The notes under the pieces: generated by a model
What the model was told of the DNA's origin: nothing
What the model saw: only the letters and a program-made list of their open reading frames with translations
The model's database searches: none
Virus record (IMG/VR): IMGVR_UViG_3300041411_000080
Span: 186,001 to 250,000 of that record
Length of the DNA stretch: 64,000 nucleotides
Reading direction: 5' to 3' (one strand)
Made by a program: the position numbers and the translations under genes
In this document: positions 1-64,000 of the stretch, piece after piece
Position numbering within the stretch: the stretch's first letter is position 1
How the letters are laid out: each line of letters opens with the position of its first letter

Positions 1-334
1 CACTGCCTGTAACACTGAACGTACGAATACGTTCATCTTGGGAGATATCCAAAGGTTGGTTAACCTTAATGTCAATCCCCATGATCCGTTGGTACTGTTG
101 ATACGGTGGTTCCCGATCTAGGGCCAGCGGAGTTGGTTCTTGTGTGGGTGCCAGGATCTGAGAGAAATACGTTACTCGCCAGTTAGAACCATTGATCCAA
201 GCCAACATGCTCGATTGAGGCATGTACTTAGTATCAATGGCAATACCCCGATAAGCTTCAGGATAAGCCTTTACCTTGACGGGGTTTACCTGCTCAGAGA
301 CTGCTACACTCTCATCTTCTTCGTACAAAGGCAT
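1..334 (-). CDS. Virion structural protein, phiKZ gp99-like, truncated by the window edge
   Basis: Translated by hand (absent from the ORF track): MPLYEEDESVAVSEQVNPVK...WINGSNWRVTYFSQIL..., RBS AGAGGA upstream, open to position 1. Identity rests on position after the gp98-like gene. Confidence 0.55.
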   Translation of the reverse strand, partial: MPLYEEDESVAVSEQVNPVKVKAYPEAYRGIAIDTKYMPQSSMLAWINGSNWRVTYFSQILAPTQEPTPLALDREPPYQQYQRIMGIDIKVNQPLDISQDERIRTFSVTGS

Positions 335-345
335 TTAAGTGTCCT

Positions 346-2010
346 CTATGTTTTCGGTTTACGTTCAGCAATGATGCCAGCGTAAAGCACGTTGGTTGGA
401 CCCCAGTTATCACGTCCGATCATCCCACCCCCTGGACCATTAGGACCTGTCTCATCAGGGTTGGTATCACCACGTTGAATCTTGGCGCAATGGATATCGG
501 ACATCTTAACGATACCAGTACGGAATGTAGGTACGTCTTTAGTCCAATCGGTAGTACCTTCGCCTGGCCACTTAGGATCAACTGTCCTTGGGCGACCTAC
601 ACCGAGTAGTTGCATTTTCTCGATAGGCTCACGACCAAAGCATGTAAAGAACATTCGAGCCAGTTGCCACAGTACAGTTGGATAACGACGCATCCCTTGC
701 CAATAGTCGTTAGGGATAGTCAACCAGTCACCATTAACAGAGATCTGAATATGGTAGTAGTAATGTGGATCTAGATCAGTCAACGTCTTAAGCTTGAGTG
801 TTCCGGGTTCCATTACCAAAGGTACTTTATGGCGTTCACCATTACGGTACAGTCGGATATTAAACAACCCACCGTCAATGAAAGCTTCTGTCCCTACAGT
901 ATCGAAGAACTCCAATACGTGTGGACTGAACGAGAAACGACCTAACGACTTAAAGTCCATGACGTATTTAAGGTCTTCACAGTCTAGTGCGATCAACCCA
1001 GTAAAGAATGTCAGATGCTCAGGGAACTCATCGGGTGCAACCCATTCGTCTACGTCTGGATACTGGATGTAAGGTAGTCCTCGACGTTGGGCTAGAATGA
1101 AAGCATGTTCCAACGATCCACGTAGATTGGTAGTCTTACGATCCACTTGCTGGTAGTTGTGATACAGGGGAGCCTCAGGACGGAAGATCTTAGGGATAGG
1201 GCATTGATGCACTACCATTGGATATTCAACGTACAAATGAGTAGGACGATCGTAACGACAGATATAACTGAAGTTAACCTCATAGGCACCAGATTTATCT
1301 GAGACCGGCTGTGGCGTCTCTGGAGTGTTGATGAAGTCGAAGTGACCCACGACATCAACTTGACGTTCATAGATCGACAGCTGACCGTGTGTGCCCGTCA
1401 TGGTGGTCATATCAGTAGTTGGTTGAATAAACCGTTCGTCCAACCAATCTTTAAACTCTTTCCCACTAGGCCAAGCTGATTTCTCCATCGTATCGTAGAG
1501 ACCTCTGAACAGAGCCATCAATGGATGTGGAATGTTGTAATGGTACTCGAGGAAGAATGTGAGATCACCTACACCTTGAGACAACCGGATACGCATGTCA
1601 TCAAGCCAACGCTGTGCAATAACAACGTTAGGGGCTTGGTAACGGATATCAATACGGAAGTCAACAAAGCGACGTACTGGACGAACTACAATCCCACGAG
1701 TCTCATCGATAAAGATCGGAAAGTTCTCTTGACACTTAACGGCTGTGGACAAAGTGAAGTTCTCTTCGGCCAGTTCTTCGTAGGTTACTTCCACACGGGT
1801 TTCTGGATCGAAGTGAACGGCGTTAGCGGTATCACAGCAATTACCGAACATCCCGTTATTCATAGGAACTGTTTCAGAACGTCCGGGGAAATATACATTA
1901 GTATCTTTAGGCAGACCCATGAAGTTAGCGATCTGGCTCACGGCACTTACAGATACGGAACGCATGATGGTTTCGTATACGTCTGGTAGAACAATAACGG
2001 CGGAGGCCAT
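346..2010 (-). CDS. Virion structural protein, phiKZ gp98-like (~554 aa)
   Basis: Long ORF. Start moved to MASAV, which has a GAGGG RBS; the track start lies inside the flanking hairpin element. Identity from synteny. Confidence 0.55.
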   Translation of the reverse strand: MASAVIVLPDVYETIMRSVSVSAVSQIANFMGLPKDTNVYFPGRSETVPMNNGMFGNCCDTANAVHFDPETRVEVTYEELAEENFTLSTAVKCQENFPIFIDETRGIVVRPVRRFVDFRIDIRYQAPNVVIAQRWLDDMRIRLSQGVGDLTFFLEYHYNIPHPLMALFRGLYDTMEKSAWPSGKEFKDWLDERFIQPTTDMTTMTGTHGQLSIYERQVDVVGHFDFINTPETPQPVSDKSGAYEVNFSYICRYDRPTHLYVEYPMVVHQCPIPKIFRPEAPLYHNYQQVDRKTTNLRGSLEHAFILAQRRGLPYIQYPDVDEWVAPDEFPEHLTFFTGLIALDCEDLKYVMDFKSLGRFSFSPHVLEFFDTVGTEAFIDGGLFNIRLYRNGERHKVPLVMEPGTLKLKTLTDLDPHYYYHIQISVNGDWLTIPNDYWQGMRRYPTVLWQLARMFFTCFGREPIEKMQLLGVGRPRTVDPKWPGEGTTDWTKDVPTFRTGIVKMSDIHCAKIQRGDTNPDETGPNGPGGGMIGRDNWGPTNVLYAGIIAERKPKT

Positions 2011-2046
2011 GGTGTAGCCCTCAATTAAAAAGATCATAAGATCCGG

Positions 2047-2079
2047 CATAAACCCCTACCCGAAGGTAGGGGCATTATG
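2047..2079. terminator. Hairpin CCCCTACC-CGAA-GGTAGGGG flanked by CATAA/TTATG
   Basis: 8-bp GC stem in the intergenic gap after the 921-aa gene. Confidence 0.7.
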
Positions 2080-2080
2080 T

Positions 2081-4846
2081 TTACTTGATTGCTTTCTTAG
2101 CAACACCACAGCAAGCGTCAGCTACATCAACGCAATGCTTAGTGATGAACTTGTACAGATCGACGTGTGCTTGAGCAGAGAGCTTCATTGCTGTAGCCAA
2201 TGCATCCACACCTTGTTCGTCACCCTTAACACGACTGTCTGCACCGATTGGCAATGCGCGATCACGAGTAGTACGAATCTTGGATACGCTGCTAACAGCG
2301 CGATCACCCGTAGTGTCAGCCAGCTTACGTGCAATAGCAACGTATGCTTTAGCAAACTTCAGCAGGTTAGCGATATCACCCTTGGACAGTTTGTAAGTAG
2401 AGCTTTCGCTTGTCTTACCAGACTTAACGCCGACTGGAATACCGGTGTGACCCAGTGCTTCGAGTTTGTCGTTACGGGAACTACCGCCAGCTTCACGGAT
2501 CTCAAGTTTGCAACCACCCAACAGACCTTTAGTAAAGGCTGTACTTGGGAAAGCTTCTTTGGTACCACGCAATGCAACAGCTGCATCTAGAGCCTTATCG
2601 ATCTCTTTATCAGAACCTGCACCGATCACGTCATTCAGAGCTTTAATCAGATTGTTCTGGAAAGTCTCAGATGCCTTGATCCCTTTTACAGAGATATCAG
2701 TAGTCAGTTTAAGATCGTCGCCTACTGCTTTAACCAGATTGGTTTCTTCGGTAGACAGATGGCCACGAATACCAGAGATGTCACCGGTAGCGAAGTCAGC
2801 GTCTTTCAATTGAACCAAGCATAGATCGATTTGTTTGTCCAGTGCATCAGCACGAGTCTTAACTTTATCGACCATGCCACTAGCCCACCACTTCTCAACC
2901 TGATGGCTGATGCGATGAGTTGCAGTAGTGATACGGGACAACATACCACGGAAAGATTCCAGAGTAGCCCGATAGGCCAGATCCAAGTCTTTACCGCTGT
3001 AGTCTTCCAGAGCTACTTTAGCAGGAGTCTTATCTTCGAAGTGTGGATCAAGAGCAGCCATCTTCTTACGGAAGGGTTCTACCGAGCCATTCATGAATGC
3101 CAGCAAACCAGCATCATAACGTTCGTTAGCAATACCCAGTTCCAGCAGAGCACGGAAGGTCTCCAGAGATTCTTTCTCTTTCTGAAGTTCTTCAATGGTC
3201 TTGTCACCGATATCCGCTTCCTTCTCTTCAGCATCGCCCCACTCACCAACTTCAGCAGCGTCAGCCATAGCTTCTTCTACATCTTCATCAGTGGTATCGA
3301 CGTCTACATCTTTGACATCCACTTCGCCAGCTTCAAAGTCAGCTGGTTCTTCAGTTTCTTCGATTTCTCCAGCCTCAGCATCCACAGCCCCAGTTTCGTC
3401 AGGGACTTCTTCGCTAGTTTCATCAGGAGACTCGTCAGCAGTTTCTTCAACAGCATCACCGGCATCTTCTTCTACCTCAGCAGTTGCATCAGCTACATCG
3501 TCCATCCCGTCTTGCAGGTCTTCAGAAGTCTGATCAGTTGTGGACTCTTCTACGGTTGCAGCAGAACCGTCACTGTCACCCATGTCACCACCAGCAGGGG
3601 TCAGATCTTCCTCAGCATCAACACCGAGTTCTTCTGCACCTTCCAATGGAGTATCATCGTCTTCAGCATCTGGTTCTTCAGTTACCTGAGTAGCAGTGGT
3701 TTCATCGTCACCCGAAGTAGCCGGAGCTTCAGCTTCTGCAACAATCTCTTCGCCGTTGTTCTGATCATCCGAAACAGTAGTATCGCCAGTCTCAGGAATC
3801 TCACCCGATTGCTCTGGGGTTTCATCTGCAATGAAAGCAGTTTGGTCAGCATCGGAACTAGCAGCTTCAGCAGTTACGTCGGCGGCTTCGTTCTGTTGCT
3901 CTACCTCTTCGGTAACGTCTGGGGTTTCAGTTGAATCATCGGTCGACGTTTCAGCACTCTCATCACCCGTGCTATCGCTAGACTCGGGTGGGCTATCGGC
4001 CAGAGGATCTTCTGTACTAGTATCGTCGACACCCAGATCAGTAGTATCTGTATCACCAGCAGATACATCATCAGTACCCAGATCATCGGGAGTAGACTCA
4101 TCAGTGGTAGTATCGGTACTATCACCCAAGTCTTCAGCGCCATCCAGAGGCGTGTCATCATCTTCTGCTGCATCGCCACCGAGATCTCCCAAATCGTCAG
4201 TACCTGCATCATCGGTACCAGCGGCTACATCACCGAGATCATCGCCACCCGCATCGAGGGTATCATCATTGATGGCTTCGCCGAGTTCTTCGTCGGAGTT
4301 CTCATCAACTTCTGCTGCTTCTTGATGAATGTCTTTAGCGGCAGCTTCTTCCTCTACCTCTTCTTCGATATCATCTTCAGCCGCGTCTTCTTCAGCATTC
4401 TCAGCTGCTTGTTCTTCGGTAACGGCATTACCGTTAACGTCAGTATCTTCACTGGCTTCACCGCCAGTTGCTTCAGCGGTTGCTTCTTGAACGATCTCGT
4501 CCTTAGTCGCAGCAGCTTGTTCACCCTCTTGGAACAGTTCGGTCATCTCAACGGATTGCTCACTGTCACCAGTGGTGGCATCTACAACTGGTGCGCCGTC
4601 AAGAGGAGTGGTATCTTCGGTCTGAGTGATATCAGCTTTGTCGTCTGCTCCGATTTCTTCTTTCGGAGTGGCTTGACCAATATCATCGCCTGCCTCAGTA
4701 GTATCCGCGTCAGGTACGATGGGTGCAACTACTTCTTCAGCATCAGCTGTCGAGATAGCGCCCTGCTCATCAAGTTCCTTAGCAGTCTCTTCAGTGTGAT
4801 CTTCTTTAGACACTCGGAAAAGATTTTGGGAAGTCACTTTCAACAT
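2081..4846 (-). CDS. Internal head protein, phiKZ gp97-like, with a very large acidic propeptide (921 aa)
   Basis: About 600 N-terminal residues are D/E/A/T-rich. ALE/TLE sites (KVALED, ATLES) precede a basic helical C-terminal domain. Confidence 0.7.
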   Translation of the reverse strand: MLKVTSQNLFRVSKEDHTEETAKELDEQGAISTADAEEVVAPIVPDADTTEAGDDIGQATPKEEIGADDKADITQTEDTTPLDGAPVVDATTGDSEQSVEMTELFQEGEQAAATKDEIVQEATAEATGGEASEDTDVNGNAVTEEQAAENAEEDAAEDDIEEEVEEEAAAKDIHQEAAEVDENSDEELGEAINDDTLDAGGDDLGDVAAGTDDAGTDDLGDLGGDAAEDDDTPLDGAEDLGDSTDTTTDESTPDDLGTDDVSAGDTDTTDLGVDDTSTEDPLADSPPESSDSTGDESAETSTDDSTETPDVTEEVEQQNEAADVTAEAASSDADQTAFIADETPEQSGEIPETGDTTVSDDQNNGEEIVAEAEAPATSGDDETTATQVTEEPDAEDDDTPLEGAEELGVDAEEDLTPAGGDMGDSDGSAATVEESTTDQTSEDLQDGMDDVADATAEVEEDAGDAVEETADESPDETSEEVPDETGAVDAEAGEIEETEEPADFEAGEVDVKDVDVDTTDEDVEEAMADAAEVGEWGDAEEKEADIGDKTIEELQKEKESLETFRALLELGIANERYDAGLLAFMNGSVEPFRKKMAALDPHFEDKTPAKVALEDYSGKDLDLAYRATLESFRGMLSRITTATHRISHQVEKWWASGMVDKVKTRADALDKQIDLCLVQLKDADFATGDISGIRGHLSTEETNLVKAVGDDLKLTTDISVKGIKASETFQNNLIKALNDVIGAGSDKEIDKALDAAVALRGTKEAFPSTAFTKGLLGGCKLEIREAGGSSRNDKLEALGHTGIPVGVKSGKTSESSTYKLSKGDIANLLKFAKAYVAIARKLADTTGDRAVSSVSKIRTTRDRALPIGADSRVKGDEQGVDALATAMKLSAQAHVDLYKFITKHCVDVADACCGVAKKAIK

Positions 4847-4948
4847 GTTGTTTTACCTTTGTAGTATTGCTTAATGTGGTTAGGTAGTTCGTCCTCCACC
4901 TAACCACGGGACGAATTTATACTATCAGATAATAAGTCAGCAATGTGG

Positions 4949-6058
4949 TTAGTTGTTGGCATCACAAACGTTCAAGATGGCGGACATATTCCGCGTCATC
5001 AGGGCCAGCAGGCTGAGGTAGGGGTTAACCAACCAGTTGTTAAATGCTTCCAACAAAAGAATGTAATTGGTTGCAGCTTGTAGGTCAGCACCTTCATAAA
5101 CACCATTCGCTACGTCCTTACGGATCGCATCTAGATACTTAATGAGGTCACCTACACGAGTGGATCTACGACCACGTGCCATTACACCAATACGAGTAGA
5201 CAGATCGGTAGCGGTTGCAATAACCTGACGAAGGATGCTTTGTTCAATCGACCGGGCAAACACATCAAACTCGACGTATTCTGGTGGCGACTTTGGTTCA
5301 GCATCCGAAGGTTGCAACAGAAACTCTTGTCCGATCAATTGCTCGAACTGTTCACCCTCAGGGTTCTTGTTCAGAACGATGAGTTGTTGGTTACCCAACA
5401 TGTGTGGTCCCATGAAACGACTACCCTGATCGTTAAAGCCGTTGACCTTAGCGAAACCTACAGGACTCACATTGCTCAACAGGTTAACCAGTGTATCGAG
5501 TGCATTGGGTTCAGTCGGACGGATCGTCATGATAGCTGGGATAAGCTTCAGCAGCTCATCGTCTTGCCAGCGGTAGTACTTACGAACCATCTGGTCCACA
5601 GACTTTAAATACATCATCAGTCGTTGCGGGTCATTGATGATACGGAAGTTGATAGACAAATTCTGAAGACGTGTATCGATCTTGAACTTACCTTCTTTGT
5701 TCACTCGGTGGTTAGCACGGGATTCAGTATTGATCTGTTCTGCACGGTTGATGATCTTAACGAGGTTAAGACTAATACCAGCTGTACCGTTAGCTACGTC
5801 TTCGATCATGCGTGAAAGGAAACGGATGAGGGTATCGAGTAACCGCATAAATAGGTTCTGGTCCTCACCGGCTTCTAAGCCTAGGGCGAATTGTTTGGTA
5901 GAGCGTTGACGATCATTGCGGTAGTGTTCAACCGATCCAATTAAGGTAAGGATCTCAGCAGCCAGCAAATCATCAGCTTCTAACAGGTCACTCAGTACCT
6001 TAGGATTAGCTTGAACACCCTCAGTTGGATGTTCCTGATATTTAATATCTTCGGTCAT
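4949..6058 (-). CDS. Internal head protein, phiKZ gp96-like (369 aa)
   Basis: Position in the head cluster; GLE site followed by a helical domain as in its neighbours. Confidence 0.55.
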   Translation of the reverse strand: MTEDIKYQEHPTEGVQANPKVLSDLLEADDLLAAEILTLIGSVEHYRNDRQRSTKQFALGLEAGEDQNLFMRLLDTLIRFLSRMIEDVANGTAGISLNLVKIINRAEQINTESRANHRVNKEGKFKIDTRLQNLSINFRIINDPQRLMMYLKSVDQMVRKYYRWQDDELLKLIPAIMTIRPTEPNALDTLVNLLSNVSPVGFAKVNGFNDQGSRFMGPHMLGNQQLIVLNKNPEGEQFEQLIGQEFLLQPSDAEPKSPPEYVEFDVFARSIEQSILRQVIATATDLSTRIGVMARGRRSTRVGDLIKYLDAIRKDVANGVYEGADLQAATNYILLLEAFNNWLVNPYLSLLALMTRNMSAILNVCDANN

Positions 6059-6075
6059 AGCGATACCTAAATAAA

Positions 6076-6097
6076 ACGGGGCACCGAAGTGCCCCGT
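6076..6097. terminator. Hairpin ACGGGGCAC-CGAA-GTGCCCCGT
   Basis: 9-bp perfect stem with an A-run on the left, i.e. a U-tract on the minus strand. Confidence 0.75.
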
Positions 6098-6102
6098 CGA
6101 GA

Positions 6103-7455
6103 TTATGCTTCAGCTTTGGAGCCAGACTCGATAATCTTGATCTGTTGCCCAACTGCAACGCAGTGTGCCTTGGCGTACTTGACCAGATAGTCAACAATCT
6201 CACCAGCCCGTGGCGAAGACTCTTGAACCATTTTACCGACCTTCATAGCCATTTCATCATACACACCTTGGTTCTCTTTGCCGCCTTTGGCCATGGCTCG
6301 CTTAGTAGCCTCCATGAGCTTATTACCGGCTTTAGAGATCTTCTCCGTTTCAGGACGAATCTCTTTGAGTTGTACCAGCAGTGCTTTGATGTCACGCACA
6401 TGTTTACGCAGAGCCGCAGTAGTAGCGACTGGAATATCTTGCGACTTCTGATCGAGAGCAGGACCTTGATCATTCGCATGGCTTACACCAATCGATAGAC
6501 CATGTTCACTGATGTCAAGAGAAAAGTTGCCTGGGAGGCGATCTTTATCAGCTTGCTGTTCAAACAGGAATTGCAGAGGTTTGGAGTACTGGTCAAAGAA
6601 TGCATCCAGTTCTTCTGTTCCAGCGCCGTCGGCATCAAACTTCAGCACGCCCTTGGTCATGCCGTCGAGAAACTTGACAACTGCTTCTGGATAGGCGTAA
6701 GAAGCGAAGTGTGCAAGACCATGTACATCAGGACTTACCACACGATCGAATTCACCTTGAGCATTCAGCAGATATGCACTATTAAAGGTAAAGGTACCTT
6801 CGCCACCAGGAGCTTTGATCTTAGACAGTTGTTGATCCAATTGATCTACGGCACGCTCTACTTGGGATACACCATCCCAGCAGTTCTGTCCGGCACGCTT
6901 GATGAACTCGATGATCCGCTGGACAATCTCCAAGAATCTCTTCAGAGCAGACGAACTGGCTTCTTTCAGATCTTCCAGAGTAATGGTTGCGAGATCATGT
7001 TGTTCACGTGGACTTTTAGCTGTAAAGGATTCCATCGAACCAATCTTAGAGCTAACCCCAAGAACTCGACCAGCTTCACGCAGTTGTACTTGCAACAGCT
7101 TAGCCGACGTCGAATCGATACCGTTAAACCCAGTAGCACGAACGATGGTTTTGTATTCCTCCATCGCGGTTTGCAAGGCAATGAGTTGTTCGGCTTTCTC
7201 TTGCAGAGCGGTATGCTCACAAACAGTTTGCTCGATCATCACCTCAGCATTAGTAACCGGGATATCTTCGATTGGAGCTACCACTACTTCTTCAGTAATA
7301 GGAGTGTCGGTTGGAGCGGTAATAGGTACAGCTGCCGATGGGCTATCGGCTGGACTGACAACAGTTTCTTCTACCATCAGTTCGGCTGGGGGAGCGTCTT
7401 GGAATTCTTCCACGCTTACTCCCACGTCAGCCATTGCTTCTTTAAACAGACTCAT
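6103..7455 (-). CDS. Internal head/inner-body protein, gp93-95 paralog family (450 aa)
   Basis: Acidic N-terminus, GSMESF and ITLED processing-type sites, and the family segment ALQTAMEEY...GIDSTSAKLLQVQL. Confidence 0.7.
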   Translation of the reverse strand: MSLFKEAMADVGVSVEEFQDAPPAELMVEETVVSPADSPSAAVPITAPTDTPITEEVVVAPIEDIPVTNAEVMIEQTVCEHTALQEKAEQLIALQTAMEEYKTIVRATGFNGIDSTSAKLLQVQLREAGRVLGVSSKIGSMESFTAKSPREQHDLATITLEDLKEASSSALKRFLEIVQRIIEFIKRAGQNCWDGVSQVERAVDQLDQQLSKIKAPGGEGTFTFNSAYLLNAQGEFDRVVSPDVHGLAHFASYAYPEAVVKFLDGMTKGVLKFDADGAGTEELDAFFDQYSKPLQFLFEQQADKDRLPGNFSLDISEHGLSIGVSHANDQGPALDQKSQDIPVATTAALRKHVRDIKALLVQLKEIRPETEKISKAGNKLMEATKRAMAKGGKENQGVYDEMAMKVGKMVQESSPRAGEIVDYLVKYAKAHCVAVGQQIKIIESGSKAEA

Positions 7456-7485
7456 GTGTAAATTCCTCAGGATGGGATTATAGGA

Positions 7486-8658
7486 TTAGGCCAATGCGTC
7501 CAGTTCTTTACGAACGGTTGCGTTACGGGCAGCACCCACACGAGCCAAGTAGCGGATGATAGGATCATAATGAGGGTTAAGACGAGTAATCAAATCCATC
7601 ATCATATTCGAGATAGCATCAAGACCATCGCGCGCACCTTTAAAGATAGTTTCCCCGCGGCGACCTTCTAGATCACCCAGAGCTTTGGCCAAGGTAGACA
7701 TCTCTTTAAGGACGTTAGCTTCTTCACCGTACAACTTACCCAGAGCAGTCATGGTGGCCATGTTCTTACGAAGGGTACCGGTCATCTCGATCTCAGTACG
7801 AATCTCGTAGGTGTGCGTTGCAGGCGGTTTGGCGGCATCTTCTACATCAACCAACTCAGGACCCAAAGCGACATACTTAAATCCGATACCTTTGTTACCC
7901 GGTAGAACGGCTTTGGTGATACTGGCAACCAGAGACTCATGATTACCAATGAAACCAGCGTTAGCATTGAAGTTCTCGGAGTTACCGGACTCAACGTCGT
8001 ATTCACTGATCATCTTCTTAGCACGGGTGATCTGGTCGATAGCGTACTTAGGCCATTGGGTAAGGAAGAACTTGATTACGTCCTGCTCAGACTTACAGTC
8101 ATCAATGCAGAACTTACCATCGGCAAAGAGGATACCTGGGTTGTCGATCGTGATGGTACGATCACCCTCATGGAACTCTTGTGAAACGTGCTCATTAGAA
8201 CTGCGTTTCTTTCTGCGGATCTGATCAATCAGTTGTTCGGATGTAGTCTTAACTGTTTCCAGACCAGACATCATCTTCGAAGCAAACTGTTTAGCCAACT
8301 CAATCAAACGATTGATCACCTTCATGATCTTCTCACCGAGACTATGAATAGACTCAGAGAAATCCTCAACCGACAAAGTATCTTTGGAAAGGTCGAACGA
8401 TTCCAGGCCTACCGAGTTACGACTAAGTTTCAACTGACGCAAGTTAATCTGCATCATCTGACGGGCGACTGAATCTAGCCCATCTACACCGGCGGCAGCT
8501 ACTTGATCACGGTAATGTTCAAGAGCGGAGCGGACACCCATGAGTTCTTGAATCTCTAAAACAGAATCCTGAACAGAGTTAGCGTCCATGTCATGAGTAT
8601 CGATGTCACCAACAAGATCAGGCAGGTTACTTGGATTTTGACGAGTATCGTCGTGCAT
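7486..8658 (-). CDS. Internal head/inner-body protein, gp93-95 paralog family (390 aa)
   Basis: Segment SALEHY...GLDSVARQMMQINL, then VGLESF and LSVEDF, homologous to the neighbouring genes. Confidence 0.7.
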   Translation of the reverse strand: MHDDTRQNPSNLPDLVGDIDTHDMDANSVQDSVLEIQELMGVRSALEHYRDQVAAAGVDGLDSVARQMMQINLRQLKLSRNSVGLESFDLSKDTLSVEDFSESIHSLGEKIMKVINRLIELAKQFASKMMSGLETVKTTSEQLIDQIRRKKRSSNEHVSQEFHEGDRTITIDNPGILFADGKFCIDDCKSEQDVIKFFLTQWPKYAIDQITRAKKMISEYDVESGNSENFNANAGFIGNHESLVASITKAVLPGNKGIGFKYVALGPELVDVEDAAKPPATHTYEIRTEIEMTGTLRKNMATMTALGKLYGEEANVLKEMSTLAKALGDLEGRRGETIFKGARDGLDAISNMMMDLITRLNPHYDPIIRYLARVGAARNATVRKELDALA

Positions 8659-8683
8659 AATTAATCCCTTGTACTAAATAAGA

Positions 8684-8703
8684 AGGGGAGGCGAACCTCC
8701 CCT
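8684..8703. terminator. Hairpin AGGGGAGG-CGAA-CCTCCCCT
   Basis: 8-bp stem between co-oriented head genes. Confidence 0.7.
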
Positions 8704-8708
8704 AAGGT

Positions 8709-10628
8709 TTACCAAGCCTTAGCCATGGCTTCCAATACAGCTACAGTATTAGCGCCTTGGCGTGCAAGGAATTTAACCGTGCGGAAGAACTCATCCAGGT
8801 TATATGCTTCCTGCATTTTGCTAATGACGTAAGCTTGGATTTTCTGGCGCTGATCTTCTTCCAAATCCTTACCTGAACCCTTACGGAATTCAATCAGGGC
8901 TTTGGACATGTCTTCTTGGGCTTTAGTCATGATGTCCAGCACACGATTGCTACCCAACAGTGTCAAGAACTTTACAGTATCTTTGATCTGCAATTTCATG
9001 TCACCAAGGTCTACATCAATCTTTGCGTGGTCTGGAACATCTCTTTGTTCTTTGTTATCAAGGAATTTGATAAACTGACCTTCCTTACGCAGTACGTGAT
9101 CACCTGGAAGATTAAGAGATGCACTAAGGTGACTTCTTTTCTGATCTTCAACGATATCCTCTAATTCTTCTAGAATAGAATCATTAGCTGGGCGTTTCAA
9201 AACCATGATAAATTTGTTTACCATATCAACGCGGATATAGTTGTATTGCTGACGAAGAAATTCGTTACACTTCATCAGATCGCTGTCGAGATGGTCGCCT
9301 ACGAAAATACCGGTCTTCCACATATCAGGGTTAGTTTGAACAGTAACTACGTCCGACTTCGGATCACCAGACAACTTATCGATCACCCCTTTAGCGGCTT
9401 CAGCTTTAGTCAGGATACCATTCACACCAGCTTTATATTTACCCCACATCATCTCGGCCCGTGCCAACAGCTCTTTAATCCACTTGAGCACCTTGGCGCC
9501 GATCTCGGCAGCTCGGTCTGTCAAAGATTTCTCATTGACCTCGGCATCTTCTACAGCGGCACGCGGTGTAGTCAGATAACCTTCCATACCGGTAGCACGA
9601 ACTTTAAGACCACAGATCTGGTCGATGTGTTCCAAGCCAGCTTGCAGTACCGCAGCAGCCTGTTTAGAGATGCGCTTGTTAGAACGAAGAATCTGAAGGT
9701 GTTGCTCGATAGCAACCTGAGCACCATGCAGTGTATCTACTGCATCTTGGATGCGACCAATCTCAGCAATCTCTGGTAGATCCAGTGGATCAGTTTCTAC
9801 AGCGGTCAGTTTTTCGGCTACTTCTGGAGCAAGCGGTTCATTACCATGGGCAGTTGGCTCAGTAGTGATGGCTTGTTCTACTACAGCATCGTAGTTCTCT
9901 TTAGAGACTTTACGGGTAGCATGAATCTCAGCTTGGCGCTTGAGCAATTCAATACGAGCTTTACCAGTACCGACCGCTTCATTGATGCACTCAAGACTCA
10001 GCTTAGTTACGCCACTTGGCTTACCAGCACGATGGTTAATAAACCCGATTGTTTGGCGAAGACGTTCTTGATCCCGACGAGGGTAACCGATGATGTCGAA
10101 ACGACCGGCGTGTTGGGCATAGTCTTCAAGCGACTTGGTTGCGGACTCAGTTTTCTTGATCTCTGCATCAGTCGCTTCAGCCGTATCGTGTTCCAGTTTT
10201 GGTTCATCAGCTTCGGCCTCCGATTCTTCTGCATCGTCTTTCTTTACGAATGGCGGTGCTTTGGTTGCCCCATCACCGGCTTCGGCATCGGTATCTTTGG
10301 AACCTTCATCCGGCTTAGTTGCAGGAGGAGTTGGTTTCGATTCTGTGCTGTCGTCAGACTTGGCTGGAGCTGGTTTGGATTCACCTGTCTCAGCAGACTC
10401 TTTAACAGTGTCGAACTGCTTTTCTGTGGCGTCATCAGTATCTTCCTTCTCAGGAATTACTTTAGCAGGACCCGGACTATTGGTGTCAGTACCAACGTCC
10501 CCGGTTTTGGTACCGGCAGCTACGGTCTGGGCATTGGGAACTTCTTTAACGCCATCATTCAATGGCTCATGTGCGTCAGCAAAGTCTTCTTTGCTACCGA
10601 CTAGTTTACTCAGGTGGAAAAAGGACAT
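8709..10628 (-). CDS. Internal head/inner-body protein, gp93-95 paralog family (639 aa)
   Basis: Acidic, Pro-rich propeptide; KSLED, LSLEC and TGMEG sites; family segment AIEQHL...ISKQAAAVLQAGL. Confidence 0.7.
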   Translation of the reverse strand: MSFFHLSKLVGSKEDFADAHEPLNDGVKEVPNAQTVAAGTKTGDVGTDTNSPGPAKVIPEKEDTDDATEKQFDTVKESAETGESKPAPAKSDDSTESKPTPPATKPDEGSKDTDAEAGDGATKAPPFVKKDDAEESEAEADEPKLEHDTAEATDAEIKKTESATKSLEDYAQHAGRFDIIGYPRRDQERLRQTIGFINHRAGKPSGVTKLSLECINEAVGTGKARIELLKRQAEIHATRKVSKENYDAVVEQAITTEPTAHGNEPLAPEVAEKLTAVETDPLDLPEIAEIGRIQDAVDTLHGAQVAIEQHLQILRSNKRISKQAAAVLQAGLEHIDQICGLKVRATGMEGYLTTPRAAVEDAEVNEKSLTDRAAEIGAKVLKWIKELLARAEMMWGKYKAGVNGILTKAEAAKGVIDKLSGDPKSDVVTVQTNPDMWKTGIFVGDHLDSDLMKCNEFLRQQYNYIRVDMVNKFIMVLKRPANDSILEELEDIVEDQKRSHLSASLNLPGDHVLRKEGQFIKFLDNKEQRDVPDHAKIDVDLGDMKLQIKDTVKFLTLLGSNRVLDIMTKAQEDMSKALIEFRKGSGKDLEEDQRQKIQAYVISKMQEAYNLDEFFRTVKFLARQGANTVAVLEAMAKAW

Positions 10629-10667
10629 GTTCTAGACTCTCTTTGGAATTAGAATAACATAGCATAA

Positions 10668-10688
10668 TGGGAACCACGTAGGTTCCCA
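10668..10688. terminator. Hairpin TGGGAACC-ACGTA-GGTTCCCA preceded by CATAA
   Basis: 8-bp intergenic stem. Confidence 0.65.
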
Positions 10689-10693
10689 CTTGG

Positions 10694-12043
10694 CTATTGA
10701 TCGAGTTTCTCTTGTACAGGTTGAGCAGGTTTCTCAAGCGGTGCTTCGTACGCTTTCAACTCAAGATCAGCAATAAAGCCCATGGCCCCCAGCAATCTAA
10801 GTTGACCAGCTAAAGCATTGTTGTAGTCACTTACTAAACGAGTCATGGAGTTCATGATCGTGGTCAGGTCTCTAACGACATTGGATACGTTAGGTTTGTT
10901 AGGTTGTTGTACTTCAGCATCTGGATCATCACCGCGACTACCACTGAGGTCACCACCTACTCCAGGCATATCGTCATCACGAATGTTCCGAAGGTTATTA
11001 CGGATCTTATCTGCGGATCGTTCCAGCTTACGAATCTCCGTAGAGATCTTTTGGTCGTAGCCTTTACTACCAGCTAACCGTTTAGCAATCCCCAGTAGGT
11101 AACTAACCCGTTGACGGATGGTCGTTGGTGGATCAACTTTGATGGTGTTGTCAGACTCATTGATCGGCTGTACATCCGGGATCTTTAAATACCGGAAACG
11201 CATCGATCGAACCACATTCATGAAATAGCCCCAATCCTTATTATTAAGGTTAGGGTTTTCTGGATCTTGGTTCTCATTCTGATCAGGAGCCGGACCTGAG
11301 TAATACAGTGCCCTTTCACCTTGAGCAGTTTTACTACGAACAACATAAGCCGCCGAACGGAAACGATGGTCAGGTTCATCCAAAGGTTCAAAGTTCTTCA
11401 TCCACTTATTAGCAGTGAAGAGTTCGAATCGCATGGCTGAGCCATCATCCCACGATTGGTTCACATTAACCGTAGACAGTAGTTTGTCGACTTGCTTAAA
11501 GTACTGCATCATGACTTTGTCGTAGAAGTCAAAGATGTTGTTGGTATTCTCCAATACCGGGCGAATGTCTTTCGGTTGGAATCCACCGTTAATAGAGAAC
11601 TTAAGATTCTTCTTAACAGAGACTTCTTCCTTGAAAGGTTTAGAGTTAGCTTTACTGGCCAACCCACTCAACATCTCAAGACGTTCAACCAAACGTTCGG
11701 CACCAGACTGGATAATCTTTGCGTAGCCAAACAGATCACTCTGAAATCTACGCATGTTTACTTTCACTCTTTCCCAAGCCTGTTCCGCTGCCCGGTCGAC
11801 GTCTTCTGTAGAGATCACTTCTGTCAGGTTATACTTCTCGAGGGCATAACCGATGAGCTGGGTTTCACCCTGCTCGATTACAGTAAAGAGCTGCTCTAAG
11901 GCAACCATTTCCTCGACGAGTTTCTCTGAACGTACTCGGTGTGATTCTAGTGAAGCGAGGTAGTCATTGGACAAGACGTTAAAATCGGCGGGTATTACCC
12001 CGCCGAAATTATCAGGTTGGGACTGGTTAACGGAATTAACCAT
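10694..12043 (-). CDS. Head protein, phiKZ gp92-like (449 aa)
   Basis: ASLES and VALEQ sites; synteny. Confidence 0.55.
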   Translation of the reverse strand: MVNSVNQSQPDNFGGVIPADFNVLSNDYLASLESHRVRSEKLVEEMVALEQLFTVIEQGETQLIGYALEKYNLTEVISTEDVDRAAEQAWERVKVNMRRFQSDLFGYAKIIQSGAERLVERLEMLSGLASKANSKPFKEEVSVKKNLKFSINGGFQPKDIRPVLENTNNIFDFYDKVMMQYFKQVDKLLSTVNVNQSWDDGSAMRFELFTANKWMKNFEPLDEPDHRFRSAAYVVRSKTAQGERALYYSGPAPDQNENQDPENPNLNNKDWGYFMNVVRSMRFRYLKIPDVQPINESDNTIKVDPPTTIRQRVSYLLGIAKRLAGSKGYDQKISTEIRKLERSADKIRNNLRNIRDDDMPGVGGDLSGSRGDDPDAEVQQPNKPNVSNVVRDLTTIMNSMTRLVSDYNNALAGQLRLLGAMGFIADLELKAYEAPLEKPAQPVQEKLDQ

Positions 12044-12051
12044 GATCCCTC

Positions 12052-12585
12052 CTAGCGATTAACTTGCTCAGGGACAGTACCGAACAGTAGATGTAGGGTA
12101 TACATCAGATCATCGAAACCGCCTTTGTGAGACAACCACTTCTGAAGAACTTTAGCAGAGTCCGTTGGGACATCCAGCTTATCCATCATGAAGTAGATCT
12201 CACGACGACCTTCAACCGATTCAGTTACAACAGGAACGTTGTACGAAACCAGTGCAGGCCAAGTGTGGATACTGAACTTACGTGTACCACTTGCAATGAA
12301 GCGAATGGTGTCCAATACGAACGCGTAGTTCTGATCGGTAAGCATGGCATTGGAATCCTGACGGATGAACCAGCTATACTCACCAGCAAACAGTTCCTGT
12401 GCAAGGTCGACTACTTTCTTACGAAATTGCCAAGTGATTGCTTGCTTAGGGAAGTTAGTGAATTCCACAAAGAGTTCATGAACCCGTGGATCACCTTGAC
12501 GCATCTCGAATCGTTTGCCAGCTTTATACTGACCACCGGAGTATTCGCGATTACCGTCAAATGGTTTAACAGCATTAGTCGCCAT
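12052..12585 (-). CDS. Conserved hypothetical protein, phiKZ gp91-like (177 aa)
   Basis: RBS AAGGAGG; synteny. Confidence 0.5.
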   Translation of the reverse strand: MATNAVKPFDGNREYSGGQYKAGKRFEMRQGDPRVHELFVEFTNFPKQAITWQFRKKVVDLAQELFAGEYSWFIRQDSNAMLTDQNYAFVLDTIRFIASGTRKFSIHTWPALVSYNVPVVTESVEGRREIYFMMDKLDVPTDSAKVLQKWLSHKGGFDDLMYTLHLLFGTVPEQVNR

Positions 12586-12594
12586 GATGCCTCC

Positions 12595-13488
12595 TTAGTG
12601 CAGGCCAGCTTTCTCTTCGGTCTTACGCATCTCGTATTCATATTCAGAAATACGTTTCTCGTAAGCTTGGATCTGTTTCTGGACAACTGGGTTAGATGGG
12701 TTACCAGCGTACATGTCTTTGAGTTCTTGCAGTCGCAGTTGCAGACCGTAGAATTCTTCCTTAGCTTCGTGGTAACGATTAACCTGCATCTCAGCCAAGA
12801 ACTTGCCCATCAACATGAAAGGGTTGTTACGTGGAGAGAAGCCGTCCATTTCCAGTGGGTCAGTCTTCTGAGTACCCAGAGACTGTTGAGCCAGTTGGAA
12901 AGTCTGTGGATCTACAGTAGCGTTAGAGGCTTTCTGGATACGAGACTTGAACTCAGCTGGTGGAATCGACATGGTAACGTACAGACCAGCGAACTGATCC
13001 ATGTTAGTGTCGATCCATTCCGATTCAGCAGCCGACCACTTAGGAGCGGTAGCTTTACCGACGGCCAGTGCTTCTTGAGCAATAGCAAACAGCATGAACT
13101 TACGTGCATACCTGATGTAGAATGCCAGAGCTTCAATGAACTTCAAAACGTTTGCACGCTCAAAGGACATGTTGCTATTGGTGAACTGAACACTGAAGGC
13201 AGTCCGCACATCTTTCTCGATGATGTCGAAATAGCTACGGATGTTCGACAAGTTGTTGAGCATCAGACCCAACGAGTTACCGTTGAAGTTAACGTAACGA
13301 CGATGGACGGTATCCATACGTTTCATCAGCATCGACTTCATCTGTAGGCCACCAAAGGCTTCACGGACTTCATCGATGAATGGAGCAACGGTATCATCGT
13401 ACTCCATCTTCAGCTGATCAACGACCGTCATTACTTGACGACGCTCCATCACTGCGGGGAGCGATTCAATAAAGGCAAGAATACTCAT
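12595..13488 (-). CDS. Inner-body/head protein, phiKZ gp90-like (297 aa)
   Basis: Helical, with a coiled-coil C-terminus; synteny. Confidence 0.6.
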   Translation of the reverse strand: MSILAFIESLPAVMERRQVMTVVDQLKMEYDDTVAPFIDEVREAFGGLQMKSMLMKRMDTVHRRYVNFNGNSLGLMLNNLSNIRSYFDIIEKDVRTAFSVQFTNSNMSFERANVLKFIEALAFYIRYARKFMLFAIAQEALAVGKATAPKWSAAESEWIDTNMDQFAGLYVTMSIPPAEFKSRIQKASNATVDPQTFQLAQQSLGTQKTDPLEMDGFSPRNNPFMLMGKFLAEMQVNRYHEAKEEFYGLQLRLQELKDMYAGNPSNPVVQKQIQAYEKRISEYEYEMRKTEEKAGLH

Positions 13489-13499
13489 CGTAGATTCCC

Positions 13500-14705
13500 T
13501 TAGATGTTAGTGTGCATTTGTTTGCTGAACATTTTGAAGATCTCGGTGATATCCTGACCTTTCGATTTCTCAGCAACCTTGATGTCGTCGATTCTCCAGC
13601 TAGAAGCCAGGTCAACGCCACGGTGATAGATGGTTACACGGTTCCAACGCTCGTCTACAGCCATCAACATCAGCAGGTAGGAGTTATCGAAGAACTTCTT
13701 ACGTACGTTAACGTCATCGATCTTAGCGTACAGGGTGTTAGCAGCTTTCTTCATGGTGGTAGTAGAGATGATGGCGATGTTAGATGCATCAGCCAGACTC
13801 AGACGACCCGATTGGATTGCTTGGGATACGTTGTTACGACGACGATCGAGGATAGTCTTGTAGACACCCGATTTGTCAGTCATCAATGCAGTCATATGTG
13901 CATCGATCATATCCTGACCCATAACGAAGTCGCGCCACAGTTTGATCTGTCCAGACTTCACCAAGAACAGGCGGTGAGCCCAAGTATCACGTCCACCAGC
14001 AGTAAAGATATGAGTGATTGTATCGGAAGGCACAACCGCAGGAATGAGTTTAATCATAACTGGGAGCTTGGCACTTTCGTTACCGGACTTAACTTCAACG
14101 TTGAGCAGTTTACCAATTGCAAGGTTCTCCGCTTCATAAACTTTCTGGGAATCCCCAGACTTCATGCCATGTACTGGAGCTTTATCGCCCTTCTGATCGT
14201 AGTCGTCATCCTTGCCACCAAATGCTTCAAGAGCAACTTGTTGGGCAGCGTATTTCTCTTCCGAGTATTCAGCGATCAGACCTTGACGGACCGGTTGTGC
14301 AAATGCTTCGAGAGCAGGCAGGCCGTTAGCATAAGTTTCCGTTGCGTATACCGCAGAACGGAAGTTCTCAAAACCTAGTGCACTGGCACCGCTACGCTCA
14401 GGGTTAAGCGTATCAAATACCTTAAGGGTATCAATCTTACCCACGCCAAACACCATGTTAACTGCTTGCAGGTAATAACCGGCATAGAGACTAACACCCA
14501 GCTTGAGCAGGTCTAAAACGTATGGTTGATCAGCGATGCTTTGATCGATGATAGTGATGGGTTCTACTCGCAGCGGTTTCGTGATATCGGCCAGCGAGCT
14601 AATGCTAGACATCGACTTCGCAGCAGTCAACACTGTTGCCATGAGGTCGCGCCCGACAGCAGCAGCGTCTCCACGAATTGCGGAGTTAATAATGGGTAAT
14701 GGCAT
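13500..14705 (-). CDS. Inner-body protein, phiKZ gp89-like (401 aa)
   Basis: LGFEN, ALEAF and VALEAF processing-type sites; synteny. Confidence 0.6.
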   Translation of the reverse strand: MPLPIINSAIRGDAAAVGRDLMATVLTAAKSMSSISSLADITKPLRVEPITIIDQSIADQPYVLDLLKLGVSLYAGYYLQAVNMVFGVGKIDTLKVFDTLNPERSGASALGFENFRSAVYATETYANGLPALEAFAQPVRQGLIAEYSEEKYAAQQVALEAFGGKDDDYDQKGDKAPVHGMKSGDSQKVYEAENLAIGKLLNVEVKSGNESAKLPVMIKLIPAVVPSDTITHIFTAGGRDTWAHRLFLVKSGQIKLWRDFVMGQDMIDAHMTALMTDKSGVYKTILDRRRNNVSQAIQSGRLSLADASNIAIISTTTMKKAANTLYAKIDDVNVRKKFFDNSYLLMLMAVDERWNRVTIYHRGVDLASSWRIDDIKVAEKSKGQDITEIFKMFSKQMHTNI

Positions 14706-14742
14706 ACTCTCTCTTCCTTTAATTGACTAAGAGATTAAGAAA

Positions 14743-15792
14743 ATGGCTTTAAGTGATTTCATCAATCAGATTATTAAGAACACGGGTTTGTCTCCGCGGG
14801 ATCAAGCTGTACATGATACCTTTCGCGGGTTGAATATTACTGGCCGTAACAACGCTGTTCCCCTTAACACAGAGAACCACGGTTACACATTCTTTACTCG
14901 TCCGTATCTGAATTTGTCTGACTCAAACTGCATGGTCGATCGACGGTTGCAAATGCTGCTAAACCCGAACCCATGGAGTATCGAACGCAGAGTACGAGCG
15001 TATCTAGATCCAGAACAACACAAGGACAAAGGTCCAGATTGGTGTCCAGGTGTGGACATGCTAAACCCTTTCATTCCTTTGTTATCCAACAACTTGATTA
15101 GTCTTACCGGTTGGGAAGACTTCACGCTGAACCTGGCTACAACGGCTCCGGGTGTATATCGTGATGCGATGGCATATGTAGACGACGTTCCGTACCAATA
15201 TGGTACTTATGACCTACAGATGACAACCCGTAACATTGACGGAGATCCTATAACATGGATGATGGCGATGATGGAAATCTATATGGGCCTTAACCGGGAA
15301 GGTCGGATTATGCCCTATCCTGAATTGCTAATGCTCAACGAATACGATGCTAACATCCGTATCTACCGACTGGTAATGGACTCTACCAAAACTTACGTTC
15401 AACGAATGGCTGCTCCTGGAGCTGCACTTGCTATGAACGCCCCTACTGGCCAAGGTCTGAACTTCACAGGGGACGGTTCTGAAACCCCGTATCAAACTGT
15501 GAGTGATCAACTGAACTTTAGTTGGCGTTGCATGGGTTTGACAATTTACGACTATATCCTCATTTATGAGTTTAACGAGTTGGTACAGGAATTCAACCCA
15601 GCGATGATGGATGATCAACGTGGTAAAGCTACAGTCAAGCTGAAACCTAACGAGAAAGACTGGTTCAACTTTGAAGCTTATCCTTACATTAACGTGGATG
15701 CCCACAATGAATTGGAATGGCACGTAATGCGTAGTGATTATGAAGCTCGCTTCGGTGGTAACCTCAAACTCAATTATCAAGATCAGCAATAA
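14743..15792 (+). CDS. Tail/baseplate structural protein, phiKZ gp88-like (349 aa)
   Basis: Divergent from the gp89-like gene and co-transcribed with the gp87-like gene. Confidence 0.55.
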   Translation: MALSDFINQIIKNTGLSPRDQAVHDTFRGLNITGRNNAVPLNTENHGYTFFTRPYLNLSDSNCMVDRRLQMLLNPNPWSIERRVRAYLDPEQHKDKGPDWCPGVDMLNPFIPLLSNNLISLTGWEDFTLNLATTAPGVYRDAMAYVDDVPYQYGTYDLQMTTRNIDGDPITWMMAMMEIYMGLNREGRIMPYPELLMLNEYDANIRIYRLVMDSTKTYVQRMAAPGAALAMNAPTGQGLNFTGDGSETPYQTVSDQLNFSWRCMGLTIYDYILIYEFNELVQEFNPAMMDDQRGKATVKLKPNEKDWFNFEAYPYINVDAHNELEWHVMRSDYEARFGGNLKLNYQDQQ

Positions 15793-15801
15793 GGTATTTC
15801 A

Positions 15802-18726
15802 ATGAGCAGCTTTAAAGATAACCTTTACGAGGTTCTTCGTAACCCGGCACTGATCCAGTCGTTGATGTTAAACGAATTGGACTCACAGCTGAACCCCGAT
15901 CCAAATAACCCCACTTACGATATTCCAGATGGTAGTCTTCCTTTCGTATATCTGATGGAATGCGGTAGCATAGAAACAGCTGCTAACATCAGTGAGATTG
16001 AAGCGTTGATGCGTCGTCTGTATGCACGGCAAGCAATCACCCAAGACGAGCTGTACCTACACATGTCAGATGATGACTACTTGGGACGCTTCGCTATTCC
16101 TTCGAGTACGCCTTGGATGTTGATCCTTGACTACGATGAGGTCATTGCTAAGGCTGTGCCGTTTGGTGATCAGGGACTCAAGCGTTTGGTTATCCCACGA
16201 CTGACTCAATTCAGTGCTGGTGGTCTACCATTCACAATGCAGTATCCAATCCAAATGACCGTCATGCGTCATGGTGGTGTAACAGTCGAATACGTTCTGG
16301 ACAAGGAATCTCCTATCCAAGCGTTGACCACTAACATCGTTGAATGGGATATGATGATTTCTAAGGTGGACAATCAACGTCGCCGTTTGATGGCTATGAC
16401 CATCCCCGTCTACCAATTCCAAGTGCGTACCTATTCGGATGTACTTAACCCTGAAGACTTGTTCCAAACTGAGTACACCTTCGATAACCAGTTCTATTAC
16501 GCTCGAGCTTATATCTCCCGTGATAACGAACAGACGTGGGAAGAGATCAAAACGACTCACTCGGATCTGACGTACGACCCTATGGAACTCACCATGGTGT
16601 TTAAGGTTGTGAATAACTCCTTGAAGGTGAGTATCCCTACAGTTTACGTGACTACAGGTTTGGCTGAAGGTTCTATTCGGGTCGACATCTATACCACGTT
16701 GGGACCATTGGACCGTGACATGGGTAGCGTTCAAGATACGGACTTCAAAGTACAGTTCAATTCGATCGACGATGATAAAACCTTTACCGCTCCACTCGAT
16801 ACCCTGACGACCTGTCAACCATTGGCACGTCAACGTGTTACCGGTGGTGCAAGTGCGATGGCTTTTGATAAACTGCGTGAGCAAGTTATCAATAACACTT
16901 TGGGTCCAATGCAAGTTCCGATTACCAATGTGCAGTTGTCTGCTCAGTTGGATCGCCGTGGCTATGCACTGGTAACTAACGTCGATAACATCACCAATTT
17001 GGAATACCTCGCCTCACGTCGCCTAAGCACCCCTCAGGCGTTGGATGTAGTTTCTGGGGCAGGTGTAGCCATGTCACAGATTACGTTCAACATGGACAGT
17101 ATCTCGGGCTCTCAGCATGTATCTGACAACGGTCTTCGGCAAACTCTGCTCCCTTCGATGCTTTATGCATTTAATCAGGGTAAAGTCACGCCATTGACTG
17201 ACGCAGCTATTGAACGTTTGGATGGAATGACTGCTGAACAGCGTGCACGTGAGATGAACAACTCTCGTTATGTGTACTCGCCTTTCCATAACGTACTGGA
17301 TGCATCGAATAACAACTTCGACATGCGTCCTTACTACTTGGACAATCCAGTTATCACACAGAAACTGTTTGTGGGTGAGAACGACACCGCTAACTTGCAA
17401 GTAGCCATTAAAGAGTACGACGTATATCGCACTCCTAAAGGTTACGGTATCCGAATCAAATTGGAATCCGGTGAACAGTTCCGTAAGTTGGAAGATAACC
17501 AAATCGTAGTTCAGATTGGTTACCAACCAGATGGTGAAAATCGTTGGGCCTCGGTGAATGGTGTTCAGACTGGTATTCAAGACCAAGAACGTATCTTTGA
17601 GTTCAACATCGAATCCAACTTCGACTTGAATCAAGCGGGTGAACTTCGCACCACTAACATGAGTATGTTCAGTACTGTACAGAATGACTACTTTGTCAAA
17701 CTGTTGGCAGATCTGGATGTTACCGTTTGCGTGGTCAACTCTATCACTCCGGGTTACCAACCTAATGACCTTGATGAGATGGTTCAAGTACACTTGTTGC
17801 CAGCACAGTTCATGACTGTTACCCGTGAACGTCTTAAGGTCACGTTTGGTTACGACCTTACTCGTCTGTGGCGTCGTAGCCGTCCTGTACTGAGTTCTGA
17901 GAGCTATAAGAAGTATGACCATAACGTACCAGCCTACTACACTACTACGGTGTATGAGACTGATGCCAACGGCAACATCATTATCGAGATCAAACCTGAT
18001 GGTACTTTGGATTACAAGGTTCTCCATCGCGTAGGTGATCCGGTATTGGATGTCAATGGTAATCCAGTGTTCGATCATCGAGCTGGTGATCCTATCATCG
18101 ATGCTGATGGTAACCCTATCTTGCTGGAACCACGTAAGCTGTTGTATGAGACCACGTTGTTTATGGTTGATGGCTTGTTCTACTACGCTAATGAGCGTGA
18201 TGCTGCTAACTACGCCAAAGAGATCCCTATGGAAATCGTGACGTGGATTCAGAATGACATCGCAGCTCTCGATTCTCGGTTGTTGAGTGAGGCTGAGCTT
18301 TACCTCTATCCAACTACGACCTATGGTGAAACTGTAGCGAGTATCCGTGAAGGTCAACAGGTTACCATTCCTGTGGATCAAGCATTTAGTCTGAGTTTCT
18401 ACCTAAGTCGTTCGGGTTACACTAACCCAACGATTCGACCTAGTCTGATTGATAACGCTAAGTCGATCGTTAACGAACATCTGCAACGTAGCACTATCAG
18501 CATGTCTGACATTATTGCTAAGCTGAAGGAAACTTCTGGTGAAGACGTAATGGCTATCGAAGCAACTGGTTTGGGTGGGACTAACAACTTCACTATCTTG
18601 ACAGTTGAAGACGATGCAGTGCGGTTGGCTGTACGTAAGAAACTGGTAGTGTTGCCTAACCAAGAACTCACCGTTGAAGATGACGTTGTATTCAACTGGT
18701 ATCGCCACACGCTTGAACCCGTCTAA
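15802..18726 (+). CDS. Baseplate wedge protein, phiKZ gp87-like (T4 gp6-like; 974 aa)
   Basis: VTGGASAMAFDKLREQVI resembles the gp6/baseplate-J GG..E....R motif; size and synteny fit. Confidence 0.6.
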   Translation: MSSFKDNLYEVLRNPALIQSLMLNELDSQLNPDPNNPTYDIPDGSLPFVYLMECGSIETAANISEIEALMRRLYARQAITQDELYLHMSDDDYLGRFAIPSSTPWMLILDYDEVIAKAVPFGDQGLKRLVIPRLTQFSAGGLPFTMQYPIQMTVMRHGGVTVEYVLDKESPIQALTTNIVEWDMMISKVDNQRRRLMAMTIPVYQFQVRTYSDVLNPEDLFQTEYTFDNQFYYARAYISRDNEQTWEEIKTTHSDLTYDPMELTMVFKVVNNSLKVSIPTVYVTTGLAEGSIRVDIYTTLGPLDRDMGSVQDTDFKVQFNSIDDDKTFTAPLDTLTTCQPLARQRVTGGASAMAFDKLREQVINNTLGPMQVPITNVQLSAQLDRRGYALVTNVDNITNLEYLASRRLSTPQALDVVSGAGVAMSQITFNMDSISGSQHVSDNGLRQTLLPSMLYAFNQGKVTPLTDAAIERLDGMTAEQRAREMNNSRYVYSPFHNVLDASNNNFDMRPYYLDNPVITQKLFVGENDTANLQVAIKEYDVYRTPKGYGIRIKLESGEQFRKLEDNQIVVQIGYQPDGENRWASVNGVQTGIQDQERIFEFNIESNFDLNQAGELRTTNMSMFSTVQNDYFVKLLADLDVTVCVVNSITPGYQPNDLDEMVQVHLLPAQFMTVTRERLKVTFGYDLTRLWRRSRPVLSSESYKKYDHNVPAYYTTTVYETDANGNIIIEIKPDGTLDYKVLHRVGDPVLDVNGNPVFDHRAGDPIIDADGNPILLEPRKLLYETTLFMVDGLFYYANERDAANYAKEIPMEIVTWIQNDIAALDSRLLSEAELYLYPTTTYGETVASIREGQQVTIPVDQAFSLSFYLSRSGYTNPTIRPSLIDNAKSIVNEHLQRSTISMSDIIAKLKETSGEDVMAIEATGLGGTNNFTILTVEDDAVRLAVRKKLVVLPNQELTVEDDVVFNWYRHTLEPV

Positions 18727-18727
18727 G

Positions 18728-18769
18728 ACGACATATTGCCCCTGCTTAATCGCAGGGGCTTTATGCTGT
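18728..18769. terminator. Bidirectional hairpin terminator; inverted near-copy of 26061-26102
   Basis: GCCCCTGC-TTAATC-GCAGGGGC between convergent genes; 41/42 identical to the reverse complement of 26061-26102. Confidence 0.8.
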
Positions 18770-20016
18770 TACATACCCATCTTCTTAAGAATCTCATCCC
18801 AGATCTTATTCAACTTAGTTACCACTACGCGCTTAACGTCTTCATCACCATTCTTAGCAATTTGATCCATCAGGACCTCACGACCACGAATGTAGAAGTT
18901 AGCCATAGTTGCAGAAGCTTTGTAGTAATCTGCGTAGAGTTTCTGCTTGAAGGTGATTACACGTTCCAAACCATGGATACAGCCAGTGATGTTCTCAACG
19001 GTCTGCACCAAGATATCTACTTCTTTCAGGTCATCGAAATTAGCGTTACGTTTGATGTTACGCATTTCTTTTGCCAGACGTTGTACTTGAATGATGTTGT
19101 GCGATGGTGCATACACAGGTCGACCAACCAAACGCTTCGGATGCATCCAGAACTCTGTACCCAGATGAGTAAAGAAGAAGTCAACATCGTCTTCAGCTAC
19201 TTGAAGTTCTTCGAGAGCTTCAGCGGTAACATGTAGATCAGTTGCAAAGTCAATACCGATCGCCATTGGTTTGTTCTGTTCGATGTGAGTCTTCAGGGAA
19301 GCCACGTCTTTCATCAACAGGTTAAAGGTGTAATCGATATCTTTGTCCGCATGGACAATAACCGAGTCTTTACCCTTAACGCCAAATGCAATCAGCATGG
19401 ACTCACTACGAGTCAACTTAGGATCGCTCAGTACTTGCTTAGCGATAGCGGTCATCTCTGGAAGCATGTCCACACCAGCCAGCTTGTTACGTACCAGACA
19501 ATCATTGAATGCGTTGTACATGGATTGCAGGTTAGAATCCAGAGCTTTCAACCGCATGCGGATAGTGTTCTCTGAGTTCCATACCACACGACACCAGTCA
19601 ACCAGCTTAATGACGTAGTCCAAGAACTTGAAGAACCACTCTTTCAAAGTAGTCCCGATCTCAGCCAAGGTAGCCTCTTGCGAAACGACTTGGTTAATCA
19701 TTGTACGGTTAGGTGTAAACATTCCCTCATAAGCTTCCAAAGCAACCTTTGGAGAGAGGGTCATAAACGGGGACATTCGATCACGGATACTACGCAGTGC
19801 TTTGATATCAGCAGCCGATACACCTTCATGGGAGATGGTGTGGTAGAGGTCACGTGTAGCCTTCAGGCATTCAACGGTAACAGCCAATGCTTGACCGGCG
19901 TCAACGTCACTTACCTCGTTTGGTGTAACTGGTTCTTCGGAGTGTTCTTCCAACTTATCCAGTACAGCATCGAGGGATTGGACTTGTTCGTCCAGAATTT
20001 GATCTTCAGTCAGCAT
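18769..20016 (-). CDS. Head protein with propeptide, phiKZ gp86-like (415 aa)
   Basis: KVALEAY and VSQE sites after an acidic N-terminus; synteny. Confidence 0.5.
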   Translation of the reverse strand: MLTEDQILDEQVQSLDAVLDKLEEHSEEPVTPNEVSDVDAGQALAVTVECLKATRDLYHTISHEGVSAADIKALRSIRDRMSPFMTLSPKVALEAYEGMFTPNRTMINQVVSQEATLAEIGTTLKEWFFKFLDYVIKLVDWCRVVWNSENTIRMRLKALDSNLQSMYNAFNDCLVRNKLAGVDMLPEMTAIAKQVLSDPKLTRSESMLIAFGVKGKDSVIVHADKDIDYTFNLLMKDVASLKTHIEQNKPMAIGIDFATDLHVTAEALEELQVAEDDVDFFFTHLGTEFWMHPKRLVGRPVYAPSHNIIQVQRLAKEMRNIKRNANFDDLKEVDILVQTVENITGCIHGLERVITFKQKLYADYYKASATMANFYIRGREVLMDQIAKNGDEDVKRVVVTKLNKIWDEILKKMGM

Positions 20017-20311
20017 TGCCGACCTCCTTTAGTTTATCTGCATGTAACTTCTTTCGAAGGTCATACATCTCGAGCCGGATAATCTCATTGATGATCTTAG
20101 CTCGTGCGATTTGTGTTCCGCGTTCAGGATCAAACGTTTTATAGTTAGCGACGATTGCATCAGCAACCAATCGCTCACCATTCTTAAGTCTGACCATTAC
20201 GACCACCACTGACATATCAGTATCAATGATGATCTTCTCCATGGCGATAAGAGCTTTAGCGGTGGCTTTAGTAATACGAGGGTGACGGGGGTTGTCATCG
20301 CTGGTATCCAT
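20006..20311 (-). CDS. Phage Gp49/66-family protein (PF13876-like), putative Acb4-like nucleotide sponge
   Basis: Matches the family pattern VVVMVRLKNG...NYKTFDPERGTQIARAKI...LEMYDLRKKL; RBS AGGGAG. Confidence 0.6.
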   Translation of the reverse strand: MDTSDDNPRHPRITKATAKALIAMEKIIIDTDMSVVVVMVRLKNGERLVADAIVANYKTFDPERGTQIARAKIINEIIRLEMYDLRKKLHADKLKEVGNAD

Positions 20312-20322
20312 AGCCTACTCCC

Positions 20323-20763
20323 TTAGCCTTCGCTTGCGAGCGTCGACAGAACCATACGCATACCGTTCTGGGCACGCATGAATTCAAGGTTAGTGAGCAG
20401 TGCAGTGGCAGCAACGGTCTCAGCACCAGTCTGATGTTGTTCAGCGGTGTGGGACTTCATAGCGGCTTCCATGATGGAGATATCGCAACCACCAACAATC
20501 AGTTCGTGACGGATAGAAATAACCTGCTTGAAGATTTCCAGAGCCAGTTTAGAGTCCAGCGAGATGTTCTCGTTGATCTGGCTAATTACCTTACGTGCTT
20601 CATCAGCATAATCGGCAGCGTTGTCGATAGCAGACTTAGCTGGGTCGATAGGGAAGTGATAACCCAGAGCGTTAGCAACCATCATAGCCCGAAGGATGCG
20701 GTCATTGCCTTCCTGGGTCTTTACTTCTTTCAGGTATTTCGAGATTTCATAACCAATACGCAT
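20323..20763 (-). CDS. Conserved virion-associated protein, phiKZ gp85-like (146 aa)
   Basis: ORF coupled to its neighbours; synteny. Confidence 0.45.
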   Translation of the reverse strand: MRIGYEISKYLKEVKTQEGNDRILRAMMVANALGYHFPIDPAKSAIDNAADYADEARKVISQINENISLDSKLALEIFKQVISIRHELIVGGCDISIMEAAMKSHTAEQHQTGAETVAATALLTNLEFMRAQNGMRMVLSTLASEG

Positions 20764-20775
20764 TGTGAGGTACCT

Positions 20776-22044
20776 TTACAGTTTACGGAGTTTGTGTGCC
20801 TGTAGGAACAGGTCGTTGTTCATGAGTGATTCTAAATCATCTTCAACCTTAGTATTCTGTCGTTGCTTACGCAGATCAGGGCGGAAGAAATTAACAAAAC
20901 TTTCGATTACCGAAGTGTTAGTAGAATACTCTTTGACGATAGCGTCAATAGCATCGATGTCAGCTGTGATTTCATCACGACTAAGTGGACCAGGATTCTT
21001 TAGTTGAGCAATCAGGTCACGGCGTACTCGGATGTTACGCGTCATTGGGTCATCGTAACGTGCAGCTGTTCCATCATGGATCAGAGGATCGTACATGATC
21101 ATCCCGATTACAGCTACCGGTAACAAGACCAAGCTAACTAGGACCTTTGCTGTTTCAGCATACCAACGGCGCCCATGCAGTTGTGGGTCACCGTAGTGGC
21201 GGTCATGCTTATAGTTACTACTCACCAGATACTTGCCATAACCTAGACGAGTAGCGAACATATCGGCAAGCTGCTCTTCACGACGGTTAGCCATGATGGG
21301 GTTATTGGTTAGGTGGTGCCGTGGTGCACCCTTCAGCAAGCTGAGTATAACCCGCTTAGCATTCTCTTCAGTTTTACCGCTCATGAACTCATCACGGATA
21401 TCCTGAGGAACGTTCTCGTCAATCCAACGTTGGTTAAAGATATCCAACTTGAGTTTGTTAGGCTTTTTGCCCAATAGGATTTCGATACCGTCTGTCAGAT
21501 AGTAGTTCAACCAGATGTAATCACCTAGAGTCATGAACGTATTGAAGATGTGACCGAACTCATGGAGTAGTGTTGCAATCAGTTCGTTCTGAGTATAGAA
21601 CTCTGGATTGAAGAAGATCCAATCTGTAAAGAACAGTTTAAACGAAAGTAGTTCAGCTAGAGAGCCTTTGACTGTTACGTTCTTAAGGTCGATCTCTAAC
21701 ACTTGATGTAACGATACACTATCGTCAGATACGATTTTGTATGCTGGATCAGCGTAGTACCTTGAACCTGAGTGACCATTGAACCACATTGCAGATATCA
21801 CACCTGCGGATGGTCCATCGATGGTAAACATGTCGATCGTTATATTGACTCCGACTACACGCTTAACGTCTTTAATAAACTTAGAGCTGATCTTACCCAT
21901 GTCGTCATAGAGAGTAGTGGGTTGGTCATGTGGATAAGTAGGCCATAGTGCACGCACATCCTTCACGTAGGTCTCTACCAACTTCACCAAGGGTGTCTTT
22001 GCTCCAATGGCTAGCATCTCTAATGAGATAATTTCTTTGTACAT
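20776..22044 (-). CDS. Putative zinc metalloprotease (zincin, M48-like) in the virion gene cluster (422 aa)
   Basis: TLLHEFGHIF (HExxH), downstream REEQLADMFA..LGYG third-ligand motif, and a hydrophobic segment VLVSLVLLPVAVIGMIM. Confidence 0.65.
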   Translation of the reverse strand: MYKEIISLEMLAIGAKTPLVKLVETYVKDVRALWPTYPHDQPTTLYDDMGKISSKFIKDVKRVVGVNITIDMFTIDGPSAGVISAMWFNGHSGSRYYADPAYKIVSDDSVSLHQVLEIDLKNVTVKGSLAELLSFKLFFTDWIFFNPEFYTQNELIATLLHEFGHIFNTFMTLGDYIWLNYYLTDGIEILLGKKPNKLKLDIFNQRWIDENVPQDIRDEFMSGKTEENAKRVILSLLKGAPRHHLTNNPIMANRREEQLADMFATRLGYGKYLVSSNYKHDRHYGDPQLHGRRWYAETAKVLVSLVLLPVAVIGMIMYDPLIHDGTAARYDDPMTRNIRVRRDLIAQLKNPGPLSRDEITADIDAIDAIVKEYSTNTSVIESFVNFFRPDLRKQRQNTKVEDDLESLMNNDLFLQAHKLRKL

Positions 22045-22259
22045 GGGAGATCCTCAATTGTAATCATAAAGATTGTGTTAAGAAATACTTGAGAGTGCTC
22101 ATCTAATGTAGACTAGACTAAGAGCAACGGAGGGGGGCTTTTTATTTTAATTAATATAAGCGATTAGCTTATAGCCTTATTGCTCTTATCATTCATCTTC
22201 AGGATGAATAAACTTGACCGTATTAAGTTATACAGCTATACACACATTGGGGCACTGCA

Positions 22260-24365
22260 ATGAGCGAAGATTTCAAACAGGAAGATGTGGTAGGCATTGA
22301 AGCCAAACACATTACCTTTGTAAGTGAACGTGGTGGTCGTAATGACATGCACGTTGTGAAAGAAGTTGTACACCTTAAGGACAAGCGTAGGATTAGTCGA
22401 ATCAAAATGATTCCTAACTACGAAAGACCTTTCTATATCGATCCAGCAGTTTACAAAGAAGAACGACTGAGACCGTACAAAGAGAAGAAGGACTATATGC
22501 CGCTGAATAAGCTGCGTAAGTTCATGACTACTCAGTCTAAGATGCCATTTGCAGTAGCAAAGGCTTTGAAAGATTACAGCATGGGACCTAACCCAAGGAT
22601 GCGACAGTTAAGTCGTAGCCCTTACCTTTATGGCTCTGACGTAAGTTCTGTATGCTGCTTGAAGAACGACTATCGGACCGACTATCCGGGATTGATCTCA
22701 CGTAACACCGTAGCAGGTGGCGACATCGAGACCAACGTATACGAAGATGAGAACGATGGGCAGATCATCTGTATGTCTGTTACTCACAAGTCTAACGTAT
22801 ACCTTGCTTATCTGCGTCATTGGGTACAAGACCTTAAAGATCCCATTAAAGAAACGTTTGAAGAACTCGAACGTATTCCTGAATTGGTTACACTGCGTAA
22901 AGCGCGTAACCTGAACATTCAGATCGAAGTAGTAGAGACTCCAGCTGATATCGTTATTCAGTGCATGAAGCGATTGCATGAATGGAAGCCTGACTTCTTT
23001 GCCTTCTGGAACATCGACTTCGACATGTCCAAAATCTTGGCTACGTTGGAGCGTTATGGGATTGATCCAGCTGACGTGTTCAGTGATCCTAATGTCCCTA
23101 AACAGTTTAAGTACTTCCACTATCGTCAAGACCAAGCGATGAACACCACAGCTTCTGGTGTGACTAAGTCTAAAGGTCCAGAAGATCAGTGGCATTGGAT
23201 TACAGCTCCAGCTAGTTTCCAATGCATCGACTCTATGTCTACGTATCGCGTTACTCGTTTGGCTAAGGGTAAGGAATCCAGTTATGCGTTAGATGCAATC
23301 CTTCGTAAAGAACTAAGCGTGGATGAAGAGTCTGAGATTAAGACAGAAGAAGAACTCAAAGCCTTCATTAAGAACGCTAACAAAGCAATGGAAGACCGTT
23401 CGGGTAGTCACCCTTACTGGAGCGTATCGAACCCAGCTGAAGATGTTATCACAACCGAGACCGTTACTGAGACTATTGAAGTTGAAGACGACGATGAGGA
23501 AGAGACTGAGGAAGGGGAAGATGATGACACCGTACCAGACTTCGATGATGACGATACTGTATCAGCGATCTATGAATTCGAAGAACACACGTACGAAGTA
23601 GAACACCGTGAGCCAGTATGGAAATCGGTTGATGAACTCGTATGGGGTGTTAACGTTTTTGAAGGTTACAAGGTTAGCTTTAAGCTGAACTTTGGTAAGT
23701 TGAAGTTTGCAGAAACCGACCACCTGTTCGGGATCGAATGGCACAAAGTGATGCAGACCCAACATAAGGTCCGCTACGGTCTTTACAACATCATCGACAG
23801 TATTCGACTAGAACAACTCGATGAGAAGATCAATGACTTGGCCAGTTCGATTACATTGTTCTCTAAGTCTTCGGACTTTAAGAACTTTAACTCGAACCCT
23901 AAGCGACTCTGTGACGACATGCACTTCTGGTACCTTAACCGACCAGAGCCATGTGTGATTGGTTCTAGTTCTGACCAGATGGTTCATGACTTAGACAAAT
24001 ACGTTGTGGGTCATGATGGGTGGATCGTTACACTGCCTTCCTATATGGCAGGTCCTAATGGTGTTAAGTGTGTTAAAGACTTACCGGACTATCGTTCGTT
24101 GATCTGGACACACGTAGCTGACTTGGACATCGTATCGACTTACCCTAACGTTAGTCAGATCCTGAACATTGCTCGTGAAACTACGGTTATGGAAACTGCT
24201 GCCATCCAAGGCATTAGCGATCACCATAAACGTGAGCTGGGTGTTAACCTGACGGGTTGCCGTGTGAACGTTCTGGAGATTGGCCAGAAGATTCTTAAGG
24301 CTCCACGCTTGGATGTTATCCTTGCAGCTTATCTTGCCTCTAAAGAAACTGAAGTCCCAAAGTAA
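22260..24365 (+). CDS. Split family-B DNA polymerase, exonuclease plus motif-A subunit (phiKZ gp82-like; 701 aa)
   Basis: ExoI GGDIETN, ExoII FWNIDFD, ExoIII YNIIDS and Pol region II DLDIVSTYP. Motifs B and C are absent, consistent with the split polymerase of these phages. Confidence 0.85.
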   Translation: MSEDFKQEDVVGIEAKHITFVSERGGRNDMHVVKEVVHLKDKRRISRIKMIPNYERPFYIDPAVYKEERLRPYKEKKDYMPLNKLRKFMTTQSKMPFAVAKALKDYSMGPNPRMRQLSRSPYLYGSDVSSVCCLKNDYRTDYPGLISRNTVAGGDIETNVYEDENDGQIICMSVTHKSNVYLAYLRHWVQDLKDPIKETFEELERIPELVTLRKARNLNIQIEVVETPADIVIQCMKRLHEWKPDFFAFWNIDFDMSKILATLERYGIDPADVFSDPNVPKQFKYFHYRQDQAMNTTASGVTKSKGPEDQWHWITAPASFQCIDSMSTYRVTRLAKGKESSYALDAILRKELSVDEESEIKTEEELKAFIKNANKAMEDRSGSHPYWSVSNPAEDVITTETVTETIEVEDDDEEETEEGEDDDTVPDFDDDDTVSAIYEFEEHTYEVEHREPVWKSVDELVWGVNVFEGYKVSFKLNFGKLKFAETDHLFGIEWHKVMQTQHKVRYGLYNIIDSIRLEQLDEKINDLASSITLFSKSSDFKNFNSNPKRLCDDMHFWYLNRPEPCVIGSSSDQMVHDLDKYVVGHDGWIVTLPSYMAGPNGVKCVKDLPDYRSLIWTHVADLDIVSTYPNVSQILNIARETTVMETAAIQGISDHHKRELGVNLTGCRVNVLEIGQKILKAPRLDVILAAYLASKETEVPK
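24356..24362 (+). other. Candidate -1 ribosomal frameshift site C CCA AAG
   Basis: Canonical X XXY YYZ heptamer in phase with the last two polymerase codons, followed immediately by TAA; the -1 frame is open for 125 codons. Confidence 0.55.
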
Positions 24366-24733
24366 CTTACCGGTGGAAGCGTCGCGGAGGATTTGAATGC
24401 TCCTCCGTTGGCGACAAACGTTTCAGTGCACTCTTTGCCTATATGCCGGATGGACGAACTATCGAGTGTCATTATCAGTGTGATGTTAAAGGTTACAATC
24501 CAGGTGGTACAAACTGGAGAGACGGGAAAGGTAAACCTCCTTTGGATACGTCCATAGACCTCTGGGGAGCTTATAAAGATCTTTGGCGAGTGTGGGCCAA
24601 GGCTAACCCGGAACTCATGCGTGAGCTGGCTGTAGGCGCTCAAGCTAATGATCTGTGGTTAAGTGATTGCTTTGCTAATACCGACATCTCCCAAGCCAGA
24701 GCTTTATGCGAACTATTGAATGAGGGTTACTAA
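24356..24733 (+). CDS. NADAR-superfamily-like domain, probably reached by -1 frameshift from the polymerase
   Basis: The -1 frame reads PKVTYRWKRRGGFECSSVGDKRFSALFAYMPDGRTIECHYQCDVKG...ANPELMREL, resembling NADAR FSNF...DG...EHYYQA.K and QNPxL..LL. There is no ATG/GTG/TTG/CTG in frame before 24443 and no RBS at 24443. Confidence 0.6.
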   Translation, partial: PKVTYRWKRRGGFECSSVGDKRFSALFAYMPDGRTIECHYQCDVKGYNPGGTNWRDGKGKPPLDTSIDLWGAYKDLWRVWAKANPELMRELAVGAQANDLWLSDCFANTDISQARALCELLNEGY

Positions 24734-25257
24734 TGAACGAGGAAGCTAAGACGTTCGATGTAAAGAAACTAGACGGTGAAGCAACGACCGCTTACTTGGC
24801 TATGCCAGATGCAATTAAGTTGTTAGTCCGGTGGGTTGAATTACCTGACATGCACATGTTGAATGAGTTGATGGATGTAGCTGAGAAACTCAAAGCTATT
24901 AAGCCATTGCCTGAAGGAACTAACCTGTTCCGTGGATTCTATCCTACGTCTGCTTATCAAGACACTATGGGTTTGATGAAGCGGGATTGGTTGGGGGCTA
25001 ACGTAAAACCTCATCGTGCAGGTGAGACTTATACGTACGCTCTAGAACGTCCTCTAAGCTTCACTACAGATCAATCCATGGCTGAGGCTTACGGTTCAAC
25101 TGTAATACAGCTACACGGCCAACCAGAGGCTTACGTTTGGATTACAGACGAGCTTAACCTGTTGCTTGCCACAGCTAGACGTAAAGAAGCTAAATCGGAG
25201 AAAGAAGTGATTGTACTTCCTCCCTTCGATGCACACTTCACGATCCTTAAGTCATAA
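24733..25257 (+). CDS. Putative R-S-E class ADP-ribosyltransferase (174 aa)
   Basis: LFRG (Arg), LSFTTD..MAEAYG (STS-like) and KSEKEVIV (ExE) in the correct order; TAATG overlap with the NADAR-like ORF. Confidence 0.7.
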   Translation: MNEEAKTFDVKKLDGEATTAYLAMPDAIKLLVRWVELPDMHMLNELMDVAEKLKAIKPLPEGTNLFRGFYPTSAYQDTMGLMKRDWLGANVKPHRAGETYTYALERPLSFTTDQSMAEAYGSTVIQLHGQPEAYVWITDELNLLLATARRKEAKSEKEVIVLPPFDAHFTILKS

Positions 25258-25284
25258 ACGGCTTCCCTTCGGGGAAGCTTTATG
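25253..25284. terminator. Hairpin GCTTCCC-TTCG-GGGAAGC flanked by CATAA and TTATGCCG
   Basis: cUUCGg tetraloop with a 7-bp stem directly after the ART stop codon. Confidence 0.75.
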
Positions 25285-25365
25285 CCGTCAATCTTATAGT
25301 TGTTACAAAACAGGTCAGCTGATATGATTGGATTAATGTTAAGTCTCACTGAGGGAATGTAAAGT

Positions 25366-26061
25366 ATGATCGAACAGTATCTAGCTTGGGCAGGATTTAG
25401 CAACACTGCCAACCCTGATGATCCAATGGTCAAAGGTGGGCAGGTAGCTTATGCAACTCCGGGTACTTATATCTGGACTGTCCCTGAGGGAGTTACATCT
25501 ATTAGCGTAGTGGTTGTTTCAGCAGGCCAACAAGGTCGTGCTCAAGCAGCTGCCGCAGTTAACGCCGGCCGCGGTGGGTCTGTACGATGGAAGAATAACA
25601 TACCGGTAGTACCGGGTGAAACTTATACCCTCGTGGTAGGTAGTGGTGGTATCGCACAGTCTGTTCCGTCAGGCACAGCTAGTGAACACCAGACTGATTA
25701 CGCATCTAGTGCATTTGGTTTATTCGTGGGAGTTACATCCGCAGAGTCTACACCAAAGTCTGCTGAGATCGGCGGTGGCGATGGCGCGAATGGTGGCTCA
25801 GGTACTGGTCAAACATTCTATGGTGGTAACAGTGCAAGCTTCAATGGTGATAACTCAGTCGTTAACGGTCAAGGTATCACATTACTGAACGTAGTCTCTC
25901 CACGTAGCGGTATTAATGGTGGACCATGTGGCGGTGGCGGTGGTGCAATCGCTGTAAGTAGTGGTAACCGTTCTTGTGGTAAAGGTGGTGACGGCGGTAT
26001 CCGCATCATGTGGGGTAACGGTCGTGCTTACCCAGGTACACAGATTGCTGATCGTCCATAA
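25366..26061 (+). CDS. Glycine-rich protein, tail-fibre/decoration-like (231 aa)
   Basis: TPGTYIWTVPEGVTSISVVVV-G..GG and GGGGG...GKGGDGGIRIMW pattern of phage Gly-rich domains. Confidence 0.6.
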   Translation: MIEQYLAWAGFSNTANPDDPMVKGGQVAYATPGTYIWTVPEGVTSISVVVVSAGQQGRAQAAAAVNAGRGGSVRWKNNIPVVPGETYTLVVGSGGIAQSVPSGTASEHQTDYASSAFGLFVGVTSAESTPKSAEIGGGDGANGGSGTGQTFYGGNSASFNGDNSVVNGQGITLLNVVSPRSGINGGPCGGGGGAIAVSSGNRSCGKGGDGGIRIMWGNGRAYPGTQIADRP

Positions 26062-26102
26062 CAGCATAAAGCCCCTGCAATTAAGCAGGGGCAATATGTC
26101 GT
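26061..26102. terminator. Bidirectional hairpin terminator; inverted near-copy of 18728-18769
   Basis: GCCCCTGC-AATTAA-GCAGGGGC between convergent genes. Confidence 0.8.
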
Positions 26103-27454
26103 TAATTCAGTTTACTGAAGAACTCAAGTACACGGGAGTGGTACTGTGTAGGTACACCACGGATCAAGGAACCGGTATCGGTCTGAGCACGCAGTTCAGT
26201 CAACGGGTCAGCGTATACCAAGAACAGAGTCAGCAGAGCAGCATGGGATTCCTGAGTTTTGCTAGGAGTACGCATGTCTTCGATGAAACGGAATGCATAG
26301 GTATCTTCAAACAGTTGACCCGGAGCACGGTTAGCACGGAAGTAGTCAAGCAGCAGATTCATTGCACTACGGCTAGCAGCTGGATCTTCCAGACGGATAG
26401 CATAGTTGATGACTTCCATCAGCAACTTCTGAGCTTCACCACCAGTGGCTGGAGTAACCGCTTTACCCGGCTTCATTACGTTAGCAAATGCTGCCAACGA
26501 TCCTTCGATGTAAGATTGATTCATTTCGGTTAGACCTTCGTATGTAATTTGTTTGGTAACAGATGCTTTCTGAGCTTCAGTTACGACAGGAGTTGTAGCG
26601 GTCGGAGTTTGGGTAGCAATAACTTTGTCTACTTGACCAGTACGATGACGATAGTTAGTCAGGATAGCCTGTACATCTTGCGATGGTACATTCAGTGCCA
26701 GACGATCTTTCAGTTCTAGGGCCAAGCCGGCTGGCAGGGTAACGCCTTCTGGCTGAATTTCTCCCAAAGCCCAACTCTCGAGTTCTTGAGTAGACCATTC
26801 ATGTTCACGACGGAACTTGCGGGTTTCATCTTTGACCCAAGCACCCTTGGACGTTTTGGCAGGTACAATGCCCTGCTCCAGAAACGCCTTGCACTCTTCG
26901 AGGGTCCATGCGTTGGACAGCTTCGATTCACGAATGCGGTGTTCGGTGATAGCTTGCTTAACTGTGGAGTGATAAACGTCTACATCTACTTTACCAGTGA
27001 TGTAAGCTTCCAGTTCATCAGTAGTCCAAGTCGTTACAGGACGATCGTTCAGAGTAGGTTTAGCAGGTTCTTCAACTTCCTCCTCAACTTCGTCATTCAG
27101 ACCTGGATTGGATTCTTCATTTGCACGTTCATCTTCAGCTGCTGTCTGCTCGTCTTCTACAGACTCTTCCAGTGCACTTACTTCATCAGTAGTGATTTCA
27201 CCTTCAGGAGCTGCAAGGAAGGAGGCTTCATCAAGATGAGCATAAGTTGGAGTTTGACCACGAGCATAAGTAGGAGCGGTATCAACGTCACCGAGATCTT
27301 CACCTTGAGGATCAACTACGTGTACGTTAATAGTGTCACCCTCACGAGTTACACTTTCTACTTCCTTAATTTGTTCAACTGGAGTTTCCAGATCAGCAGG
27401 AGTAGTTTTGACTGCGGCCAAAGCAGCGAAGCCAGCGAATTTATTTTTAGCCAT
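26102..27454 (-). CDS. Hypothetical protein with an acidic N-terminus and three Trp-containing repeats (450 aa)
   Basis: Repeats WTTDELEAY, WTLEECKAF and WSTQELESW. Confidence 0.6.
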   Translation of the reverse strand: MAKNKFAGFAALAAVKTTPADLETPVEQIKEVESVTREGDTINVHVVDPQGEDLGDVDTAPTYARGQTPTYAHLDEASFLAAPEGEITTDEVSALEESVEDEQTAAEDERANEESNPGLNDEVEEEVEEPAKPTLNDRPVTTWTTDELEAYITGKVDVDVYHSTVKQAITEHRIRESKLSNAWTLEECKAFLEQGIVPAKTSKGAWVKDETRKFRREHEWSTQELESWALGEIQPEGVTLPAGLALELKDRLALNVPSQDVQAILTNYRHRTGQVDKVIATQTPTATTPVVTEAQKASVTKQITYEGLTEMNQSYIEGSLAAFANVMKPGKAVTPATGGEAQKLLMEVINYAIRLEDPAASRSAMNLLLDYFRANRAPGQLFEDTYAFRFIEDMRTPSKTQESHAALLTLFLVYADPLTELRAQTDTGSLIRGVPTQYHSRVLEFFSKLN

Positions 27455-27482
27455 TGTGTTTAACCTTGGTTGGAATTTGTGA

Positions 27483-27502
27483 GGGGACTGCTAGCAATCC
27501 CC
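27483..27502 (-). terminator. Imperfect GC hairpin after the virion RNAP subunit gene
   Basis: GGGGA-C-TGC-TA-GCA-A-TCCCC. Confidence 0.45.
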
Positions 27503-27515
27503 ATTTCATAAGATG

Positions 27516-28859
27516 TTAGGTAATGCGTGCGTGCATATCCCATTTAACTGTACGGAGTGTCGAACTGTGCATCTTCGACATGAACACCATCAAGAAGCGT
27601 CCACCAACACCAGCTGTAGCGGCAGGGATACCGTTAGGGTTCTCAGCCAATGCAGTACCAGCACACACAGCGCAGATGTTCTTACCTTTACCGATGGTGC
27701 CTTTCTCGATATCACGACCTGCTTTACAAGTCATTGGTCCACGAATAGCGATACGTTGACCACGTAGACCTGGAGCGGCCTCTTTCGTAATCAGTACAGA
27801 CTCACCATCTTGAATATACGAGTAACCCACAAGGTCCTCGTAGTTGAAATCGGAAACCATCGTTGGAACACCCAACCATGTTTTGCAATCGTCTTCAATG
27901 ATTCGAGCAGTACCAACCATTCGGTAAATCGTTTTAGTGGATTCCCCACCCAGTGCTGTTTGTGCACCACGGTTATAAGAACCGAATCGCAGTGAGTTGT
28001 TCATCACAGACATGTGGTCGGTATCAATACCTTCCTCAAGAGACTTCGAGATAAACTCAACAGTCGTACCATCAGAGAAAGGAGATTCACCACCGAACAT
28101 GTAATGCACTTTACGTCGTGCACCTTCAAGCTTCTTCTTAGCTTTATAGAAGACTTGGGACTCATCGCCATCCAAGTGTTCGTCGTCTACCTTAGAGGCA
28201 ATAACCGATAGTTCAGCTACCGCAGCAGGATCACTAAGACGATGTTTGTTCTTCTCAATCCAAGCAGCCCGGATCTCAGGCCATTTAGGGTTAGAGATAA
28301 GAGACTTACGAGTGGTCGAGGTTACCAGTCCGTCAGCATAGCCTGGGATCGCCAGACAGTGGTCACAGAACTTAAGGTACTGCCAAACGTAAAGCTTACC
28401 GCCTGTAGCCATTTCAGTTTCATCGCCATCATCCCGATCATCGATCATGTTGTCCAAGATGAAGTCTTCGAACTTGGAGGGAACAATAGTACCCGCAGCA
28501 AAAGGAATCAGATCACCAAACGGTTCAACCAAACACAGGTGGTTAAAGAACACGTTCCCGTAAGTGGTTCGTAGTGGCTCAGTTCCTTTATAGTTGTCTA
28601 GCTCTCCCGGTTGGAGTATGAACTCATCGCGGAAGTGAATAGGCGCTTGTCCTTCAACGTAGTCATCAATATATTCGACCACATCGTTAGAATCACCATT
28701 ACGGTAGAAATACATCTTACCGTCTTTAAAGTAGGGCTTGTATCTGAAGTCTGGAGTTTCATCATTGTTGTAGATGATACTGACCAAACTATTCATCCAG
28801 ATACGCTTGCGACCCATCCCGGCTTTCAGAGCCTCAAGGAAATAATCACGTAGCTTCAT
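27516..28859 (-). CDS. Virion RNA polymerase beta'-like middle subunit (phiKZ gp80-like; 447 aa)
   Basis: SYNRGAQTALGGE bridge-helix-like motif and Zn ligands CKTW / PMTC / CAVC; position fits. Confidence 0.8.
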   Translation of the reverse strand: MKLRDYFLEALKAGMGRKRIWMNSLVSIIYNNDETPDFRYKPYFKDGKMYFYRNGDSNDVVEYIDDYVEGQAPIHFRDEFILQPGELDNYKGTEPLRTTYGNVFFNHLCLVEPFGDLIPFAAGTIVPSKFEDFILDNMIDDRDDGDETEMATGGKLYVWQYLKFCDHCLAIPGYADGLVTSTTRKSLISNPKWPEIRAAWIEKNKHRLSDPAAVAELSVIASKVDDEHLDGDESQVFYKAKKKLEGARRKVHYMFGGESPFSDGTTVEFISKSLEEGIDTDHMSVMNNSLRFGSYNRGAQTALGGESTKTIYRMVGTARIIEDDCKTWLGVPTMVSDFNYEDLVGYSYIQDGESVLITKEAAPGLRGQRIAIRGPMTCKAGRDIEKGTIGKGKNICAVCAGTALAENPNGIPAATAGVGGRFLMVFMSKMHSSTLRTVKWDMHARIT

Positions 28860-29697
28860 CTAAGTTACCAACGTTACGTTTGATGACAGCGATCTCGTCT
28901 AACATGAATCGCCTTTCCATCGGGTTATCAGTGTAATCATCCAAAGATGCATCGATCTGTCGCCAGATACCACTAAGTGGCAAATCACTGAAGAAAGCCA
29001 GACCTACCATTTGACCAGCTGCTTCAACTGGGTTACGGGATTCTAGCTGTGCAAAACTTAGAGTGATCAGTTCCTCGTAAGGACGACCTACTCGTACACC
29101 TGAGTTAGCGAGTTCTAACATCAGGCTAAACTTACCAGACTCATTCGTGGAGAGCAGACGGTTAATAACCTTTACTCGAGCGGTGTCTACACGTGTACCG
29201 ACGTACTCACCTTGAGTCTTCAGTCGGACATTAATAGACTCACGCAGATAACCGATAATCTCGTCACTCACTTCCTCGATATGCTCCAGAGCTACATCTG
29301 GTTGATGTTCAGTGAAGTAAGGTACGATATGTGCAATCGTTTCTTGGTTATCATAGTCACTGTTAAAGATATGAGCTAGATCTTCTGGAATGATGTACTG
29401 TGGGATGTAGATGAGTGTCTTATAAATGTCATGTCGAAGTTTCAACGATGCATCATCACCCAATGTAATACCGAAGTCATTCAAGCAGTAGTTCATAGCG
29501 TACGTCAGAATGTCTTGGACTCGGGCAACCAACATACTGGAGTCGGCATTGTCATCAGCCATCATCAATACTTGATTAAGCTCATCGAGTGCCAAGCCAT
29601 AGTCTTTCTCCAATAGAGTATCGACGACGTCAGAAATGATCTGCATCTGCTCTGGTGGAATTAAGCTCGAGAGGGCATCTTGGATTTCGAGTTTCAT
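28846..29697 (-). CDS. Conserved hypothetical protein, phiKZ gp79-like (283 aa)
   Basis: Overlaps the start of the gp80-like gene; synteny. Confidence 0.5.
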   Translation of the reverse strand: MKLEIQDALSSLIPPEQMQIISDVVDTLLEKDYGLALDELNQVLMMADDNADSSMLVARVQDILTYAMNYCLNDFGITLGDDASLKLRHDIYKTLIYIPQYIIPEDLAHIFNSDYDNQETIAHIVPYFTEHQPDVALEHIEEVSDEIIGYLRESINVRLKTQGEYVGTRVDTARVKVINRLLSTNESGKFSLMLELANSGVRVGRPYEELITLSFAQLESRNPVEAAGQMVGLAFFSDLPLSGIWRQIDASLDDYTDNPMERRFMLDEIAVIKRNVGNLDEAT

Positions 29698-29818
29698 TTA
29701 AGTACCTTTAAGGAATAGGTTTAACATACCGTTAGGTTGTTCCGTACTCTTTAATAAGAAGCAAAGTTTACCGAGTGTGTATTATCTATGTTATCAACCG
29801 TGACGTAAGGAATATCCA

Positions 29819-30511
29819 ATGGACCTCAGCAATGCTCAAATCCAAGCTCCAACTGGACACCCGCCACATGAATGGACTGCTGAAGAAGAGGCGCATCTAG
29901 AAAATGCCCTTCGTACAGTAGCCAAGCAAGAAGACCGCGAACACTCCCTTATTCCAGGTGCCCACGAATTTGCTGGTCGCCCACCACCGACACCCGAAGA
30001 TGAAGCCCGCCTTAAGGCTGCACTCGATAAGATCTTTAGCAAGGAATCCAAAATGGAACAAGCAACTCCAACCGTAGACATGAATGAAGTAATCGAAAAA
30101 TCTGCTGAAGCAGCTAATGAACTGCTGGCCCAAGATGGCTGGGCTATTGTTCATCAACTGCATGAAGCGGCATTGGCCCTGATCAATCAAACCGGTTTGG
30201 TCGTTCTGCCGATCATGACCAACATTGAACAATACAAACTTAAGTTGACAGACCCAGTTGGGTTTGAGAAGCGTTTTGCTACGCTCTCCAATGACGTTAC
30301 GCATCTGATGGTTGCAGTGAAAGCACTGGGTGAGAAGTCTGCCGGTAAGAAAGGCAAACCTACAGCTGAAGAACTGGATACCATCGGCAAACTGACTATG
30401 GACTATACCAAGGTCCAAGGTCACATCGAACAAGCTGTCCAACCGCTCATTCTGGTTCTCATTGAAGAACTGGAAGCTGTTGGTATTACCGAATTGAAAG
30501 TAGAGGCTTAA
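29819..30511 (+). CDS. Hypothetical protein, phiKZ gp78-like (230 aa; possible 152-aa isoform from 30053)
   Basis: RBS AAGGA before both ATG 29819 and the in-frame ATG 30053. Confidence 0.55.
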   Translation: MDLSNAQIQAPTGHPPHEWTAEEEAHLENALRTVAKQEDREHSLIPGAHEFAGRPPPTPEDEARLKAALDKIFSKESKMEQATPTVDMNEVIEKSAEAANELLAQDGWAIVHQLHEAALALINQTGLVVLPIMTNIEQYKLKLTDPVGFEKRFATLSNDVTHLMVAVKALGEKSAGKKGKPTAEELDTIGKLTMDYTKVQGHIEQAVQPLILVLIEELEAVGITELKVEA

Positions 30512-30513
30512 GC

Positions 30514-32109
30514 ATGGGTGACAACGAAACGATTGAGTCGAGTGAAGTACCTGATCAGTTCGAACAAGATGATGGTTACGTGAATGTATTCGTAGCCTCT
30601 CCAGAATCTAACGGGATGCCTCCAAGTTTGGACGTACCCGAAGAGGAACCAGAGCCTGAACCACTCTGGACTCCTGAGCAGAAAGCTCAAAACTTCGAAC
30701 ATGAACGTAAAGCTGCTGGCACACCTATCGAAGGTGAGAAGTCTATCATCTCTTACGTCCGTGAAAACTTCGATACAGTTAACGCTGTACTGGAACGTAA
30801 CAACGAACTGCTTGAAGCAATGCGTCAAGGTCAGCTCACTAACGCTGACACTGATGTCCGCTGGTTGGCTTCGCTGATCTCTGGGTTGCAGAACATCTCT
30901 CTGGATGAAGCCCCTAGTGGTGCACTGTACCGTGAAGGTTCTTTCTGGCGTGATGGTTGCTCCGTACCTAATCATCCGAAACTGGTTCGTCCGGGCCGTC
31001 CTGCTCAGAAATATGAGAAAGGTAAACGGCAGTCCAAAGAAGCAGCACTTGCTTACCTGAGCTATCGTTCGGGTATGGGCGGTACTTACGAGACCTTCCT
31101 ACCGCATTCCGGTATTTGGGTACGCCTACGTCGCCCATCGCTGGGTGAAGTAGTTGCAATGCAAACAGAACTTCAGTCGATCCGTGTACAACTCGGTAAC
31201 GATACTAAAGGTCTGGCCTTCTCGCATGCAAGCTTCCGTATGCTGGATGCTGTAACCGATCTGGCGATCAGTTGCGTAACTGGTTCTAACCGTCAGTACA
31301 AAACTGCATCGGACCTTGAGTCTGAGATCAGTATCTTCGACGAAAGCATTCTGCATCACGCACTGGCTTCGGTAATGTACCCAGATGGTTTCAACTACTC
31401 GGTACCTTGCATCGCTGACCCACGTAACTGCTCTGGCGTTACTGAGTTCAAGATGAACATGTCGAACATCGTTAACTACGATGACTCGGTATACACTGTT
31501 GAACAACGTAAGTTCATTGCTAAGCGTCTGGAGCCACAACCGGAAGATGCCTTCACTGAATACCGCAAGGCTTTCAGTATCGGTAACCCTAAAGTGTTCT
31601 GGATGGGTGATGTCGGTGTTAAGCTCTCTCCACCGTCCGTAGCGGAACGTCGTATCGCAGCTAAGCTTTGGTATGATACTCTCATTGAAATGTCCCACGG
31701 CGCCTTTAACGAGTCCCCAGAGGGTAATCAACGCTTCGAGTACATCCGTCGTCTGCAACAGGCTACTAAAGCCACTCAATACGCTCACTGGGTATCGGCA
31801 ATCTATCTGAAAGATGAAGAAGCCGTTGACTTTGAAGATCAACTCTTCACTGACGATCCTGAAGTTATCATGGAGTTCATCTCCTCGACGCTTTCCGAAC
31901 ATGAGTACTTTGATAGCTTCGCTGAGAAGGTTAACACTTTCTCTAATGAATCGATCATCGGTGTTATTGCAATGCCTTCGCACAACTGCACTGAGTGTAA
32001 CTCCCCACAAGGGATTGCATTCAATGAACGCTTGCCTCACTTGGTGCCGATGGACATGCTATCAACGTTTTTTACGTTAGCGGCCCGGAAAGTGTCGCAC
32101 CAGGGGTAG
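30514..32109 (+). CDS. Conserved protein, phiKZ gp77-like; T4 gp26-like baseplate-hub/tail assembly chaperone (531 aa)
   Basis: SGIWVRLRRPS and YSVPC......C...FKMNMSNI patterns as in gp26-like proteins; C-terminal CTEC. Confidence 0.5.
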   Translation: MGDNETIESSEVPDQFEQDDGYVNVFVASPESNGMPPSLDVPEEEPEPEPLWTPEQKAQNFEHERKAAGTPIEGEKSIISYVRENFDTVNAVLERNNELLEAMRQGQLTNADTDVRWLASLISGLQNISLDEAPSGALYREGSFWRDGCSVPNHPKLVRPGRPAQKYEKGKRQSKEAALAYLSYRSGMGGTYETFLPHSGIWVRLRRPSLGEVVAMQTELQSIRVQLGNDTKGLAFSHASFRMLDAVTDLAISCVTGSNRQYKTASDLESEISIFDESILHHALASVMYPDGFNYSVPCIADPRNCSGVTEFKMNMSNIVNYDDSVYTVEQRKFIAKRLEPQPEDAFTEYRKAFSIGNPKVFWMGDVGVKLSPPSVAERRIAAKLWYDTLIEMSHGAFNESPEGNQRFEYIRRLQQATKATQYAHWVSAIYLKDEEAVDFEDQLFTDDPEVIMEFISSTLSEHEYFDSFAEKVNTFSNESIIGVIAMPSHNCTECNSPQGIAFNERLPHLVPMDMLSTFFTLAARKVSHQG

Positions 32110-32135
32110 AAGCACGTGATCCTAAATCCAGTCGC

Positions 32136-32555
32136 TTGGCCATTGATCTAAGCGACCCGGATGGACATGTCACAATGCTTTCCTTTGGCTTGCAGGAGGT
32201 AGAGAACTCCCGCTTGGAAGATCTCTATATGACTCAAGGGCCAATGCGTCCTGTTGTTACAGAGATGGTCACCCGCAAGGCGTACCAGCAAGATCGCGGT
32301 ATCTGCACACACCAAACCAATGACCCCTTAGACCTAGTGCGTCTGCACCCTAAGGAAGATATTGTTGAAGGTGGTCCTAAACGAACATGGCAACGTAAGT
32401 ATGCTAACTACCGAATAAAAGATGTGTGGGGCATTAGTGTCCTAGACTTCTTTGAGTTGACCTTTGACGAGGCTCGATTCTACGTAGAGTATGCACAGAC
32501 CATCTCCGTTCAAGAAGGGATTAGTGCAAACCAACTCATGAATGGGTTGCGATAA
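32136..32555 (+). CDS. Conserved small protein, tail-assembly-chaperone T-like (start uncertain: TTG 32136 or ATG 32175)
   Basis: VWGISVLDFFELTFDEARFY resembles chaperone C-terminal (T) segments. Confidence 0.45.
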   Translation: MAIDLSDPDGHVTMLSFGLQEVENSRLEDLYMTQGPMRPVVTEMVTRKAYQQDRGICTHQTNDPLDLVRLHPKEDIVEGGPKRTWQRKYANYRIKDVWGISVLDFFELTFDEARFYVEYAQTISVQEGISANQLMNGLR

Positions 32556-32570
32556 CGCAAAAAAAAATAA

Positions 32571-32609
32571 GACATAACGCCCCCTCCGATTGGAGGGGGC
32601 TTATGCCGT
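32571..32609. terminator. Bidirectional terminator GCCCCCTCC-GATT-GGAGGGGGC; near-copy of 59637-59675
   Basis: 9-bp stem between convergent genes, A9 run to the left, TTATGCCG to the right. Confidence 0.85.
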
Positions 32610-32610
32610 T

Positions 32611-32823
32611 TCAGAGTGTTGCATCCACCATAGCCTTAATAACCATGATGAACGCAGCGGCGATAATTGCCACCAGATTGAATAAGAAGAAGAATCCCAT
32701 CCAAGCATAGGTGCTCTCGCTGAGGAACAACTTGATATTAAAGCTACAGATCATCAACCTTCCTAACGCTTTGAAGAACAGGAAGGCATAGACCATAGCT
32801 ACCAGCAACAGTAGATAGTCCAT
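32611..32823 (-). CDS. Small two-TM membrane protein (70 aa)
   Basis: Two long hydrophobic segments; RBS GAGG. Confidence 0.65.
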   Translation of the reverse strand: MDYLLLLVAMVYAFLFFKALGRLMICSFNIKLFLSESTYAWMGFFFLFNLVAIIAAAFIMVIKAMVDATL

Positions 32824-32826
32824 ACG

Positions 32827-32976
32827 TCACCTCTTGAACAGTTCCAGAAAATTCCAGAATGCCCAACCGTTTAAACAAAATAGCACGATGCCAAGCAAGG
32901 TCCACCAACGCCGAAGCGTCATCATACCGAGTGACAACAACGCTACCGCGATGTAGAACAGAACCAAGATGGCCAT
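32827..32976 (-). CDS. Small two-TM membrane protein (49 aa)
   Basis: Start reassigned to MAILVLF (RBS AAAGGAG); hydrophobic-RRWW-hydrophobic layout. Confidence 0.6.
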   Translation of the reverse strand: MAILVLFYIAVALLSLGMMTLRRWWTLLGIVLFCLNGWAFWNFLELFKR

Positions 32977-32978
32977 GA

Positions 32979-33155
32979 CTACTCCTTTAACGTCTCCAGA
33001 AACATCATGAACGAGTACCCATCCAATACCAGCAACGCGATACACGATAGCATTACCAAGACCGTTGCCATCGGAGTCTCGCATTTGAGCCCGATGAAAA
33101 AGATCCATATTGCTAACAGTAATACCAACACATGAAGCAGAACTATAGCGAACAT
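32979..33155 (-). CDS. Small two-TM membrane protein (58 aa)
   Basis: Start reassigned to MFAIVLL (RBS GAGGAGG). Confidence 0.65.
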   Translation of the reverse strand: MFAIVLLHVLVLLLAIWIFFIGLKCETPMATVLVMLSCIALLVLDGYSFMMFLETLKE

Positions 33156-33179
33156 ATTAACCTCCTCTAGTTCATGGTT

Positions 33180-33187
33180 GTAATATA
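33180..33187 (-). promoter_or_regulatory. phiKZ-type early promoter core TATATTAC
   Basis: Exact match to the reported phiKZ early consensus, 25 nt upstream of the 33155 start. Confidence 0.5.
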
Positions 33188-33202
33188 CTGTTATAACTGG
33201 TT

Positions 33203-33418
33203 CTAATGTCGTCCTATAACAACGAGGGATGTAATGATTAATAACACCCCCATGCCAACCGTTGACCAAGTCAGTCGTCTAAACCAATTCCATTGCTTTG
33301 TCGGAACCGGGAAACCCCTGCGCTTCATCCGTTCAGACATGACGACCATACCACCTAACTGAAGTACGATTATTACAAGCACCGTCCCAAAAACAAAACC
33401 TAGATGTTCAAAGATCAT
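33203..33418 (-). CDS. Small two-TM membrane protein (71 aa)
   Basis: Two hydrophobic helices with a basic loop; ATGA coupling. Confidence 0.65.
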   Translation of the reverse strand: MIFEHLGFVFGTVLVIIVLQLGGMVVMSERMKRRGFPVPTKQWNWFRRLTWSTVGMGVLLIITSLVVIGRH

Positions 33419-33642
33419 ACAGTTCCCCTCGCAAGCATTTCAAGATACACGGCTTCTACAAACTGCACCAGAAACCATGTCCCAAGGCCCAGACAGACCA
33501 TTACAAAGCTTCCAAGCATGTACCTGCCATAACGGTAGTCTCTTGGTTTGTACATCGCCAGATGGAACAGGAGAGCTTCTATGGTACCACCAATTGCAAT
33601 TACTAAAGCGATTGCCTTCACTACAGCAATCCACGTCATCAT
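33415..33642 (-). CDS. Small two-TM membrane protein (75 aa)
   Basis: Two hydrophobic helices; ATGA coupling. Confidence 0.65.
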   Translation of the reverse strand: MMTWIAVVKAIALVIAIGGTIEALLFHLAMYKPRDYRYGRYMLGSFVMVCLGLGTWFLVQFVEAVYLEMLARGTV

Positions 33643-33848
33643 TGGTAGAGACCCTTACTAAGATTCAGTGCTACAGCCAACCACTGTAAAGCGACGATAA
33701 CGAAAGTACCACTGATAACCATACCCTTCAGGACACCCTGTGTCATGTAGGTTTCATATGGGCGACACATACGGACTACGCAATAAATAATCGCAATCAG
33801 TACCAAAGCAATAGCCAGTGCAAACAAATGGTTTATCGCGTACGACAT
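33639..33848 (-). CDS. Small two-TM membrane protein (69 aa)
   Basis: Two hydrophobic helices; RBS GGAG. Confidence 0.65.
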   Translation of the reverse strand: MSYAINHLFALAIALVLIAIIYCVVRMCRPYETYMTQGVLKGMVISGTFVIVALQWLAVALNLSKGLYQ

Positions 33849-33863
33849 TATAACTCCAGACGA

Positions 33864-33889
33864 AATAAAGCCCCTCCCGAAGGAGGGGA
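33864..33889 (-). terminator. Hairpin CCCCTCC-CGAA-GGAGGGG after the helicase gene
   Basis: 23 nt identical to the element at 62232. Confidence 0.7.
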
Positions 33890-33892
33890 CTA

Positions 33893-35437
33893 TTACATGG
33901 CAATACGCATCATCTTGAAGTTAAGCGTTCGACCAGCGAAGTGCTCTTTCTTATTAATGGCGTACCTTGTATGTTGAGGGATTGCCTCACAAGCCAAGAA
34001 CGTAAGCCTTGGCGTTAGATCAGGGAAGTCACGAAGTTTCCGTAGACGCCCTAGGATCTGAATGTTATCTTTCTTGGAGTCAGTTGCTTGGAGCAAACCA
34101 ACCTCACGAAGGTTAGGAATGTCAACACCAGTACCCGAGGACTTAATCGTCGAGACAGTGATATCGTTCTTAAGCAATCGCTCATAAGGACAGCCCGAAA
34201 CGTGCCCGTTGATCTCCAGATCAGGGAACATATCAACTAGGTACTGCGTTAACGTTTCAATGAACGCAACCGTAGCACACAGCAACAACATTTTCTGACC
34301 CGGCTGACGATCTTTGATGAACAACCCCGAACAAATCTTACCAACCATCTTAAGGTAATTGTGTAACCGCGTCTTGTCTTTCATCATCACGGTTTCATAA
34401 CGCGCATGGTTATACGTGTTCTTGAACGGAGTTAGATAGTCTTTGGGCTTGATCTTAGGTTCTGAATAGATCAGACCCAAACAGTTGATGTACACGTCGA
34501 TACTAGGTAGTCTCACCATAGTCTCCGGCGGTAGCATCTTCTCGATCATCTTCGTTACGTAAGCATTACCTGTAAAAGGAGTAGCAGACAGATAGATTTG
34601 AAGATTAACATTGCTATACATATCGATGCGATACACAAGCCCTGGATCTTCTTGGATCTCGTCGTTGATCTGCATGCCCACTTTGATAGCCTCATGGAAC
34701 CGTGGAGGCGGAGCGTTATAACCCAGAGCAACAATTTCATGGCCATACTTTTCGAAGTTGTCAATGTACGAGCGGTACGTGACGTTGGAGATGACGATAA
34801 CGTCAACGCCCTCCAGGTCATTTTCTATTCCTCTGTCAATGAGTTTTTGGAGTTCAGCTGAACCACTTACCGTCATGTATTTCAATAGGGTCGGGTTAGC
34901 GTATCCTTTATAGGTGTTCTGCAATGCCTCAATCCAAATACCGAAGTACTTAGGCGGAACCATTACTACAGCACGACCACCACGTTGAGCAAGAGCGGCT
35001 AACGCACTGAGCGTCTTACCCTTACCTGTTTGTAGATCAACACGTGCCGAGTGGTAACCCGGCCTCAGGATGTCTTCAACAATTAACTCTTGGTAATCCC
35101 GTAGTACGTATTTCTCGTACATTTCATAAGAAGCACCCGCAGCTACTGGGATCGGAATCTCAGTTAACTCGATAGCTTCTCTTGGGATGTTTCGGTTGGC
35201 TAGATAATTCACAAGGTCTTCGTAGGTATTGCGATGGATGTAGACCTCTTTGAAGTCTTCAAACACACCGTAATACTTCTTCTTCAACTCCATGATCATC
35301 CGGCCACCCGGAAGCTTCTTAGGTTCCTTCAGACTTAAGCCTTCAAGGAAACCAGCCATCTTCTCAAACGTATCTCGTGTGAATCCCGATAGGCGAACTC
35401 CGTGCGTATAACGTTCAGCTTTTAATAGCGGTTGCAT
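33893..35437 (-). CDS. SF2 (UvsW/DEAD-like) helicase, phiKZ gp75-like (514 aa)
   Basis: Motif I LQTGKGKT, II NDEIQE, III LSATP, VI QILGRLR. Confidence 0.9.
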   Translation of the reverse strand: MQPLLKAERYTHGVRLSGFTRDTFEKMAGFLEGLSLKEPKKLPGGRMIMELKKKYYGVFEDFKEVYIHRNTYEDLVNYLANRNIPREAIELTEIPIPVAAGASYEMYEKYVLRDYQELIVEDILRPGYHSARVDLQTGKGKTLSALAALAQRGGRAVVMVPPKYFGIWIEALQNTYKGYANPTLLKYMTVSGSAELQKLIDRGIENDLEGVDVIVISNVTYRSYIDNFEKYGHEIVALGYNAPPPRFHEAIKVGMQINDEIQEDPGLVYRIDMYSNVNLQIYLSATPFTGNAYVTKMIEKMLPPETMVRLPSIDVYINCLGLIYSEPKIKPKDYLTPFKNTYNHARYETVMMKDKTRLHNYLKMVGKICSGLFIKDRQPGQKMLLLCATVAFIETLTQYLVDMFPDLEINGHVSGCPYERLLKNDITVSTIKSSGTGVDIPNLREVGLLQATDSKKDNIQILGRLRKLRDFPDLTPRLTFLACEAIPQHTRYAINKKEHFAGRTLNFKMMRIAM

Positions 35438-35456
35438 AAAAAATTAACAAGGTAGA

Positions 35457-35480
35457 CGAGAGAGGCCGTAGCCTCTCTCG
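35457..35480 (-). terminator. Intrinsic terminator CGAGAGAGGC-CGTA-GCCTCTCTCG
   Basis: 10-bp stem with a T-rich tail on the minus strand. Confidence 0.75.
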
Positions 35481-35498
35481 AATGCCCCGACCTCCGTC

Positions 35499-37478
35499 TT
35501 AGTTAAGCTTTCCTCCCATCACCGCATTCACATAAGGGTGATCATTACGTTGCGTATACAGGAAGCTTGCAGGGTTGGCAAATGGTTCATGTTGCTTCTC
35601 GAAAGCCATCGTGCCAGCCAGATCTCGCGATTGCATCAGTTTGTTATACTTCTCAAACTGACCACTGATCCCCGGCTTAGGCAGGTTGAAGTCTTTCTGC
35701 TGGATAGATTTTACTGTCATAGCATACGCGAGGACTTCGCAGTGTACCCATGGCAGATGGATCTTTTCGTTTACCAGCTGAGCAGTAGCAACCACACCTT
35801 CGATTACGGAAGAGTAGTTCTTTAGATAAGTCTTGCTAGTAAAACCTACCTTGTCGGAACTCAGTTTCGAACCTTCAGTGTCGGAACCCGAATGGAGGAA
35901 GGACTGGATTCGCTTCATCACTTCGTACATGTTAACGTGCTTGTACGGCAGTGTCAGGAAAGGTAGATTGAAATCAAACCCTTCCATGTCGATGATAATG
36001 TTGCCACGATCATCAGGAGTCCAACGTACTTCTTTAACATGCTTCAACATGTCAAGAGACAGGCTAGCCTTACGGTTATACAACGATACCGTCAGGACAT
36101 CACCTACGTCTTCACCATTCACATTACGGACCAAACCACAGCGCGTCATCTCTGTTGCAGACGTCGGTGGATAGCCATGCAGGTTTTCGATCATCAGTAC
36201 GTCAGCAAGGTGTTCTGCTTCGGCACGGGCAATCATCAGCTTAAAGCCTTTACCTGCAAGTTCTTTCTTCAGATACAACGTTTCTGATTGAGCACCCTCA
36301 CGCAGATAGTTAGCTTCAATGCCACCCAACTTATATTGCTCTACCGCAGAAGTTGCGTCAGTATGCTTGGTAGACAATACAGACGAGGTGATCTTGTCAC
36401 CCATCGATACTGCTGCTACCTGACCGATGTTAGTTCCGTGAGGAATGTTATCCGCCAGCAGACCATAACACGTTGAGCAAACGCCTTGTGGATCTTTGTG
36501 GACGCAACCGATAACGGATCGCATCTTGATACGCTTACCGATCAGGTGAGTTTCCTCGCCCGTCAGTACATCCATCTTACCGGTCTCTTCGTTCAGATAG
36601 AACTTACCGTTCATGGATTTGAGATAACCTTTCATTACCGGGAAGGTAACGTAATCGGCACCACAATCACCACGATGTAGGTTTCGTACATACTGAGCGA
36701 TCAGCTGAGACTTACGGTTGAAGTACTCGGTTACCCGGAGCAGCTCTTTGTTATACAGCAGAGCTTTAGTACCAGAACGGGATTCAACCATGTTCTCGTA
36801 CAGACCCCAGATACCTTCGATATAACCTTGCATTACTGGTTCTGGGAAGATATCAGAGTTGATGTCTGTTGGGAAACCACGAGGACCGAATGCTTGATAC
36901 AGCTGTTCGATCTTTTGTGTACCAGACTTAAGACCCTCGATGATCGAGTTACCGATAAACAGGTCGGGGTCCATAAACGCGTCTTTCAGTTTCTTATAGG
37001 CTACACCCTCGATGCCATGTGTTGTAGGCTCAATGTCAGTATTGGCCTCACGGACTTTGGGGTGCTGCCATACATCGTTAATCTCAAACATGCTGAGAGT
37101 CGCGAAGTATTCAGGAAGCTTTAGGGCGGATTGATTGTAGAACACGTTCTTAGCTTCAATGGCCAATCGGGCCAAGTGTTCTGGATCTACTGGAGTTGGA
37201 TTAGTGGCATAGATGTGCCAGATAATCTTATTCAGCATCTTAACCAGAGACTTCGCTGTAACGCGTTGTTCTTGAAGGTGATGTTCCTTCAAGATCGGTA
37301 CCTCGGGATATGCTTTGAAAGGTGCCCAGAGCATGGCAGACAACTTAGTGATCCGGTCCTTAGTGATGACGTCTCCGTCACCGAACTTGATCTTGTGCCA
37401 TTCAGCTGGAAGTGCAAACAAATCATCGTAAGACATCTGTGCGATTTGTTGTGCGCTATATTCGTTCAGTTTTCTCAT
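35499..37478 (-). CDS. Non-virion RNAP beta' C-terminal subunit (phiKZ gp74 homolog; 659 aa)
   Basis: ESRSGTKALLYNKELLRVTEYFNRKSQL, Zn site C..C (GVCSTCYG) and VLSTKHTD; closely matches the recalled gp74 sequence. Confidence 0.92.
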   Translation of the reverse strand: MRKLNEYSAQQIAQMSYDDLFALPAEWHKIKFGDGDVITKDRITKLSAMLWAPFKAYPEVPILKEHHLQEQRVTAKSLVKMLNKIIWHIYATNPTPVDPEHLARLAIEAKNVFYNQSALKLPEYFATLSMFEINDVWQHPKVREANTDIEPTTHGIEGVAYKKLKDAFMDPDLFIGNSIIEGLKSGTQKIEQLYQAFGPRGFPTDINSDIFPEPVMQGYIEGIWGLYENMVESRSGTKALLYNKELLRVTEYFNRKSQLIAQYVRNLHRGDCGADYVTFPVMKGYLKSMNGKFYLNEETGKMDVLTGEETHLIGKRIKMRSVIGCVHKDPQGVCSTCYGLLADNIPHGTNIGQVAAVSMGDKITSSVLSTKHTDATSAVEQYKLGGIEANYLREGAQSETLYLKKELAGKGFKLMIARAEAEHLADVLMIENLHGYPPTSATEMTRCGLVRNVNGEDVGDVLTVSLYNRKASLSLDMLKHVKEVRWTPDDRGNIIIDMEGFDFNLPFLTLPYKHVNMYEVMKRIQSFLHSGSDTEGSKLSSDKVGFTSKTYLKNYSSVIEGVVATAQLVNEKIHLPWVHCEVLAYAMTVKSIQQKDFNLPKPGISGQFEKYNKLMQSRDLAGTMAFEKQHEPFANPASFLYTQRNDHPYVNAVMGGKLN

Positions 37479-39802
37479 GCATATTCCCCTAAGCCCAATG
37501 CATCTTCCAAGTTAACCCCACTTGGCAGACCCAATGCATCGGTAATACGTTCTGTCAAGCCAGTATCTGCGAAATTATCGAAGCTACTGTTATATGTTGC
37601 CAAACGCTTTTGTGCACGTTTTACTTCATGACTCACCTTTGGTCCGATGTAAGGCTTTGGTGCCTCAGTGATAACCGGATTACTGGCCATGTACTCAGCG
37701 TACCCAGGACTTGGTTCATACACGAACTCGACGCCACGCATCTCGAGCATGTGATCCAATAGTGCCACTGGTCGACTATTGCCGAATGGAACTTTCTCAC
37801 GATCTACAGCACGTTCAATATCAGTTGGACGCTCCGCAGTCAAGATACTGTTAATCACATTGGTGTGTGCCAATGGGTTGTTGGTTTGATCCAACAGTTC
37901 CATGGTAGCCTCGGGACCTACAGTACAGTTATACGAACGAGTCTCAGATTCACCGAAGGAACGAATAGCAGATTCACGGCCCGGTGTACTGGATCGATCA
38001 TTGTTATTGAGTTTCGATGGGAGACCGAATTGTTGAACCTTAACAGATGCTACAGCGGACCAGTCATCACCAATCTTCTCGAGCAACATCATGTACAGCG
38101 GACCGATCAGAACTTTATCTTTGGTAGTGATCTCCTTACCGTTAGGACCCATGAGTGTTACAGGAGTATGGTTAGGACAGAACCGACTATTAATGACGGT
38201 GTCCATTGCTGTTGGAAGGTGAGTCTCATCATCAATCGGAGTGAAGATATAACTGAAGCCTTGCTCCATAACTTCGTGGATGTACTCTTTCCGATTTGGA
38301 TGGTCTTTCATGATGTCGTGCATCGCTGGAGCAATGATCCACCAGAGTTCCTGGAACTCGTTGAATGCATAGTCGATGAACGCTTGATCGTTTGCTTTTG
38401 GATTGCTACGCAGATCTTGTTTGCTAAGGATACCGTGACGCTCGAAGCCAGCTTCAACACGAATGCGTTGAGCCAAGTCACGAACCGCCGCACCGAAACC
38501 ATGTTCGTAGATACGACCATAGTTAGATCGACGCATAGTCGAACCACCGAAGATCACTACGTCTGCTATATTACCAAATTCATCCCTCGGCATTTGTGAT
38601 CGTGGTAGCGTCTTACATACAACGCCTTTACCACCGTGGAAGTCAGTGATCTTGTAAGCACCACCCGGCTCTTTCAGGGATTCATAAGTGATCTCGATAC
38701 GCCATTCGTCCAGAGGATCAAGACGATACATCCGAGTCAGCTTACGCTGGTTAGCTGCTTGAGGCAGATAGATCATTGCCTCTACTACCAATTGGTTGAA
38801 CTCGTCAGTGATCCGCAAGCGGTCTTTACGTTTAGCCTTCAACGAATAGTAGAATTTCAAGACATCGTTGTAATACGTGCACAGTGCATCGTAATACTTC
38901 ATCAGCTGCTTCTCCATCCCAGATGGAGTGAAGCTTGGGTTCTGACGTTCATCACGATAGATCTTGATGTCTTTAACGATTGCACCCGGTTCACCAATCA
39001 CAACTTTATCGAAGGTACGATCGATTTCACGAAGGGCGCGAGGAGTCATCTCAGCTGGAGACAGATCGTCGTCCAGATCTCGCATTGCAAACACTACGCC
39101 ATCAGGACGAATCTTTTCACCGATGTCTGGGAATGGTTTATTACCATACGCATTCAACAGGAAACTCTTACGACCACAACTGGCAATAGCTGTACCATAA
39201 GCACGTGGGGCGAACTCTTCGAGAATCTCATCGGAGATCAAGAATCCGTCTTCAATGGTGGCATAGTGAGATAGGAAACATGCCTGTACGTTCAGACCTG
39301 CACAGAAGTGTCCATCTTTACTTAACCCTGCCGACTGAGACAGAATGGTATCTTTAGGAATCATTGCACCGGGATGAATGTTTTCCCATACTTCTTTATT
39401 ACGTTCAAGCTTGAAGCCGAAGGTTTGGTGGAAACTCATGAACTCCGGTACGCGCAATACGCCGACGGTTTTGTATTCGTCATAGTAGTGTTCGTAGAAG
39501 ATCGTTGTCTCTGGGTTATGTTTAATGGAGTCAGCACCGTGACCAGTTGGGTACTTACGTAATACCGAAAGGATCTGACAGTCTTCTGGAATCCTCACAT
39601 CGAAACTATGTTCGCCGAACCGCAGTTCACCACCGGTTTGGAACCAGCGGGGTTCTGCGCCTTTGATCACTGGAGCCTGAGTAATCTGACCCAGCAACAT
39701 CGCACCACGAGCTGCGGAGGTAGTACCGAACCATGGATCAATAATCGCGTTACCAGCATAGTGGTATCTGATCTCACGAGCTACCCGTTTCATCTCAAAC
39801 AT
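37475..39802 (-). CDS. Non-virion RNAP beta C-terminal subunit (phiKZ gp71-73 homolog; uninterrupted; 775 aa)
   Basis: TIEDG, KITDFHGGKGV, MRRSNYGR and SFGESETR beta motifs. Confidence 0.92.
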   Translation of the reverse strand: MFEMKRVAREIRYHYAGNAIIDPWFGTTSAARGAMLLGQITQAPVIKGAEPRWFQTGGELRFGEHSFDVRIPEDCQILSVLRKYPTGHGADSIKHNPETTIFYEHYYDEYKTVGVLRVPEFMSFHQTFGFKLERNKEVWENIHPGAMIPKDTILSQSAGLSKDGHFCAGLNVQACFLSHYATIEDGFLISDEILEEFAPRAYGTAIASCGRKSFLLNAYGNKPFPDIGEKIRPDGVVFAMRDLDDDLSPAEMTPRALREIDRTFDKVVIGEPGAIVKDIKIYRDERQNPSFTPSGMEKQLMKYYDALCTYYNDVLKFYYSLKAKRKDRLRITDEFNQLVVEAMIYLPQAANQRKLTRMYRLDPLDEWRIEITYESLKEPGGAYKITDFHGGKGVVCKTLPRSQMPRDEFGNIADVVIFGGSTMRRSNYGRIYEHGFGAAVRDLAQRIRVEAGFERHGILSKQDLRSNPKANDQAFIDYAFNEFQELWWIIAPAMHDIMKDHPNRKEYIHEVMEQGFSYIFTPIDDETHLPTAMDTVINSRFCPNHTPVTLMGPNGKEITTKDKVLIGPLYMMLLEKIGDDWSAVASVKVQQFGLPSKLNNNDRSSTPGRESAIRSFGESETRSYNCTVGPEATMELLDQTNNPLAHTNVINSILTAERPTDIERAVDREKVPFGNSRPVALLDHMLEMRGVEFVYEPSPGYAEYMASNPVITEAPKPYIGPKVSHEVKRAQKRLATYNSSFDNFADTGLTERITDALGLPSGVNLEDALGLGEYA

Positions 39803-40038
39803 TTAATTTCCTCAAACTCACACATAGCCAGGTTGTAAACGGCATAAGCCTCTGACCCCGGATCATGCGCTAACACGAACCGATGCCAATCAACATTACC
39901 TCCAATCTCATTACATACTAGTTTGCCCTCAAGTAGTTCTTTACGAAGAATCTCCTCTAAAGGAGGTCCAGTATATTTTGGCATGCTTCTATAATACGCT
40001 AGTGGATCTTTTAAAGCTTCGGCAATCTGACAGGACAT
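39790..40038 (-). CDS. Hypothetical early protein (82 aa)
   Basis: RBS GAGGTG; directly downstream of the early promoter motif. Confidence 0.6.
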   Translation of the reverse strand: MSCQIAEALKDPLAYYRSMPKYTGPPLEEILRKELLEGKLVCNEIGGNVDWHRFVLAHDPGSEAYAVYNLAMCEFEEIKCLR

Positions 40039-40061
40039 AACTCACCTCTCTTAGACATGGC

Positions 40062-40088
40062 TATTATATAGATCTCAAATAAAATCTA
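40062..40088 (-). promoter_or_regulatory. Early (virion-RNAP) promoter motif copy
   Basis: Minus strand reads TTTATTTGAGATCTATATAA, matching four other copies; upstream of the RNAP beta/beta'/helicase operon. Confidence 0.65.
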
Positions 40089-40100
40089 TGGAGTCCTTCA

Positions 40101-40463
40101 ATGGCTTTTACAATCATGACACTAAAGGAAGATCCTGGTCCGGGGATGTTTTACGACCCCAAGTTCAGGCACATCCTAGAAATGCATATGAACCAACTCA
40201 AGACGATTTACGGTATAAAGCATGAACTGACCGCAGCAGAGCTTTATCAGTTTGAGGGAGACTTTTCAGGCTTCCTGATGTCTAAAGGTCATCAACTGGA
40301 AACACATTGGTTGTTCACCCGTGTGAATGGGATGACTAACCCGAATCAGTTTGGCCGAGAACTAAGGGACCCACTAAAGCGCACTTACCCTACGTACTGG
40401 ATCGAACCTAGACCCAATGCAGTCGCTGAGTTACAGCAGTACTTCATTACCCTGAGACCTTAA
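40101..40463 (+). CDS. Conserved small protein, possibly T4 gp53/LysM-like baseplate wedge (120 aa)
   Basis: HWLFTRVNGMTNPNQF resembles the gp53 W..L..N.I.dP pattern; opposite strand to its neighbours. Confidence 0.45.
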   Translation: MAFTIMTLKEDPGPGMFYDPKFRHILEMHMNQLKTIYGIKHELTAAELYQFEGDFSGFLMSKGHQLETHWLFTRVNGMTNPNQFGRELRDPLKRTYPTYWIEPRPNAVAELQQYFITLRP

Positions 40464-40717
40464 ACCGCGCCGTGCATCTTAACGTATTTATCAGTGCAGT
40501 AATGTGGTTTATCTAGACCGTAACGTTCTAGGTCTTTCTTGAATGCATCCACTGTGGCCCGGTGCTTCTTTACGCTACCGAAGCCGATACCTTTCATGTA
40601 GTGGATAACACCTAGGGGTGAAACCAAAGTAACTGTTAGACAGTCAGTGCCCTCAGTATTCTGCCAAGTATCACCTTGACATGGATACTCATCACTCAGA
40701 TTGTTTGGATGTGACAT
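40460..40717 (-). CDS. Hypothetical protein (85 aa)
   Basis: RBS AAAGGGT; accessory position. Confidence 0.55.
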   Translation of the reverse strand: MSHPNNLSDEYPCQGDTWQNTEGTDCLTVTLVSPLGVIHYMKGIGFGSVKKHRATVDAFKKDLERYGLDKPHYCTDKYVKMHGAV

Positions 40718-40741
40718 TGATTACCCTTTGAAAAAATAAAA

Positions 40742-40773
40742 CATAGACCGGGGTCCGAAGACCCCAGTTTATG
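40742..40773. terminator. Hairpin GGGGTC-CGAA-GACCCC with CATAG/TTATGCCG flanks
   Basis: Lies after the gp70-like stop codon, with a T-tract on the minus strand. Confidence 0.7.
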
Positions 40774-40780
40774 CCGTCTT

Positions 40781-42118
40781 TTAGATCAGACCAAGACCGC
40801 CATTACCTGCGCCTTGACCAGTTGGTGTAGCTGCCATGAATGGGTTAACGGGACCATTGTTCTGTACTGGTGCACCGCCCATCCAAGTTGGAGCTGCTAC
40901 CGCTGCTGGAGCGAAAGCATTGTTATTGCCTTGGAAGCCATTGTTGAATGACTGTGGCGCAAACTGAGGTTGTTGCTGATTGAACGTTACTGGTACGAAA
41001 CCAGTATTCATCACTGGAGCTGGCTGTTGTTGGAAACCACCAGTAGCTGCCTGTGGCTGAGTAGCGTTCAGGAAGTCTGCCATCGAAGCAGCTTTCTTAC
41101 CCGTGGTCGGTTCTTCAGAATGCTTAACTTCAAGCACTTGACGACTCGGTTGTGGGATTACCTGACGCGGTGCTTCAGCTTGAGCTTTCGCTACAGCTGC
41201 CTTCTTCGCGACGCTTACAGTTTCGCTAGCTTCTTCTGGTTGTGCATCAGTCTTACCTTCGTTACCGGAGTAAGGAGGGATGTCCGCATAATGCTTGGTG
41301 ATGATGTCACCAATGTCCAGATCGAACAGAGCGAATGGCTTAACTGGGAGATGCAACTTCTCAGCATAGGCTTCGATCGATTCGTTCAGTACGGTTGCGG
41401 TCTTGTGATACGCAGTCAGCAAGCTGATGAAGTATGGAGCCACACGTGCCGTAGTACCGAAGGAGTATTCCTCTGGGTTCTCGCCATTAGGTACCAGCAG
41501 ATCGAACAGAGCGATCAGCGTAGGACGCTGTTTCTTCGGAACTGTTACGCCCAACACGTTAGTGTCTTTGAGGTCAGCCTTCAGATCTTCGATAATCGGG
41601 AAACGGATGATGCACGAACGGTTTACTTTCTTACCATCGTGCTTGCCACCGTTCTTCAGATACACAGTCAACAGACGGTTCTTCTTAACGGCTGCGCCAA
41701 CCAGCTTCTCGAACAATTCCTTGGTAGTCTTGTCCGCATTGGACAGCTTCTTCAGGAACTCAGTGCACTCGAGTGGCAAGTCTTTGTGAGTGTCTTTATC
41801 GACAGCCACTTGCAACAGACCTTGACCCAGAGTAACCAGAGCATGAGCGATACATGCCTTGGCTTGACGTTGCAACATCTGGATGACAGGCGAAGTACCT
41901 TCACGAGACATTACTTCACAGCCTGGGTGATAAGGCTGATAGTCTTCACCATAGCCTTTACGCTGCCAGTCTTTAGTTGGCAGTACCAGACGACGACCTT
42001 CAACTTTCATTGGGGTCAGTGTACCGGTTGGGTGTTTCTGACTGATCATGCCTTCGTCATCAACGACGAGGGAGAATGCATTCAGAGATTGTTTATAGGA
42101 GTCCAAGATCGGCGACAT
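40781..42118 (-). CDS. Conserved protein, phiKZ gp70-like, with a Q/N/G/F low-complexity tail (445 aa)
   Basis: Position after picA; tail seen directly in the translation. Confidence 0.7.
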   Translation of the reverse strand: MSPILDSYKQSLNAFSLVVDDEGMISQKHPTGTLTPMKVEGRRLVLPTKDWQRKGYGEDYQPYHPGCEVMSREGTSPVIQMLQRQAKACIAHALVTLGQGLLQVAVDKDTHKDLPLECTEFLKKLSNADKTTKELFEKLVGAAVKKNRLLTVYLKNGGKHDGKKVNRSCIIRFPIIEDLKADLKDTNVLGVTVPKKQRPTLIALFDLLVPNGENPEEYSFGTTARVAPYFISLLTAYHKTATVLNESIEAYAEKLHLPVKPFALFDLDIGDIITKHYADIPPYSGNEGKTDAQPEEASETVSVAKKAAVAKAQAEAPRQVIPQPSRQVLEVKHSEEPTTGKKAASMADFLNATQPQAATGGFQQQPAPVMNTGFVPVTFNQQQPQFAPQSFNNGFQGNNNAFAPAAVAAPTWMGGAPVQNNGPVNPFMAATPTGQGAGNGGLGLI

Positions 42119-43775
42119 TGTTGCTTACTCCGTTGAAAGCTTGAGGATTGAATTGTGCAGCTTGTGCTACTGGATGTTGGTATTGCTGGTAACCCTGACC
42201 GGTTGCGAACTGGTTCATGTTAACCACATCATTATCACCGTCAATTACTTTCTTAACCAGCCAAGTAATGTCGTTAGCGATGTTACCAGACAGCTGATGG
42301 TTACGAGTGATCACCGGAGAGAACAGACTATCAGCGAAAGTCGGCGCTACGAAACGTTCAACAGCTTCGTTACCGATAGAGATATCGATAATCGATTCAC
42401 CAGCCAAGTCAGAGATCATGGAGATCTTGAACGGCAGCTGATTACCACGAGTGATGTTGTGTAGTACGTCTACCTTGATCCGGCGCTCCAGTTCGATGAT
42501 GTACGGGCGCATGTCAATACCGTTGATGATACTGGCAGTTGCCTTTGGATGGATCTCGAACAGATATTCGTTTGGACCATTGCCGTTAGTTACCGCGAAC
42601 GATACTTGACGGAAGAACGTATCCATCATGATCGATGGGATAGTCTGAGCCAACAGCGATGCACCGATAGAAGTATAGTCAGCACCGTTCCAGTTCTGAG
42701 ACTGACCAGCGTGGGATACTTTACGGATACTACGGCCATCGTCCATGGAGAAACGCGCTACGGATGGTTGACGCAGTTCAGGGAACAGCTGTTGCAGTTC
42801 ACCCCACGTTACATAACCCTTTTCCATATAACCGGTGTGGTCACGCAGGATTTGCAGGAATGTATTGCTGGTGATGGAACTGTTACGGCACATGGCCGCT
42901 GCTTCACCGAACAGAACTTCGTTCGAGTCAGTACCACGGCTGAACAGAATGTCATCAGTGTCATGAGTCGACGAGTTATACTCTTTACGAGCATGCTGAT
43001 AAGCACTCAACGAACTCGACAGATAACGAACTGGCGAAGTATCTTTACGCATCGAATACTTGAACGAACCACCTTCACCAACCATGGTGCGATGATCATA
43101 CTCAGCATCGATCTTAACATCGATCAAGCCATTGTTTTGCAGATTCTGTGCAACTGCACGGGTCTGCATCTTATTGAAGTTATCTTCAGGACGGATCAAG
43201 AAGCTGGATGGCTTCGCGAACATCCCATTGTCACCACCAACCATGTTCACCGGAGAGATGATTTGGTTAGAGCCGATGATCTTAGCCTGAGTCTGAGGAC
43301 CGTTAGGCGTATTGATGATCGATTCAGCTACTACGGTTTCGGAGTTGAAGTACACTCGCATCTTAGGGTCCATCAGACCCGCTTGAATAGCTGCATCACA
43401 GTGGTCGGAATAACCATAGAAGATACGCTGAGTGGTTGCACCTTTGAAGAACGGATGCTCTTCGAATACACGACACATGATGCGGAAGCGGCGAGAGTTG
43501 AAGGACTCTGGAATCATTACCTCACCTTCGACCATAGCCTGAGGTGTGATCACGTTTGCCGCGATCTCTTGTACGGCACTGACACCAAGATTCAAACCAT
43601 CATTAGTTGCCTCACGCAGCTGTTTAACCACATGCTCGGAAGTGTTCGGGTTAAACGGACGAAGCCATTGAGCTTGATAGGTACCAGTCTGAACGGCGAT
43701 GAAACCATTCTCACCAAAACGGATCTTGGTGTTACCGGTATTACCTACGGAAGCGCCAGTGTTGATATTGAACAT
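42093..43775 (-). CDS. picA: Nuclear-shell protein import factor PicA/Imp1 (phiKZ gp69 homolog; 560 aa)
   Basis: Immediately after the gp68 homolog; GTYQAQWLRPF N-terminal motif; size fits. Confidence 0.8.
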   Translation of the reverse strand: MFNINTGASVGNTGNTKIRFGENGFIAVQTGTYQAQWLRPFNPNTSEHVVKQLREATNDGLNLGVSAVQEIAANVITPQAMVEGEVMIPESFNSRRFRIMCRVFEEHPFFKGATTQRIFYGYSDHCDAAIQAGLMDPKMRVYFNSETVVAESIINTPNGPQTQAKIIGSNQIISPVNMVGGDNGMFAKPSSFLIRPEDNFNKMQTRAVAQNLQNNGLIDVKIDAEYDHRTMVGEGGSFKYSMRKDTSPVRYLSSSLSAYQHARKEYNSSTHDTDDILFSRGTDSNEVLFGEAAAMCRNSSITSNTFLQILRDHTGYMEKGYVTWGELQQLFPELRQPSVARFSMDDGRSIRKVSHAGQSQNWNGADYTSIGASLLAQTIPSIMMDTFFRQVSFAVTNGNGPNEYLFEIHPKATASIINGIDMRPYIIELERRIKVDVLHNITRGNQLPFKISMISDLAGESIIDISIGNEAVERFVAPTFADSLFSPVITRNHQLSGNIANDITWLVKKVIDGDNDVVNMNQFATGQGYQQYQHPVAQAAQFNPQAFNGVSNNVADLGLL

Positions 43776-43785
43776 GTGTAACCTC

Positions 43786-45366
43786 TTACTGATTGATCTG
43801 AGCCAGGTGAATCACAACTTCAGTGATCGTGTGCTTGATGGTTTGCGGAAGGATCAGCACTCGGTTGTGAGTAACTTGATTGGCTTCTTTGAACAACTTA
43901 TCTGGTCCATGGTAAACCCAGTTTGAGCCACGGATAGAATGGTTACAGTTGTTGATTGCGAGACCTGCCATGTTTTCAGGCTTAGGAGTCTCATTACCAT
44001 TTTGCGGTGTCTTCTGAAGTTTCATGTGCGGGAACAGTTCATCCAGTTGTGGACGGAACCGATTCGCGATACGAGAACCCTGACGAGTTTGACTCAGTTG
44101 CGTTGTGGAATCATGAGACCCATGGCGCAACGGTTCAACCTGCATCAGGATGGCGGCATCATTAAAGCCCCAATGCCATAGCAGTGCCTGAGTTGTAGCC
44201 AACAGGTAGTTCACTGGTAGTTTGGAGATATGGTAGAATGCTCTCGCTGGGAATGCCTTAGCCATTACCCACTGTGCAAGCAGGATTTGGTGTGGACGGA
44301 TCTCAACGTTACCAACGGAAGTGATACAGCTAATACATTGCCTGAGTTTATCTTTGCAGATCGTTGGATCTACTTCTTCTGCCAGCAGTTCATAATCCAT
44401 TGCATCGATGTTGTAAGCTTCGATGTCACCTGGACTGATACGACCTTTAGTTTTGTGAGATTCGATGAACGATGTTTTATCTTCGTCATCACCGCCACCG
44501 CCTTCAGGAAGTTTCTTAGCTACACGGTCAGCGGTACTACGTTCTGCTGGTGTGAGGTTAGTCATCACATAGCGGAAGATGTTTGCAACGATCGAGTGAC
44601 TGGTTGGATCGTTCAGTGGAATGATTGTCAGACGACGAACCAAGACTTTGGATTGCAGCAGTACACGAATGTCAGTGGAACTCAGACCAGCCCAAGCGCG
44701 TGCCAACGATAGTGGTTCATCATCAACACAGTACTTAACATAACCGCCGAGCTTATCGAATACAGTTGGGATCTCTTCACCCAATACATCGACTTCGTTC
44801 ATTGGCCAGTTAGCCAGTTCAGTCTCAGACACGAGACCGATTACGTTGTTCTCTTTATACAGCTCTTGATCGGTGCATTGATCAATGTACTCACCCCAAA
44901 CTGGAATCATAGCTTGGAGAGCCAGAGCTACAGTTGCGATGTTGATATAGTCAGACTTCAGATAAGTTTGCTCACGCTTGTTATAGCGAGAGTCTTCCGT
45001 GATGGTATCCTGGATATCAGCAGGGATGTGCAAGTTACCGATAGTCAGCAACCAACGGCGCAGCCGGTTCATTGGGATCTGTTTATAGATCTCCCCGATG
45101 TGGTGAATCAAACTACTAACGAGCATCGATGGATCGAAACCCATCTTGAACAGCTTATGGATTTCTTCATAGCTGTGGAACAACCGATCTTGCGTAGGTG
45201 CATCAACGTTTTCTAGATAGCCATTCAACTCCAAGAAGACCCGATTAGGATCAGCCAATTTAACTTTACTGTACGCACGAGCACTCCATGACAATTCAAC
45301 ATCGCCATGTGTAACACTCACCTGAGTAAAGCCATTGCCCTGTACATTAGTTACAGCAAATTTCAT
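43786..45366 (-). CDS. Non-virion RNAP promoter-specificity (sigma-like) subunit, phiKZ gp68 homolog (526 aa)
   Basis: Size, conserved position between chmC and picA, and DEDKTSFIESHKTK segment. Confidence 0.8.
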   Translation of the reverse strand: MKFAVTNVQGNGFTQVSVTHGDVELSWSARAYSKVKLADPNRVFLELNGYLENVDAPTQDRLFHSYEEIHKLFKMGFDPSMLVSSLIHHIGEIYKQIPMNRLRRWLLTIGNLHIPADIQDTITEDSRYNKREQTYLKSDYINIATVALALQAMIPVWGEYIDQCTDQELYKENNVIGLVSETELANWPMNEVDVLGEEIPTVFDKLGGYVKYCVDDEPLSLARAWAGLSSTDIRVLLQSKVLVRRLTIIPLNDPTSHSIVANIFRYVMTNLTPAERSTADRVAKKLPEGGGGDDEDKTSFIESHKTKGRISPGDIEAYNIDAMDYELLAEEVDPTICKDKLRQCISCITSVGNVEIRPHQILLAQWVMAKAFPARAFYHISKLPVNYLLATTQALLWHWGFNDAAILMQVEPLRHGSHDSTTQLSQTRQGSRIANRFRPQLDELFPHMKLQKTPQNGNETPKPENMAGLAINNCNHSIRGSNWVYHGPDKLFKEANQVTHNRVLILPQTIKHTITEVVIHLAQINQ

Positions 45367-45392
45367 AGCGAACCTCTGTTATGTACTACACC

Positions 45393-45423
45393 TGTATGAT
45401 ATAAATCTGAACTTTTTTCTATT
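45393..45423 (-). promoter_or_regulatory. Early promoter motif, identical over 31 bp to 57373-57403
   Basis: Minus strand AATAGAAAAAAGTTCAGATTTATATCATACA, 27 nt upstream of the gp68-like start. Confidence 0.7.
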
Positions 45424-45497
45424 GACCCTGAACCGGGCGAGAGGGCATAGGGCAACCCTGAGTTAAACTCAAGATCGCCGTATGTTAAAGGAAGGAC

Positions 45498-46253
45498 TTA
45501 GAAGTCAAAGTTTGGGAGTTCTTTGTCATCGAAGGAATCGAAGCCAGTACCGCCACCGCCTTGTGGACGAGGACGTTGGCCACCACCACCATTGCCGCCA
45601 CCGTAGCTGTTACCACCACCTTGCTTACCGCCTGGGCCAGCACCGCCATTCATGTTGGCAGGGTTAGCAACGTTCTTCGCATTAGGATCGAAGTTACCAC
45701 CGGTCAGCAGGTTGTAGATCATTGGCTCAACAGTACGAGCGAAACCGTTAGCATAAGCTACGGACATTGCTTCAACGCTCAGCAGGGAACCATCGCCATT
45801 CTGGATACCATGATATTTGGTAGGACCGAAGAAGAAGCGAATGCGTGGACGGTTCTGTTGCGAACTCAGTACAGCGATGTAGATACGACCATCGGTAGCT
45901 TTACCGATTACCAGAGTGGACAGAGTCATTACTCGATCCAGTTTCTTACCTGCAACGAAGTCATCTTGATAGATCAGCTTGAGTTCGTTCGGGGTATCAG
46001 GGACACCTTCAGTCAGCTTGCGCAGGTAGGCCATTGCTACTGCGAAAGTACCGAGGTCCATGTTGAAATCGATCTTACCATTGTTCAGGTCACCCTGTAC
46101 GTTGGTTTTGACAGTAACCCGTGGACAGTTACCATAAACACCAAAGCGCAGGTTAGGACGCTTGTTAGAACCTTCAACGGGATCAGCAAACATCCAGTTG
46201 GACATTACCGAGAAGATGTTCAGAACTGGTGCTGGGAAGTTTTGTTGCGACAT
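45498..46253 (-). CDS. chmC: Nucleus-associated RNA-binding protein ChmC/Imp6 (phiKZ gp67-like; 251 aa)
   Basis: Folded beta-rich N-domain plus a G/N-rich disordered tail; position upstream of gp68; start moved to MSQQ (RBS GGAG). Confidence 0.7.
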   Translation of the reverse strand: MSQQNFPAPVLNIFSVMSNWMFADPVEGSNKRPNLRFGVYGNCPRVTVKTNVQGDLNNGKIDFNMDLGTFAVAMAYLRKLTEGVPDTPNELKLIYQDDFVAGKKLDRVMTLSTLVIGKATDGRIYIAVLSSQQNRPRIRFFFGPTKYHGIQNGDGSLLSVEAMSVAYANGFARTVEPMIYNLLTGGNFDPNAKNVANPANMNGGAGPGGKQGGGNSYGGGNGGGGQRPRPQGGGGTGFDSFDDKELPNFDF

Positions 46254-46323
46254 GGGGTATAACTCCAATTGGATTAAATTACACTTCGCGAGAGTGTGGT
46301 ACGTAGTATATGCTGCTGGAGTA

Positions 46324-47151
46324 TTATCTCAGCGTAGCATATGATTCTTTAAGTTCTTTCGATCCGTAAGCCTGAATGTCATGATACAGCTTGCCTTCGG
46401 TGGTAACAGGTGACCACTTCTTATTGATAGCTAACTGACGTAACTGACCTACGATCGCTCGTGGTTGAGGCACTAGATCCACGCCATCTCCAAACACCTG
46501 AATGGTGTATTTGAGGAACGGCATGGGTGTATCCTCTTTTATGTTGTTTAGCTTTGTATACCACATTTGCCATGGCTTGAACTTACCCGTGTGGGATTCA
46601 AGCAATAGCAGACGTTGGAAGTGTTCCTTCCATAACAACTCATGTGGGTAGTGAGTCATGAGAGCAACAGTACCTTCACTAGGTGGAGGTTTCTTATTGA
46701 TCTCTAGAACTTCTATCCCCTCAGCTTTCATTCGCTGAGACAACTCAATAGCGGCGTACCGCTCGTAAACTTCATATGCCATTTGTTTAGGCGTTTTGGC
46801 TTCTTTAAAGGTAGCCTTGGGAAACATCCACTTCATTGCGTCTTTACCTGCAATGTAATAGCGGACCTTCGCCCTAGCTCCTGACTGTGCCAATGCAACC
46901 GGGATAGTCTGGACCTCCTGCATCAGAACCTCGACAGCCGCAGCTGGATTCAAGTTCGCTACTTCAGATGTAGGTACAGCCGACCAAAGATTCCGAGCCA
47001 ACGTTCTAAGGTTGACCCAGATCTCTTTTACCGATTTAACGTCAATTGGTTGCTTAGGTGGATTCGGATGAGTACCTAAATAACCCTCAAAGGCAAGAGA
47101 GGTTCCGATACTAACAGGTATCTGCCCAACTTCTCTTTCAATGAGATCCAT
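46324..47151 (-). CDS. Conserved protein, phiKZ gp66-like, possible PIN/5'-3' exonuclease-like fold (275 aa)
   Basis: Synteny after sbcD; IWVNLRTL.RN, LLESHTG and FGD motifs; the fold call is inference. Confidence 0.5.
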   Translation of the reverse strand: MDLIEREVGQIPVSIGTSLAFEGYLGTHPNPPKQPIDVKSVKEIWVNLRTLARNLWSAVPTSEVANLNPAAAVEVLMQEVQTIPVALAQSGARAKVRYYIAGKDAMKWMFPKATFKEAKTPKQMAYEVYERYAAIELSQRMKAEGIEVLEINKKPPPSEGTVALMTHYPHELLWKEHFQRLLLLESHTGKFKPWQMWYTKLNNIKEDTPMPFLKYTIQVFGDGVDLVPQPRAIVGQLRQLAINKKWSPVTTEGKLYHDIQAYGSKELKESYATLR

Positions 47152-47154
47152 GGT

Positions 47155-48330
47155 TTATCCCTTAACTAACTCTTTAAATCTCATAGCGCAACGTTCCACG
47201 GTCGTCTCTGAGTGCCCTTGGTTTTCCAGCTCATACAACAACAGTTCAAGAATGTTATCCTTGGTGATAGGGACAAATTCTGACATGTCGAAGTTCCGCA
47301 TGGACTCCATCACAGTATTCTTCTTGGCGGTAGCTTTTTCCACAGTGATCTGCCAATCGAAAGCTTGGTACTCTCGACGATAGGAATCAATGTCACCGTT
47401 AGCTACATCACCCGGATCACACCTTAGGCGAATAGAAGAACCTCGAGGCAGGTCTTTAATACGTTCTTTGATCTGGAAGTTAAGTTCTTTGGTATCTAAC
47501 CCATGGACTTCCCAAGTAACGTATTTCTTAGCTCCCCGGTTCTCAATGAACGTAGCGGTGAATGTATCATCCTTACGGACTTCAAAGTGGAACATGCCTT
47601 TAGGGATTTCATCAGCATGGCAGATTCGATCAAATGAACCAGCGGCATAGATCCTTTCATTAACAGTCATGTTGTGAACGTGACCGATGAGGATTTGATG
47701 TTTCACTAAGGCGAGGTATTCTTGTTCGTCATGTGTAGGTTCTTCAACGATGCTAGGTAGCTGATAACTGAATGCCCCGTGCATTACAGCGAAGTCTACC
47801 TGTGTAATACCCATCTCCTTCATCTTAGCTTTCACTTGACCCAAGGTCACGGAAGTACTCGGATGCCATTTGTCAGGGACAAAAAGGAAATGAGCGTCAA
47901 AGCGCTCGTTGTATAGAATCTCTAGTTCTTTAGCGTAGTGTAGTTCCACCGGAATATTGGCGTTAACTTTCTGCTCAATAAAGAACTGAGACTGCTTACG
48001 GTCATGACTAGGTGTTCCTTCTACTATATACAGGTGTACGTCGTACGCAGCACATTTATACAGCAGGATTGTGATCCAACGGTTAATAGCGTTTACGTCA
48101 TCATCACCGTTGTTCAACTGACGATCAAATAGATCCCCAGTAATAATGACCATGTCGAGTGTTTTCAACAGGTCATCTGTAATCAAACGTTGTAGGTTTT
48201 TGATGATGTGAGATGCTGGAGTCAAGCGATGCCCTAAATGGACATCGCCTAAACTAATGTACTTGAATACTCCAGGCGTCTTAGTCCGGTCAGTCTTCAT
48301 CCAATAATCCGTCGCTTTGGAATGGGTCAC
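47155..48330 (-). CDS. sbcD: SbcD/Mre11-like metallophosphoesterase nuclease (phiKZ gp65-like)
   Basis: GDVHLG, TGDLFD, GTPSHD, MHG and GHVH motifs. Confidence 0.9.
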   Translation of the reverse strand: MTHSKATDYWMKTDRTKTPGVFKYISLGDVHLGHRLTPASHIIKNLQRLITDDLLKTLDMVIITGDLFDRQLNNGDDDVNAINRWITILLYKCAAYDVHLYIVEGTPSHDRKQSQFFIEQKVNANIPVELHYAKELEILYNERFDAHFLFVPDKWHPSTSVTLGQVKAKMKEMGITQVDFAVMHGAFSYQLPSIVEEPTHDEQEYLALVKHQILIGHVHNMTVNERIYAAGSFDRICHADEIPKGMFHFEVRKDDTFTATFIENRGAKKYVTWEVHGLDTKELNFQIKERIKDLPRGSSIRLRCDPGDVANGDIDSYRREYQAFDWQITVEKATAKKNTVMESMRNFDMSEFVPITKDNILELLLYELENQGHSETTVERCAMRFKELVKG

Positions 48331-48907
48331 CCGCCAGCTGAATTACTTCACCTGTGCTACTGGTTGTAGTAGTAATTGGGGAGCCATCAAGCGAGTACAA
48401 CGGATTACCCTCGTCGTCGAGGAAGGTCTTTCCGTACAACGCGAGAATGGCCCCAACTGGGACAAGGAGTTTCTCTTCGATCGGAACGATCTGAGAGATC
48501 TGATGTAGGTATTCAGTGATGTACTGTTCTACCGGTTCATTGGTACCACGATGCCGCAACATAGAAGCATGTTCGATCAAGTGGTTAACCGTGATCCCAC
48601 CGTTAGTGGAACTCATGGATGTATCCACACGTGCATGCAATGGAGGTACAGTAAACAAAGTAACGGTTTTACCATCGCGTACACCCGCTACACGCAGAGG
48701 CATAGTCAATTCAACTACGTACCGCTTATAACGAGCTAGGTTGTTTTCATCCCATGGCCTTTGGAGCAATGGAACGATCTGATGTTCAAACACGTCTTCT
48801 GCAACAACAGGGGTTTGCCGTTCGTCGTTGGAGAGGATGTCTGCACAAGCTCGCATCACCTCCATCTCACTAACCCGCATACCCGCGAGATAGTTAACCT
48901 TCGACAT
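48290..48907 (-). CDS. Conserved hypothetical protein, phiKZ gp64-like (205 aa)
   Basis: Coupled ORF; synteny. Confidence 0.5.
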   Translation of the reverse strand: MSKVNYLAGMRVSEMEVMRACADILSNDERQTPVVAEDVFEHQIVPLLQRPWDENNLARYKRYVVELTMPLRVAGVRDGKTVTLFTVPPLHARVDTSMSSTNGGITVNHLIEHASMLRHRGTNEPVEQYITEYLHQISQIVPIEEKLLVPVGAILALYGKTFLDDEGNPLYSLDGSPITTTTSSTGEVIQLAGDPFQSDGLLDED

Positions 48908-49412
48908 TCTCTGTTACCTCAGCAGGCTTTGCAGTGGTATAAGCGATAATGTTAACCAGTAGCTCTTTACGATCAGCGAAGAGGTTTGGGTTAGCATCAA
49001 AGAATTCACTGAACGGACCACAGCCATCATTCATGATGTTTTCTGGATCTCGTGCCAAAGCGTAGTTATAGCCACCATCTTCGAGTTTGGTGACTACTAC
49101 AGTCTGGCTGTTTTCAGTAACAGTCTTACCGTCAACAGGATAGATGTCAAACCCACGCTCCAGTGCCGCTACGCCTTTTGCAGCGTCTTCAATGGAATGG
49201 TCTAGGTTGTCTGTCAAACCTTTGAAGGTATTGCTCAGAACGCGTGCTACGCGGACTTCAAAAGCATCTTCACCCGACTTGAACAACTTCAGGACCTTCA
49301 GAATAGTCTGGTCCATATCATGCAATCGTTTCTGAATAGTGGCTTGCGTTTGTTTGATAGTGGCTACGTCTTGGGCCAGCTGATCTAGTGGGCTATTAGG
49401 TGTAGTGTCCAT
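48894..49412 (-). CDS. Hypothetical protein with an N-terminal coiled coil (172 aa)
   Basis: Heptad pattern; coupled ORF. Confidence 0.55.
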   Translation of the reverse strand: MDTTPNSPLDQLAQDVATIKQTQATIQKRLHDMDQTILKVLKLFKSGEDAFEVRVARVLSNTFKGLTDNLDHSIEDAAKGVAALERGFDIYPVDGKTVTENSQTVVVTKLEDGGYNYALARDPENIMNDGCGPFSEFFDANPNLFADRKELLVNIIAYTTAKPAEVTENVEG

Positions 49413-49416
49413 TTAA

Positions 49417-49824
49417 TTATCCATTGTTGATTTTAGCGATTCTGACGACTCGTCCGTCCTCGACATAAACAAGCTTACCGACTGTATAGGGTCTACCAGA
49501 GTTATCGTAGACTGTCCCTGTAAAGCTGATGGAATACTGATCAGGTTTAGTAGGGTCATCAGCTGTGACCTCTACGATTGCTTCAGCAGTATTACCGTAA
49601 ACAGATTGGAACTTAGTCTGAAGGTCTTCAGCCATTTGTTGTTCGAGACCGAGCATGTCACCAGCATTAGTCTTCAATGTATATTGCATTGAGGTATTTT
49701 GTTCAGCATGTAGTACTGAGTCAGATGCTTCGGTTGCAATGTAGCAGGACAACAGGTAATCTGCCGTACCAGCAAAGTCATTAATCCAACCGGAAACACC
49801 TAGCGTGGGTAGGAACTTAGGCAT
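49417..49824 (-). CDS. Conserved protein, phiKZ gp62-like, possibly T4 gp25-like baseplate wedge (135 aa)
   Basis: PTL....W N-terminus and C-terminal VEV...DQYSISF strands typical of gp25-like proteins. Confidence 0.45.
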   Translation of the reverse strand: MPKFLPTLGVSGWINDFAGTADYLLSCYIATEASDSVLHAEQNTSMQYTLKTNAGDMLGLEQQMAEDLQTKFQSVYGNTAEAIVEVTADDPTKPDQYSISFTGTVYDNSGRPYTVGKLVYVEDGRVVRIAKINNG

Positions 49825-49852
49825 AAATCACCAAAAAAGAAAGGGTATAGAT

Positions 49853-49872
49853 GCGGAGCCCTAAGGCCCCGC
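49853..49872 (-). terminator. Hairpin with a downstream T-tract
   Basis: GCGGAGCC-CTAA-GGCCCCGC, then TTTCTTTTTT on the minus strand. Confidence 0.6.
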
Positions 49873-49876
49873 GATT

Positions 49877-50329
49877 TTACTCGGTTCGGTTAATGCGGCG
49901 ATAACATTGCAGAACCGGATGATCCGATGGAATCATGAGGCCCAGCAAGTGGATCTGACCACCAGCATTAGGAATGTCGTAAGTGACAGAATGAACCAAA
50001 TCAAGATCACTTACTGCTGTGGCATTAGCCCAGAAGTTATATCGAGCGTCACCAAACTCAACTTGTGCGATACCCAGTAGACCTGTAAACAGACCTAGTA
50101 CCCCACCGTCTTCTTCGTACATCTTGAAGTCCCACTCAACCAACTGAGTGCGTACGCCGTTTTCATCTTCAACCCAAGCTAGTTCATCATCAAGGGTATA
50201 TTGCCCTTGTGGGTTCCGCTTAAGAAGAATGTATTGCTGTGGATCGAATGGCCCTTTCTCTGCAACCAGAGCAGCAAAGCGTGGCAAATCGTTAATGCTG
50301 GCATAGGTGCCGAAAGTATTATCACTCAT
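49877..50329 (-). CDS. Accessory protein, paralog family A (150 aa)
   Basis: YASINDLP N-terminus and LMIPSDHP C-terminus. Confidence 0.65.
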   Translation of the reverse strand: MSDNTFGTYASINDLPRFAALVAEKGPFDPQQYILLKRNPQGQYTLDDELAWVEDENGVRTQLVEWDFKMYEEDGGVLGLFTGLLGIAQVEFGDARYNFWANATAVSDLDLVHSVTYDIPNAGGQIHLLGLMIPSDHPVLQCYRRINRTE

Positions 50330-50362
50330 GTGAAGCCCTCTGTAAAAAAAATAACAAGTGAA

Positions 50363-50380
50363 TGGAACCCGAAGGTTCCA
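50363..50380 (-). terminator. Hairpin TGGAACC-CGAA-GGTTCCA with a T-tract
   Basis: 7-bp stem followed by T8 on the minus strand. Confidence 0.7.
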
Positions 50381-50400
50381 CTACACAAGATATTGCAGAG

Positions 50401-50799
50401 TTATGCCGCTGCGCTATGTTCGTCCGCATCCGGTACGATCAATGGTGCATCTTCCATGTATGGAAGACGAATCATAAACTGATTAACTGGAATACCGTGG
50501 TCCATCGGATCAAGTCCACCGAAGGCAACTTTCACCTGATGCAGTTGACCACCAAAGAAATGGATAGCCAATCGTGCTGGTAACTTACCAAAGTTTACGG
50601 TATCCATCGAGAAGTCACGACCGTGGAACAGATGATCCCCCACGCCCGATACCACACTGATGTGCGGTCGAATGTATCTTTCAAAGATCTCTGGGGTATA
50701 AGCAATGTCACCTCCCCATTCAGAGAAGAGAATCCATTTACCGTCTTCTTCTTTCTGGAAGTGATAGTTCAGAACTACTTGTTCTTTAGCTTCAGACAT
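50401..50799 (-). CDS. Accessory hypothetical protein (132 aa), possibly family A
   Basis: RBS GAG; similar size and beta-rich pattern. Confidence 0.6.
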   Translation of the reverse strand: MSEAKEQVVLNYHFQKEEDGKWILFSEWGGDIAYTPEIFERYIRPHISVVSGVGDHLFHGRDFSMDTVNFGKLPARLAIHFFGGQLHQVKVAFGGLDPMDHGIPVNQFMIRLPYMEDAPLIVPDADEHSAAA

Positions 50800-50819
50800 G
50801 ACTATTACTCTTGAGTTGA

Positions 50820-51269
50820 TTAAGCAGCTGTTCCACCGTATACGTCTAAATCCACTGATTTACGATACACGACTTCTTCTTCCTGGAACAACCAGTTAGC
50901 CGGATGATCTTGTGGCAACCGCAACACGTGCACTTGGTAATAAGCACCGTCTTTACCTTCTTGCCAGATCTCGTGGCAGAACGCTTCTTGTCCGCGCGTG
51001 AAATAGGGCAGGTGATAACGTTCGCCTTCCCATTGGATCACGACTGTATTGAAAGGTGTGGTGTGTACACCTTTAATATCAGGACAGTTCACGAACTCTT
51101 CTGGCTTAAAGCGTGGTCTACGCTCATTGGTCTCATCGATACCACGGTAAGCAAAGCTACCCGCACGGTTACGATAGAAGTCGTTGTACTCAGTAGTAGA
51201 GTAAACGGTTACGACTTCATTTGGGCCACGACCAGGCAGGTCATTAAGACTTGTGTATTCAGTTTGCAT
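50820..51269 (-). CDS. Accessory protein, paralog family A (149 aa)
   Basis: YTSLNDLP N-terminus and LRLPQDHP C-terminus; RBS GAGG. Confidence 0.65.
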   Translation of the reverse strand: MQTEYTSLNDLPGRGPNEVVTVYSTTEYNDFYRNRAGSFAYRGIDETNERRPRFKPEEFVNCPDIKGVHTTPFNTVVIQWEGERYHLPYFTRGQEAFCHEIWQEGKDGAYYQVHVLRLPQDHPANWLFQEEEVVYRKSVDLDVYGGTAA

Positions 51270-51287
51270 GTCTACCTCGGAATAAAT

Positions 51288-51312
51288 GAGAGCCCCGTAG
51301 GGCTCTCTTATG
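51288..51312. terminator. Hairpin GAGAGCCC-CGTA-GGGCTCTC followed by TTATG
   Basis: 8-bp perfect stem. Confidence 0.7.
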
Positions 51313-51317
51313 GGGTC

Positions 51318-51929
51318 TTACAGCAGATTACCGATTGGACTGGTTGGGTCCATCTCGTGTTCATCCAACGAACGGTTAACAAGGTTCCAAGTACGGATGA
51401 TGTCAACCTTCTCAAACAGCGTCAGCTCTTTATCTTCTTCTGGTACGTTCTCATAGAAATCGTTCCATTCAAAGTGAGTGTCTTTAACGATGGCCATGCC
51501 ATCCATCACTCGACGATAGTCATAGTGGTTCACACCGATAGCATTACCATGATAGTTGGTATAGCTACCAGCATAACCTTCGACCGAGTCATTGAGATAC
51601 ATATCTCGCAGACGTGGTTCAGCCATGATGTACCGTTGCATAATCGGGTTAGCTGTTTGAAGCTGCTCGATGCTGTTGCAATAGTGGATGTTGTTACCCA
51701 TCCAACTAGTGTCAGCCTTCGCAGTTAGGTTCCGTAGAGCCTGCAATGCATCTGACTCGGAGATCGTCTGATAGAACGTCCGTGCTTTATTGAACCATCC
51801 AGCTGTGGTAGCTGTTACGTTCTGCATCAGGTTGTGCGTGCGCTCTTGGAGCCAGTTCGTGGTATTCGAATCGAGATAGCCGCCAGCAGCGATATCCATC
51901 AGGTCAACGCCGTAGGCTTGTTGTAACAT
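51318..51929 (-). CDS. Conserved Chimalliviridae core protein, probable phiKZ gp59/Imp3 homolog (203 aa)
   Basis: LQTANPIMQRYIMAEP and YDYRRVMDG motifs; position between the beta' gene and gp62; RBS GGAGG. Confidence 0.55.
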   Translation of the reverse strand: MLQQAYGVDLMDIAAGGYLDSNTTNWLQERTHNLMQNVTATTAGWFNKARTFYQTISESDALQALRNLTAKADTSWMGNNIHYCNSIEQLQTANPIMQRYIMAEPRLRDMYLNDSVEGYAGSYTNYHGNAIGVNHYDYRRVMDGMAIVKDTHFEWNDFYENVPEEDKELTLFEKVDIIRTWNLVNRSLDEHEMDPTSPIGNLL

Positions 51930-51946
51930 ATTTCATTCCTCCCATA

Positions 51947-52228
51947 TCACCAGTTGACGTGATCAAGTGAGTCAGGTATAAAGGGTTCTTTCAACTCTTT
52001 ATACATTTGCGCGATCAGGTCAATAACCTGAAATGGCGTTGGTCTACCCATTGCCTTAATGCGTTTTTCAAGTTGATCTAAGTTGATGCGTTTATCCATC
52101 GTCTTTACCTTGGATCTATCTAGGAGAGCTTCTATCTTTTCACGGATTTCAACTCGACTGTTTGAATCAACCCGTATACCACCAACCCCGTCACCTAATT
52201 TAACCAGCTCAGCAATACACGGATTCAT
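51947..52228 (-). CDS. Hypothetical early protein (93 aa)
   Basis: RBS AAGGGG directly after an early promoter copy. Confidence 0.6.
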   Translation of the reverse strand: MNPCIAELVKLGDGVGGIRVDSNSRVEIREKIEALLDRSKVKTMDKRINLDQLEKRIKAMGRPTPFQVIDLIAQMYKELKEPFIPDSLDHVNW

Positions 52229-52241
52229 TCATATCCCCTTA

Positions 52242-52268
52242 GTGATATAGATCTGAAATAAAGTCTAC
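52242..52268 (-). promoter_or_regulatory. Early promoter motif copy
   Basis: Minus strand TAGACTTTATTTCAGATCTATATCAC. Confidence 0.65.
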
Positions 52269-52447
52269 TCAGTCAATTGGCTATCTAAGTCAAACTTCCG
52301 TTCAACCCGCAGTTTACGCTTACGCGCAGCTCTCACTAGGACACGTGCATCTTTACGGTCTTTGTAAGTACCATGCGTAGGAACAACACAGCGCCATTCT
52401 TCTGGGATGGTAACTTCTTTACCACGTCGTATTCTAGTTTCAGCCAT
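52265..52447 (-). CDS. Small highly basic protein (60 aa)
   Basis: MAETRIRRGKEVTIPEEW...RKRKLR; coupled to the upstream ORF. Confidence 0.6.
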   Translation of the reverse strand: MAETRIRRGKEVTIPEEWRCVVPTHGTYKDRKDARVLVRAARKRKLRVERKFDLDSQLTE

Positions 52448-53696
52448 TGAACAAACTCGTTACGTCTACTTCGACCTTAACCAGATCAAAGAAAGGGTGA
52501 TTGCGTGGAATCATCAACGCTGTGACTTCACTGTAAACGTCACTAGAGATACCAAGGATCTCATAGTTAACCCCGACCTCGACAGTGTAGTTACTATCAC
52601 GAACACTGATACCGACCCTACTAAAGCCGTTAACGAAGTTATAGAACGGTTCACTGTAAACAGATTCACGTTTCGGCAAGCCGCCCATTTTAATAGGGTA
52701 CTTACGACCATTATATTCGACGAACCAAGAACCGGCTTCATCTGTACTAATGCATACATCTGTGTTTTCGATCATATCAGGTTCTTCTGTTTCTAATTGA
52801 GGTAGGACTGGAATGAATGGTGGTCCGATCTTGCTGATGAGGTCGACGAGTGCATTCGCCCAATACATAATTTCAGGCGAACCTAGCATCGTGAACAGGA
52901 TAACCCGATCAACAGGATTGTTATCTAGATCTAATCCAATGCCGCATGACCACATGTAGAATGGATGGATCAGACGCATTACTTCATAGCGATGCTTACA
53001 TTCTTCTGCGGCTTCGGTATAATCTAGACCTAGCGCATGTGACAACACTGTACTCCATGGATCAGAGTACAACGTCTCTTTTACTGTATCGTAGAACGCA
53101 TCAGCCAATACGTGGAGATCCGTACTGACCTGACCTACTGGCCAGATATTAAGTAGTTCCCGCACTTCGTTCATCAACCACTCCGTACTTTGCTCATACG
53201 TGAGATCACTGTAGCTCATGTGAATGAAGGGCTTGTTGCAGCGTTCCCAGAAATCTCGCCTGAAAGCGTCTTCGCTAGAAAACTTTGCTCGGTTACGGAT
53301 TCGCCATAGATCGAAAGGATGCGGCAAGTGGAACGCACCCATCAACCTTTCGTATTCATCCATACTTCCTATGGGCCCAATGGGTTGATAGCACGCCGAC
53401 ATTATTTTCCAACGGTCGTCTGTCCAACGCATGTTTACTACGTGTGTCCACCATGTTGCGGCAGCCACTCTACTACGACGTTCTTTGGCGTCCAATATGT
53501 CCTCAGCCCTTTGTGCTTCTACCTTCGCTTGGTTCTCCCGCCAGTTGGCCCGAAACTCAAGCAACTTTTTTCTGAAGAACCCGTAAGGCGCCCGGTTCGT
53601 TACACTGGTTAGGTCATCCAAAGCTTCCCGTTCAGCTATGCACAACCTGTCGGGGTTGTGACAAAGACAGACGGTCCGACAGGCTGGTGTGTGCAT
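52440..53696 (-). CDS. Hypothetical protein (418 aa) with a C-terminal family-A domain
   Basis: Ends LMIPRNHP; internal Met at 52775 starts a ~111-aa module. Confidence 0.6.
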   Translation of the reverse strand: MHTPACRTVCLCHNPDRLCIAEREALDDLTSVTNRAPYGFFRKKLLEFRANWRENQAKVEAQRAEDILDAKERRSRVAAATWWTHVVNMRWTDDRWKIMSACYQPIGPIGSMDEYERLMGAFHLPHPFDLWRIRNRAKFSSEDAFRRDFWERCNKPFIHMSYSDLTYEQSTEWLMNEVRELLNIWPVGQVSTDLHVLADAFYDTVKETLYSDPWSTVLSHALGLDYTEAAEECKHRYEVMRLIHPFYMWSCGIGLDLDNNPVDRVILFTMLGSPEIMYWANALVDLISKIGPPFIPVLPQLETEEPDMIENTDVCISTDEAGSWFVEYNGRKYPIKMGGLPKRESVYSEPFYNFVNGFSRVGISVRDSNYTVEVGVNYEILGISSDVYSEVTALMIPRNHPFFDLVKVEVDVTSLFNG

Positions 53697-53699
53697 AAC

Positions 53700-55160
53700 T
53701 TACCCTTTTAACCAATCTTCAAGTGAAGGGAGATAATCTTCGTGAACATAGTTAACCACAGTTTCCACTACAGGACCTTGCAGTTCTAGGTTACCGGAGA
53801 TCTGGTGTGGGTCGTCAGTACTGAGTACCCAAGTGTGTGGAGCAATACGGTCAGTCGCATCTGCCAGATAGTTGTCTGGAAGCAGAGTCAAGTTCAGTTG
53901 GTCGCCATCGAAGTCAGCGTTAGGAGACTTCAAGCACAACACCGACATACTGATCGAGTTATCACGCAAGTCAGTTTTGATCTTGGTGATAAAGAACTGT
54001 TGAGTCGAACCACGTTGCAAGGTTGGGTTACGGTGGAACGTACAGGCAGGACCTTTATACTTCGCTTCTGCGATCAGCTCTTGAAACAACTCATCCAAGA
54101 TGGGGTTGTATTGTAGAACGTGTTCGTAGATGAAGCTTTGGGCCTTACGCGTAGGCATCCGATACTTACGCTTGAGCTTGTTGATCAGGTGATACTTAAA
54201 CAGTTGACATGCAATGCCCCAAGGGATATGCAGTTCATCATAATCGTGCGGATCACTGATCGAGGTAATTACACCACGAGCAGTCAAGTTCAAACGACCA
54301 CCCAGAACGTGACGTCGACACAACCCAGGCTTCTGTGCAATACGCGACTTAGCCAGAGTCTTGTGATACAACGAATAGTTCTTCAGGGACTCTGCAACCC
54401 GATTCTGGACAACGATCGGCTTGATTGGGATTGGGCTACTACTAATGGAACAGAACGTCAGTACCGCTTCGATAGCCGGTCCAATAGGTTCATCCATGTA
54501 GTTACCGCTGGTAGTGGATTCCACCACGAAGCAGAGTTTGGATGGGATAGGAATATGTCGTGGAAACATCTTCCCTTTATTCTGCTGGATGAATTCGTTC
54601 ATCTCAGTTTTGTTATTGTTGATGATGTTAGCATCTAACAAGAACTGGAAGATCTCATCGAAGTTCTGAACGAAGTTGTTCAGACCACGAGGGAAGTTCT
54701 TCTGAAGCATTTTGTCAAGCTTACGTTTAGTCTCTTTGGAACTGATCGAGTTATAATCGTAACTATAACTGGTGTTCGTTAGATACTCAAGGAAATCGAA
54801 TTCCTTCATCGTCATGTAGTTAGACAGCATAATCCAGAGTTGTGGACAGATCAAACGATCTACCCCTTCTGGTGCTCGAATCCACATAGACGGAACGATT
54901 GGACGGTTACTGGTGGATACTACAGGACTACCGCAGTTCTCACAGATCACACCCAGTTTGTGTGCATCCGTAATATGGTCACAATCACAAGCAGCAGAGT
55001 TCTCTACTGCATCCGCATCCTGATAGTGCGAATAGAAGTGACGTTGGAACGCTTCTTTACCTTCTGCTGTACTGGTATTAAAGTCATTGGCATAAACCAG
55101 CTTGCCTTTGAAGTTGTCATGCACCACGTCTAAATCGACAATGGACAGATGTAGACCCAT
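53700..55160 (-). CDS. Non-virion RNAP beta' N-terminal/catalytic subunit (phiKZ gp55 homolog; uninterrupted; 486 aa)
   Basis: NADFDGD active site, Zn finger CDC...CENC, RLNLTARGVI and HRNPTL. Confidence 0.95.
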   Translation of the reverse strand: MGLHLSIVDLDVVHDNFKGKLVYANDFNTSTAEGKEAFQRHFYSHYQDADAVENSAACDCDHITDAHKLGVICENCGSPVVSTSNRPIVPSMWIRAPEGVDRLICPQLWIMLSNYMTMKEFDFLEYLTNTSYSYDYNSISSKETKRKLDKMLQKNFPRGLNNFVQNFDEIFQFLLDANIINNNKTEMNEFIQQNKGKMFPRHIPIPSKLCFVVESTTSGNYMDEPIGPAIEAVLTFCSISSSPIPIKPIVVQNRVAESLKNYSLYHKTLAKSRIAQKPGLCRRHVLGGRLNLTARGVITSISDPHDYDELHIPWGIACQLFKYHLINKLKRKYRMPTRKAQSFIYEHVLQYNPILDELFQELIAEAKYKGPACTFHRNPTLQRGSTQQFFITKIKTDLRDNSISMSVLCLKSPNADFDGDQLNLTLLPDNYLADATDRIAPHTWVLSTDDPHQISGNLELQGPVVETVVNYVHEDYLPSLEDWLKG

Positions 55161-55201
55161 TAAGAAACCTCATCACCAAAAGACAAAAAAGGAATAACTA
55201 A

Positions 55202-55221
55202 GCTGCTCCCGAAGGAGCAGC
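55202..55221 (-). terminator. Hairpin GCTGCTCC-CGAA-GGAGCAGC with a T-rich tail
   Basis: 8-bp stem; minus-strand tail TTAGTTATTCCTTTTTT; lies ~40 nt upstream of the beta' start. Confidence 0.65.
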
Positions 55222-55354
55222 CCAGTATTCTTTAGTCGATCATCACGCTCCATCTGGCCAGTACCGGTTGCTTGGAGTTTTACAGCCACATCTATTTATC
55301 CAGTATTTAGGTTAGACATGACTGGGTCTTTGTGAAGACCGTAGTTTGAGTGAT

Positions 55355-55381
55355 CCCAACCACCGAGATGGTTGGGTTATG
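55355..55381. terminator. Hairpin CCCAACCA-CCGAGA-TGGTTGGG followed by TTATGCCG, after chmA
   Basis: 8-bp stem 30-50 nt after the chmA stop. Confidence 0.65.
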
Positions 55382-55406
55382 CCGTCACTCGTCTAGCACT
55401 CGACTA

Positions 55407-57302
55407 TTAGTAGAAGCTACCAACGCTCGAGTTGTACTGAGGACCGTAGCCTTGTTGCTGACCACCGTACTGTTGTACTTGTGCGGTACCACCAACCTGG
55501 AACTGGTTGATTACCGAGTTACCGGTGAAGCGCTGACCCGAGTTCAGTACCGAAGTGTTGTCCATGGTTACGGACAGGCCAACTGCTACGATAGCAGCGT
55601 CCAGTGCTTCGATGAACTTAGGGTTGAAGGTGCAACGTTCGGCTTTGCCAGTGTAGGTAACAGTGCTACCCAGGTACTGACGGTCGAAGTTACGGCTCTG
55701 CTTAGCACGCTGATCCGGGTGGATGTTGGTGTTCTGCTGCGAACCGTAGTAAGCCCACCATTCGTTCAGGTTACCTTCCGATGCGTTCAGGGCACCGAGG
55801 TTGTCCAGTTCACGACGGTCACGCTTCTCGCCATCTTCGTCGAGGTAGTGACCCAGATCGATAGTCTGACCAGTCTTAACCAGAATCGGCTGAGTGGTGT
55901 AGTCGAAGAACTTACCGAAGTCTACGCCCAGCAGGTTGGTGATCTGACGAACTGCGGTTGCTACTGCTTTCTGTTGGTTCTCACCACCAGCAGCGTCCAA
56001 CAGCATGCCATCGATCGGACCGTTCTCACCCAGACGGTTGAGGTCGATCTGGAACACTGGCTTGTCTTTGATCATGCTTACGGTCAGCATGCCGAACTGA
56101 GCATCGTCGAACGATGCAGCCTTGGTGTCGATCTTGTTCTGAAGCTGCGACAGCCAGCCCAGAGCACCGATATCACGCAGGTCTTTAGCCTTACCAGTTT
56201 GTGGCAGGAATGGACGAGCCCAAGCGTGACCGTGAGTTGCACGGTATGCGTTAGACAGAGCCAACCAGTACATTTCTGGAGTGTTGGCCTGAATGCCATC
56301 AGCGTTACGTACGTCGGTGATTACGACAGCAGCGGTGCACGGTGGAACCGGCTGACCTACTTGCTGACCTGCACCGAAGAAGTTGCTCTGTTGAGCTTGC
56401 TGCTGGTACTCGAGGTTGGTGAACATCGACACTTGGTTCAGCTTGACGTCAGTCTCGTAGAACTCGTTGTCCTGCTGTTGGCCTTGACGACGAACACGCT
56501 GCATGCCTACAACCACGTCGGAACGGATTGGGTTACCCAGAGTATCGGTAACGGTCAGGTCACGGGTGTCGATCTTGGCAGCCAGAGTTTCTTCTTGGCC
56601 TTTCAGCATGCTGATGGTGAATGGCTTCTCACCGCTACGACGTTGCAGGTGATCTTCACAGGCGTTAACCGATTTGATCAGCAGAGCACGCAGTTGCAGT
56701 TCGGAATCCTTCAGGACCAGATCAGCAGGGATTGGGAAAGCACCAGCCAGAACGACTTCAGCGTTAGGCTTGCTCAGAGCAGCTTGCACGTAGGCAACCA
56801 GCTTACCGTGGTACTTCTTGCTGAATACGTCACCAACCGAAACTTCGGTTTCGATGACTTCTTGATGCATGCCGTTTTGCAGAGTGATCTTGCGGGTCGG
56901 CAGTTCGATCGATGCGTTCGGCATGATCAGAGGACGGATCACGATCAGAGCCTTACCGTTGATGGTGGCTGCTTTAGCGATGATCAGCGAGGACCAACCC
57001 ACTTGGTTTTGGTCACGGTCGAAACGCAGAATGCTGAAGTCGTCCTTCAGGTCTTGCGATTCTACAGCCTGAGCTTTCAGGCGGTTGAAGAGTTGCAGTG
57101 CTTCGCTCGAACGAGCGTCGCCACCTTGAGTCTTACCGGAACGCTCGAAGTTCGAGTTCAGGTCACGACCAGCGAATTGGTTTTGTTGCACTTGTGGTTG
57201 TTCCATTTGAGGCGCCTGCGTTTGTGGTGGTGCTTGGGTAACTGGAGCTTGTTGAACTGGTGCTTGAGTTTGGGTGGCACCGGTGTCTTTGTCACGAATC
57301 AT
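55407..57302 (-). CDS. chmA: Chimallin, major phage nuclear-shell protein (201phi2-1 gp105 / phiKZ gp54 homolog; 631 aa)
   Basis: GGDARSSEAL, DDFSILRFDRD, FYETDVKLNQV, GIQANTPEMYW, YLGSTVTYTGKAERC and the C-terminal SFY all match the recalled 201phi2-1 chimallin. Confidence 0.97.
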   Translation of the reverse strand: MIRDKDTGATQTQAPVQQAPVTQAPPQTQAPQMEQPQVQQNQFAGRDLNSNFERSGKTQGGDARSSEALQLFNRLKAQAVESQDLKDDFSILRFDRDQNQVGWSSLIIAKAATINGKALIVIRPLIMPNASIELPTRKITLQNGMHQEVIETEVSVGDVFSKKYHGKLVAYVQAALSKPNAEVVLAGAFPIPADLVLKDSELQLRALLIKSVNACEDHLQRRSGEKPFTISMLKGQEETLAAKIDTRDLTVTDTLGNPIRSDVVVGMQRVRRQGQQQDNEFYETDVKLNQVSMFTNLEYQQQAQQSNFFGAGQQVGQPVPPCTAAVVITDVRNADGIQANTPEMYWLALSNAYRATHGHAWARPFLPQTGKAKDLRDIGALGWLSQLQNKIDTKAASFDDAQFGMLTVSMIKDKPVFQIDLNRLGENGPIDGMLLDAAGGENQQKAVATAVRQITNLLGVDFGKFFDYTTQPILVKTGQTIDLGHYLDEDGEKRDRRELDNLGALNASEGNLNEWWAYYGSQQNTNIHPDQRAKQSRNFDRQYLGSTVTYTGKAERCTFNPKFIEALDAAIVAVGLSVTMDNTSVLNSGQRFTGNSVINQFQVGGTAQVQQYGGQQQGYGPQYNSSVGSFY

Positions 57303-57327
57303 GATTCTTTCCTTTAGCGATTACGAT

Positions 57328-57343
57328 TAACTTGATCAAGTTA
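57328..57343. promoter_or_regulatory. Perfect 16-bp palindrome TAACTTGATCAAGTTA in the chmA leader
   Basis: Self-complementary with no loop, between the promoter and the RBS. Confidence 0.45.
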
Positions 57344-57372
57344 TGCGATTGGATCTGGGTTTCAGATTCACG

Positions 57373-57403
57373 TGTATGATATAAATCTGAACTTTTTTCT
57401 ATT
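57373..57403 (-). promoter_or_regulatory. Early promoter of chmA, identical over 31 bp to 45393-45423
   Basis: Minus strand AATAGAAAAAAGTTCAGATTTATATCATACA. Confidence 0.7.
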
Positions 57404-57494
57404 AACGACGTTATAGACCTGAGCGACAGGCTATATTTGCCTGTGGGTGCAACACTGTAATTAGTGTTACATATGATACTACAAAAAGTATTCC

Positions 57495-57659
57495 TTAACT
57501 GGAAACCTTTTGCTTAACCTTTATCTGTTGAATGGTTCCGCGTTGTAAACGCTTGAACAGTCGACGTGCTGCATCATGGGTATGCTCAGCTTCTGGATAA
57601 ACACCGCCATGAAAGAAGTAACCTGTGTTAGCCACAACTTTAAAGAGATAGGATTCCAT
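57495..57659 (-). CDS. Small accessory protein, paralog of 58249-58422 (54 aa)
   Basis: Start MESYLFK with RBS GAGG. Confidence 0.55.
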   Translation of the reverse strand: MESYLFKVVANTGYFFHGGVYPEAEHTHDAARRLFKRLQRGTIQQIKVKQKVSS

Positions 57660-57744
57660 TGGTCGCCTCATCAGGGAATAAGTTAAGGGTGGACAATCCA
57701 ATGACGGCATTGTCCTGTATTAAATATCACGCACAGGTATTTCT

Positions 57745-58059
57745 TTATTTCAGTGCACTGTACAACTTGTAGAAAGCGATCTCTTGTTCTAGTCGTGCGA
57801 TCTGAGCTTCTACATAAGGACGACACATCTGACCCTTCTTGGAGAGGTCTGCTTCGATCTTGTCACATTCGTCTGGCCACTTAGCTAACGACACCTTAAT
57901 CCCTTCAGGACCTTTCCAGTGGAGCGTTAGCAGGGTCTCGAAGAACTTACCGTTATCATGATGACTGATACTCAAGATACGACCGGGTAACCCATTAGCA
58001 CTGGTCAACCAATCTTCAGTATTCTGAAGTTGCTCGAATGGGATCTCACTTAATTTCAT
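57745..58059 (-). CDS. Hypothetical protein (104 aa)
   Basis: Coupled ORF in the early operon. Confidence 0.6.
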   Translation of the reverse strand: MKLSEIPFEQLQNTEDWLTSANGLPGRILSISHHDNGKFFETLLTLHWKGPEGIKVSLAKWPDECDKIEADLSKKGQMCRPYVEAQIARLEQEIAFYKLYSALK

Positions 58060-58249
58060 GAATGTTCTCAGGTGTGATCACTTTAAAGGTGGGTTCCATA
58101 CCCGTCTGACCGAAACATTGGTTACGGCTTGGACGGTGTTGTTTCTGGATATCGTCGTGATGTTTCTGGTACATGGCTACCCGATGACTGGATACCTGAA
58201 ATGCTTCCACTGGGAACTCTACCAGTGCTCTGATGAATTCAGCTGACAT
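58046..58249 (-). CDS. Hypothetical protein (67 aa)
   Basis: TAATG coupling to the upstream ORF. Confidence 0.55.
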   Translation of the reverse strand: MSAEFIRALVEFPVEAFQVSSHRVAMYQKHHDDIQKQHRPSRNQCFGQTGMEPTFKVITPENIHEIK

Positions 58250-58422
58250 TAGAAACCCCCACGATTGATACGAGCCACCTTAATCGAGACAATGCTACCG
58301 CGATGCATTCTAACCATCAGACGATCAGCTGCTTCCACGATAGTTTTAGGACACGTGAACAGTTGAGATCCACCGAGAGAGAACCCGTGAGTAACGCTAG
58401 CTTTAAACAGAAATGATTCCAT
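58249..58422 (-). CDS. Small accessory protein, paralog of 57495-57659 (57 aa)
   Basis: Start MESFLFK with RBS GGAG, just after a promoter copy. Confidence 0.6.
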   Translation of the reverse strand: MESFLFKASVTHGFSLGGSQLFTCPKTIVEAADRLMVRMHRGSIVSIKVARINRGGF

Positions 58423-58448
58423 TATGAATCTCCAGTTATTGTACAACC

Positions 58449-58476
58449 ATGATATAAATCTCAAATAAATTCTGTT
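58449..58476 (-). promoter_or_regulatory. Early promoter motif copy
   Basis: Minus strand AACAGAATTTATTTGAGATTTATATCAT. Confidence 0.65.
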
Positions 58477-58552
58477 GCCCTTATAAAGGAAGGGAATGAT
58501 ATATACTGACTAGGCCCATTCTATAGTTTTAACAATTTATAGGGACAACCAA

Positions 58553-59638
58553 ATGTACGCACTCTTCAGGGATCAGCCTAACAGGAAACTGGGGCAAGCA
58601 CTCGATCCTAACCTCGCTTACGTACGACGTACGTTTAAGACTTTGATACACGATGTTAAACAGTACTACCGAAAAGCTCCTAAGTACGTTGACTCTAAGA
58701 ACATGATTGCGCTGATCATTCAACAGTACGTTATCAATACGAAGGTTGATGATAATGAATGGATTAACCAAGTAGAGCGTTGGTCACGAGGTTTCCTAAA
58801 AGACTTCGGTATTACCACGCCTATTAATAAAGGACGCATTCATCCAAAGGGTGTAACCTTAGGACCACAATCTGAAGAAGTTGTTATTGCGAGTTATGAG
58901 AAGTTTGATACAGTAGGTCTTGGTAAACGTTGGCGGGAGCTTACTCCGGTTAAGTATCTTTACCATACTCGTACCGACTGTACGCTTCCCATTATGAACA
59001 ACTCAACTCCGGGTCGTGCATTCGGTGTGATCAGTATTAACATTCCAATGCTGATGGTCCAATACCGTTACTGGCGTAGATGGCAGGAATCCTTAGGGGT
59101 TATCCAATTCGAGAACGCTTATCGCTTTGTGGGTAGTTTCGTATTACCTAACATGATCGACAGCTTCTTGGACATTGCCTTCTTTAATAGACTGGATCGT
59201 CAGTCTCAAAGTATCCCTACTCCGACCTTCCCTGTGTCTCATCCTTTCTATTTAACTGACCTGACTCCTAAGTTGGTAAGACTGGAAGAGTTCATTAACT
59301 TCGAAGCTATCCTTAAAGGGATTGAAGTTGAAGGCTTAGCAGCGATTGTTCCTATGCTCGTAGAGTCCAATCTATTCGAGACTCTTAAACTCCCACGTGA
59401 ACCTGTGACTTATCAGAACCAGTGGGCTATTACCTTAGCGAGGTTACCGGCAATTCGATACCTGTGCCGTATGGTCCTACGCAATCATGGTTACGACGCG
59501 TCTCAATTGAACGCTATCATGATTGACTTGATTGAAGGTTCAAACGATCAGATCTTCAACGCGATGGGCAATACCGAATATGTGAAGCAGTTCCGCAAAC
59601 AGATTCAAGAGTTGATCCGTGAACTAAAAGAAAAATGA
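58553..59638 (+). CDS. Conserved virion protein, phiKZ gp52-like (361 aa)
   Basis: Lone plus-strand gene near chmA, as in relatives; RBS AGGGA. Confidence 0.55.
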   Translation: MYALFRDQPNRKLGQALDPNLAYVRRTFKTLIHDVKQYYRKAPKYVDSKNMIALIIQQYVINTKVDDNEWINQVERWSRGFLKDFGITTPINKGRIHPKGVTLGPQSEEVVIASYEKFDTVGLGKRWRELTPVKYLYHTRTDCTLPIMNNSTPGRAFGVISINIPMLMVQYRYWRRWQESLGVIQFENAYRFVGSFVLPNMIDSFLDIAFFNRLDRQSQSIPTPTFPVSHPFYLTDLTPKLVRLEEFINFEAILKGIEVEGLAAIVPMLVESNLFETLKLPREPVTYQNQWAITLARLPAIRYLCRMVLRNHGYDASQLNAIMIDLIEGSNDQIFNAMGNTEYVKQFRKQIQELIRELKEK

Positions 59639-59675
59639 CATAAAGCCCCCTCCAATTGGAGGGGGCATATGCCGT
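59637..59675. terminator. Bidirectional terminator GCCCCCTCC-AATT-GGAGGGGGC; near-copy of 32571-32609
   Basis: 9-bp stem between convergent genes. Confidence 0.85.
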
Positions 59676-60052
59676 CAACGTTGGTGGTAAATAAGTACGC
59701 CTTCCTTACTTGGATTAGTTCGTGTATCCAACCCGATCAACTCAATGGTCCAATGGCTATCGCGATAAGAAACCGAATCCAATTTAAACTTTTCAACTAC
59801 GATCGCATAAACATCATCTTCCGATCGAGCAGCTACCATGAGTTCCATATAGCAGTCCCAGTCAAGCAGCTCATAACCTTCGAACGATTCCTCTGGATCA
59901 TCGCTAGGCACACCAAGTGAACTTACGTGCCAGATGAAGTTTCCGGTGTGGGTGGTATTACTGTCTGGATCACCGATCCGAACGAATTCGACCGAATGAT
60001 CGTTGCGCAGGTTAAACTTTTTAGAGTTACTGAAATCAATTGCCGACATCAT
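59675..60052 (-). CDS. Accessory protein, paralog family B (divergent; 125 aa)
   Basis: FIWHV and ELMVAARSEDDVY motifs. Confidence 0.55.
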   Translation of the reverse strand: MMSAIDFSNSKKFNLRNDHSVEFVRIGDPDSNTTHTGNFIWHVSSLGVPSDDPEESFEGYELLDWDCYMELMVAARSEDDVYAIVVEKFKLDSVSYRDSHWTIELIGLDTRTNPSKEGVLIYHQR

Positions 60053-60210
60053 TATTTCCCGATCAGAGTAGTCTCAAGTTTATCTGCTACTTCACGAAGT
60101 TTCTTAACGAACTCCTCGCGCTCTTTGGTGTTATGGATGATCTCGCTTCCATTACGACCGATATCTTGATAGATACCCCATACCTCGTCACTTACATCAA
60201 CCTTTTCCAT
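60052..60210 (-). CDS. Small hypothetical protein (52 aa; not in the ORF track)
   Basis: MEKVDVSDEVWGIYQDIG...LETTLIGK; RBS AGAGAG; TAATG coupling; fills the gap between neighbours. Confidence 0.55.
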   Translation of the reverse strand: MEKVDVSDEVWGIYQDIGRNGSEIIHNTKEREEFVKKLREVADKLETTLIGK

Positions 60211-60221
60211 AGCACTCTCTT

Positions 60222-60557
60222 TTAAGCGTGAAGAAAATCCGTCATCAGAACAGGGTGTTCACGGTCAGGGAAATAGTCTTCCCCTTCAACCCGCGCCTCC
60301 CATTTAGTACCTGCATAATCCGAGTGGTTGTAGTCAGGTGTCATTCGTAACAGATGAGCAATAAAACGCTCATTAGCCTGAGCATAATTTGAAGCGCTCA
60401 AGATCATGCCTTCAACCATATCGTGACCGTTGCTATCTTTACCCTCATACTTCCACAACCAGGTCTTATCGGTAGGGAGGTCATCACGAGTAGACGTCGT
60501 CACCGTAAGATTATAGGTCTTATTTTTCTTATCGGAGAATTCAAGAATTGTAGACAT
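60222..60557 (-). CDS. Accessory protein, paralog family B (111 aa)
   Basis: WLWKY, EGMILSASNYAQA and EGEDYFPDREHPVL. Confidence 0.7.
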   Translation of the reverse strand: MSTILEFSDKKNKTYNLTVTTSTRDDLPTDKTWLWKYEGKDSNGHDMVEGMILSASNYAQANERFIAHLLRMTPDYNHSDYAGTKWEARVEGEDYFPDREHPVLMTDFLHA

Positions 60558-60565
60558 AAGTCCCC

Positions 60566-60889
60566 TTAGAACACCGGTGGTTTATATTCAATCATCAGAA
60601 TAGCCTTATCACGAGAAGGCATCAGATCAACCCCAGTCAAGTACACATCGAAGTGGTACCGTTCCTGCGCGGGTGAGAGGATATCGTTATTGAGGATCTC
60701 TTCTGCTTCACCAAAGCTAGCAGCTGATATGATCGCCTCGGTTACGTGATGACAATCCACGTAATGAGTTACTCTCGTGCCCAGACCAGCAACTTCAAAG
60801 GTTGCTCCCCGGTTAAAGAAATGGTACAAGTATTTAGCCTGACCATCGATAACCACTTCTGCTTCGTCAATACAGTTAAAGGTAGCCAT
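60566..60889 (-). CDS. Accessory protein, paralog family B (107 aa)
   Basis: YLYHF and EAIISAASFGEA. Confidence 0.65.
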   Translation of the reverse strand: MATFNCIDEAEVVIDGQAKYLYHFFNRGATFEVAGLGTRVTHYVDCHHVTEAIISAASFGEAEEILNNDILSPAQERYHFDVYLTGVDLMPSRDKAILMIEYKPPVF

Positions 60890-60890
60890 G

Positions 60891-61253
60891 TTAGTAGCAC
60901 ATCACGATTTTGTCAGCGCGACCAACAACAAAGTCTACGCCAATTCGTTCAACGGAGATAACAGCATCTTTGTAATAGTCGCCACGCAGGAAGATACGTT
61001 CGAATGTTTCGATGGCTTCGTTCATGGAAGAAGCAGAGATCAACAGTTCGGACATTTCTTTATCACCCACCTCCCCAGTTTGCTTGAATTGGAAGAGGTA
61101 GTTCTTATAACCGGCGGTATCGATGTCGGTACGATCATCACGATTGTAGGTGATGTTCATATCTTTACCAGTGACCACCGGACGAACCTTCTCAACAGGT
61201 TTGGCCTTTGCCTTAGGTGGTGCGGCAACTACGTTCAGCGGTGTGTTAAACAT
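60891..61253 (-). CDS. Accessory protein, paralog family B (120 aa)
   Basis: Start moved to MFNTP; YLFQF and ELLISASSMNEA. Confidence 0.65.
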   Translation of the reverse strand: MFNTPLNVVAAPPKAKAKPVEKVRPVVTGKDMNITYNRDDRTDIDTAGYKNYLFQFKQTGEVGDKEMSELLISASSMNEAIETFERIFLRGDYYKDAVISVERIGVDFVVGRADKIVMCY

Positions 61254-61419
61254 TCTTATTCCCCATGAGTGGTGTATCCCAGCTACCCATACGACCAAGG
61301 GAAGCATAGAAGGCAGGACTGTTCATGTAAGCCTGGCGACGGTTGAGTTCTTCAAGCGTTACCGGTTGACGTTTTGCAGCACGTCGCTTTTGTAACATGT
61401 CTTCAAGGAACTGTTTCAT
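61246..61419 (-). CDS. Small basic protein (57 aa)
   Basis: Start MKQFLED with RBS GAGG; the longer track version overlaps another gene. Confidence 0.55.
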   Translation of the reverse strand: MKQFLEDMLQKRRAAKRQPVTLEELNRRQAYMNSPAFYASLGRMGSWDTPLMGNKNV

Positions 61420-61426
61420 ATTAACC

Positions 61427-61768
61427 TCAGTCATCGGTTGATTTAGCAGCGAGTAGGACGGCGTGTTCACGCGTGGGATAGTTGTCCTCACCTTCGCAAG
61501 TGAGATACCATTGAACCCCTTCGTAGTGATACGACTTCTCTGAGTTACGACGCAGTACTTCAAGGAACAATACGTAAGCAGCGTTTTTATTAGCCGCACT
61601 GAGTATAATACCCTCGTACAATCCGACCGACATAGCTTTTTCGGTATGGAACGACCACAGGTATTTCTTATTGTCGTCATAACCTTCGATCGGGATAACC
61701 CCCACAGGTACAACAAACACATTGATCTTGTCGTTACGCTTGTTGAGCAACGTCAGGAAGTCTGCCAT
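61427..61768 (-). CDS. Accessory protein, paralog family B (113 aa)
   Basis: YLWSF, EGIILSAANKNAA and EGEDNYPTREHAVL. Confidence 0.7.
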   Translation of the reverse strand: MADFLTLLNKRNDKINVFVVPVGVIPIEGYDDNKKYLWSFHTEKAMSVGLYEGIILSAANKNAAYVLFLEVLRRNSEKSYHYEGVQWYLTCEGEDNYPTREHAVLLAAKSTDD

Positions 61769-62214
61769 CAGTCGTTCGCCTCAGCTACTTTGATACTGTT
61801 ATGCAACTTACTAACCAAACCTTCAGCATAAGCAATAACCTTTTTGGTACTGCTGCTACTCATGATCAGATTCTGGAAGTGGTTGTACAGATAACGATTC
61901 CCCGGAGCATAGCAACCCAGAGCACTCACCCAAACGATGTCTTCGTCTGGCACGCGACGCTGCCTACGCAGATACAGGTTATCAAACATCTTGAGACACT
62001 CTACGTTGGTCCCCGGATGTTTAGCCCGCTCGATGTTAGGGTTCTCAGCCAATCGATCCCAGATCTCTCTGGAGGTCGATACAGTGACATACTTCAAATC
62101 AAGACGTGGTTGATGTGCACAGATAGCGGTATCGTAAGCTGCGAGCAAGTCTTCACCTTTAATACCGAAGTGACGACGTAGCATAGCGATCTTACTAAAA
62201 GCGGCATGACGCAT
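61768..62214 (-). CDS. Hypothetical protein (148 aa)
   Basis: RBS AAAGGAG; TGATG coupling. Confidence 0.65.
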   Translation of the reverse strand: MRHAAFSKIAMLRRHFGIKGEDLLAAYDTAICAHQPRLDLKYVTVSTSREIWDRLAENPNIERAKHPGTNVECLKMFDNLYLRRQRRVPDEDIVWVSALGCYAPGNRYLYNHFQNLIMSSSSTKKVIAYAEGLVSKLHNSIKVAEAND

Positions 62215-62231
62215 ATTAAACTCCTTTAGGG

Positions 62232-62256
62232 CATAAAGCCCCTCCCGAAGGAGGGA
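62232..62256 (-). terminator. Hairpin CCCTCC-CGAA-GGAGGG preceded by CATAA
   Basis: 23 nt shared with the 33864 element. Confidence 0.65.
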
Positions 62257-62263
62257 CCACTAT

Positions 62264-63559
62264 TTAAGCAACGATGGTTTCCAGAGGATGAGCAATACTC
62301 ATCGCTTCGGTTACCAGAGTTTGTCGATCGATCGACATGTTGTTTTTCAAGACAGCAGCACGAACTTGTGCAACGATCTCTGCGTGTTTCTCACCTTGCA
62401 GATCATCAGGCAGAAGATCCGGGGTGATGTAACGAGCCAGTGCGTTGTCGAGGTTCTGTTCGAAAGCAGCTTGACGTTCTTCGTTGGTCAGCTCCACCGC
62501 CGGAACATCCATGTGCAATAGTGGTGAGGTGAGACCACGACCTAATACAGCAGACGTAATTGGTTCTTCGGCTTGATCCTTCACTTCGCGACTAACACGT
62601 TCTACGATCGGAGCAGATGGGTCGGCTTTAGCTTGCATAGCGTTCAGCAGGTTAGCTTGATAGTCAGGCAGTTTCTCACCCGATGCCAGCTCTACGAAGT
62701 CTGCCAGTGGGATCTCTTTCAACAGACTACGTTTGTAGCTGTCTTGAGTATCCTGTTGAACCTTACCCAGCATGTTCAGGATGGTAGCACCCAGGACACG
62801 TTTGGTACGTGCGTTGCGCATGTTCGGCAGGTGGTTGGACTTAGGCTTGGACTTCTTACGCTTGACCTTACGCTTGGAATCACCATTGTAGTCAGCAACA
62901 GTCATCTTGTGCTTTGTAGCGTCAACATTTACCTGACCCGCGGCTTCAATCAGTTCAGCCAGTTCTTGGGTGCCTGGAGTTTCAGGAACGGTCAAGGCGT
63001 CACCCATTTTGTTGTTATGCGACGAGATGATTGAAATTTCACCGCGACGCTCACCGCCGAATACACCATGCTCTTTAGCTTGGGTAAGTTTAGCGATTTG
63101 CTCAGATTGTTCAGTAAATAGGGTCATGATGCCTTTTTCCTTGAGGGATTGTTGGACTGCGAAAGAACCCATTAGTTTTGTTCTTTCTTGAAATTGAATA
63201 TGCCGTACGGCGCCTAAAGTTTTGTACAGCTCAGTAAGGTTTTCCTCGTGTTCATCGTAAAGCTCACGAGCAAGATCCATTACTTCTTGGGAGTCCATGT
63301 GTTGACTTGGGACTGAACCCGAAAAGGAGCTATAGAGCATCTTCAGGTTAGGATCGCCAATCAACTCCCATACCCGACTGTGTACTTGATGCTGATGGAT
63401 ATCGTTATTCAAGGTGGCATACTTCAGCATCGAAGGTTTCATACCCAAGGTGCAAAGCGTGCTACCGGACATGGGCTGGAAGATCTCTTGACAGAGGTTG
63501 TTACCCCGAATACGCTCTGCGTCAGTCCAGGTGTCAGTCTTATACGGGTGCGGCAACAT
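62264..63559 (-). CDS. Hypothetical protein (431 aa), possibly two fused genes
   Basis: Start MLPHPY (RBS GGAGG); internal RBS-like AAGGA..AGG before ATG 63127. Confidence 0.55.
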   Translation of the reverse strand: MLPHPYKTDTWTDAERIRGNNLCQEIFQPMSGSTLCTLGMKPSMLKYATLNNDIHQHQVHSRVWELIGDPNLKMLYSSFSGSVPSQHMDSQEVMDLARELYDEHEENLTELYKTLGAVRHIQFQERTKLMGSFAVQQSLKEKGIMTLFTEQSEQIAKLTQAKEHGVFGGERRGEISIISSHNNKMGDALTVPETPGTQELAELIEAAGQVNVDATKHKMTVADYNGDSKRKVKRKKSKPKSNHLPNMRNARTKRVLGATILNMLGKVQQDTQDSYKRSLLKEIPLADFVELASGEKLPDYQANLLNAMQAKADPSAPIVERVSREVKDQAEEPITSAVLGRGLTSPLLHMDVPAVELTNEERQAAFEQNLDNALARYITPDLLPDDLQGEKHAEIVAQVRAAVLKNNMSIDRQTLVTEAMSIAHPLETIVA

Positions 63560-63935
63560 TAGCAACCTCCAACAGTCGATCTCGATGATCACATTCAGCG
63601 TGGATATCCGATGTAACTTTGGTCATCAGTGCGCTGATATTCTCAGCGTGTAGCGCATTAACTCGTTTGATGTACTCGTCACGTGGAAGCACTACCTCAA
63701 CATTATTGAAACCACCGTTGAAGGAGCCGTAGCACGTTTCCTGTGTGGATGGTTCACCAATGTCGTTCAGAATGTTGCTCTGGACACAATAGTCCACGCG
63801 CACAGAATGAATCACCCCCGGATATTCTTTATCCTTAGAGATGTGGTATTCCGGTTTCATGTCAGCAAAGTTCGTGAAGACACATTCGTCTCCCTGACGC
63901 ATCAAACGGGTATTGCCAGTTCTTACCTTATCCAT
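63540..63935 (-). CDS. Hypothetical protein (131 aa)
   Basis: TGATG coupling to an upstream partial ORF at the window end. Confidence 0.6.
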   Translation of the reverse strand: MDKVRTGNTRLMRQGDECVFTNFADMKPEYHISKDKEYPGVIHSVRVDYCVQSNILNDIGEPSTQETCYGSFNGGFNNVEVVLPRDEYIKRVNALHAENISALMTKVTSDIHAECDHRDRLLEVANVAAPV

Positions 63936-64000
63936 CAGTTATCTTCACTCAGTTTGTGTACGGTATGGTTGTGGTCTTCAGACAGGATTACCCAGTCACC

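What the first reader, a model, noticed from the sequence alone, without database searches (positions are those of the whole stretch)
20006..20311. Divergent Gp49/Acb4-like nucleotide sponge inserted among head genes
Seen: the Gp49/66 pattern is intact, but the usual G.SAC and LEGY positions read ADAIV and LEMY. Established (recalled): Acb4, a 3'3'-cGAMP sponge against CBASS, belongs to this family, and the phage nucleus does not protect against signal-based abortive defences. Inference: an anti-CBASS or other anti-signal sponge, possibly with altered ligand specificity.
Basis: partly seen in the sequence, partly recalled or inferred. Interest (0 to 1): 0.6.

Follow-up and report, generated by a model that had tools for sequence, protein, structure and literature searches.

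The report
Acb4-family sponge gene in jumbo phage
A 101-residue gene in a nucleus-forming Pseudomonas-type jumbo phage belongs to the Acb4 family of proteins that soak up bacterial alarm nucleotides, but it is an old, conserved resident of these phages with a remodelled binding pocket, so what it binds is untested.

Summary
The ORF at 20006-20311 (- strand, 101 aa) is a real gene. It has its own Shine-Dalgarno site, dN/dS of 0.11-0.28, and at least 20 full-length orthologues. It matches Pfam PF13876 above the curated cut-off (35.3 bits against 27). Chang et al. (bioRxiv 2024.12.30.630793) define PF13876 as the Acb4 anti-CBASS sponge family.

The AlphaFold model finds SPO1 Acb4 (9E4W) as its best PDB match. 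A four-copy model scores ipSAE 0.81 against 0.20 for the best control, and it shows the two interfaces described for the Acb4 tetramer.

ADAIV and LEMY replace the usual GESAC and LEGY. AIVAN occurs in 5 of the 1,331 listed family members.

The gene is not a recent insertion. It sits in the same slot, between phiKZ gp85-like and gp86-like virion genes, in 201phi2-1, PhiPA3, PA1C, Phabio, Psa21, RVTF4 and Noxifer. It is absent from phiKZ. Several of these orthologues are already listed as Acb4 homologues in Chang et al. Table S3.

Three pocket positions that are conserved family-wide differ here: the stacking aromatic, a hydrophobic Ile/Leu and the Gly of LEGY. Sponge function is likely, but the ligand is unknown. 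This is a new member of a known kind, of moderate interest.

The parts
20006..20311 (-). Coding sequence of the Acb4-family (PF13876) protein, 101 aa. It is the orthologue of 201phi2-1 gp147 and PhiPA3 gp088.
   Evidence: ORF; Pfam 35.3 bits against cut-off 27; orthologues at 50-89% identity; dN/dS 0.11-0.28; fold best matches 9E4W; predicted tetramer.
20318..20325 (-). Shine-Dalgarno site TAAGGGAG, 6 nt before the ATG. Its TAA is the stop codon of the upstream gp85-like gene.
   Evidence: Read from the sequence. Function is inferred.
20270..20281 (-). PRIT motif (residues 11-14), invariant in the clade and common across the family. Residue 13 touches residues 55 and 82 of another protomer in the tetramer model.
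20171..20176 (-). Residues E46-R47, aligned with SPO1 Acb4 F48 and E49 (the guanine-stacking and guanine-reading residues). The aromatic is lost here (clade: H11, Q7, E1, R1). R47 is invariant.
   Evidence: hhalign and MAFFT agree; column counts; family counts NGF 933, NGY 106, NGW 27 of 1,331.
20144..20164 (-). Beta-3 strand motif ADAIVAN (residues 50-56), which replaces the usual G-E-S-A-C. AIVAN is invariant in 20 of 20 clade members. V54 corresponds to SPO1 V56 in the adenine pocket.
20117..20134 (-). Beta-3/alpha-4 loop FDPERG (residues 60-65). F60 corresponds to SPO1 F62 and D61 to N63. R64 replaces the hydrophobic I66 (clade: R13, K7).
20063..20074 (-). LEMY (residues 80-83), which replaces LEGY. 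L80 and Y83 sit at the predicted 'joint' interface between dimers. M82 replaces Gly and touches residues 13 and 55 of another protomer.
20023..20029 (-). Shine-Dalgarno site AAGGAGG of the downstream gp86-like gene, embedded in the K-E-V codons of the Acb4-like tail. The two genes overlap by 11 nt (20006-20016).
   Evidence: Read from the sequence. Translational coupling is inferred.
18769..22044 (-). Probable four-gene transcription unit: gp84-like (20776-22044), gp85-like (20323-20763), Acb4-like, and gp86-like (18769-20016). Gaps or overlaps between genes are 12 nt or less.
   Evidence: Co-transcription is inferred from spacing and has not been measured.
18738..18759 (.). GC-rich hairpin (8 pairs, 7 of them G-C) between the convergent gp86-like and gp87-like genes. 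It is the likely end of the transcription unit.
   Evidence: pattern match only.

Best explanation
The gene encodes a small cytoplasmic protein of the Acb4 (PF13876) family. It most likely assembles into a pinwheel-like homotetramer and acts as a sponge, sequestering a host nucleotide immune signal (a CBASS-type cyclic di- or trinucleotide is the most likely) so that the abortive-infection effector is not switched on. It is made from the same transcription unit as virion proteins. It is vertically inherited in Pseudomonas chimalliviruses. Its pocket differs from tested Acb4 proteins at three positions that are conserved across the family, so the ligand range is probably shifted. What is shown: family membership, fold likeness, a predicted Acb4-like tetramer, purifying selection and conserved synteny. 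What is inferred: nucleotide binding, the identity of the ligand, anti-defence activity and expression timing.
For: PF13876 matches above the gathering score. PF13876 is the Acb4 family, whose founder binds 3'3'-cGAMP as a 4:4 tetramer, and all eight purified homologues bound 3'3'-cGAMP. N4 Acb4 and the Ab09 Acb4-Sequestin fusion are functional sponges. Foldseek ranks 13 chains of 9E4W first in the PDB (TM 0.61/0.65, rmsd 2.2 A over 73 columns, E 5e-3). VIA-align gives Z 7.7 and rmsd 2.5 A over 74 residues. The four-copy model scores ipSAE 0.81 against a best control of 0.20; runs agree in at least 81% of contacts, and partner pLDDT is at least 81. That mark was reached by 20 of 30 proteins solved as pairs of one chain and by 1 of 23 solved as single chains. 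The modelled interfaces are a beta-sheet sandwich (residues 24-53) and a joint (43-46 with 80-91), matching the two described for SPO1 Acb4. Retained pocket positions are V54, F60 and D61, corresponding to SPO1 V56, F62 and N63. Invariant basic residues are R12, R47, R70 and K72, with R/K at 64. dN/dS is 0.11-0.28. 201phi2-1 gp147 was not found in virions by mass spectrometry, although gp145, gp146 and gp148-151 were. This argues against a structural role. A small-molecule target would fit the high conservation: 55% identity to PhiPA3 against 30% for the neighbouring gene.
Against: No binding or anti-defence data exist for any member of this clade. The stacking aromatic (SPO1 F48; F/Y/W in about 80% of the family by rough motif count) is E here and H or Q in the clade. 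The hydrophobic I66 is R/K. The Gly of LEGY is M/L/H/Y in all chimallivirus members. The monomer fold is a common alpha-beta-beta-beta-alpha arrangement, and RF2, hibernation factors and dsRBDs score nearly as well. The tetramer score may partly reflect the model's memory of 9E4W, and the ligand was not scored. Placement inside a virion-gene unit is unusual for an anti-defence gene. No RNA data exist.
Confidence: 0.6

Rival explanations
1. The Acb4 fold has been retooled and no longer acts as a sponge. Instead it serves as a small assembly or chaperone factor for the neighbouring head-associated virion proteins (gp85-like and gp86-like), made in step with them but not packaged.
For: The slot between the gp85-like and gp86-like genes is fixed in at least seven phage lineages. 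The gene overlaps the downstream gene by 11 nt and carries that gene's Shine-Dalgarno site. Conservation is stronger than in the neighbours, and inheritance looks vertical, which is unlike typical fast-turnover anti-defence genes. Three family-conserved pocket positions have been changed.
Against: phiKZ builds the same virion with adjacent gp85 and gp86 and has no PF13876 gene anywhere in its genome, so the protein is dispensable for assembly. The clade's invariant residues include a set of basic and polar positions outside the predicted subunit interfaces (R12, N56, R70, K72), as expected for a ligand pocket. All tested family members are sponges.
Confidence: 0.15
2. It is an RNA- or ribosome-binding protein of the dsRBD or hibernation-factor type, acting on translation or on exported phage mRNA rather than on small signals.
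For: The monomer model aligns with an RF2 domain (Z 7.8), HPF/YfiA (Z 5.3-6.1) and dsRBDs (Z 4.3-5.7). The core is basic, with pI 9.8 for residues 11-90. Chang et al. propose that Acb4 derives from a dsRBD.
Against: Sequence places it in PF13876, not in any dsRBD or HPF family. The predicted tetramer buries the beta-sheet face. These structural likenesses were also reported for SPO1 Acb4, which is a proven sponge. Z values under 8 are common for unrelated small alpha/beta folds (note).
Confidence: 0.08
3. It is a canonical Acb4 with essentially the same specificity as the tested Gram-negative homologues (3'3'-cGAMP and 3'3'-c-di-AMP). On this view the motif differences are neutral drift.
For: All eight diverse homologues bound 3'3'-cGAMP despite low identity. 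Functional N4 Acb4 shares only F48, F62 and N63 with the SPO1 contact residues, so polar contacts are poorly conserved in working sponges. A55 and I68 match the general family consensus rather than SPO1.
Against: The positions changed here are exactly those conserved between SPO1 and N4 and across most of the family: the aromatic after the N-G turn, the hydrophobic residue before the loop Gly, and the Gly of LEGY. The replacements themselves are conserved within the clade (R47, AIVAN, R/K64, M/L82), which points to selection rather than drift.
Confidence: 0.15
4. It is a chance ORF or a decaying remnant.
For: None beyond its small size.
Against: The Pfam match is above the cut-off. The ORF is full-length in at least 20 lineages at 50-89% identity, dN/dS is well below 1, and it has its own ribosome-binding site.
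Confidence: 0.01

Closest known systems
Bacillus phage SPO1 Acb4 (PDB 9E4W), founder of the Acb4/PF13876 sponge family
   Same: Same Pfam family. Similar size (96 and 101 aa). Same alpha-beta-beta-beta-alpha protomer, and the best PDB fold match. The predicted tetramer has the same two interface types. V56, F62 and N63 correspond to V54, F60 and D61 here, and a basic residue sits at the K81 position in this copy.
   Different: BLASTP finds no similarity, and hhalign gives only E 0.013. The guanine-pocket residues K36, F48 and E49 read S34, E46 and R47. I66 reads R64. The phosphate contacts Y57 and T70 read A55 and I68. SPO1 lacks the PRIT motif. The host is Gram-positive. The SPO1 gene is not in a virion-gene unit.
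Escherichia phage N4 Acb4 (gp48), with relatives in Bas69 and Pseudomonas phage Ab09 (gp59, an Acb4-Sequestin fusion)
   Same: Same family, from Gram-negative hosts. Shares the PR(I/V)T-type N-terminal motif, the N-G turn, the F-[ND]-x-E-x-G loop and LE.Y. These proteins are proven sponges: N4 Acb4 binds c-di-AMP at 111 nM, and the Acb4 domain of Ab09 gp59 is a tetramer.
   Different: N4 reads NGF...GKSAC...ELG...LEGY, where this protein reads NGE...ADAIV...ERG...LEMY. N4-like phages carry the gene in an anti-signalling hot spot next to replication genes, often fused to Sequestin or Tad2. Here the protein stands alone inside a virion-gene unit, and no PF11195 (Tad2) or PF21825 (Sequestin) match was found in the genome (the PF21825 search rang in none of its control genomes, so it is not informative).
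201phi2-1 gp147, PhiPA3 gp088, and the PA1C, Phabio, Psa21, RVTF4 and Noxifer homologues (uncharacterised)
   Same: These are orthologues at 39-58% identity by tblastn (34% over a shorter stretch for RVTF4; the Noxifer copy was found only by the Pfam profile). They occupy the same slot between gp85-like and gp86-like genes and overlap the downstream gene. The 201phi2-1, PhiPA3, PA1C and Phabio group shares the AIVAN motif. The 201phi2-1, PhiPA3, PA1C, Phabio, Psa21 and Noxifer proteins are already listed among the 1,331 Acb4 homologues.
   Different: This copy is from an uncultured rhizosphere or soil phage. It has E at position 46 where most of the clade has H or Q. None has been tested, so they add no functional information.
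Other phage signal sponges: Acb2, Tad1, Tad2, Sequestin
   Same: They are likewise small homo-oligomers with pockets at protomer interfaces. phiKZ orf184 is called tad1, and this genome has a homologue of it outside the window.
   Different: The folds and families are unrelated.

Membership tests
Acb4 / Pfam PF13876 (Phage_gp49_66) | Match to the PF13876 profile above the curated gathering score | tested here: met
   35.3 bits against 27, E 1.7e-8, covering profile positions 1-82 of 82. The six-frame genome search gives E 5e-9.
Acb4 / Pfam PF13876 | Small phage-encoded protein (about 100 aa) with an N-terminal helix, three antiparallel strands and a long C-terminal helix, like 9E4W | tested here: met
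   The AF2 model (pLDDT 77.6) has H15-20, E22-30, E35-42, E47-53 and H62-98. 9E4W chains are Foldseek ranks 1-13. VIA-align gives Z 7.7, rmsd 2.5 A over 74 residues, which is tied with generic folds, so the fold alone is not decisive.
Acb4 / Pfam PF13876 | [quoted passage not shown] | tested here: met
   Prediction only. ipSAE is 0.81 against a best control of 0.20. That mark was reached by 20 of 30 proteins solved as pairs of one chain and 1 of 23 solved as single chains. Contact agreement is at least 81% and partner pLDDT at least 81. Interface residues are 24-53, and 43-46 with 80-91, compared with the description. The score may partly reflect memory of 9E4W.
Acb4 / Pfam PF13876 | Nucleobase pocket residues: an aromatic after the N-G turn (SPO1 F48), hydrophobic residues at V56, F62 and I66, and a small residue in LEGY | tested here: inconclusive
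   V54 and F60 are kept. The aromatic is E (clade H/Q), I66 is R/K, and Gly is M. Polar contacts are not conserved even between the functional SPO1 and N4 proteins, so identity at these sites does not decide function.
Acb4 / Pfam PF13876 | High-affinity binding of 3'3'-cGAMP or related cyclic dinucleotides, without binding c-di-GMP | not testable with these tools
   The ligand in the complex model is not scored and no coordinates are returned. No published data for this clade were found.
Acb4 / Pfam PF13876 | Rescue of phage replication on CBASS-carrying hosts | not testable with these tools
   This needs plaque assays.
dsRBD / ribosome hibernation factor (HPF, YfiA) | Profile match to the family, and an exposed RNA-binding face | tested here: not met
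   There is no Pfam match other than PF13876, even at E up to 10. The likeness is structural only, at Z 4.3-6.1. The sheet face is buried in the predicted tetramer.

The most novel reading that the evidence does not exclude
Pseudomonas chimalliviruses carry a distinct, vertically inherited Acb4 subclade whose remodelled, more basic pocket (aromatic changed to H/Q/E, Ile changed to R/K, Gly changed to a bulky residue, invariant R47) binds a different immune signal than the tested Acb4 proteins. One candidate is the cA3 of type III-C CBASS or type III CRISPR with NucC, which is known to act on nucleus-forming phages. Alternatively, the pocket has lost c-di-AMP binding and so escapes sponge-sensing guards (Panoptes, PanDA). 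Co-expression with virion proteins would time the sponge to late, structural-protein-triggered signalling.
Probability: 0.3. Interest if true: 0.6.

Novelty: new member of a known kind. Interest (0 to 1): 0.35.

Why it matters
Nucleus-forming jumbo phages shield their DNA from nucleases, but the shell cannot stop defences that act through diffusible signals and kill the cell. Knowing which signal sponges these phages carry helps explain their host range. This gene shows that an Acb4-family protein is a long-standing part of most Pseudomonas chimallivirus genomes other than phiKZ, and that it sits beside a Tad1-like gene elsewhere in the genome. Its conserved pocket changes make the clade a good, cheap test of how Acb4 specificity evolves, using orthologues from cultured phages (201phi2-1 gp147, PhiPA3 gp088). 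If it binds the usual ligands, this is a routine annotation.

Tried and rejected
- **BLASTP against SPO1 Acb4:** no alignment.
- **PDB sequence searches:** neither the single protein nor the clade profile reached 9E4W; only chance hits appeared, such as beta-lactamase and S15. Only the Pfam profile, the fold search and a weak hhalign hit (E 0.013, probability 3.3%) link the two proteins.
- **Recent horizontal insertion:** rejected. Synteny is conserved, GC and GC3 equal those of the neighbours, and conservation is higher than in the neighbours.
- **Virion component:** unlikely, because 201phi2-1 gp147 was not seen by mass spectrometry although its neighbours were.
- **Fusion partners or other sponges:** no PF11195 (Tad2) or PF21825 (Sequestin) match in the genome. 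The PF21825 search rang in no control genome, so that blank is weak.
- **Expression evidence:** the stretch occurs in rhizosphere, plant and soil metagenomes of 14 studies, but no RNA run holds it.
- **Sigma-70 promoter scan:** gave fewer hits than shuffles, and it is not meaningful for phage-RNAP promoters.
- **Literature:** nothing found on gp147, gp088 or Acb4 in jumbo phages.
- **Identity of the eight homologues purified by Chang et al.:** given only in a figure, so I cannot tell whether a chimallivirus member was among them.
- **Pocket geometry and ligand docking:** could not be examined, because the tools return no coordinates and do not score the ligand.
Full report
**1. The observation**

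The ORF at window 20006-20311 on the - strand encodes 101 residues. It matches Pfam PF13876 (Phage_gp49_66) over the whole 82-position profile, with E 1.7e-8 and 35.3 bits against a curated cut-off of 27. It also matches phrog_322 at 6.6e-19.

A six-frame search of the whole genome finds this single copy at E 5e-9. The genome is a 320,858-bp virus record with direct terminal repeats, and the window is positions 186001-250000.

They are unusual for the family. In the 1,331 PF13876 sequences of Chang et al. Table S3, GESAC occurs 504 times and LEGY 649 times. AIVAN occurs 5 times and LEMY 4 times.

**2. The gene is real and under selection**

- A Shine-Dalgarno site, TAAGGGAG, lies 6 nt upstream of the ATG.
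- A word search found 21 relatives, all carrying PF13876 where they were scored. Twenty full-length proteins, this one included, at 50-89% identity to it, were aligned.
- Invariant positions in that alignment include PRIT (11-14), M33, N44, R47, AIVAN (52-56), F60, G65, A69-R70, K72, E81 and Y83.
- Pairwise dN/dS is 0.11-0.28 wherever dS is not saturated.
- GC (0.451) and GC3 (0.471) equal those of the neighbours.

**3. The genome and the neighbourhood**

The nearest cultured relative is Pseudomonas phage 201phi2-1, with 77% DNA identity in the polymerase gene. A chimallin (nuclear shell) homologue with 66% identity to 201phi2-1 gp105 lies in the window at 55407-57302 on the - strand. This is therefore a nucleus-forming chimallivirus. 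The stretch occurs in rhizosphere, plant and soil metagenomes.

The gene is the third of four tightly packed genes on the - strand:

| Gene | Coordinates |
|---|---|
| gp84-like | 20776-22044 |
| gp85-like | 20323-20763 |
| Acb4-like | 20006-20311 |
| gp86-like | 18769-20016 |

A GC-rich hairpin at 18738-18759 follows the last gene. The gp86-like gene overlaps the Acb4-like gene by 11 nt. Its Shine-Dalgarno site, AAGGAGG, lies in the K-E-V codons of the Acb4-like tail.

The two direct flanks fall in PHROGs classed as 'head and packaging'. The phiKZ record notes gp83-86 as 'structural head protein'. The convergent neighbour at 15802-18726 is the homologue of phiKZ gp87, which is a baseplate wedge protein.

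**4. The gene is not a recent insertion**

An orthologue sits in the same slot, usually overlapping the downstream gene, in:
- 201phi2-1 (gp147), PhiPA3 (gp088), the PA1C group, Phabio and Viktualia;
- Psa21 (gp095), RVTF4 (already annotated 'N4 Gp49/Sf6 gene 66 family') and Noxifer (gp086).

phiKZ has gp85 and gp86 10 nt apart and has no PF13876 match anywhere in its genome.

Against PhiPA3, this protein keeps 55% identity while the neighbouring gp86-like protein keeps 30%. So the gene is an old, well-conserved resident, and it was lost or never gained in Phikzvirus.

201phi2-1 gp147 was not detected in virions by mass spectrometry, although gp145, gp146 and gp148-151 were.

**5. The family link to Acb4**

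Chang et al. (bioRxiv 10.1101/2024.12.30.630793) show the following:
- SPO1 Acb4 belongs to PF13876.
- It forms a pinwheel-like tetramer that binds four 3'3'-cGAMP molecules (PDB 9E4W).
- All eight purified homologues bound 3'3'-cGAMP.
- Homologues from Gram-negative hosts also bound 3'3'-c-di-AMP, and none bound c-di-GMP.

Their Table S3 already lists the 201phi2-1, PhiPA3, PA1C, Phabio, Psa21 and Noxifer proteins. The text does not say which eight homologues were purified.

Other work adds context:
- N4 Acb4 binds c-di-AMP at 111 nM and triggers the guard systems Panoptes and PanDA.
- Ab09 gp59 is an Acb4-Sequestin fusion, and its Acb4 domain is a tetramer.
- Acb4 is often fused to Tad2 or Sequestin.

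I found no paper that links Acb4 to jumbo phages, or that mentions gp147 or gp088.

**6. Structure**

The AlphaFold2 model, built on the 20-sequence alignment, has mean pLDDT 77.6. Its elements are helix 15-20, strands 22-30, 35-42 and 47-53, and helix 62-98.

Foldseek against the PDB puts 13 chains of 9E4W first: TM 0.61/0.65, rmsd 2.2 A over 73 columns, E 5e-3, probability 1.0. VIA-align gives 9E4W Z 7.7 with rmsd 2.5 A over 74 residues, aligning model 13-88 with chain 15-90. This is tied with an RF2 domain (Z 7.8, rmsd 4.5 A) and ahead of hibernation factors and dsRBDs. These are the same likenesses Chang et al. report for Acb4 itself. The monomer fold alone is therefore not decisive.

A four-copy complex model, with 3'3'-cGAMP riding along unscored, gave these figures:
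- ipSAE 0.81 against a best control of 0.20;
- the mark was reached by 20 of 30 proteins solved as pairs of one chain, and by 1 of 23 solved as single chains;
- runs agree in at least 81% of contacts;
- partner pLDDT is at least 81.

[quoted passage not shown] These correspond to the 'beta-sandwich' and 'joint' interfaces described for SPO1 Acb4. L80 and Y83 of LEMY lie in the joint. M82 touches residues 13 and 55 of another protomer. The pass may partly reflect the model's memory of 9E4W. It shows likeness, not binding.

**7. The pocket**

BLASTP finds nothing between this protein and SPO1 Acb4. However, hhalign (E 0.013; residues 35-80 aligned without gaps to SPO1 37-82), MAFFT with N4 and other members and the structural ranges all give the same register.

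| SPO1 residue | Role in SPO1 | This protein | N4 Acb4 |
|---|---|---|---|
| K36 | guanine pocket | S34 | T |
| F48 | guanine pocket (stacking) | E46 | F |
| E49 | guanine pocket | R47 | T |
| V56 | adenine pocket | V54 | C |
| F62 | adenine pocket | F60 | F |
| N63 | adenine pocket | D61 | N |
| I66 | adenine pocket | R64 | L |
| Y57 | phosphate contact | A55 | V |
| T70 | phosphate contact | I68 | Y |
| K81 | phosphate contact | R79 | E |

The polar contacts of SPO1 are thus not conserved even in a proven sponge. A55 and I68 match the general family consensus, not a loss.

What does set this clade apart are three positions shared by SPO1, N4 and most of the family:
- **The aromatic after the N-G turn.** Rough motif counts in Table S3 are NGF 933, NGY 106 and NGW 27 of 1,331. 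Here it is E, and in the clade H11, Q7, E1, R1.
- **The hydrophobic residue before the loop Gly.** Here it is R13/K7.
- **The Gly of LEGY.** Here it is M17/L3. It is H in Psa21 and RVTF4, and Y in Noxifer.

R47 is invariant. Invariant basic or polar residues outside the predicted interfaces (R12, N56, R70, K72) are candidates for ligand contacts; this is inference. The core (residues 11-90) has pI 9.8. The replacements are themselves conserved, so they look selected rather than decayed.

**8. Interpretation**

The best-supported reading (about 0.6) is a tetrameric Acb4-family sponge for a host nucleotide immune signal, with an unresolved and probably shifted ligand range.

Context supports the need for such a protein. 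Signal-based systems with the NucC effector act on phiKZ-like phages. phiKZ resists type III-C CBASS only with the help of Nlp1, and phiKZ orf184 is called tad1. This genome also has a homologue of orf184 at G000:C1:80494-80859, with 52% identity over residues 109-230. The Acb4-like gene would therefore be a second sponge, not a substitute.

The rivals are:
- a canonical cGAMP and c-di-AMP specificity (0.15);
- a retooled assembly helper for the neighbouring virion proteins (0.15), weakened by phiKZ doing without the gene;
- an RNA- or ribosome-binding role (0.08);
- a spurious ORF (0.01).

**9. Verdict**

'Inserted' is misleading. Function and ligand remain inferences.

Because close orthologues are already listed as Acb4 homologues, this is a new member of a known kind. 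The untested, clade-wide pocket remodelling and the fixed place in a virion-gene unit give it moderate interest (0.35).

No genetic code other than table 11 was needed.

Noticed in passing
window 55407-57302 (-): A chimallin (phage nuclear shell protein) homologue, 631 aa, with 66% identity to 201phi2-1 gp105. It confirms that the genome is a nucleus-forming chimallivirus.
   Followed up: yes
window 20021-20029 (-): The conserved K-E-V near the C-terminus of the Acb4-like protein is encoded by AAGGAGGT, which is the Shine-Dalgarno site of the overlapping downstream gp86-like gene. Conservation of the tail may therefore reflect the RBS rather than the protein.
   Followed up: partly
G000:C1:80494-80859 (-), outside the window (locus L024): A homologue of phiKZ orf184, which a 2025 preprint calls tad1 (a signal sponge). 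It has 52% identity over residues 109-230 in a 233-aa open frame. The phage may therefore carry two sponge families. Pfam has no model matching phiKZ gp184.
   Followed up: partly
window 15802-18726 (+): This 974-aa ORF is the homologue of phiKZ gp87 and 201phi2-1 gp149. The phiKZ cryo-EM atlas shows gp87 to be a baseplate wedge protein, so the 'head gene' block abuts a tail gene.
   Followed up: partly
window 22260-24365 (+), about residues 410-440 of the product: The DNA polymerase (phiKZ gp82-like) has a highly acidic D/E-rich stretch. 201phi2-1 gp144 shares it, but it is largely absent from the shorter PhiPA3 polymerase.
   Followed up: partly
window 18738-18759: A perfect 8-bp GC-rich hairpin (GCCCCTGC...GCAGGGGC) lies between convergent genes. 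It is a likely bidirectional terminator.
   Followed up: no
locus L006 (phiKZ 83216-84944): phiKZ gp85 and gp86 are separated by 10 nt with no gene between them, and phiKZ has no PF13876 match in six frames. Among the Pseudomonas chimalliviruses checked, only phiKZ lacks the gene.
   Followed up: yes

What the first reader, a model, noticed from the sequence alone, without database searches (positions are those of the whole stretch)
24350..24733. Candidate programmed -1 frameshift fusing a NADAR-like hydrolase to the DNA polymerase subunit
Seen: the polymerase ends GTC CCA AAG TAA. C CCA AAG (24356-24362) is an in-phase X XXY YYZ heptamer with AAG in the A site. The -1 frame is bounded by TGA at 24350 and runs 125 codons. 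Its first 29 codons (VTYRWKRRGGFECSSVGDKRFSALFAY) look like part of the domain but contain no ATG/GTG/TTG/CTG, and the first ATG (24443) has no RBS. Established: A AAG heptamers are the most shift-prone in bacteria. NADARs remove ADP-ribose from guanine in DNA, reversing DarT1, and DarT lesions stall phage replication. Inference: a fraction of polymerase is made as an 824-aa Pol-NADAR fusion, placing an ADP-ribose eraser at the fork inside the phage nucleus. I know of no description of this arrangement.
Basis: partly seen in the sequence, partly recalled or inferred. Interest (0 to 1): 0.9.

Follow-up and report, generated by a model that had tools for sequence, protein, structure and literature searches.

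The report
Frameshift fuses polymerase to accessory domain
In this phiKZ-like giant phage, the DNA polymerase gene ends in a slippery sequence that very probably makes some ribosomes slip back one base and add a conserved 123-residue enzyme-like domain to the polymerase; relatives keep this link in several ways, and no description of it was found.

Summary
The polymerase ORF (22260-24365) ends GTC CCA AAG TAA. C CCA AAG (24356-24362) is in phase. The -1 frame opens at 24353 and runs to 24733.

The first 27 codons after the shift have no start codon. They hold eight invariant residues of a large protein family (phrog_9995; 805 profile hits).

Comparison with relatives strongly supports a programmed -1 frameshift:
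- 20 of 20 distinct -1-frame junctions in the systematic table carry an in-phase X XXA AAG heptamer (C CCA AAG, G GGA AAG or A AAA AAG) where both frames are open. Three more were found later.
- The codon before CCA varies across seven amino acids but always ends in C. It ends in G where CCA is GGA.
- The only two -1 junctions without a heptamer have ordinary overlapping starts.
- Three relatives encode polymerase and domain as one ORF, and one has a single in-frame TAG.

The NADAR assignment is suggestive only. Pfam, NCBIfam, profile-profile comparison and PDB fold search all fail. Weak fold matches, helix/strand order, motifs and fusion partners fit a very divergent NADAR-like fold. The ADP-ribose-removal role is untested.

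I found no published description, and phiKZ records leave the domain unannotated.

The parts
22260..24365 (+). Zero-frame ORF, 701 aa: DNA polymerase subunit. By my reading it has an exonuclease-type DIET motif and a family-B motif-A-like ADLDIVSTYPNV about 75 residues from the C-terminus, so the rest of the polymerase is probably encoded elsewhere.
   Evidence: phrog_3011 'DNA polymerase', E 4.9e-228. 49-80% identical to the genes annotated as DNA polymerase in 201phi2-1, PhiPA3, phiKZ and Noxifer. No Pfam, NCBIfam or PDB sequence hit. The motif reading is mine.
24350..24352 (+). TGA in the -1 frame. It closes that frame upstream, so a shift into it must happen within 24353-24365.
   Evidence: frame-overlap window of 13 nt.
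24356..24362 (+). In-phase slippery heptamer C CCA AAG (P-site CCA, A-site AAG).
   Evidence: Conserved in phase in 15 distinct junctions of relatives, with 8 different preceding codons that all end in C. Replaced by CTG GGA AAG in L021 and by A AAA AAG in five others. [quoted passage not shown]
24363..24365 (+). Zero-frame stop TAA directly after the heptamer (a 'shifty stop' arrangement).
   Evidence: TAA or TAG directly follows the heptamer in 15 of the 16 class-A junctions listed; 201phi2-1 has one extra codon. Its role as a stimulator is inferred from general knowledge (Weiss et al. 1987, cited in PMC5009743).
24362..24733 (+). The -1-frame part of the predicted transframe protein: 123 codons from GTA (24362) to TAC (24730), then stop TAA 24731-24733. 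It encodes a compact alpha/beta domain of family phrog_9995, possibly a very divergent NADAR-like fold.
   Evidence: AlphaFold2 pLDDT 96.9, pTM 0.90. 805 profile hits among 1.84 billion representatives. Synonymous changes exceed non-synonymous ones in the 27 start-less codons.
24380..24413 (+). Possible hairpin (CGUCGCGGAGGA / UCCUCCG.UUGGCG) starting 17 nt after the heptamer. Probably not a classical stimulator.
   Evidence: About -20 kcal/mol for the 70-nt stretch, but z only -0.54 in the window. Present in close relatives, absent in phiKZ, 201phi2-1, L021 and L013. The spacing is too long for a classical -1 stimulator.
24443..24445 (+). First ATG of the -1 frame (residue M30). It is an internal, family-conserved Met/Leu position, not a credible start.
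   Evidence: Gene callers produce 96-aa truncated products from it in relatives (P0001, P0015, P0048, P0058, P0063).
24733..25257 (+). Next gene (174 aa, unknown function). Its ATG overlaps the stop of the domain frame (TAATG), and GAGG lies about 8 nt upstream.
   Evidence: weak match to phrog_29772.

Best explanation
Ribosomes translating the polymerase mRNA reach the last two sense codons, CCA AAG, followed by TAA. In a fraction of passes tRNA-Pro and tRNA-Lys slip back one base, from CCA AAG to CCC AAA, and translation continues in the -1 frame. This yields an 824-aa protein: the complete 701-aa polymerase subunit joined through ...PK-VT... to a 123-residue accessory domain. Ribosomes that do not slip terminate and give the plain polymerase.

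In this phage the domain has no start codon of its own, so frameshifting is the only evident way to make it complete. The domain is an autonomous enzyme-like module. It stands alone in many other phages and occurs inside large multi-domain proteins.

My best guess is that the domain is a very divergent NADAR-like hydrolase that acts on modified nucleotides or DNA, such as ADP-ribosylated bases. Tethering it to the polymerase would bring it to replicating phage DNA.

Shown: the anatomy of the site, its conservation, selection on the start-less codons, and the existence of natural fusions. Inferred: that the slip happens and at what rate, the fold assignment, the substrate, and the location.
For: 1. 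Anatomy. The heptamer is in phase, the window where both frames are open is only 13 nt, and no start codon of any usual kind precedes the invariant residues.

2. Rarity. It is the only one of 4 in-phase X XXA AAG heptamers in the window that opens a long -1 ORF.

3. Heptamers in relatives. In the systematic table of 32 distinct polymerase-adjacent junctions, 20 put the domain in the -1 frame. All 20 have an in-phase X XXA AAG inside the frame-overlap window: 14 C CCA AAG, 1 G GGA AAG and 5 A AAA AAG. 14 of the 20 have no ATG, GTG or TTG near the domain's N-terminus. Three further such junctions came from metagenomes: L103, L109 and L126.

4. Selection at the nucleotide level. The codon before CCA AAG is GTC, AGC, TCC, ACC, AAC, GCC, CCC or CTC. 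These encode seven amino acids and always end in C. Where CCA is GGA, the preceding codon is CTG. The neighbouring polymerase tail is otherwise highly variable.

5. Complementary pattern. The two -1 junctions without a heptamer (L135, L150) have canonical overlapping starts, GTGA and ATGA.

6. Natural fusions.
- P0259/L092 is a 698-aa distant homologue of the polymerase (27% identity, E 1e-34) with the domain in frame, on a contig that also carries a PhiKZ_MCP gene.
- L164 is also an in-frame fusion.
- L107 is 82% identical in the polymerase. One extra C puts both parts in frame and gives exactly the predicted transframe sequence.
- L075 and L077 have a single in-frame TAG between the two parts.

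7. Purifying selection on the 27 start-less codons. For example, the window against HPP-Temi shows 14 synonymous and 3 non-synonymous codon differences.

8. Not a sequencing error. The same arrangement occurs in an independent 96%-identical metagenomic genome (L005), in many independently sequenced phiKZ-genus genomes whose match runs from query residue 1, and in four junctions of that kind read directly.

9. Shiftiness. [quoted passage not shown]

10. Nature of the domain.
- The model is confident.
- It weakly matches viral NADAR models, with TM-score normalised to the query (TMq) of 0.53-0.62. An E. coli YbiA model hits the same targets strongly.
- The order of strands and helices is the same as in YbiA, minus two helices.
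- The best hhalign segment pairs FSALFA..DGRT with FSNFAA..DGKT, followed in the same order by E-x-x-[YF]-Q.
- An invariant Asp follows the last strand. NADARs carry a catalytic E, D or H there (PMC11125620).
- Fusion partners are DUF4326 (20 of 84), SLOG domains, DUF488-N3a, RNase H, an AlkB-like oxygenase and an SF1 helicase. This is the set of architectures described for viral NAD/ADP-ribose systems (PMC9503650, PMC7824862).
Against: - No transframe product has been observed directly. No proteomic or ribosome-profiling report was found.
- No convincing stimulatory element was found. There is no consistent upstream Shine-Dalgarno-like sequence, and the downstream hairpin is 17 nt away and not significant in the window (z -0.54). 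The efficiency may therefore be only a few per cent.
- One clade (Psa21, D6, RVTF4 and similar) has the domain in the +1 frame without a classical heptamer. So the link is not always a -1 shift.
- Some relatives (PhiPA3, L008, 201phi2-1, Viktualia, L103) also have their own ATG or GTG, so a free form of the domain can be made there.
- On NADAR: Pfam, NCBIfam and PADLOC give no hit. hhalign gives probability 0.1-0.2%. Foldseek against the PDB gives no hit at E < 7. The Foldseek hits to viral NADAR models have E 0.6-4 and probability at most 0.33. The NADAR FSN asparagine is an invariant alanine here, and the EH histidine is not conserved.
Confidence: 0.82

Rival explanations
1. The domain is made on its own, without a fusion. 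Either ribosomes start at ATG 24443 and give a 96-aa protein, or they restart at a non-standard codon at the TAA junction after finishing the polymerase.
For: Gene callers predict 96-aa products in this lineage. In PhiPA3 and L008 an ATG overlaps the stop (TAATG), and 201phi2-1, Viktualia and L103 have a GTG. Free domain is therefore plausible in those phages. L135 and L150 use ordinary ATGA/GTGA coupling.
Against: A 96-aa product would lack eight invariant residues and the first strand of a confidently folded domain. ATG 24443 has no ribosome-binding site, and M30 is an ordinary family position. The codon where stand-alone homologues have Met is ACT, ACA, ACC, GAA, ATA, GTT or GTA in start-less relatives, so no start is conserved. 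This model does not explain conservation of the heptamer at synonymous sites, the CCA/GGA covariation with the preceding base, or the in-frame fusions.
Confidence: 0.07
2. The frame break is an assembly or sequencing error, or a recent disabling mutation. The real gene would be either a plain in-frame fusion or a decaying pseudogene.
For: L107 differs from 201phi2-1-type junctions by one extra C in a C-run and is in frame. This shows how easily one state converts to the other, or how an assembler could err.
Against: The same frame arrangement is present in L005 (96% identity, independent sample) and in four Logan assemblies. It is also present in the phiKZ-genus, PhiPA3, 201phi2-1, Phabio, HPP-Temi, Viktualia and Noxifer isolate genomes. 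Purifying selection acts on the start-less codons. Three different heptamers are all in phase.
Confidence: 0.03
3. The frameshift is real, but the appended domain is not a NADAR-type ADP-ribose hydrolase. It could be a different small enzyme or a nucleic-acid- or nucleotide-binding module, such as another kind of base or sugar-phosphate processing enzyme, or a structural accessory of the replisome.
For: Every sequence-based NADAR test failed, and Foldseek against the PDB found nothing. Hallmark NADAR residues differ: FSN becomes FSA, and the EH histidine is not conserved. Partners such as RNase H, an AlkB-like oxygenase, a helicase and DprA fit DNA/RNA repair in general.
Against: TMq of 0.53-0.62 to true viral NADAR models, identical order of strands and helices, motifs in the same order, an acidic residue after the last strand, and partners typical of NAD/ADP-ribose systems.
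Confidence: 0.45

Closest known systems
Phage lambda G/GT tail-assembly chaperone frameshift (G GGA AAG), and the conserved tail-gene frameshift of dsDNA phages
   Same: A -1 slip on an X XXA AAG heptamer near the end of the upstream ORF extends a fraction of the protein with a second domain that has no start of its own. L021 uses the identical heptamer G GGA AAG.
   Different: Here the upstream protein is a DNA polymerase subunit, not a chaperone. The appended part is an autonomous enzyme-like domain that is free-standing in other phages. The heptamer abuts the stop codon.
E. coli dnaX tau/gamma frameshift (A AAA AAG)
   Same: A -1 frameshift in a replication gene on the same class of heptamer. 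The Noxifer-like relatives use A AAA AAG itself. Its shiftiness rests on the single tRNA-Lys that reads AAG poorly (my knowledge; PMC5009743).
   Different: The dnaX shift truncates the protein and is driven by an upstream Shine-Dalgarno-like element and a downstream hairpin. Here the shift extends the protein, and no convincing stimulator was found.
IS3-family transposase OrfAB fusion by -1 frameshifting
   Same: A fusion protein combining two functional modules is made only by slipping on A AAA AAG-type motifs, and the second ORF lacks efficient initiation.
   Different: That is a mobile-element transposase, not a phage replisome. Its stimulators are usually well defined.
NADAR hydrolases (E. 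coli YbiA, DarT1-linked NADAR, T4 gp30.3)
   Same: Similar size, the same order of strands and helices, an FS-x-F ... DG ... E-x-x-[YF]-Q motif series, an acidic residue after the last strand, and a phage context of counter-defence (bioRxiv 10.1101/2024.07.11.602962 listed).
   Different: No significant sequence or profile similarity. Two helices are missing. The FSN asparagine is replaced by alanine. No activity is known. The NADARs described in the papers read are stand-alone or toxin-linked, and none is tied to a polymerase.
phrog_9995, with stand-alone homologues in Achromobacter and Delftia podophages, Sphingomonas phage PAU gp29, PhiPA3 gp084 and 201phi2-1 gp143
   Same: The same protein family (E 7.6e-51; 50-75% identity).
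   Different: Those have their own start codon and are annotated as hypothetical proteins. The window copy has none and depends on the polymerase ORF.

Membership tests
Programmed -1 ribosomal frameshift site (bacterial X XXY YYZ type) | Slippery heptamer in phase with the upstream ORF, inside the region where both frames are open | tested here: met
   C CCA AAG at 24356-24362. The frame-overlap window is 24353-24365.
Programmed -1 ribosomal frameshift site (bacterial X XXY YYZ type) | The -1 ORF encodes a conserved protein under purifying selection and lacks independent initiation | tested here: met
   phrog_9995, E 7.6e-51. No NTG or ATN codon before M30. Synonymous changes exceed non-synonymous ones in the start-less codons.
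Programmed -1 ribosomal frameshift site (bacterial X XXY YYZ type) | Heptamer conserved among relatives beyond what the protein sequence requires | tested here: met
   20 of 20 -1 junctions in the systematic table have one. Eight preceding codons all end in C. There is a CTG GGA AAG covariant and an A AAA AAG alternative. Heptamer-less junctions have their own starts.
Programmed -1 ribosomal frameshift site (bacterial X XXY YYZ type) | Stimulatory element (upstream Shine-Dalgarno-like sequence, downstream structure, or adjacent stop) | tested here: inconclusive
   An adjacent zero-frame stop is conserved. The hairpin is 17 nt downstream, not significant in the window and not conserved. No consistent upstream Shine-Dalgarno-like sequence. 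No Rfam hit.
Programmed -1 ribosomal frameshift site (bacterial X XXY YYZ type) | Transframe protein detected | not testable with these tools
   No proteomic or Ribo-seq report found.
NADAR superfamily (Pfam PF08719, YbiA fold) | Significant match to the family's sequence model | tested here: not met
   No Pfam hit at E <= 1 for the domain, and none among 84 fusion proteins. NCBIfam and PADLOC give none. hhalign against a YbiA-type profile gives probability 0.1-0.2%. A profile search of PDB sequences found no NADAR.
NADAR superfamily (Pfam PF08719, YbiA fold) | [quoted passage not shown] | tested here: inconclusive
   Model pLDDT 96.9. The order of strands and helices matches the YbiA model, minus two helices. 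TMq 0.53-0.62 to viral NADAR models, but at E 0.6-4. YbiA hits the same targets at E 1e-5 to 1e-15. Foldseek against the PDB finds nothing.
NADAR superfamily (Pfam PF08719, YbiA fold) | Conserved charged catalytic residue (E, D or H) in the last strand | tested here: inconclusive
   Invariant D104 directly follows the last strand (residues 101-103). The equivalence to YbiA E125 rests on secondary-structure register only. The low-confidence hhalign alignment pairs it with D130 instead.
NADAR superfamily (Pfam PF08719, YbiA fold) | Hydrolysis of ADP-ribose from guanine in DNA | not testable with these tools
   Needs a biochemical assay.
phrog_9995 (uncharacterised phage protein family) | Full-length match to the family profile | tested here: met
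   Residues 5-125 match profile positions 2-123 of 124, E 7.6e-51. 407 homologues. 805 profile hits.
phiKZ-type DNA polymerase (phrog_3011) | Full-length match, and orthology with the annotated polymerases of phiKZ-like phages | tested here: met
   E 4.9e-228. 49-80% identity to the orthologues in 201phi2-1, PhiPA3, phiKZ and Noxifer. Pfam and PDB sequence searches do not recognise it.

The most novel reading that the evidence does not exclude
Nucleus-forming jumbo phages of the phiKZ group tie a very divergent NADAR-like DNA-repair or de-ADP-ribosylating enzyme to their replicative polymerase. They do this by -1 frameshifting, by another recoding event, or by outright gene fusion. The enzyme would then be carried into the phage nucleus with the polymerase and travel with the replication fork, where it would erase host-inflicted base modifications such as DarT-type ADP-ribosylation. 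The choice of heptamer would set the ratio of plain to armed polymerase.
Probability: 0.25. Interest if true: 0.85.

Novelty: new member of a known kind. Interest (0 to 1): 0.75.

Why it matters
- If the frameshift is real, phiKZ, PhiPA3 and 201phi2-1, the model nucleus-forming phages, make a second, larger form of their DNA polymerase that current annotations miss. In phiKZ records about 470 nt after the polymerase gene are blank or carry only a 38-codon ORF.
- It would add a replication enzyme to the short list of bacterial and phage genes that use -1 frameshifting to append a functional module.
- It gives a natural series for studying how recoding sites evolve: three heptamers, a +1-frame clade, a TAG junction and hard-wired fusions.
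- It assigns a context, and a testable hypothesis, to a widespread uncharacterised domain. The domain gave 805 profile hits and also occurs in giant multi-domain proteins next to DUF4326 and SLOG domains.
- If the domain does remove DNA ADP-ribosylation or a similar lesion, this would be a counter-defence enzyme physically coupled to the replisome.

Tried and rejected
- Family and sequence searches on the domain gave no named family. These were Pfam, NCBIfam and PADLOC on the domain and a profile search of PDB sequences (only chance-level uL3 hits). For the polymerase, Pfam, NCBIfam and a phmmer search of PDB sequences also gave nothing.
- hhalign of the family profile against a YbiA-type NADAR profile was not significant. 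I ran it twice, the second time with 260 family sequences and with relaxed or global settings. I keep only the motif correspondence as a lead.
- Foldseek against the PDB gave nothing below E 7.
- I looked for a conserved downstream RNA stimulator and an upstream Shine-Dalgarno-like element. Hairpins exist in several relatives, but their positions and sequences differ, and the window's own is not better than shuffled sequence. I rejected it as an established part of the signal. Rfam found nothing at 22000-25500.
- Transcriptional slippage is unlikely for class A, because CCCAAAG has no long homopolymer run.
- I asked whether TAG is reassigned in the L075 phage. Only seven ORFs were available and none of the others uses TAG, so this stays undecided.
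- The mechanism in the +1-frame clade is not resolved. GAA AAG AAG is conserved. A -2 re-pairing of tRNA-Lys from AAG to AAA would fit, but GTG, TTG or CTG codons at the expected start position in most members allow ordinary initiation. L009 has none.
- Literature searches for a described frameshift in phiKZ-type polymerase genes, for PHIKZ082.1, and for gp143 of 201phi2-1 found nothing relevant.
The polymerase and the domain were searched separately.
Full report
**What is in the window**

The window comes from a phiKZ-like jumbo phage. The region is about 70% identical in DNA to 201phi2-1, PS119XW-type phages, PhiPA3 and phiKZ. Neighbouring genes are phiKZ-type virion proteins and an RNA polymerase beta subunit.

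ORF 22260-24365 (701 aa) is the orthologue of the genes annotated as DNA polymerase in those phages (phrog_3011, E 4.9e-228). It ends GTC CCA AAG TAA. The heptamer C CCA AAG at 24356-24362 is in phase.

The -1 frame is closed by TGA at 24350-24352 and open from 24353 to TAA at 24731-24733. Between 24353 and ATG 24443 that frame holds no ATG, GTG, TTG, CTG or ATN codon.

**Is it more than chance?**

In the whole window only four in-phase X XXA AAG heptamers occur in 29,697 ORF codon positions. The other three are followed by 2-8 codons in the -1 frame. This one sits on the last two sense codons of its ORF and opens 123 codons.

Those codons encode a real protein. The 125 aa match phrog_9995 end to end (E 7.6e-51). 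They have 407 homologues in the clustered database and 805 profile hits among 1.84 billion representatives. They fold with pLDDT 96.9.

Stand-alone homologues begin with Met one to three residues before the Y/F-x-W that corresponds to window residues 5-7. Eight invariant residues (E14, S16, G19, D20, R22, S24, A25, A28) lie upstream of the first ATG. A product started at ATG 24443 would be a broken domain.

**Relatives**

I collected polymerase-adjacent copies from GenBank phages, IMG/VR, Logan assemblies and metagenomes. I then analysed every junction.

Of the 32 distinct junctions in the first set, 20 place the domain in the -1 frame. All 20 have an in-phase X XXA AAG heptamer inside the stretch where both frames are open:
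- C CCA AAG in the window, L005, four Logan contigs, HPP-Temi, Phabio, PhiPA3, phiKZ, 201phi2-1, Viktualia and others.
- G GGA AAG in L021.
- A AAA AAG in Noxifer and four metagenomic relatives.

14 of the 20 have no ATG, GTG or TTG near the N-terminus of the domain. Metagenomes added L103 and L109 (both C CCA AAG) and L126 (G GGA AAA AAG).

The polymerase tail before the heptamer is highly variable. The codon preceding CCA is GTC, AGC, TCC, ACC, AAC, GCC, CCC or CTC, which encode seven different amino acids and always end in C. In L021, where CCA is replaced by GGA, the preceding codon is CTG. That is the covariation expected of an X XXY YYZ site and not of a protein constraint.

The background rate of in-phase X XXA AAG in these polymerase genes is 6 per 19,131 codon positions.

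The two -1 junctions that lack a heptamer (L135, L150) have ordinary overlapping starts, GTGA and ATGA.

The 27 start-less codons show more synonymous than non-synonymous differences. Against HPP-Temi the counts are 14 and 3; against phiKZ they are 11 and 5.

**Fusions**

Three relatives encode polymerase and domain as one ORF.
- P0259/L092 is a 698-aa protein on a contig with a phiKZ-type major capsid gene. Its first 555 residues are a distant homologue of the window polymerase (27% identity, E 1e-34), and residues 561-676 are the domain.
- L164 has a polymerase 47% identical to the window's. It reads ...SEPKDKPLYTW... in one frame.
- L107 has a polymerase 82% identical. One extra C in the C-run gives ...EPPKVVSPSIVYTW..., which is exactly the product predicted for a -1 slip in 201phi2-1-type phages. 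L107 could be an assembly error in a homopolymer, so I count it with caution.

L075 and L077 have the domain in the same frame as the polymerase after a single TAG. The domain there has no start of its own. Whether TAG is read through or reassigned could not be settled.

A polymerase tree shows the A AAA AAG and TAG types in one clade, with the TAG type sister to an A AAA AAG type. The +1-frame type forms a single well-supported clade (100/99) among the C CCA AAG lineages. The physical link has therefore been kept through several changes in how it is made.

**Mechanism**

The simplest reading is a tandem -1 slip of tRNA-Pro and tRNA-Lys from CCA AAG to CCC AAA. Valine (GTA) is decoded next.

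In 15 of 16 class-A junctions the zero-frame stop directly follows the heptamer. From general knowledge of 'shifty stops', slow termination could give tRNA-Lys on AAG a second chance to slip to AAA. That part is inference.

I found no convincing classical stimulator. A hairpin at 24380-24413 begins 17 nt after the heptamer, is no better than shuffled sequence in the window (z -0.54), and is not conserved in phiKZ, 201phi2-1, Phabio or L021. Rfam has no match.

The efficiency is unknown. Without stimulators I would expect a few per cent (my knowledge).

**What the domain is**

Sequence methods give no name. Pfam, NCBIfam and PADLOC, PDB sequences, and hhalign against a NADAR profile built around E. 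coli YbiA (probability 0.1-0.2%) all fail. Foldseek against the PDB finds nothing.

Several weak lines nevertheless agree.
- Beyond family members, the Foldseek hits in the viral structure library are mostly proteins named NADAR or DUF4326, with TMq up to 0.62.
- An AlphaFold model of YbiA hits those same viral proteins at E 1e-5 to 1e-15.
- The order of strands and helices is the same in both models, except for two helices that YbiA has between the E-x-x-Y/F-Q helix and the long helix pair.
- The best hhalign segment pairs FSALFA--YMPDGRT with FSNFAAWPIKVDGKT. The relaxed alignment continues in the same order through E-x-x-[YF]-Q.
- An invariant Asp follows the last strand. NADARs carry a catalytic Glu, Asp or His there (PMC11125620).
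- Among 84 multi-domain proteins containing the domain, the partners are DUF4326 (20), SLOG families (7), DUF488-N3a (2), RNase H (3), an AlkB-like oxygenase, guanylate kinase, an SF1 helicase and DprA. The domain also sits inside giant 2,000-6,000-aa proteins. These are the architectures described for viral NAD/ADP-ribose-processing systems (PMC9503650, PMC7824862).

I conclude that the domain is an autonomous enzyme-like module, plausibly a very divergent NADAR-like fold acting on modified nucleotides or DNA. Membership of NADAR is not shown, and removal of ADP-ribose from guanine is a hypothesis.

**Why tether it?**

This is inference. In non-jumbo phages such as the Achromobacter and Delftia podophages, Sphingomonas PAU and Cygsa01, the domain is a free protein. 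In the phiKZ group it is tied to the polymerase. The classical members of that group replicate inside a protein nucleus with selective import (my knowledge). Riding on the polymerase would both import the domain and place it on replicating DNA. This is testable but untested.

**Rivals**

- Independent initiation at 24443, or restart at the junction, cannot supply the conserved N-terminus in this phage and does not explain the nucleotide-level conservation.
- A sequencing error or pseudogene is excluded by the many independent genomes and by purifying selection.
- The main open alternative concerns only the function of the domain.

**Novelty**

GenBank and RefSeq records of phiKZ-genus phages leave the domain unannotated or carry only a 38-codon ORF (PHIKZ082.1). 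None of the records I opened marks ribosomal slippage. Full-text searches found no description.

The mechanism is a known kind. The gene, the appended module and the range of linking solutions appear to be new.

Noticed in passing
L002 920-1225 (PhiPA3), L087 890-1225 (HPP-Temi), L075 about 2233-2676: The polymerase genes of PhiPA3 and HPP-Temi are interrupted by group I introns (Rfam RF00028, 71.7 and 59.2 bits). The break falls exactly at the motif-A-like ADLD|IVSTYPNV. HPP-Temi also has an HNH endonuclease gene there. L075 and L077 have an insert of about 440 nt at the same site with no Rfam hit. The window's polymerase is uninterrupted.
   Followed up: partly
L009-L017, L088, L089, L098-L101 (Psa21, D6, RVTF4 and relatives), junction at about locus 2990-3020: One monophyletic clade has the domain in the +1 frame, overlapping the polymerase end, with an invariant GAA AAG AAG just upstream. 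The codon at the expected start is GTG, TTG, CTG or ACG, and L009 has none. A -2 re-pairing of tRNA-Lys (AAG to AAA) would reach the right frame, but this is unproven.
   Followed up: partly
L075 and L077, 2998-3000: A single in-frame TAG separates polymerase exon 2 from the start-less domain. It is the only TAG among the seven ORF ends in the 6.4-kb locus. Read-through or codon reassignment could not be told apart.
   Followed up: partly
window 23442-23564: The polymerase carries a strongly acidic low-complexity insert (about residues 395-435, rich in D/E and T).
   Followed up: no
window 24111-24365: The polymerase ORF ends about 75 residues after a family-B motif-A-like sequence (ADLDIVSTYPNV). 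No motif B or C follows, which suggests that the catalytic polymerase is split and the rest is encoded elsewhere. The accessory domain would thus hang on the N-terminal (exonuclease plus motif A) subunit.
   Followed up: no
L001 1511-1980 (phiKZ NC_004629 79877-80346); L085, L086: In phiKZ-genus GenBank records, the roughly 470 nt after the polymerase gene are unannotated or carry only the 38-codon PHIKZ082.1. That ORF is the C-terminal end of the domain (phrog_33573).
   Followed up: yes
window 24731-24735: The stop of the domain frame overlaps the ATG of the next gene (TAATG; gene 24733-25257, 174 aa, unknown function). GAGG lies about 8 nt upstream. The genes are tightly packed and possibly coupled.
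   Followed up: no
proteins P0160, P0178, P0203, P0220, P0234 and others: The domain also occurs inside giant proteins of 2,000-6,000 aa, possibly polyvalent proteins of mobile elements or phages. In about 250-aa proteins it sits C-terminal to DUF4326.
   Followed up: partly
window, whole: In-phase X XXA AAG heptamers are very scarce: 4 in 29,697 ORF codon positions. This is consistent with general avoidance of shift-prone sites in coding sequence.
   Followed up: no

Follow-up and report, generated by a model that had tools for sequence, protein, structure and literature searches.

Programmed -1 frameshifting in a replicase subunit gene is known from Escherichia coli dnaX (tau/gamma), where ribosomes slip on A AAA AAG, read by tRNA-Lys; an upstream Shine-Dalgarno sequence and a downstream hairpin are used, and only one more codon is read after the shift, which leaves a truncated protein. 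In phage T4, the orphan NADAR AdfN (gp30.3) removes DarT1-made ADP-ribose from DNA (PMC11257639, PMC11125620), and in chimalliviruses the nuclear DarG2-like macrodomain AdfM counters DarTG2 (PMC13309987). NADAR-fold genes also lie beside ADP-ribosyltransferase (ART) genes in the DarT1-NADAR and YarT-YbiA pairs (PMC11543638, PMC11125620), an adjacency that recurs at the locus under study. This locus belongs to a Pseudomonas jumbo phage and lies in a 64,000-nucleotide stretch, hereafter the window (positions 186,001 to 250,000 of IMG/VR record IMGVR_UViG_3300041411_000080). Its features are as follows:

22260..24365, + strand: polymerase N-subunit, DNAP-N (phrog_3011 DNA polymerase, E 4.9e-228)
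24356..24362, + strand: heptamer C CCA AAG (X XXY YYZ) in the polymerase frame, proposed -1 frameshift site
24356..24733, + strand: ORF A, predicted NADAR-fold domain, 125 codons in the -1 frame (phrog_9995, AlphaFold2, PDB matches)
24722..24726, + strand: GAGGG, Shine-Dalgarno-like, for ORF B (direct sequence reading)
24733..25257, + strand: ORF B, predicted R-S-E mono-ADP-ribosyltransferase, 174 aa (AlphaFold2 fold, PDB, family alignment)
25260..25279, + strand: hairpin of 8 bp with a UUCG loop, then UUUAU (fold dG -16.3 kcal/mol)
25366..26061, + strand: Gly_rich_2 protein, next gene downstream (PF21722, E 1.4e-9)

Direct reading of the sequence recovered every element on which the original prediction had been built: an open frame from 24353 to the TAA at 24731-24733, a stop that has one A in common with the ORF B ATG (TAATG), ordered R, S and ExE motifs in ORF B, a UUCG hairpin, and the two genes adjoining behind the polymerase, ORF A and then ORF B. 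GAGGG stands 6 nt before the ATG, and ORF B would thus be initiated independently. The hairpin (z = -2.9 against shuffles) was absent from the list of a consensus terminator scan because its T-run is short; a similar hairpin lies 3' of the transferase gene of a distant, Phabio-like contig (L099). The hairpin of the window is probably the transcript end or a stabiliser, and would close the polymerase-ORF A-ORF B unit. The glycine-rich gene, which likewise comes after the transferase in two other loci (L004 and L006), is probably outside the system. The locus is best read as the 3' end of a phage DNA-polymerase operon, not as a self-contained writer/eraser cassette.

DNAP-N carries an exonuclease DIE motif (22716-22736), an acidic insert (23478-23555) and polymerase motif A (24120-24149). 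Its homologues are phiKZ gp82 and 201phi2-1 gp144, the latter 78% identical in DNA and 79% in protein; the names of the split-polymerase subunits are those of bioRxiv 10.64898/2026.09.30.755723. Its stop codon, TAA at 24363-24365, directly abuts the heptamer.

ORF A had been taken for a free-standing, translationally coupled gene, but the evidence favours a frameshift extension of the polymerase. From 24353 to the ATG at 24443, none of the 30 codons checked is ATG, GTG, TTG, CTG or ATN, and ORF A therefore cannot be an ordinary independent cistron. These start-less codons are the best conserved part of the ORF A family. Differences in them are biased to the third position (133, 163 and 377 by codon position), with 291 synonymous against 172 non-synonymous changes. 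Judged from such sequence comparisons, this segment behaves in evolution like coding DNA, with purifying selection acting on the ORF A frame.

This frame is -1 relative to DNAP-N. An in-register X XXA AAG heptamer is kept in 18 of the 18 loci where ORF A lies in the -1 frame, phiKZ included, as CCCAAAG (12 loci), AAAAAAG (6) or GGGAAAG (1), the forms exceeding the loci since L030 has two register-correct heptamers. The codon 5' of the heptamer encodes V, S, N, P, A, L or D, with the required last base always kept. In the window ORFs of at least 200 aa, about 22,000 codons in all, CCCAAAG occurs in frame at no other place. From the heptamer to the conserved motif there are 16 codons, which is the N-terminal length found in free-standing family members. 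The first start codon of the phiKZ ORF A is codon 88, hence its annotation as a 38-aa stub only; in 201phi2-1 and Viktualia a five-codon insert brings a GTG start, and the frame is still kept. Neither a conserved stimulatory RNA structure nor an upstream Shine-Dalgarno site was found near the heptamer. In a Psa21-like sister clade ORF A lies in the +1 frame without the heptamer, and in one lineage it is in frame behind a TAG stop, so that the expression route of ORF A is not uniform. Contigs from RNA libraries gave only a collinear consensus, and rare transcript slippage is compatible with such data.

Most likely, on this comparative evidence, ORF A is the frameshifted tail of the phage DNA polymerase. 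Ribosomes near the end of DNAP-N would move back by one base at C CCA AAG, before the TAA, and read 123 more codons, giving an 824-aa DNAP-N-NADAR fusion, with ORF A as its C-terminal 125 residues, beside the normal 701-aa subunit. As in dnaX, an X XXA AAG heptamer read by tRNA-Lys lies in a replicase subunit gene and two products are predicted per gene; unlike in dnaX, the shift would append an enzyme-like domain of 123 residues, the heptamer runs directly into the 0-frame stop, and a search for a conserved RNA stimulator found none. The predicted layout also occurs in phiKZ, and we found no report of it in the literature searched.

As modelled, ORF A has the NADAR fold. Its AlphaFold2 model (pLDDT 96.6) matches three NADARs best in the PDB (Z 8.6, 7.6 and 7.3; the next match has Z 3.8), which bears out the NADAR-like call of the original prediction. 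In the ESM Atlas it matches a viral cluster (TM 0.74), 21% of whose members carry PF22397. Among sequence profiles, phrog_9995 covers residues 5-125 (E 7.6e-51); the Pfam NADAR models gave no match and a profile-profile comparison with the T4 AdfN family no significant one, so that ORF A is assigned to the NADARs by its fold, its context and its candidate residues. For the active site the candidates are E37, K45 and D104, invariant or nearly so in the family; the trio agrees with the Glu, Lys and Asp of DarT1-type NADARs (PMC11543638, PMC11125620), with a Glu-Lys spacing of 8 residues, not 7. Fusions of ORF A-type domains with SLOG/YAcAr and DUF4326 were found, such as have been reported for viral NADARs (PMC9503650, PMC7824862). 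In three loci (L062-L064), such a domain forms an in-frame fusion with a complete homologue of Rhc, the chimallivirus RNase H-clamp subunit, which counts toward a replisome link. We infer a trimmed, small NADAR-like domain of the ADP-ribose-removing type.

T4 AdfN is likewise a phage-encoded single NADAR-fold domain without a cognate toxin. It has the same top three structural neighbours, the Geobacter DarG1 NADAR, a Phytophthora NADAR and YbiA (PMC11257639), and in both proteins a candidate Glu and Lys lie on the first long helix. However, no sequence or profile similarity between the two is detectable, AdfN counts 152 aa against 125, and it is free-standing, whereas ORF A is start-less and attached to a DNA polymerase by a predicted frameshift.

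ORF B carries R67 in LFRG (nt 24931-24933), S109 in SFTT (nt 25057-25059), and E156 and E158 in SEKE (nt 25198-25206). Across an alignment of 94 family sequences, R67, G68 and E158 never vary and S109 hardly does; to judge from this alignment, the motifs are not chance. For its AlphaFold2 model (pLDDT 83.4), the PDB returned transferases in each of the first 11 places (Z 5.0-7.2), at 10-16% identity to the solved structures, and ESM Atlas structures matched DRAT and ADPrib_exo_Tox clusters (TM 0.55-0.62). No Pfam model matched ORF B, and the DRAT model is weakly touched by 12 of 94 relatives. Close homologues of ORF B number only 9; the family has 152 representatives, and its consensus is Q-x-E, while the window protein itself reads E-x-E. 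The transferase call of the original prediction is thus upheld: as modelled, ORF B is an ADP-ribosyltransferase fold with an intact R-S-E triad and looks active. It shares its fold with the cholera-toxin-like/C3-like R-S-E enzymes (ExoS, Vis, Certhrax, SpvB, C3, DraT, and T4 Alt, ModA and ModB), as well as the Arg, Ser-x-Thr and Glu-x-Glu motifs in that order, 42 and 49 residues apart as is typical; it differs from them in lacking a Pfam match and in its compact 174 aa without a targeting domain.

The two genes do not travel together as a rule. ORF A was found in 85 named phage records, and it stands behind the polymerase without a transferase in dozens of Pseudomonas chimalliviruses, including every relative examined (201phi2-1, Viktualia, Psa21, phiKZ and Phabio). 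Of the 87 loci that were retrieved with a match to ORF A, only those of the window's own clade had the transferase too. Unrelated genes fill the slot 3' of ORF A in 201phi2-1, and it is empty in phiKZ and Psa21; in a close relative (L005), two other genes split ORF A from the transferase. Conversely, transferase relatives occur in jumbo phages of Vibrio, Xanthomonas, Erwinia, Ralstonia, Shewanella and Serratia, in other neighbourhoods, and the ORF A matches include no phage of these genera; for the transferase family, 8 or more other contexts lack an ORF A within 4-5 kb. A further case of adjacency is L099, where a transferase 37% identical to ORF B lies directly 3' of an ORF A 68% identical to that of the window, which leaves a loose link alive. 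Neither ORF matched DarT or DarG models; a DarG-like macro gene, corresponding to AdfM (PMC13309987), is present in the phage as well. Compared with the DarT1-NADAR and YarT-YbiA pairs, the gene order is different, ORF B is an R-S-E enzyme and not DarT or YarT, the two ORFs are inherited independently, and the NADAR of the window is predicted to belong to the polymerase reading unit. From this distribution, ORF B appears as a real but optional passenger in a variable slot, not as the fixed partner of ORF A. The originally proposed writer/eraser or toxin-antitoxin module is thus supported as to the two folds and their adjacency, but not as to dedicated co-inheritance.

How ORF A is made, and what it does, could be read otherwise. 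It is improbable that no frameshift takes place and that ORF A is made alone (96 aa, from the ATG at 24443, or by unconventional re-initiation) or is a decaying remnant. Gene callers do give 96-97-aa products (P0010, P0024 and others; Psa21), PhiPA3, 201phi2-1 and Viktualia have an ATG or GTG where the domain begins, and a stimulatory RNA element was not found; but a start at M30 would lose the invariant S16, G19, D20, R22, S24, A25 and A28, the first phiKZ start would yield 38 aa of a fully conserved 125-aa domain, even near-cognate start codons are absent from the start-less stretch of the window, this stretch shows purifying selection in the ORF A frame, and the heptamer nucleotides are conserved although the protein context varies. 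A possibility to which we give more weight, while still doubting it, is that the domain is fused by frameshifting, yet is a NADAR-shaped accessory and not an ADP-ribose hydrolase: it could bind DNA or a replisome partner, serve as a nuclear-import handle, or act as a glycosidase on some other base adduct or on a soluble signal derived from ADP-ribose. Many phage NADARs have been argued to act on soluble ADP-ribose derivatives (Iyer et al., PMC9503650), ORF A has no sequence-level match to any NADAR model, known NADARs are longer (150-220 aa against 125), and its language-model neighbours are DUF4326 and DUF488 clusters with weak scores. Against this stand many invariant, enzyme-like polar residues (D20, R22, S24, D32, E37, K45 and K58, with D104 nearly invariant), the specificity of the fold match, which drops from Z 7.3 to Z 3.8 beyond the NADARs, and SLOG and DUF4326 fusion partners typical of NADARs.

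With respect to ORF B, a dedicated writer/eraser pair in which the transferase marks nucleic acid or protein and the NADAR reverses or limits that mark and keeps the phage immune seems unlikely. The TAATG overlap, present in the window and in L004, the recurrence in the second lineage (L099) and the Q-x-E consensus would fit it, and NADARs are the partners of ART toxins in DarT1 and YarT systems and reverse guanine ADP-ribosylation by R-S-E enzymes such as ScARP (PMC11543638, PMC11125620). Against it stand the separate distributions, the intervening genes of L005, the variable slot and the lack of a DarT/DarG match; ORF A has its ties with the polymerase, through the frame, and with Rhc, through fusion, rather than with the transferase. 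Somewhat less unlikely, though still tentative, is a target of ORF B other than a host protein: DNA or RNA, as for pierisin, ScARP and some toxin-antitoxin ARTs, or else a role as an NADase or, like AcrIF11, in anti-defence against a single immune protein. The Q-x-E consensus again points this way, as do a weak structural match (Z 3.6) to the anti-CRISPR chain 6kyf, which we take to be AcrIF11, and long family members with DUF5662, GNAT and SNF2/ResIII helicase modules or with SUKH immunity-type domains, whose architectures resemble those known from counter-defence proteins of phages and plasmids. In structure, the nearest neighbours are nevertheless protein-arginine or -asparagine transferases (ExoS, Vis, Certhrax, SpvB, C3, DRAT), a nucleic-acid ART is absent among the matches listed, and the window protein is E-x-E.

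On balance we favour, with some confidence, a programmed -1 frameshift giving an 824-aa polymerase-NADAR fusion, probably a replisome-tethered de-ADP-ribosylase, with the transferase as accessory cargo. ORF B would probably modify a host factor at the expense of NAD+; to go by its E-x-E motif and its nearest neighbours in structure, the target would be an arginine of a protein. By analogy, the polymerase tether would bring the ORF A domain into the phage nucleus and place it at the replisome. AdfM, from the same phage family, has the same proposed purpose, erasing ADP-ribose from phage DNA in the phage nucleus; however, it has a macro instead of a NADAR fold and is a separate imported protein acting on thymine adducts, whereas ORF A would ride the polymerase and, by NADAR analogy, act on guanine adducts. 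The fusion would most likely strip ADP-ribose, or an N-glycosidic adduct akin to it, from the template DNA, and would thereby counter DarT1-like guanine ADP-ribosylation in parallel to the phage's AdfM-like macrodomain gene.

The window comes from a complete virus record of 320,858 bp with direct terminal repeats. Its polymerase gene is 78% identical at the DNA level to the counterpart in Pseudomonas phage 201phi2-1, of which the window phage is a relative, and the virion genes flanking the polymerase keep the order seen in 201phi2-1, Viktualia and Psa21. Nucleus-forming phages have a split B-family DNA polymerase, and the 701-aa ORF at 22260-24365 is its N-terminal subunit, DNAP-N (phrog_3011, E 4.9e-228); it has the exonuclease DIE motif as well as polymerase motif A, and motifs B and C are absent. 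In phiKZ the same subunit is gp82, with gp50 (DNAP-C) and gp155 (Rhc, the RNase H-clamp protein) as partners (bioRxiv 10.64898/2026.09.30.755723). An acidic run, EVEDDDEEETEEGEDDD..., lies within DNAP-N at residues 407-432 (window 23478-23555). The locus contains the following features.

Features of the locus (window coordinates)
22260-24365, + strand: DNAP-N
24356-24362, + strand: slippery heptamer C CCA AAG
24356-24733, + strand: ORF A, NADAR-like frame of 125 codons
24733-25257, + strand: ORF B, 174-aa R-S-E ADP-ribosyltransferase ORF
25260-25279: UUCG hairpin
25366-26061: glycine-rich protein (Pfam Gly_rich_2), 3' of the transferase here and also in two related loci (L004, L006), with weak similarity to tail-fibre families

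The original prediction had described a NADAR-like ORF whose stop overlaps the start of a transferase carrying LFRG, SFTT and SEKE motifs, the unit being closed by a UUCG hairpin. Direct re-reading and folding bear this out. The NADAR-like frame is open from 24353 to a TAA at 24731-24733, and the last A of this stop doubles as the first base of the ORF B ATG (TAATG); the three motifs are all there in that order, and the hairpin has an 8-bp stem (dG -16.3 kcal/mol, z -2.9). The two folds it guessed are also those of the predicted models, NADAR for ORF A and ADP-ribosyltransferase for ORF B. What it overlooked is that ORF A has no start codon of its own: the 30 codons from 24353 to the ATG at 24443 include no ATG, GTG, TTG, CTG or ATN codon.

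These start-less codons (YRWKRRGGFECSSVGDKRFSALFA...) are the best-conserved part of the ORF A family. Among eight relatives, substitutions within them number 133/163/377 at codon positions 1/2/3, and 291 codon changes are synonymous against 172 non-synonymous; this third-position bias and synonymous excess argue that the stretch is translated. Over these 30 codons ORF A lacks any canonical or near-cognate start and yet appears to be under coding selection. Its frame is -1 relative to the polymerase, the 3' end of which reads GTC CCA AAG TAA, so that a classical slippery heptamer, C CCA AAG, abuts the polymerase stop in 0-frame register while the -1 frame (24353-24733) runs open into the conserved coding region. 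All 18 loci with ORF A in the -1 frame, among them phiKZ, PA7, PhiPA3, 201phi2-1, Viktualia, Phabio and Noxifer, have an in-register X XXA AAG heptamer at the domain's N-terminal edge. It takes the form CCCAAAG, GGGAAAG or AAAAAAG; the codon preceding it encodes V, S, N, P, A, L or D, and the third base of that codon is always as the heptamer requires. Selection at this site appears to act on the nucleotides rather than on the protein. In-frame heptamers of this type occur only four times in the ~22,000 codons of the window, and CCCAAAG at this site only. Twelve relatives have no start codon ahead of the conserved motif. In phiKZ the first start is codon 88, which is why only a 38-aa product, PHIKZ082.1, has been annotated; in 201phi2-1 and Viktualia a five-codon insert brings in a GTG start, and the frame relation to the polymerase is still kept. 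From these patterns, a programmed -1 frameshift at the end of DNAP-N is probable, with a predicted DNAP-N-NADAR fusion of 824 aa as its product.

Searches for a stimulatory RNA element, either a downstream structure or an upstream Shine-Dalgarno-like site, found no conserved one. A local GGAGGA/UCCUCC hairpin in the window is no better than shuffled sequences (z -0.25) and is not conserved, and the consensus fold of eight relatives at the junction reaches -3.9 kcal/mol with almost no covariation; the only shared candidate element beside the heptamer is the abutting 0-frame stop codon. Sequencing error was ruled out, as the layout recurs in more than 40 independent genomes. Slippage during transcription was considered unlikely because CCCAAAG contains no long homopolymer. 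Assembled RNA-library contigs from a phiKZ-like phage are collinear across the site with no indel in the consensus, which is blind to rare slippage, and thereby speak weakly against an indel in the consensus transcript; one raw-read RNA run checked for the phiKZ-type junction contained zero phage reads.

Besides the -1 layout, ORF A is found in other relations to the polymerase. In the Psa21-like clade it lies in the +1 frame (L003, Psa21 itself, at 6050-6130; also L009, L010, L012, L014, L017 and L018, around 2990-3040), and its conserved N-terminus overlaps the last ~7 polymerase codons. None of these seven loci has a slippery heptamer; all seven have GAAAAGAAG just upstream, and the codon ahead of the first conserved Tyr is TTG, GTG, CTG, ACG or CGG. 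In two further loci (L079 and L081, ~2230-2653 and 2998-3000), a TAG stop immediately precedes ORF A, which keeps the polymerase frame and has its first start codon inside the domain, a layout that suggests readthrough or a recoded TAG. The polymerase gene of the same two loci is broken at motif A by what looks like an intron-type insert, ~420 nt riddled with stop codons.

In the annotation, ORF A was missing, truncated or fragmented in all four phage records checked for it, those of phiKZ, a phiKZ-like phage, Psa21 and Viktualia; in most records its only label is hypothetical. In the phiKZ record (NC_004629; L097 2498-2878), the 125-codon frame is unannotated except for PHIKZ082.1; the Psa21 record has only a 97-aa piece starting from an internal ATG, and the Viktualia record (L002 5615-5983) splits the frame into three small ORFs. 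The 38-aa family phrog_33573 was apparently built from such stubs. The present analysis corrects the annotation of a conserved 125-codon ORF.

ORF A belongs to phrog_9995, the match spanning residues 5-125 of the frame opened at 24356; its relatives at 60-75% identity make up more than 400 sequence clusters. A kinship with NADARs is not apparent from profiles. The curated NADAR models (PF08719, PF22397 and PF08010) gave no Pfam match to ORF A at E <= 1, and the whole phage genome has no PF22397 or PF08719 match at E <= 10. Local and global hhalign comparisons of the ORF A family with a 48-sequence alignment of AdfN (PF08010), the orphan NADAR of T4, yielded nothing significant (probability 0.5%). 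More generally, Pfam, NCBIfam and PADLOC scans of ORF A and ORF B produced nothing usable, and profile searches of PDB sequences returned noise only. The predicted structure of ORF A has very high confidence (pLDDT 96.6). When it was compared with 48,161 PDB chains by VIA-align, a method independent of Foldseek, the top three matches were all NADARs: the Geobacter DarG1-type NADAR (8bat, Z 8.6, 117 aligned residues), E. coli YbiA (2b3w, Z 7.6) and a Phytophthora NADAR (8bau, Z 7.3). The fourth chain reached a Z of 3.8 only. Foldseek barely detected the NADAR match in the PDB (E 9.7), so that it took the exhaustive VIA-align comparison to bring it out. In the ESM Atlas the nearest cluster (TM 0.74) is a viral one, annotated in part as NADAR-DarT1, and an AFDB match (TM 0.54) is named riboflavin-intermediate N-glycosidase, an activity reported for YbiA. 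The NADAR superfamily is characterised by an alpha+beta fold of core helices with small flanking beta hairpins, a fold that ORF A, to judge from these matches, very likely shares. A sequence-level link to NADARs is not demonstrable.

In the model, the invariant E37 and K45 flank the first long helix (36-44), and the near-invariant D104 lies beside the last strand (101-103). Known NADAR catalytic sets are E88/K95/D171 in the E. coli C7 NADAR and E36/K43/H in AdfN; the Glu-Lys spacing is 8 in ORF A against 7 in these proteins. One hhalign segment, not significant, pairs D104 with the AdfN His. As there was no significant alignment to AdfN, the candidate catalytic residues were mapped by motif and secondary structure only, and on this basis E37/K45/D104 resemble the Glu/Lys/Asp set that is a feature of DarT1-linked NADARs (PMC11543638, PMC11125620). 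By analogy, the ORF A domain could act in DNA de-ADP-ribosylation, an activity for which we judge the chances to be somewhat below even.

The ORF A domain is also found away from DNAP-N. In L062-L064, it is fused in frame to the N-terminus of an RNase H-type protein (L062 2959-4758; L064 2956-4809). The partner aligns with a phiKZ-like RNase H-type protein over 98% of its length, and its layout, an RNase H followed by a ~300-residue C-terminus, is that of Rhc, the third polymerase subunit. Judging from these alignments, the fusion is a second, independent attachment of the domain to a polymerase subunit. N4-sized phages of Achromobacter and Delftia have a free-standing ORF A-type gene within the opening ~2-7 kb of their records. 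In L059 (1-6369) and L087 (1-6270) the domain is inserted in phrog_16227, a giant structural protein of the virion whose profile spans 4,401 residues, and is therefore probably packaged. In nine other loci (L053, L058, L060, L065, L066, L068, L073, L075 and L076) it lies within open frames that reach 1,100-2,100 aa or more; L058 and L075 were scanned for phrog_16227 and gave no match. Finally, the domain is combined with YAcAr in L020, with DUF4326 and YAcAr in L031 and with DUF4326 in L061; SLOG/YAcAr and DUF4326 are described partners of viral NADARs (PMC9503650, PMC7824862). These fusions and the insertion in a virion protein are contexts typical of viral NADARs. All together, the three deployments, namely polymerase-subunit fusion, free-standing early-record gene and virion insert, would suit a phage-DNA-protecting enzyme.

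ORF B has only nine close homologues, all of 164-174 aa. A profile search of 1.8 billion cluster representatives extended the family to 152 relatives. Of the 94 sequences aligned, all keep R67, G68 and E158 and at least 90% keep S109. The family consensus reads LYRGF / SFTTD / TQxEVIxLP. R-S-E transferases of the ARTC/C3-like clade have, in this order, aromatic-Arg, Ser-x-Ser/Thr and (Gln/Glu)-x-Glu motifs; in the window protein they are F66-R67-G68, S109-F-T111 and E156-K-E158. The AlphaFold2 model (pLDDT 83.4, pTM 0.78) has an ADP-ribosyltransferase (ART) fold, the kind built on an NAD+-binding split beta-sheet core: 11 of the top 12 Foldseek matches are ARTs, and so are the top 11 by VIA-align (Z 5.0-7.2, ~115-135 residues aligned, within ~14-174). 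Structural neighbours include a Listeria ART effector, ExoS, Vis, Certhrax, SpvB, VahC, C3 and an Rhs toxin domain, and in the ESM Atlas the matches are DRAT and ADPrib_exo_Tox clusters (TM 0.55-0.62). The window protein has no Pfam match; PF07357 (DRAT) is weakly touched by 12 of the 94 relatives, the best at E 1.7e-4, below the curated cut-off. Model and motifs together point with high confidence to a transferase fold with an intact catalytic triad.

We infer both the ADP-ribosyltransferase activity of ORF B and its target: the E-x-E of the protein itself and its nearest structural neighbours suggest protein arginine. The family consensus is Q-x-E as against E-x-E in the window protein, and five relatives (P0169, P0253, P0260, P0267 and P0179) carry the domain inside proteins of 800-2,100 aa. 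In these long members the domain is accompanied either by DUF5662, GNAT acetyltransferase and ResIII/SNF2 helicase modules or by a SUKH immunity-type domain, architectures which we take to resemble those of multidomain phage and plasmid proteins linked to counter-defence. Given this consensus and these architectures, targets other than protein arginine are possible. Two tandem ORF B-family paralogues were also seen on an unrelated phage contig (L100, L101; 3461-3985 and 3989-4522).

The original prediction had read the two genes as a writer/eraser or toxin-antitoxin unit and had proposed a co-occurrence survey. Adjacency and both folds support part of this reading; the survey speaks against a dedicated, co-inherited module. 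HMM searches of all fetched loci placed both domains within 5 kb of each other only in the window clade (the window, L004 and L005) and in L099, a Phabio-like locus, and each gene occurs elsewhere without its partner. Even in L005, two other genes separate ORF A from the transferase. ORF B contexts were surveyed with the 9-sequence alignment, by tblastn searches of named phages and from individual contigs. Eight other transferase contexts are without ORF A, and ORF A-bearing relatives examined in detail have no transferase. The slot after ORF A is empty in phiKZ and Psa21, and in 201phi2-1 it holds gp141 and gp142, which were compared with ORF B and are unrelated. Transferase relatives sit amid unrelated genes in Vibrio BONAISHI, Xanthomonas RTH11, Erwinia pEa_SNUABM_54, Ralstonia RP12/RP31, Shewanella SXP01 and several metagenomic phages, and none of the 85 phage records with an ORF A match is from a Vibrio, Xanthomonas, Erwinia, Ralstonia or Shewanella phage. 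On a further contig (L006 1-396), which begins there, a 73%-identical transferase is preceded by a different 131-aa ORF and not by ORF A.

The DarTG1 toxin-antitoxin system pairs a DarT-family ART as toxin with a DarG1 NADAR as antitoxin; ORF B is of the R-S-E class. PADLOC gave no match for ORF A or ORF B at E <= 1, NCBIfam gave none either, and the paired inheritance of DarTG1 is not seen here. One hint of more than chance linkage comes from L099, where a 37%-identical transferase follows a 68%-identical ORF A with overlapping stop and start; the two genes may have been linked long ago and the link often lost since, or the operon-end slot may have taken up a transferase more than once. The distribution indicates that ORF A and ORF B are in all probability inherited independently; a functional interplay may exist, and the data do not support a dedicated module. 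In the best reading, the locus is the end of a polymerase operon with a frameshift-fused NADAR-like domain and an accessory R-S-E transferase. ORF A would be a variant of two known kinds, phage NADAR counter-defence and X XXA AAG frameshifting, and ORF B a member of one.

Macrodomains of the AdfM type, DarG2-like counter-DarTG2 factors of chimalliviruses, erase DarT2 marks in the phage nucleus (PMC13309987). The window phage likely has one of its own, to judge by a DarG antitoxin model match (E 2.4e-33) on the - strand ~4 kb before the window start (G000:C1:181711-182046, L104). Fusion to DNAP-N would carry the ORF A domain into the phage nucleus. A more speculative joint reading, which we regard as unlikely to hold as a whole, may then be suggested. 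Pseudomonas chimalliviruses, phiKZ included, would equip their split replicative polymerase with an unannotated NADAR-type de-ADP-ribosylase by a -1 frameshift at the end of the DNAP-N gene, a conserved device, while other phages would achieve this by joining the domain to the Rhc clamp subunit. Tethered to the replisome and imported into the nucleus, this eraser would remove the guanine-ADP-ribose lesions of DarT1-like defences as the fork meets them. In the window phage, the transferase next to it would turn the same chemistry to attack, the phage DNA being protected.

ORF B defines an uncharacterised R-S-E family of ~150 sequence clusters, found across jumbo phages and in large multidomain proteins, which adds a new candidate for chemistry used in host take-over or anti-defence. 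The phiKZ family is the main model of nucleus-forming phages and a therapy candidate. In the literature searched, no frameshift extension of its polymerase is mentioned, and the three-subunit phiKZ polymerase structure, in a preprint of October 2026, used constructs of the annotated gp82 coding sequence, the only form cloned (bioRxiv 10.64898/2026.09.30.755723). If a share of DNAP-N has a 14-kDa enzyme-like tail, the composition of the replisome needs another look, and the counter-defence repertoire and host range on DarTG1-bearing strains would have to be reconsidered. If true, this would be a clear case of phage recoding that bolts an anti-defence enzyme onto a replicase, in which tethering to the polymerase would also solve the import of the enzyme into the phage nucleus.
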